NCBI RefSeq assembly: GCF_001194135.2
Contig: NC_068985.1
Span: 65,685,815 to 65,728,610, forward strand
Reading direction: 5' to 3'
Source: Octopus bimaculoides
Taxonomy: Eukaryota
Length of the DNA stretch: 42,796 bases
Shown piece after piece: positions 1-42,796 of this stretch. Both the position numbers and the translations under genes were made by a program. Below the pieces are notes generated by a model that was not told where the DNA came from, searched no databases, and saw only the letters and a program-made list of their open reading frames with translations. Position 1 is the first letter of the stretch. Each line of letters opens with the position of its first letter.

Positions 1-415
1 GCCTGGAGGACTATGATAAATAGGAGAGGCTGAGGACTGAACCTTGGTGGACCCCTACCGCTACCCGGAATTCTTCACTGTACTCGTTGCCAACCCTCAC
101 CTTACTGACAACATCTCTGTACATGGCTTGTACAGCTCTCAGTAACCATTCTTCTATCCCTAGTTTCCTCATTGACCACCAGATAAGGGATCGGGGGACC
201 CTGTCAAAGGCTTTCTCCATGTCAACGAAAGCCAGGTACAGAGGTTTATCTTTAGCTAGGTATTTCTCCTGCAGCTGTCTTACCAGAAATATAGCATCAG
301 TGGTGCTTTTCCTTGGCACGAACCCAAACTGCATCTCATCTAAACTGATTATCTCCCTAATTAGTTGGGCTATGACCCTCTCCGTGACTTTCATTACCTG
401 ATCTAACAATTTCAC
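1..415 (-). mobile_element. RTE-clade LINE, reverse transcriptase fragment
   Basis: ORF 11..415 has the non-LTR RT motifs QFGF, STTDAIF, LAFVDMEKAFDRVPR and GVHQGSVLS. It frameshifts near the end and is truncated by the window edge. Confidence 0.9.
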
Positions 416-429
416 TAAATGATTTCGTT

Positions 430-2040
430 ATCTCTCTTTCTTCAACTTGTTGATGAAATATATATAACTATTGAAACTGTATAGCGGTGAAAAAGAGTGA
501 GCTTGTTTATATTCAAAATACATGCATGTTCAGTGTCCTGGTGTATATACCTCACCACAGTGTTTATGTAGTCTGAGCTAGAATTTATGTATGGAGATAA
601 AATACTTATAATTAAGTTATAAGTGACGGATTTATGACCAGATTCCTGCTAAAGAAATATATTTATTCATTATATTTTCAAGTCGAACACATTATAAACT
701 GATTAAATGATCTGGTAATTTTCCAGTTATAAATTGCCACTCGTCATTATTCTCAATACACATGTTGTTATAAATTTGGTGACCCTTGTGAAAAATATAT
801 TAAATTTGATATAGAAAATAGACGACAGTTTCATTACACAAAATTTTATAAACGGAAATATTTGATATTAAAGGTCAAAGGAAGAAATAAAACAATAATA
901 GTCATAAAAAGTTTTAGCTGCACTTTCTAGTTAGCTAAATTTATACTTAATAGCTGTTGAAAGCATTATTTCACTAAGTGAAAAATTTTCTTCTTGTAAA
1001 TTTTAATACATTTGAATGGAAGAAAATATTAGAGTTTGAAATGTCTTATTTCAATAGAGGATATATGCAAACTTCTGTGACAGTTTTGCCTCCTCTTTGG
1101 ACAGGTGACACAACAACAGAGGCATAAAAATATAACATTATGTTAAGCAACTTACCACCACCTCTGAGCAATGAAATGAGAGGCTTATTAATAGATCTTA
1201 CCGACCCATTTTTGTAAAAGAAGAGATACTAAAGAGGACTTCCAACTCTAAGCAAAAAGAATTTGCTAAGTTGTTCAATAACGAACAACTAGGTGACAGA
1301 AAACCTACTCAACTTCTTCGTAGAATGAAAGAACTTCTCGGGAATCAACAGATAGAAGAGTCTTATCTTAAAGAAGCTTTCTTTGGTAAGTTGCCTCGTA
1401 GCACTCAAACTCTACATTCAGTGGTGAAAGAGCAAAACTCTCTCAAACAGCAGATTTGGCAGATGGTATACTGGAATTATTATCTAGAGAGTCTGTTGAT
1501 GCCTTACCATCCATTTCTTCAGAATTACAGAAGATGAAAGAAACTTAAGAAAAACAATTAAAATTATTAACAGACAAAATTGAAAGTCTTCAAGCTGGAA
1601 GAGATAAATGTTCTCATAACTGAAATAATGCAAGATGGCGTAGACGATCGAAAAGTCCCAGAAGAAATGCTATATGCTGGTACCATTCAAAATTTGGTGT
1701 CAAATCTTATCGTTGTATTAAACCATGCTCATTTGATTTTCTAAACAAAAAAAAAAAAGGTTGGGAAACTTCTCAACCACAGATTAGATGCGATGAAATC
1801 TGTGGACAACTTCATAAAAAGTCGCATAGTCTTCATATTTGATTCTAACTCCAAACAAGGATTCTTAGTTGATACAGGAGCGGCTTGTTCCATTTGGCCT
1901 GCTAAAATTTTTAACAGAGAAGCCTAAACCTGCTTATTTGACCTCACAAGCAGTGAATCAGTCTGACATCCAGACATTTGGAGAAATTTAAGAAGAGAAT
2001 ATAAGTGGATATTCTTTGTAGCTTAGCTATGAAAGATTTC
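430..2040 (+). mobile_element. Degenerate Gypsy-type LTR retrotransposon 5' part (LTR-like region, PBS, gag, protease)
   Basis: PBS-like TGGTGACCC at 777-785. Gag motifs LPPLW and EQLGDRKPTQLLRRMKELLG (ORF 1271..1537), Cys/His knuckle CWYHSKFG..C.KPC (~1675-1735), aspartic protease FLVDTGAACSIWP (~1861-1900). Many stops and frameshifts. Confidence 0.8.
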
Positions 2041-2166
2041 TCTTTGACGAAAGTTAGAATTCAAATATGGGCAGTAATTTTAACCAATGGGAAACTAATA
2101 ATTATACCTATGTGGCCATATATGACGTCAAATCACCGCTGATAAAGGTTTAATACTTGCTACAGT

Positions 2167-3156
2167 ATGAAGAAATTACGAAATATTTTCATGCCAATGA
2201 TTTCACCCAACACCCACCAAGGGGAAACCCTTGACAAATTTCACAAGGTGCACCCCATCATCAACAATGCTAAGAAGCAGTTTTCAAGGTATTACAAGCC
2301 ACACAGAAACATGGCAGTGGATGAGGCAATGGTGAAGTTCAGGGGAAGATACTCGTTTCTTAAGTATGTTCCATAAAAAACTGTACAAATGGGGAATAGA
2401 AGCCTGGGTAATCAGTGACTGTGAGTTGTTTGTTTTACCTTGTGGACTTTGGCATGTACACAGGAAAAGAAATTGTGTCTGAAGACAACCTGCCACTTGG
2501 TGAGAAAACTTGTGCCCCCATACTACATGAAATAGCATCACATCTATTTCAACAACTTATTCACCTCCATGGATTTGATGGAAGGTCTTTTGAAGAGCAC
2601 AATAAGAAGCAACTGATATGGCCTACCTGTGACCATAAAAAACTGCCTACATGGAAACAAATGATGAAATGGTGAAGTCTCAGCAGGGCAAATTACTGGC
2701 TGTGAGCTGGTGTGACAAAAAGAGACAAGTGAATGTGCTGTCACCTGTGAACTGCACCAGAAACATCAACAAAATCAGACATGGCTGTCCTGGACAGCCA
2801 GACATGATATATACCAGAAACCCGTTGCCATCCAAGAATACAGCACAAACTACAATGCTGTTGACAAAGACAATCAGCTGTGGTCCTACTATGGCATTGC
2901 TGTCATAGCATGAAAATGGTGGAAGTACATGTTCTGGTTTTTCTGTAACGTCACCATGATCAACGCATACATCTTGCACAAGGTTCTATGATACAAACTT
3001 ATTGTTATAATCTAATTTAAATTGAAACATTCTATCAACATTTCATGTTAATTTATCTTCTAAATAATGACAGTTATTTTACTAAATTCTTCATACTCTT
3101 CAGAATTAATTGAAATGAAAGTTGTGTATTTCACAAGAAATATGGTAGTAAATGGG
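2167..3156 (+). mobile_element. piggyBac transposase pseudogene with right terminus
   Basis: Frameshifted motifs DKFHKVHP, AVDEAMVKFRGR, WGIEAWV, YFNNLFTS, WCDKKRQV, KWWKYMFWF and MINAYIL. Ends AGAAATATGGTAGTAAATGGG|TTAG (3136-3160), a TIR plus a near-TTAA target site. Confidence 0.85.
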
Positions 3157-6100
3157 TTAGTTACATGAAACAGACACACTAAAAAAAGATAACGTAAAGA
3201 AAAATGCTAGTTATATAAATCAAATGCAATTTAAAATAAATATGAATTTATCTCACAACAAAACTGTTCCCTGTTTTTTTTTCCAACTGACTGCTTCCTT
3301 GTTCTTTTTAATCTATCTACCTACCTACTCACCCAAATCCAATTGAAATGGCCTTTTTCTATTCTGTAATTCGTGTGTGTGATGTGCATATTTAAAATTT
3401 TGAAAATGTGATTTCTGGGCAAAATCGTATGAACTCCCTTTTATATGATGAAACAATACTTAGTTTGTGATCCTTCTTAAGAACAGAGAGCACTTTCATG
3501 CAAACCCCTGGAAATTGTACCCTTCCCCCACTTCACTTTTAAACAGACAATAACTTCCATTACACCAGTAATCCAGTTCACTATATATCAACTATGCTGA
3601 TTCTGCCCATAAGAAAGGGACAAATAATACAATGTGGCTGTAGTTCATAACACTCAGGCAATGCCAGGATGCATTGCAAGTGTGCAATATAATTTGCTTG
3701 ATGTTGTAATATTTGATTTTTACAGAATGTAGTTAATTTCAAGAAGGAATGTCACGATGAAGAAAGTCTCTTACATGTAATGTGTTCGTAGAAGATATTT
3801 TCAGAAGGCAACTCTTGAGGAGTATCCATTAGAGATGATTCCTTACAGAGGTGTTGATAAAGAATACTCAGAAGGCGAATTTATAAAATAACATTAAGCT
3901 TTATTCAGTAATGTCAAGGGAACTAGCAGATAGCAAAATGGAATAGTGTTTGACTGTAGACAAGTAGTGAGTGTTGAGGCCTGATACGTGTATGTAAGGT
4001 ATATATGTGAGTCAGGGAAGCCGAAATAACTTATGTTGGTGTGAGTGGGAAGTTGTAAGCAGTGATAAGCTAGCAGTGGTAAGTTTGTCTGTACGAGCTG
4101 GAATGTAAAAGTATTCACAGTATCAACTGCATTGATGGAACTGGACGGTAAAAAGGGTCCGTATCGCTAAGCTGAAGCGAGGAGGTAAATTGTGTTGGTC
4201 ATCTCATGTGCTTCCACTGACTAAATTGAAAACGGCATGTTTTACTGCTGGGTGAAAGTTACTACTGGTATCCTTCTGCAGCCACCTTTAATTGGTTGAA
4301 GTGGGCGTAGTGCCATTGTGCTAATGCGCAGCACCCCAAATATAGCTTCCCTATGCAGACTGAAAGTCGATGCAAAAAAAAAAAAAACAGTAGGTATGAA
4401 AGAAATGTCAAGCAAAGGCAAAATATTTAAACAAAAAACTACATGTTCATAAAAAGGCAAGAAAAAGCAAAACACTACTTAACTATAAATAAACATTTCA
4501 GGACCAGCAAAGTGAAAACAATGTTCAGAAGTGTGAAAAGTGTGTTAGTGCATGCAATATGAAAGGTGAGAGAAATAAATGTGCATATCAGGAACAAAGA
4601 ATCCAAGGACATGCATAAAGGACAGGATCTATTCGAGTGAATTTGAATAATGGTGTTGCTTTGCATGCACAGAATGCAGAATATTCCAGTTGGTGCGTGA
4701 CTGAGTATGCCAGGTGCTACGTGACTGAGGCAAAGAATGAGTGTATGCATGAGTGGCAAGAATGACAGAGTGACATGTCGGTGAATTACAAGAGACAAGC
4801 AATTCTATTTATCCCCATGACCAACCAGAGGTCTAACAGAGACAAGTTGTCTTACAAGGGTGCAGAGAGCATGCAATAGCAACTAAAAGCATTGTATGTG
4901 GTGCATGTGTATAACTGGGTGAAGGCATGCAAGCATGTGTGTACGAACATTGAGACAATTTTACAAATAATATACAGAACATTCACAAAAAATATGTACA
5001 TGGATAGATAAGGTCCTGAAAAATTAAAAATTGATATGCAAAACTAGGCAAATGTAAAGAAATAAACAAACATGCAAATACATGAAAAAGCAAGCCACAA
5101 CAAATGCCAAACTAGGTGCATGCTGGGAAAAGTTCCAGTCTATAGACAAAAGTTTGAGTGGGTTTGCCATAGACAAGAGTGTTATTAGTGTGGCTGAGAA
5201 AAAGGAAAAACACAGTAGCAATTGCTGTGTTTGATGCAGTACCATAATCCAAAGCTTTGCATCATTGACTCAAGGAGCAAGTAGAAAATGCTGTAAGAAG
5301 TGTATTCTTCAGCTGTGAAAAACAAACAGAACCACAAGGGCCAAAATCATTTTCAAGATATGTTGCTGGAGATGCTCAATAAGGTCGAGGTAGTGGTCCA
5401 GGGTGGCTGGTAGTGAAGGATGAAACATCAGTACGAATTAAACTGATAAATTGGTGTGTCCGTTGAAAAGAAGTCGCAGGAGGCAGGTCCTCAACGGTTG
5501 CAGTGTGTTGTAGTTGATGTTTCATATCATCGTTCTGTTTTGTTTTATTTCCTGTCCAAATATGATAAAACAAATCCAGGGAATGGTGTAAATGAAGAAA
5601 CAGGCCATTTGAAATATCCTCTGTGGCACGAAAATAATAAACAGCTTTGAAATAAGCATTTACAATTTTAGCTTGCGTCTGCGTAGCACTGTTCTGCAAA
5701 AAAAAAATTTTTTTTCTTTGGGAAATGTTTCTTGCAGAAATATTTTGATGTCCGGTCATCACCAATGTAGATATACTGTGTTATTTTATAAACCAATATT
5801 TTACAAAGTTTTACCACTACTATCTATTTTATAACTATCATTTATAACTTGTGGCCAATTGTATAATTTTCTTTAAGAATGTATTCTCATATGTATGTGT
5901 TGTAATGTTTTAAATAAAAATTCTTATTTTCTAGTTCTCTGTAAAAGTTTCACTAACTCCTGTTTCTATTTTTTCACTCCTTTCGTCTGCCTTGTCTCCA
6001 CTCTTAATACTCTATGTATACGATATTACCTCCAACTATTTTTTATCTTCTTGACCCTGAATGTTTGAGGTTCTAGGGAAATGGTGGTTCAGTTGTCTAG

Positions 6101-7029
6101 TAGTGTTAATATTTGCATATCTGCGGGCAGAAGTTCCACAAACTTACTTCTTTCCAGATGTTGAAAGTTTTATGTGTGGATAACAGGTTGGGAAGTGAGA
6201 TATATACTATATCTTTATTTACAATGTTTCCGATTGTAAGTTATAACAAATTTATGGTTTCTTAATTAAAAGCTATAATGATAATCTTGTTACTTATAAC
6301 TTAATTATAAGTATTTATCACTAAGCATAACTCTTAGTTTAGGCTGCGTAAATGTTATGATGTATACATACCAAGACGCTGAACGTGCGTTCATATGTAC
6401 ATGTATGTTGAAGATATAGATTATATTTTTTTTACCGTTACACATAAAAAAATACAGTTTCATTAATATACAGAAATAAATTCAACAAGTTGAAAGAAAC
6501 GAGAAGTCAAAAGAAATTAAATTTCTACATTAATTTATTATATACATTTTTGGCATTTTAGTACATTTAGAAAAAAAGTCATTTCGTCGTAGAGAATTAC
6601 GACTTAAATTTTATACTCACTAATCTTTCATTCTAGCTATAAGAGTTCACAACAATTCAATATTGTCGGATTTGAGTATTGAACATGGCATAAATATTAG
6701 CCGATACTCAAGAGGGTGAGTGTCGTGGATTTGAGTGGCATCCAACGATCACTGGAGAGTTTTCCGAAAATCAGGGTTTAAATAACTACTCATACACGAA
6801 CTGTACCCCGTGAACAACTTCTTCAACGAAGTTCAGAATTTGTATATGGGCAGTAATTTTTAACCAATGAGAAATTAATAATTTCTCATATTCGGGCAAA
6901 CGAACTTACATTCTCTCTTCGCCTCTTATGAGTTTGCTACAAAAGCTATCTTCCAGCTCCCTATTCATTCTTCCTACCATGTTTGCAACATAGCGCAACT
7001 GCAATCAACATACACACACTAAAAGGTAT

Positions 7030-8110
7030 GTAAAGTGATTGAGAAAGTCAGCATATTTGATAGGATAATTAAGCTAAGACTAATTTTGGAAATCATGACA
7101 GCAACTTTTAAATCTGCCTATGAACAAAAGGACTGATTTTATGATGTCCTTTTGCAGAATTCCTTAACAATGAATGATAGTGACCAAATTTCCATGGCTG
7201 GTGACTTCAACGGTCATATTGAGCAGCATTCTGGTGGATTCTATGGGGAAAATGGAGGCTATGGATTTGGTTCTCAAAATGAAGAAGGAATAAGACTCAT
7301 GGATTTCTGTGATGCTATGACCAATGATCTGTGACATTAACTTCAGGAAACCAGTTAGTCACCAGATCACCTATCAGCCTGGTGGGCACACAGACTAGAT
7401 TGACTACATTATCACCAGAAAGCAGGATAGACACATACTTGTGAATGTAATGTCCTTTCTGGGTGAAGAATGTACAACCCAACGTAGGTTAGAGACAAGT
7501 CAGGCTTAGAGCTAGGACTCAGAGGTACAAGCTGGCCTGGAAAAGTATGGAAGCTAAAGGATCCATCAAACAGTCAGGAATTTAAAGAAGTCCTAACTGA
7601 ACCTTTTGATGAGAAGGAAGAAGAGCTAGAGACATTACATTGATTTGGTGGTAGAATAGTGAAATAGAAAGAAAGCCATAAAATCAAAGACCCAGGTCTC
7701 TAAGAATTAGAAGAATGGGAGTTAGTAGAGAATTATACCAGGTAGTTGCAAGAGAAGCTAGTTGACAATTATTTAGCAAGGAGAGAAGCAATAAGCAAAA
7801 GTTTTGCCTGTGTTTGGCATGAGAACAAGATCCATGAGTTGTTGATTACTAGATAGTGTATCAGAGAAAATTGAGATGTTGTTGGGGAGAAGTGTGTATA
7901 GTTGGAAATGATACACTTTTTGAAAAGAAAGAAACATTGAAGTGCTACACTGGAAGGCTACAAAATGTGGAGAATGCATGGGAGAAAGAGGGCCTTTAAA
8001 ATGTGAACCCGACAGAAGGACTAACCATTCTAGCTGACAACATTATGATAGATAAAGCAATTAAAGATGTGAAGAGGGAAAAACGCAAGTTGCAACCTGA
8101 GCTCATCAGA
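7030..8110 (+). mobile_element. RTE LINE endonuclease region, degenerate
   Basis: AGDFNGHI..GGYGFGSQNEEG..DFCDA in ORF 7152..7334, followed by IDYI-like and WKLK-like remnants. Homologous to 30500-31315. Confidence 0.85.
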
Positions 8111-8523
8111 TGGAATGAAGGATACAGCTTGACTTCACTTTCTGAAATTATCACTTTGTATCACTTTGCTAAAAGATCTGATCCCCATATTTTGAGCAAC
8201 ATCATAAAGCACCAACCCCAAAACAGATGTTCTGAATGTGGTTCTACTATCCAGACAAGTTGTTCACTTGCCTTTAATTATTGAGAAAATTACAAATGTT
8301 AAAAAAAAACAAAAAAAAACAAAGAGAAACAAAAGAGACTGTAGGAAAGTGGTTATACACCATTAGGTGTACACCGCTTCCGCACATTAAATTTCTGAAG
8401 AAACAACGGAATGCAGATTCTGAACTATCAACACAACAATGTTTATTTACAGAGGAAATAGGCAGCACTTCGCCCTTTGGTTGCTGAGACGCCGTCAATG
8501 ATGTTGAGTGGTTATTTGTCTAG

Positions 8524-8604
8524 CTCCAGAGTTGGAATGTTGGAGAGAGCTGTCTCCAGAGTTGGAATGTTGGAGAGAGCTGTCTCCAGAGTTGGAATGT
8601 TGGA
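8524..8604. repeat. 30-bp minisatellite inside the 3' LTR (at least 2.7 copies, then gap)
   Basis: Unit CTCCAGAGTTGGAATGTTGGAGAGAGCTGT. Confidence 0.95.
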
Positions 8605-9515
8605 NNNNNNNNNNNNNNNNNNNNNNNNNNNNNNNNNNNNNNNNNNNNNNNNNNNNNNNNNNNNNNNNNNNNNNNNNNNNNNNNNNNNNNNNNNNNNNNN
8701 NNNNNNNNNNNNNNNNNNNNNNNNNNNNNNNNNNNNNNNNNNNNNNNNNNNNNNNNNNNNNNNNNNNNNNNNNNNNNNNNNNNNNNNNNNNNNNNNNNNN
8801 NNNNNNNNNNNNNNNNNNNNNNNNNNNNNNNNNNNNNNNNNNNNNNNNNNNNNNNNNNNNNNNNNNNNNNNNNNNNNNNNNNNNNNNNNNNNNNNNNNNN
8901 NNNNNNNNNNNNNNNNNNNNNNNNNNNNNNNNNNNNNNNNNNNNNNNNNNNNNNNNNNNNNNNNNNNNNNNNNNNNNNNNNNNNNNNNNNNNNNNNNNNN
9001 NNNNNNNNNNNNNNNNNNNNNNNNNNNNNNNNNNNNNNNNNNNNNNNNNNNNNNNNNNNNNNNNNNNNNNNNNNNNNNNNNNNNNNNNNNNNNNNNNNNN
9101 NNNNNNNNNNNNNNNNNNNNNNNNNNNNNNNNNNNNNNNNNNNNNNNNNNNNNNNNNNNNNNNNNNNNNNNNNNNNNNNNNNNNNNNNNNNNNNNNNNNN
9201 NNNNNNNNNNNNNNNNNNNNNNNNNNNNNNNNNNNNNNNNNNNNNNNNNNNNNNNNNNNNNNNNNNNNNNNNNNNNNNNNNNNNNNNNNNNNNNNNNNNN
9301 NNNNNNNNNNNNNNNNNNNNNNNNNNNNNNNNNNNNNNNNNNNNNNNNNNNNNNNNNNNNNNNNNNNNNNNNNNNNNNNNNNNNNNNNNNNNNNNNNNNN
9401 NNNNNNNNNNNNNNNNNNNNNNNNNNNNNNNNNNNNNNNNNNNNNNNNNNNNNNNNNNNNNNNNNNNNNNNNNNNNNNNNNNNNNNNNNNNNNNNNNNNN
9501 NNNNNNNNNNNNNNN
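8605..9515. other. Assembly gap (911 N)
   Basis: Run of N. Confidence 1.
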
Positions 9516-9929
9516 CTGTGTTACCTGGTACGGAATGTTCTATAAAAGTTACACAAGGAGATTTAGAATGTTCATACGCAGGAAGTTGCGGTCAAGGAGC
9601 AGAGCTGTAGTTGAGCGTCGGATGCTGGGACCTGTGTTACCTGGTACGGAATATTCTGGCTGGTTAGTTCTGGTCTGTTGATCGTGAGTGGAAACATCCA
9701 CTCTAACAGGGTCGAGATAAAACCGTGCTTGTTGATGTTGGTTGCTTGTGTACGTGTAGAAGTCATGTTGCTGCTGGCGATGTCGGGGGTGATGCTTGTA
9801 GTTCGTAGTGGTTGTTGATGTCGTCGCTGGAAACCGGCTGGAGCTGTGTTCTGTATGTGTGTTTGCGATGGTGTATGCATTGGTAAAGATGTTGACAGTG
9901 GTGTGTGTGGTGTTTGAAAAATGGGCACG

Positions 9930-10190
9930 TCGTACACGAAAGTTGAGGGTTTGTCAAGGTACGCTTTTTCAGACGGTCGACAGACACAATCTCTGTACGA
10001 CCATTAGCGTCGACCTTGAAGAAATTCAACCCAAGACTGCGGGTTGGGCGAGGCGTGTAAGGCAGCCTTAAATTGCCTATGAAAACGCTCAACCATCCCA
10101 TTAGAAGCGCTATGGTAGCTGGTGGTGCGTATCAGGAGAGAGAAATTTGACAGGGTGTCTATTTGAGAGGTACCGTTGAGTGGCATTGCT
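9930..10190 (-). pseudogene. Gypsy integrase remnant with internal deletion
   Basis: IRTTSYHSASNGMVERFHRQFKAAL (ORF 10004..10186) is joined directly to the C-terminal FKVDANGRTEIVSVDRLK (ORF 9763..10101). Confidence 0.85.
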
Positions 10191-10698
10191 GGAAAATGCT
10201 GTCATGAATTCGGAGCTGCGAGCAAAAATGACCAAAAGATCCCATGCAAATGAAGATAAGCCAGTAACTCTTCCATTCTCCGGCCGAGAGAAACGGAGAG
10301 GTGACGAAATATGCTGAACTGGGAACAAGTAAGCATCAACAAATGTTATGTACTCACTGAAATGTAACTCTGCATTTTACTGCTATTTTCAGCAAGTAGA
10401 GGACGCTGTGTAAGAATGAATTGACGTCTCGTGAAACATGTAGGAAACTGCTCAAGAAGTTGTTAGGATGAAATAACCGTGAAGTTTTTGTGTGGAAAAC
10501 CACAAAGGTCTCAGCCGCAAAGAAATCTTTGGTTATAGGCTCTGGAAGTCATTGACAAAATGAAAAACTTTAACGTAGAAAAATTTTCTTAGCTTTTCGC
10601 TTGTGATGGATGAGAATGTAGAAGCAATCCTGAAGTTGAACGTCGCGAAACATACGAATTCAAATGGCTGTTGAAACGAGGTCTGTAGATCTTTTAGC

Positions 10699-11138
10699 TC
10701 GGGGTACTAATTGTAGTATCGATTTGTAGCTCAGATTTTCGGCTGCAGTTGTTCTTTATTCGGGGTCACCAATTGTAGGGAAGTGCCGTGTGATGACCAA
10801 GAGAAAGTCCTGCAACTGTGGATGTGAGTGATTGTGTGCATTCTCTATCTGTGACGAGCATGTTGACGGCTCGTGTAGTATTGTCGGTCGGTAGCTCAGA
10901 TTTTCGGCTGCTGTTGCTCTTACTCGGGGTCACCAATTGTAGGGAAGTACCGTGTGATGACCAAGAGAAAGTCCTGCAGCTGTGGAATAAGCTGATGCGA
11001 GTGAATGTGTGCATTCTCTGGTGGTATTATTGGTCAGTAGATCAGAATCCTCAGCCGCAGTTGTTCTTTATTCGGGGTCACCAATTGTAGAAATTCTCCG
11101 GGCTGCGTTTGTTCTTGAGTCGGGGTCACCAATTGTAG
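10699..11138 (-). repeat. Array of five LTR-end/PBS(tRNA-Trp) junction motifs
   Basis: TCGGGGTCACCAATTGTAG exact at 10760, 10924, 11072 and 11120; degenerate at 10699. The PBS part is complementary to the conserved eukaryotic tRNA-Trp 3' end (...GTCGGGGTCA-CCA). Confidence 0.9.
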
Positions 11139-11577
11139 GAAAGTGGTTATACACCATTAGGTGTACACATTAAATTTCTGAAGAAACAACGGAACGCAGA
11201 TTCTGAACTATCAACACAACAATATTTATTTACAGAGGAAATAGGCAGCACTTCGCCCTTTGGTTGCTGAGACGCCGTCAATGATGTTGAGTGGTTATTT
11301 GTCTAGCTCCAGAGTTGGAATGTTGGAGAGAGCTGTCTCCAGAGTTGGAATGTTGGAGAGAGCTGTCTCCAGAGTTGGAATGTTGGAAAGAGACTGCTAC
11401 AACGTCTTGGCTCTTCGCCGGCTGGCGAGAAAGAGAATGAAAAACCGCGCGAAGCTTGGATATCGAATGACCACGCGTGCGCATGAGACTCTTCCTGTAT
11501 TCCCTCCGGAACCAGTCCCTACGCATGTGTGGATAAGCTTTCCGGAAATGTTGTCTGCTATTTAAGGCGTCACTACA
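11134..11577 (-). repeat. 5' LTR (444 bp)
   Basis: TG...CA termini. Matches 8340-8604 apart from about two transitions and an 11-bp indel. AATAAA on the minus strand. Confidence 0.9.
11307..11387. repeat. 30-bp minisatellite inside the 5' LTR (2.7 copies)
   Basis: Same unit as 8524-8604. Confidence 0.95.
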
Positions 11578-11898
11578 AGACAATATAGGAGTTTGGTGTT
11601 TTGAATAAAACATGATAAAATTGAGCATAAAAATAAAGTTAATGCTAAGCTTGTATTTCTAAGGAATTGATGCATTACTACATCACAGAATTTGTAACCA
11701 TTGATTCTAGTTTCGTTGGCAACTTATTTGCTAACTTCAAACCGAACAAGAGTGGGTCCCAATTTGTGTTTCTTCTTGTCATTTTTGCATGAAATACTAA
11801 ATATATGTTCATTTTCAGGCAACAGGGTGCATCACACTAATTTTACATTCATTCTTTATCTACAATTTCTTTTGCAATGATTTTAGAAAGATTGCACA

Positions 11899-11941
11899 NN
11901 NNNNNNNNNNNNNNNNNNNNNNNNNNNNNNNNNNNNNNNNN
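11899..11941. other. Assembly gap (43 N)
   Basis: Run of N. Confidence 1.
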
Positions 11942-12299
11942 AAAAAGGAAATTCTTCACCTTTGAAATAGGCTGATGGATGACAAATAGATACAATAAAT
12001 GCCCCTTCTAGAAGTGGAATAGATTTATTTTACCTCAAAATTGAATTAAAATACCCAATATTGTTCGGAGTTAAGCTTAAACTTGGAAGAAGTTAGCAAA
12101 AAGTACGGTAATTATTTCTAAAATTATAGCTTCTAGGTCCACTTTGCCACATTTCACTACCATGTAGCATTACACAAGTAATGTTCATACACAAGTATCA
12201 TACAATTTGCCTTTCACTCTGTTATCAATACAAGTATTAACTCTCTGAACTTTTCCAGCTGATTCATGTTCTAGCAACTACAATTTCAGGACACATCCT

Positions 12300-13260
12300 T
12301 CACTGATAATTTGGTCACCTAGGTTACAGAAACTATCTACTACCTCTGAGGAACTCCAGAGTATTCCAGAAAATCTATTTCCCATGTGTTCTTAGTGTTT
12401 AATGTGCCTGCATTTCTGCCACAAAATCTTTCTCTTTTAACCTTCTTGTGATTCCAGTACACCTCTTGTATGTCCATAGTTTCTGCTATATATGGAATTT
12501 CTACCTACATCTTTTCTACATATTGAACACTTTTCTGAAAGAATTAGTGTACAGTCTGTTTTTCTGTTTACTAGAACTTCGGTCTTTTCTAAGCTAACTT
12601 CAAGACTATTGGTTTCAGGTTTTGTTTTCACACCTGAAATTTTTTTCCAAATTCTACTACAGATTCCACCCTAAAAACGAGGTCATTAGCTTATAGTAGC
12701 TCCCTAGGGTAACCAGTCTTAAATTCCTCTGTTATGTCCTGGAGGATAATGATAAATAGGAGGGGAACGACTTGAGCCCTGGTGAACTTCCTGCATGCTA
12801 CAATTGTCGTGTTACTCATAGCTAACTCTCACCTTACTTACAGTATCCTTGTACACGACTTGGGCAACTTTCACCAGCCATTTATCTATGCTTAGCTTCT
12901 ATAGTATCCACCAAATCAGACATTGAGGGATCCCATTTAAGGCTTTCTCCAGGTCAACAAATGCCAAGTACAGTAGTTTACTTTTGGCTAAATCTCCTGC
13001 AACAGCTTTACTAGAAGAGAGCATCAGTAGCACTTCTCCCAAGCAAAACCAAACTGCATCACATCTGGTCTTTCTTCCTAATCACTTGAGCAATAACCCT
13101 TTCTGTAACTTTCATAACCTGATCCAGCAACCTTGCCAAAGCATCTTTACTATTGTATAAGTTGACTATAATGCTATCTCAGTTATTGAATACAATACCT
13201 ACCTGTACAACTTCATTAACTGTACAGGCAATGAGCCTTTATCCATTACTGCCTGGCATT
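12300..13260 (-). mobile_element. RTE LINE RT and C-terminal fragment, degenerate
   Basis: 12700-13140 is homologous to 1-420. ORF 12437..12631 has KTEVLV..CSICRKDVGRNSI, typical of the RTE post-RT region. Confidence 0.8.
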
Positions 13261-13755
13261 TTATACAACTTTTTCTGCTTGCTTTGCTGAATGATACCCT
13301 GCATGCAACTGGTTTATGTGAGCCTGAGTAGCACTTTTTGTACTAACTTTCCTTGCAAAGTGGTATTTTTAGCAATAATTGGGCATGTTATTTTTGTGAA
13401 TTTCAGATTTAACAAAACAAATGTTCAGTTATTGGAAAACCACTTTAAATGGGTTAATTAGAGAGTACTTTTATCTTTAAAAATTTCTTCTGTGGGTCTT
13501 TTCATGAAAATTGCAAATTGATAATCCCTTGAGTAAGAGTTCATAATTTCGTTTTGTATGAATGTGAACAAGAGTGCAACTTTAGTTGGTAATAGAACTG
13601 ACACAGCGCTATGCCTTGCAAATTCGTGTTGTACAGCAGTGTTTCCCAAATTTTTCACGTCAAATTGCAATGTTGCCCACCTATTGGCCAAAAAGTGCTC
13701 CATCACCCACCTATGTAAAAAACCCTGACACCCCCCACCCCACCATATCATTTGA

Positions 13756-13759
13756 CACG

Positions 13760-13798
<39 letters not shown>
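13756..13798. repeat. (CA)n microsatellite
   Basis: Direct reading of the sequence. Confidence 0.95.
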
Positions 13799-13800
<2 letters not shown>

Positions 13801-14058
13801 TATCGTAGACTCATTGCTCTGTTAGTGCCATTTGTACTAAATATGTGATTGTTTACAAATCCCTTATTGTGGGTTTAGTTTTGCCATTAGTGTCAATAAA
13901 ATGCTTATGCTAACTCTATATTTTTCAGACAGATTAATTTCTGGAAACTTGCGCTTTCTTTTACACTGATTTTCATTTTCCCAAAATAAACCATTGATCA
14001 GAACTACCGATGCAAAAATAATTAATGATTGTATTATAAAGGAAAATAATAAAACTTT

Positions 14059-15761
14059 TTAATGAGAACCATGTGTCTGGTGCAATGCAACTAGTGCAGA
14101 TACATTCGGTTTCAAACTTGTCAACTTCAGCTGCAAGTCTCCTTGTTGTGTCACATCCAGTCCAATTCTTTAATGGGAAAGTAAAGATCCAACATGGTTA
14201 AAACTAGGTTCAACCAGGTATGAGGTAGGGAAGGAAAGCAAAAGTAATTTCAGATGTTTCCACAGACTGGAGTAGGAATTCGATATACTCTGATAGTACC
14301 ACAAAACTTCTTTGCCATTACTGCAATATCGCATTGTGGTGGCACTGTCATTTTGTAATCCTATCAATTCCTACTGAACGTCATCCTCGCAATTGACTGC
14401 ATTGACCTCAAATGGATTGCTATACCAATTTGGAATATTCAGCACAATAACATCTTGAAATTGCTCCACCATGTTATCATGCAATGATTGTAAATTGCTG
14501 CGATATGTAGTTAAATCCTCATCAACTAATTCATCTTTCAAAGAATCAAGTTGTGGAAATTGATGGAATTGACATTTTGAAATGTTAGTCTTATAAAACA
14601 CCAATTTCAAAATGAAGGTAGTGATAAATGATTTACTGTCAATGAGAGTTTTTCTGTTTCCTTGCAATAACTTATTCAATTCATTTAATTTTGTGAATAT
14701 ATCACAAAGAGAAAAGATATCACATCTTGCAGCCATCAATGAAGCGAATAGTAGTGTATCTTCAAAGAAAGATATGATTATATGGTTAGTATGGTCCTCA
14801 TCATTTCTCACAGAGTTGACAGGAAATTCGATCAGACAAGGGACTGGACTTCAATTTGTTCACAGTCTTGATAACTAACTGTAGTGCATCATTCAACCTA
14901 CCATTCATATTTTTTGCCACTAAATGCTGCAGGTGTGCCAAGCAATGAACAGTTAGTGTCTGGTGGGAAATTTCACACTTTAGCAGAAATGAAAACCTCT
15001 GTCTCTTCCTATCATCGAAGGGGCTCCATCAGACGCACAGGCAAGAATGTTACTGAGTGGAATATTATGTTCAAAAAGGAATAGAGTGTGAAAAATAGTT
15101 GCACCTTGAATCAAGTGGCAATTTCTCTGTGAACAGCATTTCCTCACAAGGTTGAAGGTCTTCATTGAAATATCGAATATATACCATCATCAAACATTGA
15201 TTGACAACAACAGTTGACTCATCCACTTATATAGAAAATTCAGAACGCTGGAGAATATTAATGAGCTGATGTTTGACAGTGTTGGCCATTTCATTGATGC
15301 TTCAAGAAATTGTGTTAATACTAGGTGAGATCTTCTTCATAATGTTATTGGGTTTTTTGTGCATAACGGTTGACAAAACCTATTCAATAACTGGGCAAAG
15401 TAATGTTTCTCCAATTGTGTGAAACCTCCTAGACTTAGCAACAAGCAATGCAATGTTGTACGATGTAATCAACCCGTCATTCTCCTGTTTACTAGTTTAC
15501 TTGAGTAGCATGTTGAATGTTTGTATTTACTTTTTGAAAGAGGAGCTTGGTTAAAAAAAAATATGATAATGGCTTATCCATCTTGTCAGAATACTTTGCA
15601 TCAAAGTGATGCTTCAAGCGTGAAGGTTTCATTGTTTCATTAGTCAAAGTCTGATGGCAAAGAAGGCACATTGGTAACTGACAGTTCTGAGGAGAGGGAA
15701 TAAATCCAAAGGATAAATAATCACTACAGTACTGTTGACAAATTTTCTTGACTGGAGGCAT
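14059..15761 (-). pseudogene. hAT (ZBED5/SCAND3-like) transposase pseudogene
   Basis: BED finger YLSFGFI..PMCLLC..MKPSRLKHH (15492..15761), CASDGAPSMIG, and C-terminal LLSFPTSYLVE..GDLQLKLT..HGSH-stop. Frameshifts and apparent internal deletions. Confidence 0.88.
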
Positions 15762-16593
15762 CAGTAAAGTGAAAATGAATTTCTACAGATGGCGTCAGAA
15801 AGGCAGTATGGTATTCCCAAAAAGAAGAAGTCAATAGAGTGGAGTCAGGTGACACCTCTTTAATGGAGCAAATACAAATGTATTTCGTTTGGCTGCCAGC
15901 ATTTCAAAAATTAAAGTTTATAGAAAATTTTAAAATTTGGTACATTAATGTACCTTTCCAAGCTAAATTGCTAGGGTTATTCAACTTTTGCCAGAAAAAA
16001 TGTTTTTAAAAAGTTATACAGGTTTAAAGTTTGATCATTTTCACACAGTCAAGAAACATGATTTCAAAGCTGTCACTTTGTGTGTGACTGCATATTTTGT
16101 CAACATCCTGAAAATAGCACTTGTGTTTTGATATGAAACCACAGAATTAAGCATGTCATATAACCCCCTCATAACTTTTTTATTTTTTAGAGTTTTCAAG
16201 AAATTTTTGCGAATTTGAATTTTACACATAGGACTTCATACAATTATGCAAAAAAAAAAAATTGTAGTGGAGTGTGATTTAAGGCCTAGGCCTATTTGGT
16301 TGCTATTTTTAGCACACATGACAATCTCAAAGACTGTGACAAAAATATTTGATCAATAAACAAGTTTGCATTTTTAATACAAATACATGCGAGTGCATCC
16401 TTATTCTAGGCATGCCTAGATATCAGTAAATGCACACTTAATTTCTAAAAATTCATTGTCACCCAACAAATGTTCATATCACCTGCCAAAATCTCAATTC
16501 GTCCATCACCCACTTTGAGAAGCTATGTTGTACAGGATCATTATAGTGTCATGTAATAGTGGAGATAATTAATCAATACTTATGTTCCATTGA

Positions 16594-16845
<252 letters not shown>

Positions 16846-17494
16846 TAGTGGGAGCATAAAAGGCAAAGTGGAGTTCCCATGACAGTATATTTTCATTTGC
16901 TACTTGTATTTTGGACTATAGAGCCTACAGTGATATACATTATGTGTGTTGAAGCCTGCAGTCGACAGTGTAGAATAATAAACATAATTAAGGGGTCAGC
17001 AACAGTTGCTTCACCACATACCGAAGTTCAGAAATAGCAGCTAAAGTGCCGAAACTCCAACAGATAGCATTACTTGTAACTCACAAAAGCAAAACAAGAA
17101 GAAAAGAATAAACGAACTAAACTAGTCGTAGTTAATCATATACGCGTTTCTGGTTTAGAAGTGCAAATCCTTCATTACCTCATCAGTATGATATTCCAGT
17201 TGCAAATTTATTAATAAATTAATAAATTGATAATACTTTACTCTTTTAATTGTAATAAGTGTAGAATAATATATAGTTTCATGCAAAAGTAGAATTGAAT
17301 TATAGCGTTTTTTCCCCCTTCATTTTCTAGTCATTGTATTGTGCATAAGTTATGTTTTGATAATTTAATATGTAGGAGAAGGACAAAAAACATTCCATGT
17401 TGTGTAAATCAGGAATCATTACCAGTATAGTCTGTACATTTACAGTAACCTGGGAGAAGTGATAGTGACCTTGATGTCTGCTGCTAATAGCTGA

Positions 17495-17677
<183 letters not shown>

Positions 17678-18499
17678 TGAGTGTCAAATATTAGTATTGT
17701 ATTATATATCTTAGCTTATGTTAAATGTGAATCTAATTATGATAAACAGTTGATGGAAATTGATTATTTAAAACCAATCATTTTGAAATTAATGTTATTT
17801 CATTAGTATTGTATGTTGTTTATATTATATGTATCATAAAGTGATGTTAAACTAAAGAAAAATTTGTGTGGTCTAAGAATACAACTTAGCAAATGAGTGA
17901 TCACAGTTGTTGAGAGGGCCTCTGACACCTTTGCTTGACTTGCTGCAAGCAAGTTCCCCTTTAAACATCCCATTCTATTTTACAAAAAAAAAGAAGGAAA
18001 GGACACATCATCATCATTTAATATCTGTTGTCCATGCTGGCATGGATTGGACTCATTTGATGAATATAGTTCTAGACACTGTCTGAGAAAGATAGGATGG
18101 TTACACATGGAATGTCTTTGTTCAGAGTTCTGCTAGATCAGAAGTGACCTAGACCTAAGTAAAAACAGTTGGGAGGCAGTGGTATGGGAATGAAACCATT
18201 AAATATTTACTTCAGTGCTTCTATTACCTTTCACTATATGATATTATTACATTTAAGAATCTGCTTGTGTGCATTCAAATTTTGTGAAAACATTAACTGC
18301 AGAAATGCTTCTTGCCTAAAATCACTTCCAGTTCATTTCTGAGTCCTGGAACTCTCCAAATAAAAGATCTTTGATCTTTATTTTATCAAAACAGAAAAAT
18401 ATAATTATTCCTTAGAAAACAGAAAATAATGTATGTATGCACAAACTCATAAACATTAATAGGAAAACAGATACACACATACAACTTAACTTATGAAGT

Positions 18500-18660
18500 G
18501 TACTAGCCAAGAGTAGGAATGTTTCCTCCGGTGGCCTTCTACACTCTGTCTACTGAATGTCACTCTCAATGTTTTGACTAATCTGAGGCTATGGTTGACA
18601 ACTTTTGCCCAAGGTTCCAGGCAATACAAAATTCACAGCTATGGCTGACTGAAGACTTTT
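18500..18660 (-). mobile_element. Degenerate SINE fragment
   Basis: Similar to 26220-26320 (TCTAC..AAT..CACTC..GAGGCTA..CAAGGT). Confidence 0.5.
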
Positions 18661-18791
18661 TAGTATATCACTTAATGGTAAATGCTTTGATTTATTATCT
18701 GTTTCAGTTTGTTAGCCACATCAAAAAAAGAAAAGTACGATGTCTTGGGATCATATTTTAAAGATATATTAGAATTTGTTTCTGAAATTAA

Positions 18792-19004
<213 letters not shown>

Positions 19005-20199
19005 TAAAGTTTAATAATATGAAATCCAAATGCAGCTAAAATACTACCACAAAATTACCATATACAATTTCTGGTTAAAACTATTTTACTGAAGTCACTA
19101 ATGTTTTCAAGGAAAGTCATAACTTTTAATTCTCTTTCTCATAATTCTATATTACAAACAATTTTATGATTTAGAAATCATTACATTTATTCAAAAGACA
19201 TGGTGTTTCAGAAGTTATTAATTAGAGCAGTTGATATAGCCTATTATAATAGGTATCACTATGAAGTTTTGAAAATATTTAAATGTAATTTCTACTTGGT
19301 TGTATTTTATACCATTTGTCTACAGTGAGAAATTTTCTCCATGACAAAACACAGTGAATGACTTGTTTACAAGTCTGAACATGTTCTTGGCATATTTGAA
19401 TTGGTATTAACATTGTAATTTCTACTGTATTTTTTGTTCGAGAGCATCCAAAGAGAAACATTTTAATACCTCATATGTGAAATTTAGATGAATATTTTAG
19501 GAAATATGACAATTTCAATAGTTAGCAAATTGGTTGAAATCTTGCCTAATTGGCCTAAATGAATAATTAGCCATATTTTTTTATGTCATATCTTTGAAAC
19601 TGAGGTGATAATCATCTTCAAATTACATAAATTAATAGTGACCATGGTGTAGCAGTTGCCTAACTTCTTTTTAGGTTCTTTTTAGGTTCTTGGTTGATTT
19701 TGCAGTGTTTTAAAACCTAGCCAAAACCAAAAGCACAGGCCTCAGAAACTTGAGTTTTGGCACATTTGTAATAGGTATGGGAGTAAAAAGAAAAAAACAT
19801 GAGATTTTGGGACATGACACCATTTCAATAAAATTTTAATGAACTATTAAAAATGACAATAAATAGTTGAATTTCAGATCAGGACGCCCACATAAGTTGG
19901 ATTTTCTCCATTTTGACATGGATTTTCCCAATTGTTTTGCATCATGATCTTGGAAATGATGGGGGCAAAGCTTTTTACAAAAGTTTTTTTATGAAAATTT
20001 AGGATCCCCTTTCCTCTCTCTCTCCCCACCCACCTGAACCAATTTTGGTCAATTTTGTTTGCACTATACACTTAAAAAACGATGAAAGAAGCCTTTTTGG
20101 TTAAGAAAGAAAAAAAGAAATTGAAAATATTTTCAAATGGAATGGTGTGTGAGTTAAGGGAGATTTAGCTGGTGTTTCTAGCACATCCTACGATTTAGA

Positions 20200-20470
20200 T
20201 TTAGTTTGTTCAGATGTTTCTCATACCCTTTCTCTGCTCTTGGTAAGAGCATTTGATGCTCTCCTGGATGCAGCTTGTTCAGGAGTTTGAGAGTCCCTGA
20301 ATCTTTGCATTGGAAACTCTCCTGGCTGCTGTTTGATTTGGGTTTTCATTTGCATTGGACTTTCTTTTCCTCTCTGCAGCCTTGGCTCTTTTGATTGCAG
20401 TCTGGTCCTTTGTTGGCAGAGATTTATTTTTGCGAAGTATACTGCTGCTGTATGCAATAGGCAACAATAA
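20200..20470 (-). mobile_element. Possible Helitron Rep/Hel N-terminal remnant
   Basis: Frameshifted basic repeats RKRKSNANENPNQTAARR and QTPEQAASRR (ORFs 20279..20467 and 20221..20457). No Rep or helicase motifs seen. Confidence 0.4.
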
Positions 20471-20879
20471 ACTTGCCTTTTAAAAGTTCAATAATAATTC
20501 TTCTTCTGCCACTTAGTTCAAAGACAATTTGATGTACGTACAAACAATTATTTGTTGTAGTTGGTACGTATCTTAACTCCTGTTCGTAGTTTGAAGGAAA
20601 ATTACACTACTGTCACTAAACACTATTTTTAAAGTGCAGTTTTTATGGTTTGGAATTGCTCTAAGCGTATTTAACCATAAAGATGTTTGAAATTTAGTAT
20701 TTTTTAAGTCAGTGTGCGCTAAGTTTCCATAGCCCCGACGGCATGAAAATTTTATTAATATCTGAAAAAATACTCAGTTTCCAACATTTTTATGGTAGAG
20801 AGTTATGAGAGGTAATATTGCATGAGAGTAAATTCAATACATATTTCAGTTCTGAATGTTATGAAGCACGTGTTATGGC

Positions 20880-21115
20880 TAAATTAATTGATACAGTTAT
20901 AATATTTAGAGAAAAATTTTTTCAAAATGTTCATTTTGGAAATTACTTTTGGAAATAGTTATAATTACTTTGAGAAATATTTTTTTCAAAATGTTAGGAT
21001 TAAGAAAAAACTTTTTAGAGAGTAGTTAGAGACAGATTTTTTTCAGAAAGTTAGCATTAAGAAAGAAACTTTTTTAGGGATTAGAATTAGTATTTTTTAA
21101 GGTAATAATAAAATT
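20880..21115. repeat. AT-rich degenerate tandem repeat, continued at 23280-23435
   Basis: Recurring GTTATAATATTTAGAG..TTTTTTCAAAATGTTAGGATTAAGAAA..ACTTTTTAGA units on both sides of the LTR pair. Confidence 0.75.
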
Positions 21116-21124
21116 AGTAGTCAG

Positions 21125-23278
21125 TGTAGTGACCATGCGACCAGGAGAGGTGACAAAGAATGGCTCCTTTAGCACCTCGCATGGTCGATACAAATAAAAA
21201 ACACGAAAAGAGGATAAATGAGTATGAGTGCCAAAAGGAAAGAGAGACTCAATTGTTAGAAGGTTTAAGAGAAGGTTTTATTGATATGTCAACTTGTGTG
21301 TATGAGTGCGACATATAAACACAATAATAGACAGGCTGTCATGTAAACAAAGTGTATGTGTACAAACATAGATGTATGTGTGTGAGAGAAATACAAAGCA
21401 TAGAAAAGAGTCTATAAGGACGTTAGAAGAAAGTCCAGACACAAGTATGGTAAATACCAGTTTGTAGTCAAGTTACACAGTAGTTGAAGTGCTGTAACAA
21501 GAAGTTGTGGTGGCAAGGCAGAGCCGGGAAGAAGGCACATGTCATGAGAAGTTGAGGCTTCAATGCTGCGGCCGGTTACTTGATACAGGAGGTCTCGCAG
21601 GTTGTACTCGCTGTTAACCATGGTGAAGTAATTCACAAACAGTGAGGTGATAGAACCTGTGGTGGTGTGTATGTAGAGACGTTGGTGTAGTCAAGAAGAT
21701 GATGGTGGCGACGAAGATGGAGTGTCCTGAATGCTGAACGAAGTGTTGAATTTCCATGAAGCTGCTGTCGTGTCGTCGCTGGAACTGGCTGTGTGCTCTG
21801 TGGTCAGCGGCTAGACCTCAGAAGGTCTGAAGCAGACTGACAAACTGTGACGGTGAAAAGCTAGCTATTTATACCATACCGTTGGCTCAACTGAGGTTCA
21901 GAAAAGGCTGTCTCATGCGACCTTATCTGAAGGCTGCGACTGGTTGGGTTGCACCCTGGCGCAAAATAGAACAGGAGACAAAATGCGCCAATACCAACCA
22001 ATCAGAGGGGTGGACACAACATGGTCCAAAAGAGCAGCCAAAGGCTAGCTGTTATCCACTACGTTTGCACTCGTGTATATATAACAGAGAGAGAGAAGTA
22101 CGCTACAGAGCCCCTCACCAGTCATTTTGTGTAAGACAAAATAGATAATAAAGGATGAAATAACTGTAACGAAAAGGAGAAAGAGCGGTTAGTCATGAAG
22201 CTGGTACTGGGTCACTATTTTGTAAAAGTCCGTACGAACGTCGGGCTGCATGTTGGAATCACGTCGGGCACAACATGTGATCACATTGGGGTCACCAGTT
22301 TGTAACGACCGTGCGACGGTGACGAGGAATAGCTCCTTTAGCGCATCGCATGGTCGGTCCCAAAAAGGAAAAGAGAGACACAACCGGTAGAAGGTTTTAT
22401 TGACATGTCGACTTGTATGTCTGTGTGTGTGAGTGCGACATGATAAACACAATAATAGACAGGCCGTCATGTAAACAAAGTGTATGTGTATGCAAACTTG
22501 GATGTATGTGTGTGCAAGAAATACAGAGCATAGAAAAGAGTCTATAAGGACGTTGAGAGAAAGTCCAGACACAAGGATGGTAAATACCAGTTCGTATTCA
22601 AGGTACACAGTGGTTGAAGTGCTGTATCAAGAAGTTGTGGCGGCAAGCCAGAGCCGAGAAAAGATACTGTCGCATGAGAAGTTGTGGCTTCGATGCTGCG
22701 GCTGATTACTTGGTACAGGAGGTCTCGCAGGTTGTATTCGCTATTAACCATGGTGAAGCAATTCACAAACAGTGTTGAGAGAACCTATGTGGCTGCTGTT
22801 GGTGGTGTGTACGTAGAGAAGTTGGTGGTGTGTACATAGAGAAGTTGGTGTTGATGCTAAGAAGCTGACAGTGGCGATGAAGATGGAGTTTGTAGTAAGC
22901 AGTTGAACGAAGTGTTGACAAGTCTCCATGTGCTGTGCTGTCGTTGCTGGAACTGGCTTTGTGCTCTGTGGCCAGTGGCTAGACCTCAGAAGGTCTGAAG
23001 CAGACTGGCAACCAGGACGGTGAAAAGCTAGCTGTTTATAAGATACTATCAGCTCAAGCAGGGGTTCAGAAAGACTGTCCCACCCGACCTCATCTGAAGG
23101 CTCCGATTGGTTGGGTTGCACCCTGGCGCGAAATAAAACAGGAAACAAAAATGCGCCAATACCAACCAATCAGAGGGGTGGACACAGCAGGGTCCAAAAG
23201 TCTGGCCGAAGGCTAGCTGTTAACCACTACATCATCCGCACTCGTGTATATATAACAGAGAGAGAGAAGTATGCTACA
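21125..23278 (-). mobile_element. Coding-free LTR element: two ~980-bp LTRs around a 193-bp core
   Basis: LTRs 21125-22107 (TGTAGT..GCTACA) and 22301-23278 (TGTAAC..GCTACA). Minus-strand PBS at 22280-22297 matches tRNA-Trp in 16 of 18 positions. PPT-like TGGTGAGGGGCTC at 22108-22120. No TSD. Confidence 0.85.
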
Positions 23279-24191
23279 ATAATTATAATATTTAGAGGAA
23301 TATTTTTTCCAAATGTTAGGATTAAGAAAAATAACTTTTTAGAAAGTAGTGTTATGGTTTACAGTTATAATATTTAGAGACAGATTTTTTTCAAAATGTT
23401 AGGATTATGAAAGAAACTTTTTTAGAGAGTAGAATGGCACTAACCTTTGGGAGGAAATTCCACAAATTGTGTGTAAACTTTCTCAAAGTTATAAAGCAAG
23501 TGTTATGGTAGAAGATATAGATGTTTAATTTTGGTGTGAGGTTCCAGGACAGTGGAGATAGATAAATAGATGGATAGACAGATAGATAGGTAGAGAGAGG
23601 GAGGGGGAGGGATTTCTTTTCAATTTGGAATTTTTTTACCATTTATTTATTTATTTAGTAGTCCCCCCCTCCCCTGTTGTATAGCTACTGGTATGAGACA
23701 TGAGTTCAAGGACGGTGACCTTTTAGGATGGGGAAAATAATGAAAAAAGGATGGGGTACAGTCATCATTAAAAGCATTTTTTTCCCCTTAAAGTGCCAAG
23801 CAAAAACTAAAACAAAAACAATAGTTTTCAGTATGCTGGTCAGTATGTTGGCCACAGGAATTTCTGTCAAATAGACATAGTTTAACAAAGTTGTATATCA
23901 TCTCACTCTTTCTCTCACATACCCACTCTTTCTCACTCTCTTATTGTTACTCCCAGTACCACCATCAACACTACTACTTTTAATAAAACACCATCAACTC
24001 TCCCTAAATTTCTTTTGTCTCTCTTTCTCTCTCTCTCTCTGTCTGTCTTCGCCACTGCCCTCACTGTCTCTATGCCTACTATTACTCTCACCCCGTCATG
24101 AGGGATAGTAGGAGTGTCATTGAACAGTGAGAGAGGGGATCAAAGTATGACACACTGACACACAGAAATTAGTTTTTATATTAGATGATAA

Positions 24192-24440
<249 letters not shown>

Positions 24441-24784
24441 TGATTTATTAGAAATGAAAGTAATCCCTTGCTTAGAAGTGTATGAAACATTACAGTTTGT
24501 TATGTCATGCTCCAGTTGCATAATACATGAATAAACAAATTTTTGAGCTAATTTCATCTTTATACTAAAATGTTTATCTTTTATGCTTTTACCAGTTTCA
24601 GTCTTTAGACTGTAGTCATGCTAGACTTTTAGAATTTTGATTGAAAGAGACTCTCTAAAATAAATCAATTCTTGGGTAGTATAGAGGGACATTTTTGTTT
24701 GATGGACCAATTTATCAGCTATCCTTCACTGATACATACTTACTTACATAACTCTTACATAATTTTTGTCTACTAAATTTCATT

Positions 24785-24880
24785 TAGAAGGCTGTGGTAG
24801 AAGACACTAGTCCTCAGGCTGCACAATAGGATGGAACCTAAAGCTACATAGTTGTAAAGCAAACTTCTTAACCACATGCC
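24785..24880 (-). mobile_element. tRNA-derived SINE head fragment
   Basis: Similar to 26270-26360. Confidence 0.6.
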
Positions 24881-25004
24881 CATCAGATTTCAGATTTCCT
24901 ACAGATCTAAATTAGAATTATTTGCAGTGGTTTATATTTCAATACAGCCTTGAAAAAAAAATTTCTGTTATGAATCTGAATCTTTGTTTTCAATTTTTTT
25001 ATAG

Positions 25005-25247
<243 letters not shown>

Positions 25248-26009
25248 TGATAGTTTAAAAACATAACTATTTTACATCTGCTTTCCATGATGTCACTTAT
25301 TTGACACATCTTATTTGGAGTCATTGCTCACTTCAAAGGTTAGGACTATGCCTCACTTGTATGGTTTTTATGCCTGAATGCCCTTCCTATTGCCACTCAC
25401 TTCACTGAGTGCATTTTATCATAGCAGCATCACTAAAGAAATTGTCTTTCTACTGGCAAGAGTCCCCTCTCCTCTACTTTTCTCTATTAATTCATTCTTT
25501 TCTATCTTACACTGCTGTGTGAGAAGGGAGCGAGAACTAAAAAAAGAGGTTAGAAGAAAGAGTAATGGAGAGAACAAGAATGAGAGGGTAATAGAAGAAT
25601 GAGTTACTGAAGGGAAAGAAGGAGGCCTGATGATTGTTATAATATGACATTGAATAAAAACATAAGCAGGGGATTTTAAGAGTAACTATTATGCATCTTT
25701 GCCATTGTATGTTTAACTCAGGTGTCATGAAGATAGAAGATAGTGATGAGGAAGAGAGTGTTGATGGAAGGTGTAGTATGAGAGGAGAGTGATGGATCAC
25801 CATAAATATGTGTGATATTGAGAGAGATGGATAGCAATAAAACTGAGTGATGGTAAGAGAGTAATCATTGTCAATGAGAGATGGTGTATAATAGGTGGTT
25901 TGTGACATGGAGTATTGATTAAGAATAACAATAGTTGGGTGAGGTCCAAATGTAAATTTTGCATTTCAGCTTCTTACCATCACCACCACCACCACCATTA
26001 TCTTTTACT

Positions 26010-26360
26010 TGTTTCTGTCATTAAACTGCAGCCATGCTGGGATACCCCCTTGAAGAATGAATCAACCCTAATACTTACTTTTCTTTTAAAGACAAGTTCT
26101 TATTCCTATATGTCTCCTTAGCTGAACTGCTAAGTTATGATGATGCAAACCTGCCAACACCAGTTGTTAAGCAGTGGTGGGGAACTAACACAGATACATA
26201 TACATGTGCATGACAGGCTTCTTTCAGTTTCCATCTACCAAATCCACTCATAAGATTGGCCTGAGGCTACAGTAGAAGACACATTGCAAGGTGCCATGCA
26301 GTAGAACTGAACCTGAAACCTGGTTGAGAAGCAAACTTCTTACCACACAGCCATGCCTGT
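26010..26360 (-). mobile_element. tRNA-derived SINE, near full length
   Basis: Minus strand begins CAGGCATGGCTGTGTGGTAAGAAG..GGTTCAGTTC (Pol III A/B-box-like). Body GAGTGGATTTGGTAGATGGAAACTGAAAGAAGCC is shared with 27690-27935. Confidence 0.8.
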
Positions 26361-26389
26361 GCTTTGCTTTATTTATAGATTACAGAAAC

Positions 26390-27420
26390 AAAAGGGTCTC
26401 CTCCAGCACAGTGTTTTTACCACTAGTCAAGACCCTTTTTCATCACCTTGTGAGTGAGATTTAGTTTCTTGAGATCAATTTTCTCCACTTCATCTCATCT
26501 TTCTCACTTTCCTTCTGTTTGGACCATTTAGTGCTTTTATACAACTAATATCTTTATACATCACATATACATACCAATTTTTTTTCTCCTGTACACTTCA
26601 TCTGATTCCTCTTAATCCAGTTTTCTCTTCATCTCATTTGTGCTCTGTTGTTCATAAACAATAACATGTTATTTTCAGCAGAGCATGCTTCATTTCTTTC
26701 CAGCCTTCATAATTGTTTCTACCTTCAAGGTTACTGTCCTGCTATCATTGTAACATTGCACTTCTTACACAAGCTTACTCTTTGCTAAGTAATTCTCTTG
26801 TAGTTATATCCCTGCATCTCATTTAGGTTGTTTCTTGCTCCTAATCAGTTGTGCTGTAGGTTGTTTAGTATCTTTCGTGACCTGGTCCATCAGTTTGATG
26901 ACCCTCTATTTGCTTTTTCTTTATCATGCTTTAAACTATAAAGCCATCAGCTTAGATGGCTGATTCCTCTGTTGGAGTAGGCCCTCTATTTTTTTTATTC
27001 ACTATCTTCATTCAACATCTAACAGCAGCATTTTTTGACTAGTGACAAACTTCCTCTCAATGGTATTTTGATTCTCTTTGCTATATTGCTTTGGTAAATA
27101 GTGACGCTGTTGAATATACTTGACACTTAGTTTCTCTTTTAGTTAGTTGATTGTGTTCTTTGCTTCTAGAACTATCTCTGTGATATCATGTACTATTTCA
27201 TCATTATGTTAACTTCTTTCTGGCTGGAGGTTTACACTAGCCACAGATATAGTCTGTATCTTACAGCAGACTGTTTTGCAGGAATTCCTTATTTCATCTA
27301 TGAATGTCTTCATCTCCGTCCTGCTTTGAACTTCTCAGAATCACATGGTTAAGATTTTTCATTGCATGTATGCTGTCAGCTGGTATTCTGTATTACAGCT
27401 GCAATTTGACTAGTATCTTG
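26390..27420 (-). mobile_element. Heavily degenerate RTE LINE 3' portion
   Basis: Recognised by eye as RTE RT and C-terminal-like sequence. No long ORF. Confidence 0.5.
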
Positions 27421-27689
27421 TGAGTGAAATAGATAACAACTGAAGAAGTTTGTGTGTGTCAGTGTGTGTTTCACTCTTGATATGATCTTTGCCAAAGATA
27501 AAGTGCATCAATTGTTTTTCCTTTTAATATGTGATAGAATTCCTCAGTGGTTTTTCTGTCTCCCCTATTTCTTGTATACTCTACCTAAGGCCTACAGAAT
27601 TTTGTTATTGATTTACAGACATTACTGATTCATAATATGCATGTGTGTGTTATATATGTATATACATCTTTTATCTTTTGTTTCATTCA

Positions 27690-27935
27690 TTGAACTGTGG
27701 CCATGCTGGGATACTACCTTGAAGGGATTTTAGCCAAATGCTTATTTTTTTTAAAGCTGAGTACTTATTCTACTGGTCTCTTTTGCCAAACTTCTAAATT
27801 ACAGGGATATAAACAAACCAACACCAGTTGTCAAGTGGTCATGGAGGATAAACACAAAGTGACATATACACACACACACTCAGCAGGCTTCTTTCAGTGT
27901 CCATCTACTAAATCCACTAACATGACCTTGGTCAG
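27690..27935 (-). mobile_element. SINE fragment
   Basis: Colinear similarity with 26020-26255. Confidence 0.7.
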
Positions 27936-27989
27936 AGTGCAATAAATAAGCTTATGTTGGTCCTTGAAATCTTGACAACAACATTTGTC

Positions 27990-29340
27990 ATTGCATATGC
28001 TCCTCAACTGGGACTGACAAATGAACAAAAGGACTGATTTTATCTGTCAGATTACCTTGAAGACAATTGGCAGTAACCTGATTATTGTGGCTGTTGACTT
28101 CAATGGACATGTTGGACAGCAACCTGATAAATTTCATGGTGTATATGGAGGCTATGGCTTTTGTCTTAGAAATATGAAGGGAAGAAGGCCTTTGGAATTC
28201 TGTGATGCTAATGACTAACTTCATCACTCTGGTGGGCACACTAGTCAGATAGACTGCATTCTCACCAGAAAACAGGTTAGACAGATATTTGTAAATGCAA
28301 ACATGAAAGACAACTGGAAATTCTTGTGGAGCATCCTACTGAGGGCTACAGACCAAATTTGTGGCTGGTGCAAAGTTCCAGTTAGACCAAGTGTCATGTG
28401 GTAGTGGATCAGTGAAGTAGAGAGAGAGAGAGTCAGCCATCCAGCCATAAAAGCAAAGAGCCAGGATTGGAAGAAAAGGACTAACAGAGAATTATACCAG
28501 ATAGTTACAAGAGAAGCTAGTTGATGGGTATGTTTAGCAAGTGGAGAAGCTGAAATGAGGATGCATGAAGTGTTCTAGATTGTAAGGCAGTGTATTAGAG
28601 AAAATTGAGATAGTGTGAGTGAGAAGTTTGTGCAGTTGGATAATGGTACACTTAGTGAAGCTGAAAATAAAGAGGCACAGAAGTGCTACAACAGAAGGCT
28701 ATTATATGTGGAAAATGCATGGGAGAAAGGTCGTCCTCCCAATATAGGCTTAACAGCATTATGATAGATAAAGCAGTGAAAACCTTTGATCTATCAGGAA
28801 TTACTTCTGAGATACTTAAAATATCTGGTGGAATAAGGTACAAACAAGTTACCAATGTAGTTAGTAAGGTTATACAGGAAGGTACCAAACCCAGCAACTG
28901 GTGTTGCAGCATTATAGTGAATTGTTTCAGCGTAAAGAAGATGTTTTAGATAGATGTTTTGGAGCAATAAATGGTAAGAATACAAGGGAAATAGATTTTC
29001 TGGAATGCCTAGGAGGTTCCCTAGAAGTAGAAATGTAGAAATGTTTCTCTTGTTTAAGTTACCTAATTAGGAGTGTAGGAGGATATTTTAAAAGTATACA
29101 GTGTATTTGAAGTAAATTAGACATTGTTTTCAAGAATAGCTTGATGTATTGGCAAACAATCAATGATGTTGGAGAGCATAAAGGATAGTTGAGAAAAAGT
29201 TGATTGACATGGTGGACTGAAAGCCATCTGTATCTTGATGATTTGCATTGGATATCAAAATGCTTGACATCACAACTGGTGCTCAGTGCTCTGTGAACAC
29301 TGTAAAGGCTGTAAGATGTGACAGGAATATCACCAAGTTC
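27990..29340 (+). mobile_element. Degenerate, internally deleted RTE LINE
   Basis: AVDFNGHVGQ..GVYGGYGF..LEFCDAN (ORF 28021..28218) plus RT-start and C-terminal remnants. Confidence 0.8.
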
Positions 29341-29777
29341 CTCCAAACTGTGAGGGTGACATCATGTCTCATCACAACTTTGAACAGGATCTTAGGTTTA
29401 ATTCAAATGGCTGTGTGAAACTGTTGGAGACTTAGTCAGTCTCTGGTTGGAGAGGGTTTCTGCTGGAAAGCCATGTGTGGTAGTAAGATTTGACTCTTTG
29501 TCATACCTCTGAAAAGTGTGAGAAGCAGTTGTCAGAGAATTTCTCTGACTTCACCAGCCCCAATTTCTGGCCTCCTAATTCCCCTGACTGCGATCCCATG
29601 AATTACTATGTGTGGGGCATGGTTGAGAAAGACACCAACCACTCTACTTGCAAACACCAAGGCCAAATTAAGGAGGTGTTCAAAGATCTTCTCAATAACA
29701 CAGTAAGGAATGCATATGCTAGATTTCAGAGCCATCTTGAGATTGTGGTGAAAGCTGAAGGCAGCTACTTTGAGTAA
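29340..29777 (+). mobile_element. Tc1/mariner (DD37D/maT-like) transposase C-terminal fragment
   Basis: WPPNSPDCDPMNYYVWG..EAEG-like ending KAEGSYFE-stop (ORF 29490..29777). Upstream degenerate RFNSNG..GKPCVW..CHTS. Confidence 0.8.
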
Positions 29778-29835
29778 ACTGTTATCTTCCAGCCATAATC
29801 TAGTTGATATGTTTTGATTTTTTAAATTTGTTTAA

Positions 29836-30209
29836 CTGCTAGTCATCCTTAGGATTACAGCCATTTTGCAGCCTTCTTCATGTAATAATAATTTCAGTAT
29901 ATCATAAATTATGTTTACATATTTGCACTAATATGCATGCTACATATTATACAAAACTATTTTATATTCATAAATCAATGTAGATAAAGAAAGGTAGCTC
30001 ATTAGAACTGAATCACTGGTGTAACCATTGATGTTGTTGTGATCTGATGAGCTAACTTTATCTGCATTGATTTATGAATATAAAATAATATTGTATAATG
30101 TGTAGCATGCATATTAGTGCAGACATGTAAACATAATTTATGATATACTGAAATTATTATTACATGAAGAAGGCTGTGAAATGGCTGTAATCCTAAGGAT
30201 GACAAGTGG
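29836..30209. mobile_element. Foldback MITE with TTAA target duplication (piggyBac-like)
   Basis: TTAA at 29832-29835 and 30210-30213. Arms of ~165 bp (29836-30000 and 30049-30209) are near-perfect reverse complements. Confidence 0.9.
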
Positions 30210-30499
30210 TTAAATAAATATATTCACCTTTCATACCCCTGCCTTTATGGTTTTTATATATCAGGCTGAATAAAAAGTAAGCAACATTTTGAAACATGAA
30301 ATTCATCACAATATATTTCAACACTGCGGAAATTTTATTAATCAAAGTAAATACCATTGCAATCAACACATTTTTGCCAACAAGTTACAAGTTTGTTTAT
30401 TCTGGTAACATAAAAATCTGGAGTTCTGGAGCTGATGAACTCTTTGAATGCACTTTCAGCATCGGTTTGATTTAGATTAGATTCGATACAATACGTAAG

Positions 30500-31385
30500 A
30501 TTAGATTAGTCCTTCATCATGGGTTAGCAACCATTATCTCAGCCTATGCCCCTCAGCCGGGGCTACCCAATGGACAGAAAGACCGATTTTATGACACCCT
30601 CTTGCAGACTACCTCATCGTCGAATGACAGGGACCTTCTCTTTGTGGCTGGTGACTTCAATGGACATGTTGGACAACATTCAGGGGGCTTCCATGGCGTA
30701 CATGGAGGCTATGGTTTTGGTTCCCGCAATGAAGAGGGAACCAGGCTGCTGGAGTTCTGTGATGCAAATGATCTTATGGTTTGCAATACTAACTTCAGGA
30801 AACTTGCCAGTCACCTACCGTTCTGGCAGAGACACTAGCCAAATTGACTACATCCTCGCCAGAAAAAGGGAAGGAGAACTGCTTATAAATGCCAAAACCT
30901 TCCCAGGCGAAGAATGTACCCCACAACATAGACTAGTAGTTAGTGACTTCAGGATCAGGGCCAAGTGGTTGCCCAGAAGACGACCAGCATGGAGGAGAAG
31001 GGTCTGGAAGCTCAAAGATCCTGCGAATGGACAGAGATTTAGAGACTTATTACTCGAAGCCTTTGACGAAATAGAAGGGGATATAGCTTCACACGATGTA
31101 GAAGACAACCGGAGGTTTCTACAGGACAACCTGCTGAGGGCCACTGATCAGATCTGTGGATGGTGCAAAGTCCCCTCTCGACCCAAAATAACATGGTGGT
31201 GGAACAATGTTGTTGACAGGGCTATTAGACAAAAGAAACAGGCCTGGAAGGACTGGAAGCATGATGGTAGCAGGGAATCGTATCAGACTGCCAGAAGGGA
31301 AGCTAGGCATCTGGCAGTAGATAATCTGCTTATCGAAATTCCATCTGACCCATGAATGCATGGAAAAATGGACATTAAATGATGT
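30500..31385 (+). mobile_element. RTE LINE endonuclease fragment followed by an RTE-type 3' tail
   Basis: ISAYAPQ, AGDFNGHVG, NEEGTRLLEFC, SQIDYIL and RRRVWKLKD motifs (ORFs 30602..30838 and 30546..31355). Tail-like CCCATG..GCATGGAAAAATGGACATTAAATGATG at ~31355-31385. Confidence 0.9.
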
Positions 31386-31940
31386 GGCTGGAACCTGCAG
31401 AAGAACCAACAAGTGGTGAAAGCTGCCTTCATGAGCCCAAGCCTGATGGATGAAATGACACAAGACTGGGATTTCTGGCAATACGAGGTTCTCAAAAAGA
31501 CTTGCCCTCCTCAACAAAACTAAGTTTTGGGAGCACTATATTTTGGGTTCTCCACTTGTTACAGTGACTCCCTCCTCCCATGCATTATGTCTACCTCTTA
31601 CTCCTGCTGCTTACTGTCCCTCACTCTTCTGCCGCTCCCTGTCATCCCCAGCTCATAGCTTGCCTCATCCTCCCTTCAAACTTAATCATTTTGGCAGCCC
31701 TACTCCTCATTCATTTTCCATTGCTCACCCATTCCTACTTAGCTTGAGCCTTGTGGAGCTACCTGAGCATCTTGTTACTTACACACACACACACACACAC
31801 ACAACTGGGTTTGTTACCTGGTTTCCTTCTCAAGCCTTCCCTATCACCCATCATTTCTCTAGTGCTGATCCCTCTAACACCTGAATTGCAGTATTTCTGT
31901 TTCTGTAATTGAGGGCTGAACTGCAAACTTCCTCAGTGGA

Positions 31941-32035
31941 CAGTGATGACAACTAGATTAAGAATTCTTGATGTAAATATTATTTGTCAGTGATGACAAC
32001 TAGATTAAGAACTCTTGATGTAAATATTATTTGTC
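31941..32035. repeat. 47-bp tandem duplication (2 copies, 1 mismatch)
   Basis: CAGTGATGACAACTAGATTAAGAA(T/C)TCTTGATGTAAATATTATTTGT twice. Confidence 0.95.
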
Positions 32036-32228
32036 TTCATGGTTAATTTATAGTCTGCTCAAATATCTACATATGTGCAGTTTATAATGATTCTATATAA
32101 ATGAAGTAATGACTATTTCACATTGATGCCAATAAAATAATATCGACATTATATTATTTAGAATTGTGCTTAAATGTGTTTTATTTTAACATTAATTTTC
32201 CTTATGTAATCTTTTTTATTACTTCCAG

Positions 32229-32251
32229 CAGAAAACATGGACACTAATTAG
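32229..32251 (+). CDS. RUVBL2: RUVBL2 terminal coding exon: (A)ENMDTN-stop
   Basis: ttccag|CA GAA AAC ATG GAC ACT AAT TAG fits phase 1 and resembles the vertebrate C-terminus GETMDTS. AATAAA follows at 32377. Confidence 0.8.
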
Positions 32252-32376
32252 GTGTGAGGAAGAAGATAACAGAACACCTTGTATCAACACCTTAATGCAT
32301 TGCCAACTTGTTGTGAAGCTTTATTTAGTATCATTAAGAAATATTCTATCTTCAATCATTCAAACAATTTTAAGTA

Positions 32377-32382
32377 AATAAA
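32377..32382 (+). terminator. Candidate RUVBL2 polyadenylation signal AATAAA
   Basis: First canonical hexamer after the stop codon (about 125 nt downstream). Confidence 0.55.
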
Positions 32383-32518
32383 ATGAAATTTCAATTCAAT
32401 CTGTGTAATCTTTTTCTACATTGCTGGTATCAGCCTGTTAAATAAGATATTCTAAAAAAGACATAAGTATGATTGATTGAGTGAGAAATTAGCACCTCTT
32501 CCTTGTTGATTTCTTTAA

Positions 32519-33789
32519 CCCTTTCGTTACTATATTTCTGACCAAAATACACCCCTCATGAGTTTCAATTAAATTCTAAAATAATCATGAATTTAGACTA
32601 ATTTCATTAAACAACTGTAACTTTTTTACTTATCAACATATTAATGTGATGTTTGGAACATAATTAAAGAAAGGGTTCTTAATCAATTCTATTGCATAAC
32701 TTTTGTCTCAATGTGACTCTAATTACAGGTAATTCCAGGTAAACTGAGCAAAAGGTAAAAATATTAAAATTTTGTTTAAACATCACCATAGAAAATGAAT
32801 CATCATCTAATATTCAGTTGGGTGTGCAACAAAATTTTGATATAGAAGAATTATGCACATCACTAGATTATCAGTTGTATTTAATGCACAAAAGAACAGG
32901 TGTACCATAAAGGTGAAATAAACTGAAATACTGGAATCCACCTAAATCCACTGCAAGTTTGACCGAACTAAAAAAATCGGCCAAAAAATAATATATGGCC
33001 CTGGTTATGGTATGGAAGTGATAAATTACAGACCACATCGTACCCTAGGCCATGCTGATTAACATTATTTTCCCTATATAAAAATTAAATCCACAGCAGT
33101 ACCCAGTATTTGCTTCACAAATTTTCCAAACTTTGATCCCCCATTTCATGGGCTTTCCTGGCATATACTGTTTGTTTACAATCTGCGTAACAGTTTGTTT
33201 CTGCAGTGATTGCTTCAAACAAGCATACTGAAAAAAATAAAAGTCTAATGGTTTCGCTTCCTAAGAAAGATTATAGCTAGAAAAATTGTTAATAAAAACA
33301 TTTTTAAAGTTTTTACTTCATTCTGATGTAAAATCGTCTTTGCTGTTGCTATTACCGCTTTGTTTCATCAGAATCACTGCTTTCGTTTTCAGATAGAAAT
33401 ATCCTATTCATTCTTGTACACCACGTGCTTTTGTACCTCATTCATTCTTTTTCTCGATATCTCCATATTTTCCGCTGAAAAAACCTTCAAATTCAGAATC
33501 ACTGCTTGATAGCATGAAACTCCTATCCATTTTCAAAGTTGAAAAAAAATTGATGCCGGAAAATGTGGAAAAAATCTCCCAAAATTCACTGAGTTCAGAT
33601 ATAACGTCAAACAATGTCGGATGCTATAACTCAACTATTTACAAAGTGAAATTACGTATTTTCATGAATGTACTAACAAGATTTGTGCTTAAATTCACAT
33701 TTAAATAACAACGGGTACTCTTGGCTGGCTATGGCCGGGTTGGTCTTATGAACCAAAAAAACTTTTCGGCCTGGTTAGTATCGAAAGGG
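32519..33789 (-). mobile_element. Internally deleted piggyBac element
   Basis: TTAA|CCCTTTCGTTACTA ... TAGTATCGAAAGGG|TGAA. Minus-strand remnants LFEAITAETNCYA, KQYMPGKPMKWGIKVWKICEANTGY (33069-33173) and LGYDVV..FFSSVKLAVDL. Confidence 0.9.
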
Positions 33790-33904
33790 TGAATTAATCT
33801 ACAAAAAATTAACCTATTTTTTCCACTCGGTCATACATTTCACAGAGATTGTGGTAGGCAGTGATTACATGCTGGTTAGGAATCTTGGGCCTTGAGTTTA
33901 TTCC

Positions 33905-36900
33905 TTTGCATTACAGTGGGCAGGAACCGAATCGCTGGAGTTTTGGTGCTCAATTGAGCTGTATTTGTAAGTTGTTCCCTGAAGATTCTAGTTGTGCTGC
34001 TGAACTATCATGTGAACAACTGCCATTGATTTGGCAGCAGTTGGTTTTGCGTATAAATCAAATTGTGATTTCTATGTGGTAAAACATGAGATAGAATCTA
34101 ATTGTTACATCAGCTTCCTTTCAATTGAGTTGTAGAGAAACTAAGTGATGATAAAAGAATAGAAAATGTGCATGAACAATGAGAAAAGCATGAATGCAAA
34201 ATGTACATTTAATAAATAACAAAGAATTGTCCATGTTAAAAAGTTTACAGCAGAGTCCATGCCGGATGTAAGATTCCACAGTTTATGCTATTGAGAATGT
34301 GTCTTTTTACATTTTTTTTTAAAGGTTAACTAAAAATAATTAGTGTGCATATATTCTTTCGGCCAATGAACCCTCCTGCTGCTTCATGTAATTCTGTCTG
34401 AAGTAGGTGTCTTGACGTGTGTTGATAGTGGATGGTGTGTCACATGTATGTATAGGAGCTGTGAATGTGTTAAAAAAAAGGAGTAGGATGTTGTTGAGAG
34501 GATGACAAATTGATAAAAGCCTGCTTCAATTGATTGATGCTAATTAATGTTTCCATTGAATGTTCATCACCTTGAATTTGAGTTTCACTTTCAATACACA
34601 ATAGGGGCCAGTATACGATGTCTGCAACAGATGTTTAATTGCATCATTACATGTGTCCATATATGAATATCCAGTGGATCAAAAATCTTGATTGGTTGTT
34701 GTCTCATTACCAATGGAGGTAACTCCATCATGTATCTATGCTATCAATAAATATAATCTGCTAGATCAAAATGTTGATTGGCTGAAGCTGTAGCTAAAAT
34801 CATTTGACCAGGTAGAATAAGAAGGGAACCATAAAGTACTTCTGCCTGTGAATATCTTAAAATCTCCTTAGCACTGGACTGAAGACCTAATAAAACTTTC
34901 AACCAACAGTCTGAATTGGAATAAGCATGAAGAGCTGCTTTCAATTGATGATGAAAATGCTCTATTGTTCCATTAAATATGGGGTGATAAGCTGTTGTGC
35001 AGATGCACTGGGTGCCTAGGAAGCTAGAAAGGTTGGCAAATTGACTGAATTCAAACTGATGGCCTCTGTCAGTCATTATGGTCAAAAGAATTCCAAAATG
35101 TGGAATCCATGAGGTGAGAGATGATGTATTTAATTGGTACAGCTTCAGGCCATCTGGAAAAACTGTCTATACTCCAGGAACATGGCAAGAAAAAAAAAAA
35201 GAAAGGCGTTGCCAAACATTGTGAACAAATTGTTGCAAAACTTTGATATCTCTATCTGAAGCATCAACCATTAGAGCTAATAATGGTACTTCTGGAACTG
35301 GATGTGCCAACACAGTAACTCTTGATAATTTGCCCATAATATAATTGAAAGCTCTCAATACCACTGAATTTAATGATACAGCTTCATTGTTTTGTTTTGT
35401 TTTTTCAATTACATAGCAGTTTGGTGAGAGGAAAAATAGTTTCTGTACAATTCTGTGGAATGAATCTTAAATAGAAGTTAACAAGTCCGAGAAATTCTTG
35501 TAACTTCCTTAGTGAATATCACAAATAGCATCGACTTACTCCTTTACTAGATGAATTCTATCTTTATCAATAACTTGTCCCAAAAATGTGATGGAAGGAG
35601 CACCAAATAGACATTTAGTGGCAATAATTATTACACCATGCTGTGATAATCCAGTAAAAAGCTGTTCCAAATGAAGAAAATGTTGCTCTTCTGTGGGGGT
35701 AGTAATTAATAAGTCATCAATATAGGCAAAAACAAAATCCAGACCACGAAGTACTTCAGTAATAAGCCTTTGAAAGGTATTAGCAGTGTTACGAAGGCCA
35801 AAAAGCATTCTAATAAACTCATAGTCCAAAAGGAGTGGTTATTGCTGTCTTGGGAATGTCTGCTAGTTCAATAAGAATTTGGGTATAGGCATATATTAGA
35901 TTGATCTTTGATAAAAAAAAGTACACCTGTGTAAGGATGCTGAAAAATCATGAATATACCAGATAAGATATCTGGTACTGTCAAAGCATTTAAATGCCTA
36001 TAGCTGACAATCTTTTGAAACGATATAGTGAATAACCAAGTGCACTTGAATCTTATGGAATATTGTACAAATAATGCTTGGATGCTGCTGAAGAATCTTG
36101 TGAGGAGAAATACATGCGTGTGCATTTATACCAAAATGACTGTGGTACCAGCAGAAAGAAAAATAACCTCTCCAGGGACTGGAAGATTGCCTTTTATTTC
36201 TATGGCTACCAGACTTCACATGCAGACGATATCTTGGGAGCTCCTAATGTCAGAGTTTGTCTGTTGACTTATGAAATAAAGTTATATCTGAAGATATCAA
36301 AGATATAAACAAATAGGTTTCAGGATTGTTGGCACTTGAAATGTCCATGATACCATCAGCTAATTCTCTCAGTTTCTGTATGGAACTTTGTTTCCTTATA
36401 GTAGTTAAAATTGCTTGTACATTAGTTACAAGGCAGGAAAAGAAAAAGTTGTCATAACATATCATCTAGCAGATTATCTCCAACTAAACCTTGTATGCGT
36501 TGTAGCAATTATGAAAGTCACTGATCACCTAGGGTGTAACTGTATGTAATAGCTGATGAAACCTTTTTTTTGTTTAGACTTAGAAATACGTCTAAGGATC
36601 TCTAATTTCATAATTTGATAATGATGGTTGTTCCAAATTACTAGTGATTGAATCTTTCACTTCACCACTCAAGGCAAGTGGCAAAACATTGACTAGCAAA
36701 TGAAATTGCCTCGTGTCTGATGAAATTTTATAAGCAGCAAAATTTGATTCAAACTGGGATAACCAAATTGCTGGATGTCCTGTATAGGGAGGGGATGTAA
36801 ACAACAATGCTGTCTGCATGGTTTCAGAATCACTGAAGTAACCAGAGAAGATGCCCTGAAATCAACGGTAAGATATAAGATATTTAAACGTGAAAGAAAA

Positions 36901-37809
36901 ATGTTTTTCTGTTATTGAGCTAATTTAACAGTCATTTCAGGCAAACTGGAAATATAGCACATAGCAGGAAGTCATATGGTGGTAGGAATGTCAGTGATAC
37001 TTGAATGTAAAAAGTGTGCATGCTATTCTGCTAAAGACAATTTTTTGCCAATATATTATCTCCATGAGAATTTTCTGAATGAAAACTGAAGTAAGAAAAC
37101 TGGAAAAGGTGGACAAAAAAGTGCATTCAATGGAAACAGAAATTGTGGAAATTTTTTCTTGACTTTAAAAATAACTTGTTCACAGTTGCCAGGTGTAACT
37201 GTATGAGAAAGATGTGTGTTAAACTCTGTGATAAAGAAGGATTTACCACTTATTGTATGTGTGTAGCTAGTTCTGTGTTAGACATTGATGTTTGGAATCA
37301 CTATTGCAACTAGTGGGTTTCTTCATCATTGGTGGTCGCCAATTATAACAATTGAGAGAAGGCTTGTTTTATGTTTATGAATATAATTTATTGCTCCATT
37401 AATACAGAAGGGGTTCATGAATGTAAGAAAAGGAATATTCAGATGAAATAACATATATGACAAATGCAGAAAGTCTTTGTCAGAAATTCAACATTTGAGC
37501 TAATTTTTACACATCAATACATATTCTTGTTGCCGTGATGTGACTTCTTTAATCATTCCAGGTTGAATATGTAGCTGTGAAAACAGCTATGCATTACATA
37601 GAGAGTGAGCACCACCAGGAACCAAATCACTCTGGAATTTTGGTGCTCAATTGAGCTGCATTTGTAGGTTGTGTTCATGGAAAATTCTAGTCATGTCATT
37701 AAACTATCACATGAACAACAGCCCTTGATTGGACAACAGCTGGGTTGGCATACCTGATAAAATCATGATTTCTATGTGGTAAAATGTGGGGTACAATCTG
37801 CTTGTTACA
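33905..37809 (-). mobile_element. Old Gypsy LTR retrotransposon (gag-pro-RT-RH-INT), degenerate
   Basis: Gag PPYTGHPAIWLSQFESNF (36592..36819), knuckle FCWYHSHFG, RT FGLRNTANTFQR..FAYIDDLLI (35536..35829), RNase H LMVDASD, integrase TDRGHQFE..TTAYHP..IEHFHHQLKAAL (34744..35085). Diverged LTR homology between 33905-34109 and 37590-37809. PBS-like TGGCGACCAC at ~37332-37341; PPT-like purines at 34110-34124. Confidence 0.85.
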
Positions 37810-37888
37810 AATCTCTATAATTTTATCCGAACTACCTTTTATTGCACCAACATCAATTGTTGCATCCCTGAGAGTTTTACCTATTAGT

Positions 37889-38396
37889 TCAAGGATCTCC
37901 CGAGGTAGGAAGGTTTATGTTTGAAATCTGTTTTCTATTCCTGAAAGAGGATGTGTGATCACTTGATGGTTGAATGGTTCTCTTACATGACGATGTTTCT
38001 ACTGTGCCAGTCTGGTAAATGCAATTAGAGCTTATCATTGAGTTGGAGTTTACATAAGTTAGGCATTGTTTAACAAGTTGGATGCTCTTCCCATCATGTA
38101 ACACTGTACAGTATGAACTGGGTGCATTTTTTTGTGCCCCAACATGAGAGAGGTTGTCTTCAAAGACTTTCATATTCAGAATGTCTGTTCTCCTAGGCAG
38201 GTTTTCTTCACTACAGCTTACAGAATTTGAGTCTCTCCCTGCAAGTAGTTTAACTGAGGTTTCTGCCCTCCTTGATGAGTAATCCTTGTCAGGGCTTATG
38301 ATATTCATATTACCTCTGTGCAAGTAATTTATTCCAGGGTTAATTTTCTCCTGATAGGCTGCTGGTGGTGATTCTGTATTCCTTGTGAGACTCAAT
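37889..38396 (-). CDS. Candidate terminal coding exon of an unidentified gene (168 codons, Ser/Asn-rich)
   Basis: Long open frame with no ATG start, beginning right after tttcgtag| (phase 2). Stop at 37889; minus-strand AATAAA at 37838-37843. No recognisable domain. Confidence 0.4.
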
Positions 38397-39168
38397 CTAC
38401 GAAACTTGAAAATGTTTTCACTTGCACTTCACTGTATACATGTAGGGCCTGGTGGAAGCAAGAAAAGGGAAGAAGGGGTGGAGACTAGTTGGCATGGATT
38501 GTAGTATCAGAGCTGGGTGTGTTGGCATGAGGTAATGAATAAATCATATAGTGGGGAAAGGGAGATTATGACTGAAAGCATTGGTGTAGTGCCTTCTGAA
38601 AGAAGGGAATGAGAGTGTGAGTTAATATACATTGACTGTACTGAGACAGAGCATTGATGTAGTACTTTCTGAAAAGACATTGTATGATTCCTGGGTCTGA
38701 GTACATTGATGTGACACCAAGGCATAGATTTATGTGATATGAAATGTAGAGTTAAGATGGGGTAAGAGGAGCAAAACATAAGTGCAAGAATAGAAGAGAG
38801 GTATAGAAAATACATTTTGCTTGCCTGAAAATGTAAAGGAGAGCAATGCCACACCTGTCATAGATTTTCATTTTCTTATATAAGGATGTTGCATATGAAG
38901 GAGACAAGGGAGATGGACAACATGTTACCCGAAGATGACAGTTAAGCCATACTTGAGTAACCAAAGGAGTAAACCTAGAAAGGTCTTATGAGCTTCAAGT
39001 TGTAGGTGTTGATTGTGCCTCTGACTGTTTGAACCAATATACACAAACGTTTGAAGAACTGAATAAATTGATATCTTGTTGTTTTCTAAGTTTTAAAATG
39101 GTGAAGTAACTTTTAAGTAACTCCTATCTCTATTTCTGTGAGTGCACATCCTTGTCTATTAGACCGAA

Positions 39169-39303
39169 TTACCACTGAAATGAATGGTTATGCTTCTCAC
39201 TGTCTCCAGTGCACTTCTGTACAATACTGTACTCTACTTAGTAATACTATACCATATTCTACTTTACCTTTTAAACATAGTACATACTCAACAACTGAGA
39301 AAT
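39169..39303. repeat. Direct repeat copy 1 (partner at 40393-40585)
   Basis: TTACCACTGAAATGAATGGTTATGCTTCTCACTGT ... CATACTCAACAACTGAGAAAT present in both copies. Confidence 0.9.
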
Positions 39304-39449
39304 ATTGTGCATGACAATGAACTAAAAAGAAAATTACAACTTTTTTTATGTTCAAGAAAAAGTTAAAAGAATACAATTGATGAGATTCAATACAAATACT
39401 TCATAAAATACAAACAAAAGTTTGTCTTTCTCTTCATTGTTTAGTGTTT

Positions 39450-41390
39450 GCATTAATTAATAGTTAGAATGTTGTTATCAAATTTGAAGAGAGTTGCAAG
39501 TCTACACAAAGAAAAATAGAATTCTGAATTCTGATTATAATGTGGGTGGTTAGTAAAAGTTCTAATATGTGAAGGCCCTTTGTTGGTCTGTAATGAAAGA
39601 GGAATAAGACTCTGATGGTATGTTCTCAGCATCTGGTTCAAGGTAATTATTTATGGACAGATGTCAGCCCCAGAGCCAAAGCAAACAGAAAAGAGGGGTA
39701 AGTTTGATGGGAAATGTAACATAAGTAGCACTTGATGCACTATTTACTCCCTACTACATGTGTGTGTAATTATTTATAAAGAGTGTCAATCTGCCTAAAC
39801 TATGAAGCAGATATATCACATGATTAGTACAAAAAACCTCTGTTAAGTTACAAGCTTACTGCTTCACTGCTGTTCCAAGGTTTTCCACTTTATTTGTATT
39901 TGTGAATGGTCACCAGTTATAAATGCTTTAACTCTCAGAAGGCTCCACTTACAAAAAGAAAAACAGATGTTTTTGCATGAGGGTACAGCAACTGATATGA
40001 TGTAGACGCATGAAATGTGCAAGTGATTGATTTACCTACTTTGGTTAATAGTGTATTTCACAAGTTTAGCAATACTATGTAGGGGTCTTTGATTTCATAG
40101 ACTCTGCTACAATATTAGGAATCATAGATTGGATGTAATATGGTAAAAGTTTCACATTTTGATAGGGCTTTTTAATTCATAAGACAATAGTTATGAGTTA
40201 TCCAAAATCAGAATTCTTTGTTTGGCAGAACATTATTTAAGCTTGTTTATTACTGTAGAATTATGTAGATTGAATTTCTGTTGCATGTAAACTTGGAGTA
40301 ACAGTTCACAATAACTATGTCATAGTAGCATTAAGTGTTGCCATACTCTCATGTTCAGTGTTAGATGGAATTTCATGTGGCTATATTGCAAGTTACCACT
40401 GAAATGAATGGTTATGCTTCTCACTGTACCCAGTGCACTTCTGTACAATATTGTACTTTACTGTAAAATAGCCTTGCTCTATAATACTCTGCTCACTGTA
40501 CAAGACCCTAGTACTATACTTAGTAATGCTATATCATATTCTACTTTATCTTGTAAACATAGTACATACTCAACAACTGAGAAATGTTCTTTATGGATTG
40601 GCATAAAATCTGATTTCAACTTGATCAAATATTGACTAGGTAATTTCACAAAGCCTTTACACAAATTAGGATTATAATCTAGTGATAAGTTCACAGAATT
40701 TACCTTATCACTAAACCTAATTTCACACATGCATCTTTTCTTAGGATAAGTGATGATTTTAGAATAGCAACTTCATAACTTTGTTGTTGATTGAACATTT
40801 AAGTTTAGCCTGACCTTCTGGTTTGTGTATGTTGATTGTAGCTCTTTATTCAAACATTAGTTGACTGCAATAGTGATGGACCTGAGGTAACAGTGTGAAG
40901 CTTAAAGTCAATATTCTGTCTATCTGTGATAAATTGTATCCCATTTGATGTTAATACATTTGATCCCTGTATGATACCACCCAGAAGCATATATCAACTT
41001 AACAAGTGTGTTTTTGAATGCTTATTTTAGACACATTTTGTGCTTTTTGAATAGCACAGTTTAGCAAAGCAATTACAGCATTTTGCACATTTTTTACTTC
41101 AGGCAGAGTTGTTTAAATGGATGAATCTATAATTAATGCTGTCTTTTCTCTGACCTCTTTATTCCTCTCTTGGTATTTATTTTATGTCATGGCTGAGTGT
41201 CTTCACCCATGTAGCACTTATTTCAATAGCTTGACATTTATCTATAGCATTTTTCAATCTTAATTTTGCATCTTGAAGCTGTAGTTTTAATTTGTATTCC
41301 ATATATGGCCCTGCCTTTGATCAAATCATTCAGTGAATTTCCAGTTTTTAGTTTAATTTCTCTCATGGTGAGTGTTTTGTACTGAAAAAG
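39450..41390 (-). mobile_element. Highly degenerate Gypsy (Mag-like) remnant
   Basis: By-eye translation: gag-like LQDAKLRLKNAIDKCQAIEIS (~41215-41290), knuckle-like KKCAKCCNCFAKLCYSK (~41050-41100), integrase-like KDPYIVLLNL*NTLL..GKS (~40030-40085). Confidence 0.5.
40393..40585. repeat. Direct repeat copy 2, about 58 bp longer internally
   Basis: See 39169-39303. Confidence 0.9.
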
Positions 41391-41554
41391 TCATTAAAAG
41401 ACATATATGATGTTATTTTTTAGGCTGACAATACTCTTTGAAACTTTGTTTAAACAATAATAATTATATATTTATGTATTGGATTGTCCAGTTCAAAGAT
41501 GTTAAATACTTGTTATGCATTGGAAGAAATGTGGCAACTTGCATAATTTTATCT

Positions 41555-42540
41555 TTCTCACTCACTCACACACTCACTCACTCATTCATTCATTCATTCA
41601 TTTACACACACACTCACTCACTCACTCACTCATTCATTCATTCATTCATTCATTCATTTACACACTCACTCACTCACTCACTCACTCACTCACTCACTCA
41701 CTCATTCATTCATTCATTCATTTACACACTCACTCACTCACTCATTCATTCATTCGTATACTTATTCACTTTCTCATAAACATTTTCATTTACTCAGTTT
41801 CTCACTCACACACTAAGTTATTTACATAGCCTTTCAATCAATGATTGTCTCTCTCACTGACTCACTCATGCACAAGCTCACTCACTCATCTATACACCCT
41901 CTCACTCATTTACTCACTTCTACATTCATTCACATTATTATTCATTTAGGAACTTACTGATTTATTTACTCATTTACTTGCTTACTTAACTACTTATGTT
42001 CTCCTTCAAGCACTCACTCATCACTCCCTCATTTACTCTGTCAGTCACTCATTAAGATAGTCAATCTTATTAACTCATATACTCACTCATTCCCTGTTTC
42101 ACTCACTCAATCATTTGCATGTTCATTTACACAGTTAGTCACTCACTCTTTCAATCAAACAATCATGTACTCTCATTCAAGCCCACTGAGTAACTGACAA
42201 TGACTGACACACATTACTTACATACTCACTTACTGACTTACTATGCATTAAGTCACTCACTCACTCACTCATTCACCTATTCAGTCTTTCAATTAATCAG
42301 TTACTCATTGACCCACTCATTCACACACTTAATTGCTTATTGATTACTGGGTTATTCTCTGAATCAGTTAATTACAAACACATTGTTTTGCCTACTTGTT
42401 TAGTTGCTCACTCAATCGTTCACTCAATTAACTCATATACAAAATTAATTGCTCACTAGTTTACTTACTCCCTAATTTAATTACTTAATTATTTGCTTGG
42501 TCATTGAGTCACACACATATTCTCTCATTCATTTACTTAC
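41555..42540. repeat. Compound (TCAC)n/(TCAT)n microsatellite, pure at left and decayed at right
   Basis: Direct reading. The THS/FIHS-rich ORFs at 41438 and 41515 are artefacts of this repeat. Confidence 0.9.
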
Positions 42541-42541
42541 T

Positions 42542-42796
42542 TGATCGACTACATCCTCGCCAGAAATAGGGAAAGAGGGCGGCTTATAAATGCCAAAACC
42601 TACCCTGGCGAAGAATGTACCCCACAACATAGATTAGTAGTTAGCGACTTTGGGATCAAGGCAAAATGGGTGCCCAGAATTAGACAGGCTTGGAGAAGAA
42701 GGGTGTGGAAGCTTAAAGACCCTGCAAACGGACAGAGACTTAGAGACAAGTTACTTGAAGCATTTAACGAAATAGAAGGGGATATAGCATCATACA
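42542..42796 (+). mobile_element. RTE LINE endonuclease fragment, runs off the window
   Basis: IDYILARN..FPGEEC-like..QHRLVVSDF..RRRVWKLKDPANG. Close homologue of 30840-31095. Confidence 0.9.

Follow-up and report, generated by a model that had tools for sequence, protein, structure and literature searches.

The window, by which we mean the whole 42,796-nucleotide stretch of the Octopus bimaculoides genome analysed here, contains a 3.2-kb LTR element on the minus strand (11577-8340) whose leader holds a stack of primer-binding sites (PBSs). The element has the traits of an LTR retrotransposon: direct LTRs with TG...CA ends (TGTAG...CTACA), a 4-bp target-site duplication (TSD), GTCT, on both sides, and a 12-13-nt complement of tRNA-Trp located 2 nt past the LTR. 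Its parts, by position in the window, are:

11578-11581, unstranded: upstream copy of the TSD, GTCT in the minus-strand reading (direct read)
11134-11577, minus strand: 5' LTR, 444 nt, TGTAG...CTACA (aligned with the 3' LTR)
11307-11392, minus strand: tandem repeat of 30 nt x 2.9 within the 5' LTR (Tandem Repeats Finder)
10334-10698, minus strand: rest of the leader beyond the array, with no ORF and no gag similarity to relatives
9960-10333, minus strand: frameshifted remnant of an integrase that has lost internal parts (…SASNGMVERFHRQFKAAL…, …GRTEIVSVDRLKK)
8605-9514, unstranded: assembly gap of 910 N, covering the polypurine tract site and the 5' part of the 3' LTR
8340-8604, minus strand: visible 3' LTR, ending ...ACTTTCCTACA, with no PBS units attached
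8336-8339, unstranded: downstream copy of the TSD, GTCT (direct read)

The LTRs are 99% identical over the 254 nt in which both are visible, with 252 matches, 2 mismatches (0.8%), and one 11-nt indel. This indel, GTGCGGAAGCG (approximately 8376-8386, with GTG repeats flanking), is present in the U5 of the 3' LTR and missing from the 5' LTR near 11165; because the two U5 copies should match at integration, it reflects either later slippage or an assembly difference. Both LTRs also harbor a 30-nt unit repeated 2.7-2.9 times (11307-11392; 8524-8604) in their upstream part, which is probably U3. At the edge of the gap, a 26-nt sequence recurs 116 nt away (9516-9541 and 9632-9657), suggesting imperfect local assembly.

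Similarity to gag, PR, or RT is absent from the visible internal region, where the longest minus-strand ORF does not exceed 121 aa. Over 38 aa, the integrase remnant shares 87% identity with P0014, a "K02A2.6-like" RT-RNaseH-IN protein from Octopus sinensis; its match to the rve_3 profile (E 0.0027) falls below the cut-off. P0014 features the domain order RVT_1, RT_RNaseH_2, Integrase_H2C2, rve, from which the octopus element retains the integrase remnant only. The likeness to P0014 suggests an element of the Ty3/Gypsy type. It is non-autonomous (LARD/TRIM-like), and its true length is uncertain given the 910-N gap.

Elsewhere, the window features LINE-type fragments at 11-415 (minus strand), 30546-31355 (plus strand), and 7117-7988 / 28010-28729 / 30567-30765, 30843-31094 / 42544-42795. 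They include one ORF with RVT_1 and another that shares 85% identity with the O. bimaculoides 'craniofacial development protein 2-like', and dispersed repeat copies among them are 64-85% identical. A long low-complexity array with a period of 8-12 nt occupies 41501-41900.

The stack itself is built on a 19-nt core, CTACAATTGGTGACCCCGA, that occurs four times without change on the minus strand (11138-11120, 11090-11072, 10942-10924, and 10778-10760). Its chance expectation is nil, with 0 matches in 100 shuffles even when 3 mismatches are allowed. A fifth and decayed core, CTACAATTAGTACCCCGA, lies at 10716-10699 and differs by one substitution and one deletion. Each core consists of CTACA (the LTR end), a 2-nt spacer AT, and a 12-nt tRNA-Trp PBS, TGGTGACCCCGA. 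The CTACA of each module corresponds to the last 5 nt of U5 and carries the integrase CA end, and the AT that separates it from the PBS is the dinucleotide that integrase would trim in 3' processing. TGGTGACCCCGA is complementary to the final 12 nt at the 3' end of tRNA-Trp, CCA included, when compared with a human tRNA-Trp template oligo (PMC6379413) and with the ALV/EAV PBS primer (PMC5029493). Octopus tRNA-Trp presumably has the same 3' end, a supposition supported by the 18-nt PBS of a second LTR element in the window (see below). From the LTR-proximal core outward, the spacers between successive cores measure 29, 129, 145, and 43 nt, and the array is laid out as follows:

11120-11138, minus strand: module 1 core, CTACA + AT + PBS1 (TGGTGACCCCGA), exact match
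11091-11119, minus strand: Y1, post-PBS segment of 29 nt, ending at the start of the CTAC microhomology of the next core
11072-11090, minus strand: module 2 core, exact
10943-11071, minus strand: spacer 2, comprising Y2 (contains TTCTGATCT) and tail T2 of approximately 95 nt, which ends ACTTCC ahead of CTACA
10924-10942, minus strand: module 3 core, exact
10779-10923, minus strand: spacer 3, comprising Y3 and tail T3 of approximately 110 nt
10760-10778, minus strand: module 4 core, exact
10717-10759, minus strand: Y4, a chimera
10699-10716, minus strand: module 5 core, decayed (CTACAATTAGTACCCCGA)

A preliminary description of this DNA had already recognized four exact cores and one decayed core, and both their positions and the spacer lengths hold. 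Its reading of the core as an LTR terminus, a 2-nt spacer, and a tRNA-Trp PBS is upheld by the comparison with tRNA-Trp, and the LTR pair and TSD bear out its placement of the array in the leader of a minus-strand LTR retrotransposon. We likewise recover the relatedness that it reported among the post-PBS segments (Y, approximately 30-45 nt), which share 65-90% identity over their first 20 nt. The term "repeat-spacer array," however, should be replaced, as the units vary in length and together form a degenerate tandem repeat. The description of the long spacers is retained in part: they do share the end ACTTCCCTACA behind diverged 5' parts, which also differ by indels, but they are not unrelated; the last 48 nt of T2 and T3 are 96% identical. 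The tail (approximately 95-110 nt) is extra in units 2 and 3 only and ends in ACTTCC before the next CTACA.

Comparison of the units reveals an uneven distribution of identity. Among the four exact units, identity is complete across the 19-nt core, an island whose limits coincide with CTACA + AT + the 12-nt PBS, whereas just 5 of the 75 flanking columns show no variation. The flanks on the two sides of the core also group the units differently. Upstream, PBS3 and PBS4 are the sole alike pair (97%); downstream, it is PBS2 and PBS4 that resemble each other (90%), and units 2 and 4 share a 34-nt stretch exactly. Y4 is itself a mosaic in which the first 15 nt are Y2-like and the following 21 nt match Y3 exactly. 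The discordant grouping and the chimeric Y4 together imply recombination at or near the core. CTAC marks both the end of unit 1 and the start of core 2, and Y2, Y3, and Y4 each hold a CTAC at the homologous position; the motif shared at the unit 1/core 2 junction points to a microhomology-mediated jump.

The stretch after each PBS probably continues the tRNA-Trp complement in degenerate form. Visual inspection of the Y segments shows three patches (GAACA, GCAGCC, and TCTGA.CT) that are colinear with this complement past nt 12. The segment TTCTGATCT in Y2 matches it at 9 of 9 positions at a nearly correct offset (p ~0.02). Similar continuations are found in two of the loci retrieved for comparison: GAACACTCAACC in an element of Octopus sinensis (L005) matches the complement beyond nt 12 at 11 of 12 positions (p 0.012), and a metagenomic contig (L001) is colinear with it over approximately 36 nt (p 0.065). 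Anchored tests of single Y segments against tRNA-Trp are weak (p 0.06-0.5), the reference being other than octopus tRNA-Trp, while Y1 and Y3 resemble the tRNA-derived segment of the second LTR element in the window with p 0.03 and 0.02, respectively. Rfam and tRNA scans of the array element and the fetched loci returned nothing.

The tails are more difficult to place. Their last 11 nt resemble the U5 end of the element itself (ACTTTCCTACA), and their CACGG...ACA pattern recurs at the LTR ends of the second element (p 0.04 for T2 and 0.14 for T3). They may thus be captured U5 sequence of another family, as the preliminary description supposed; the 11-nt resemblance and the faint likeness to the second element (p ~0.04-0.14) agree with such an origin, but no donor LTR was found. 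Derivation of T2 and T3 from a diverged copy of the leader downstream of the array, or from U5 of the element's own LTR, was considered and set aside because neither similarity is significant. Decayed inner sub-units of core plus Y within the long units were also rejected: CTAC-TGACC-AATAA is suggestive by eye and not significant against shuffles. With regard to conserved RNA structure, the leader as a whole scores z -1.0, and in seven relatives the native modules fold unremarkably. Only the modules of PBS3 and PBS4 stand out from shuffled sequence (z -2.4 and -2.3), and as copies of one another the two are not independent; in the predicted fold, GGTCATCA of the tail pairs with TGGTGACC of the PBS.

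The LTRs provide a clock for the array. Its units differ from one another by 10-35%, with indels, whereas the LTR pair differs at 2 of 254 sites. This far greater divergence implies that the array is older than the insertion in which it is found and passed through reverse transcription intact. It therefore appears to have been present in the RNA template rather than built at the locus after insertion. The LTRs also record where the last cycle of replication began. Under the strand-transfer scheme of retroelement replication, a start at an internal PBS would lengthen both LTRs by the units upstream of it. The 3' LTR ends ...ACTTTCCTACA at CTACA, directly abuts the TSD, and contains 0 array units; hence, the last cycle began at the LTR-proximal PBS1. 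Taken together, the LTR comparison indicates that the array was copied intact through at least one further cycle of retrotransposition that started at PBS1, and this copy does not display LTRs extended by leader units, the mark of a functional multi-PBS leader.

A second LTR element, E2, lies farther along the same strand (23278-21125). It is unrelated to the array element and older, with LTRs of approximately 980 nt (TGTAG...TTACA/CTACA) that are about 88% identical over aligned columns:

22301-23278, minus strand: E2 5' LTR
21125-22107, minus strand: E2 3' LTR

No TSD is visible around E2, and its internal region spans only about 190 nt. The start site reads TTACA-AAC-TGGTGACCCCAATGTGAT, and 16 of the 18 positions of its PBS (22297-22280) agree with the tRNA-Trp complement, both changes being CpG transitions. 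After 11 nt of other sequence, the PBS TGGTGACCCCAATGTGAT is followed by CCCGACGTGATTCCAACATGCAGCC (22268-22244), which corresponds to nt 8-32 of the tRNA-Trp complement with 21 of 25 matches, a score reached by 0 of 1000 shuffles. Farther in, ACGGACTTTTACA-AAA-TAGTGACCCAGT (22225-22206) is a decayed second module of U5 end, spacer, and PBS. Two additional TTACA motifs occur at 22169 and 22134. Tandem repeats of approximately 57-83 nt (TTTTTTCAAAATGTTAGGATTAAGAAA...) are located on both sides of E2 (20954-21087 and 23278-23435), suggesting insertion of E2 into a short satellite-like array. E2 and the array element would thus represent at least two independent events of start-module duplication and of primer-tRNA copying past the PBS within this stretch of the genome.

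Sister copies of the array family were not retrieved in protein, viral-contig, or metagenome searches. A protein search with the integrase remnant returned one spider fragment and no sister copy; an exact look-up of 20 ORFs from the array, internal region, and LTR found all of them absent; a viral-contig scan gave no match; and related-protein look-ups yielded distant relatives only. A metagenome scan recovered four unrelated contigs (L001-L004) with the exact 19-mer, each with one core, although L003 is not clearly an LTR leader despite this exact match. The closest relative retrieved is the Octopus sinensis element L005 (CM016860.1; LTRs TGTAG...TTTACA). It harbors a single PBS, which is followed by a 42-nt tandem duplication (8287-8370) whose left edge, CCCGA, falls within the PBS, the same breakpoint as that of the second tRNA-like segment in E2. 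In L002, L004, and L005, the full PBS is 12 nt long.

In three autonomous relatives (L009, L010, and L011), the PBS sits just ahead of gag. Specifically, the tRNA-Trp PBS at 6272 in L009, 6361 in L010, and 6303 in L011 lies 0-40 nt before the called gag start or overlaps it; their gag carries DUF7041, and a leader is almost absent. Octopod non-autonomous elements have leaders of hundreds of nucleotides as opposed to these near-leaderless autonomous relatives. Overall, the eight related or motif-sharing PBS sites that we fetched (L001-L005, L009, L010, and L011) have one PBS apiece, in agreement with the single PBS that the preliminary description took as the norm. Tandem duplication of a different kind is seen in predicted integrases from elsewhere (P0010, P0012, and P0013), which feature 4-6 tandem core motifs (…TTAYHP.ANG.VERFHRQLK…), i.e., intragenic duplications in other retroelement copies.

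We consider it somewhat probable that the array arose by template switching or slippage of reverse transcriptase (RT) at the junction of U5, PBS, and primer tRNA and was then inherited; the RT mechanism itself is one that we infer from the anatomy of the units. RT would read beyond the PBS. During minus-strand synthesis, it would enter the U5 of a co-packaged RNA; alternatively, during plus-strand strong-stop synthesis, it would continue into the primer tRNA. In either case, the enzyme would then re-align upstream or downstream on a short homology, of which the CTAC at the unit 1/unit 2 junction may be the visible example, and the jump would duplicate a segment comprised of U5 end, spacer, PBS, and post-PBS stretch. 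Further switches among units could generate the present mosaic, and a leader that remained viable would be propagated in trans by an autonomous relative. Of the three roles offered in the preliminary description (several priming sites, a tRNA-fragment decoy, and capture by template switching), the last appears to fit this anatomy best. Parallels are found in the duplicated module and tRNA read-through of E2 and in the L005 duplication that begins in the PBS, which hint that rearrangement of this junction is a recurrent process in octopod genomes.

Other origins for the units must be weighed against RT switching. The array might have formed after insertion, by replication slippage or unequal crossing-over at this locus, and tandem duplications are indeed common in the window; nevertheless, a late duplication would be younger than the LTR pair, and units that are 10-35% diverged, with indels and mosaicism, beside LTRs at 0.8% make this very improbable. 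An assembly artefact, in which reads from several family members were threaded through their shared PBS k-mer, is just as hard to accept. The 910-N gap inside the element, the 26-nt duplicate at its edge, and the 34-nt exact repeat of units 2 and 4 would accommodate it, but every junction of a Y segment with the next core, e.g., GGAGAATTT joined to CTACAATTGG, would have to exist in the reads, the array, itself free of N, sits 1.2 kb away from the gap, and the matching TSDs support a single insertion. An unlikely but more serious alternative is serial capture, whereby each unit is the U5-PBS-leader junction of a different co-packaged relative, added singly at the 5' side such that the unit farthest from the LTR is the oldest. 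It differs from RT switching within the leader only in the source of the units and presumes a donor LTR family with a U5 ending ...GGACTTTCTCTTGGTCATCACACGGYACTTCCCTACA. The tails do end in U5-like ACTTCCCTACA instead of the element's own ACTTTCCTACA, the CACGG...ACA terminal pattern is common to tails and E2 LTR ends (p 0.04 for T2, 0.14 for T3), decay is greatest in the most distal unit, and reshuffling of LTR and internal parts has been reported in non-autonomous LTR elements (PMC13570524). However, unit 1 has no U5 tail past approximately 5-8 nt and its junction looks like slippage on one template, T2 and T3 are such close copies that at least one duplication step took place within the array, and no donor LTR was found.

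The alternatives that assign the array a function turn on whether the internal sites work. Every exact unit keeps the CA end, the AT, and the PBS, making several priming sites a possible role, and four perfect cores beside diverged flanks could equally be read as the product of selection for several working starts. In such a multi-start leader, each internal module would be a site of initiation that raises primer capture for an element using proteins supplied in trans, and internal starts would lengthen progeny LTRs by leader units, thereby offering a way for U5 to turn over. In favour of this reading, perfect identity stops at the functional limits in four units whose flanks have diverged, 12 nt is the whole PBS length in L002, L004, and L005, the sole decayed unit is the most distal one, and the modules of PBS3 and PBS4 score z -2.4 and -2.3 against shuffled sequence in folding. 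There is also the analogy with engineered retroviral vectors containing two PBSs, which Voronin and Pathak (J Virol 2004) reportedly found to initiate at both. Even so, the only replication event that can be read used PBS1, the eight related or motif-sharing sites have a single PBS, identity of the cores could also stem from template switching driven by homology or from capture of a junction that was functional in its donors, and neither the whole leader (z -1.0) nor the native modules of relatives are unusually structured. We thus regard a functional multi-start leader as doubtful, and more doubtful still the extended form in which the stacked modules of a parasitic, non-autonomous element are selected working starts and LTRs absorb leader units, leading to rapid turnover of LTR ends and new LTR families recurrently among octopod tRNA-Trp-primed elements. 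A role as decoy or sponge for tRNA-Trp or for 3' fragments of it, which the several perfect 12-nt complements of the tRNA-Trp 3' end might suggest, seems the least likely of the three proposed roles and is scarcely credible: pairing stops at nt 12-13, the seed at the 5' end of an 18-22-nt 3' tRNA fragment would face PBS nt 13-18 and beyond, positions that vary among units and differ from the tRNA, and extra target sites would normally harm an element, not help it.

LTR retroelements are taught as having one PBS that abuts U5. The avian leukosis/sarcoma viruses and K02A2.6-like Ty3/Gypsy elements use the same primer complement (TGGTGACCCCGA...), located 1-3 nt past a U5 end in CA, but they carry one PBS of 12-18 nt in place of four intact modules and a decayed fifth, each with a CA end and AT. 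Engineered two-PBS vectors are reportedly similar in that the leader contains more than one identical PBS, and a downstream start predicts LTRs extended by the sequence between sites. The vectors are man-made, however, with two sites and no duplicated U5 ends, whereas the octopus array is natural and has five units with an integrase-type end per unit.

More than one tRNA-binding site per genome is also a feature of the bipartite PBS of yeast Ty3 and Drosophila Gypsy, in which the second site is at the 3' end of the RNA and binds a different part of the tRNA (PMC1635307). In the array, by contrast, the sites are identical copies that target one 12-nt stretch of the tRNA, and all of them lie in the 5' leader. 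Beyond bipartite PBSs, our literature search, to which the topic is ill-suited, found no natural stacks of U5-end/PBS modules.

Repeats in untranslated regions are familiar from the 5' UTR of Drosophila gypsy, ZAM, and Idefix and from the 3' UTR arrays of plant Ogre/Tat elements. Like the octopus array, they are head-to-tail, internal, non-coding, and inherited via retrotransposition; they are not known to include a U5 end and PBS. Among non-autonomous elements, tandem LTR-internal-LTR arrays are reported for Cassandra (PMC7215508), and reshuffled copies are described for sugar beet TRIMs (PMC13570524). These elements are similarly non-autonomous and structurally plastic with several PBSs per locus, but a full LTR precedes each PBS; in the array, only the last 5 to approximately 100 nt of U5 do so.

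Two further comparisons are the read-through products of primer tRNAs and the strong-stop-DNA model for tRNA-derived SINEs, which is attributed to Ohshima and Okada. The likeness is a U5 joined to more of the tRNA complement than the PBS, which is clear in E2 (nt 8-32) and probable in the Y segments of the array. The difference is that the array modules are stacked in a leader and not dispersed, and the tRNA part past nt 12 is degenerate.

In summary, the array is a real and unusual case of tandem repeats in a retrotransposon leader, known from one copy in a gapped draft assembly and partly supported by E2. Four intact start modules that survived reverse transcription would constitute a rare fossil record of RT misbehaviour at the primer-tRNA junction in vivo. 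The array also offers a natural test case for the choice of primer site, which so far has been studied only in engineered two-PBS vectors. If its internal sites do prime, such stacks would provide a simple route to the remodelling of LTR ends.
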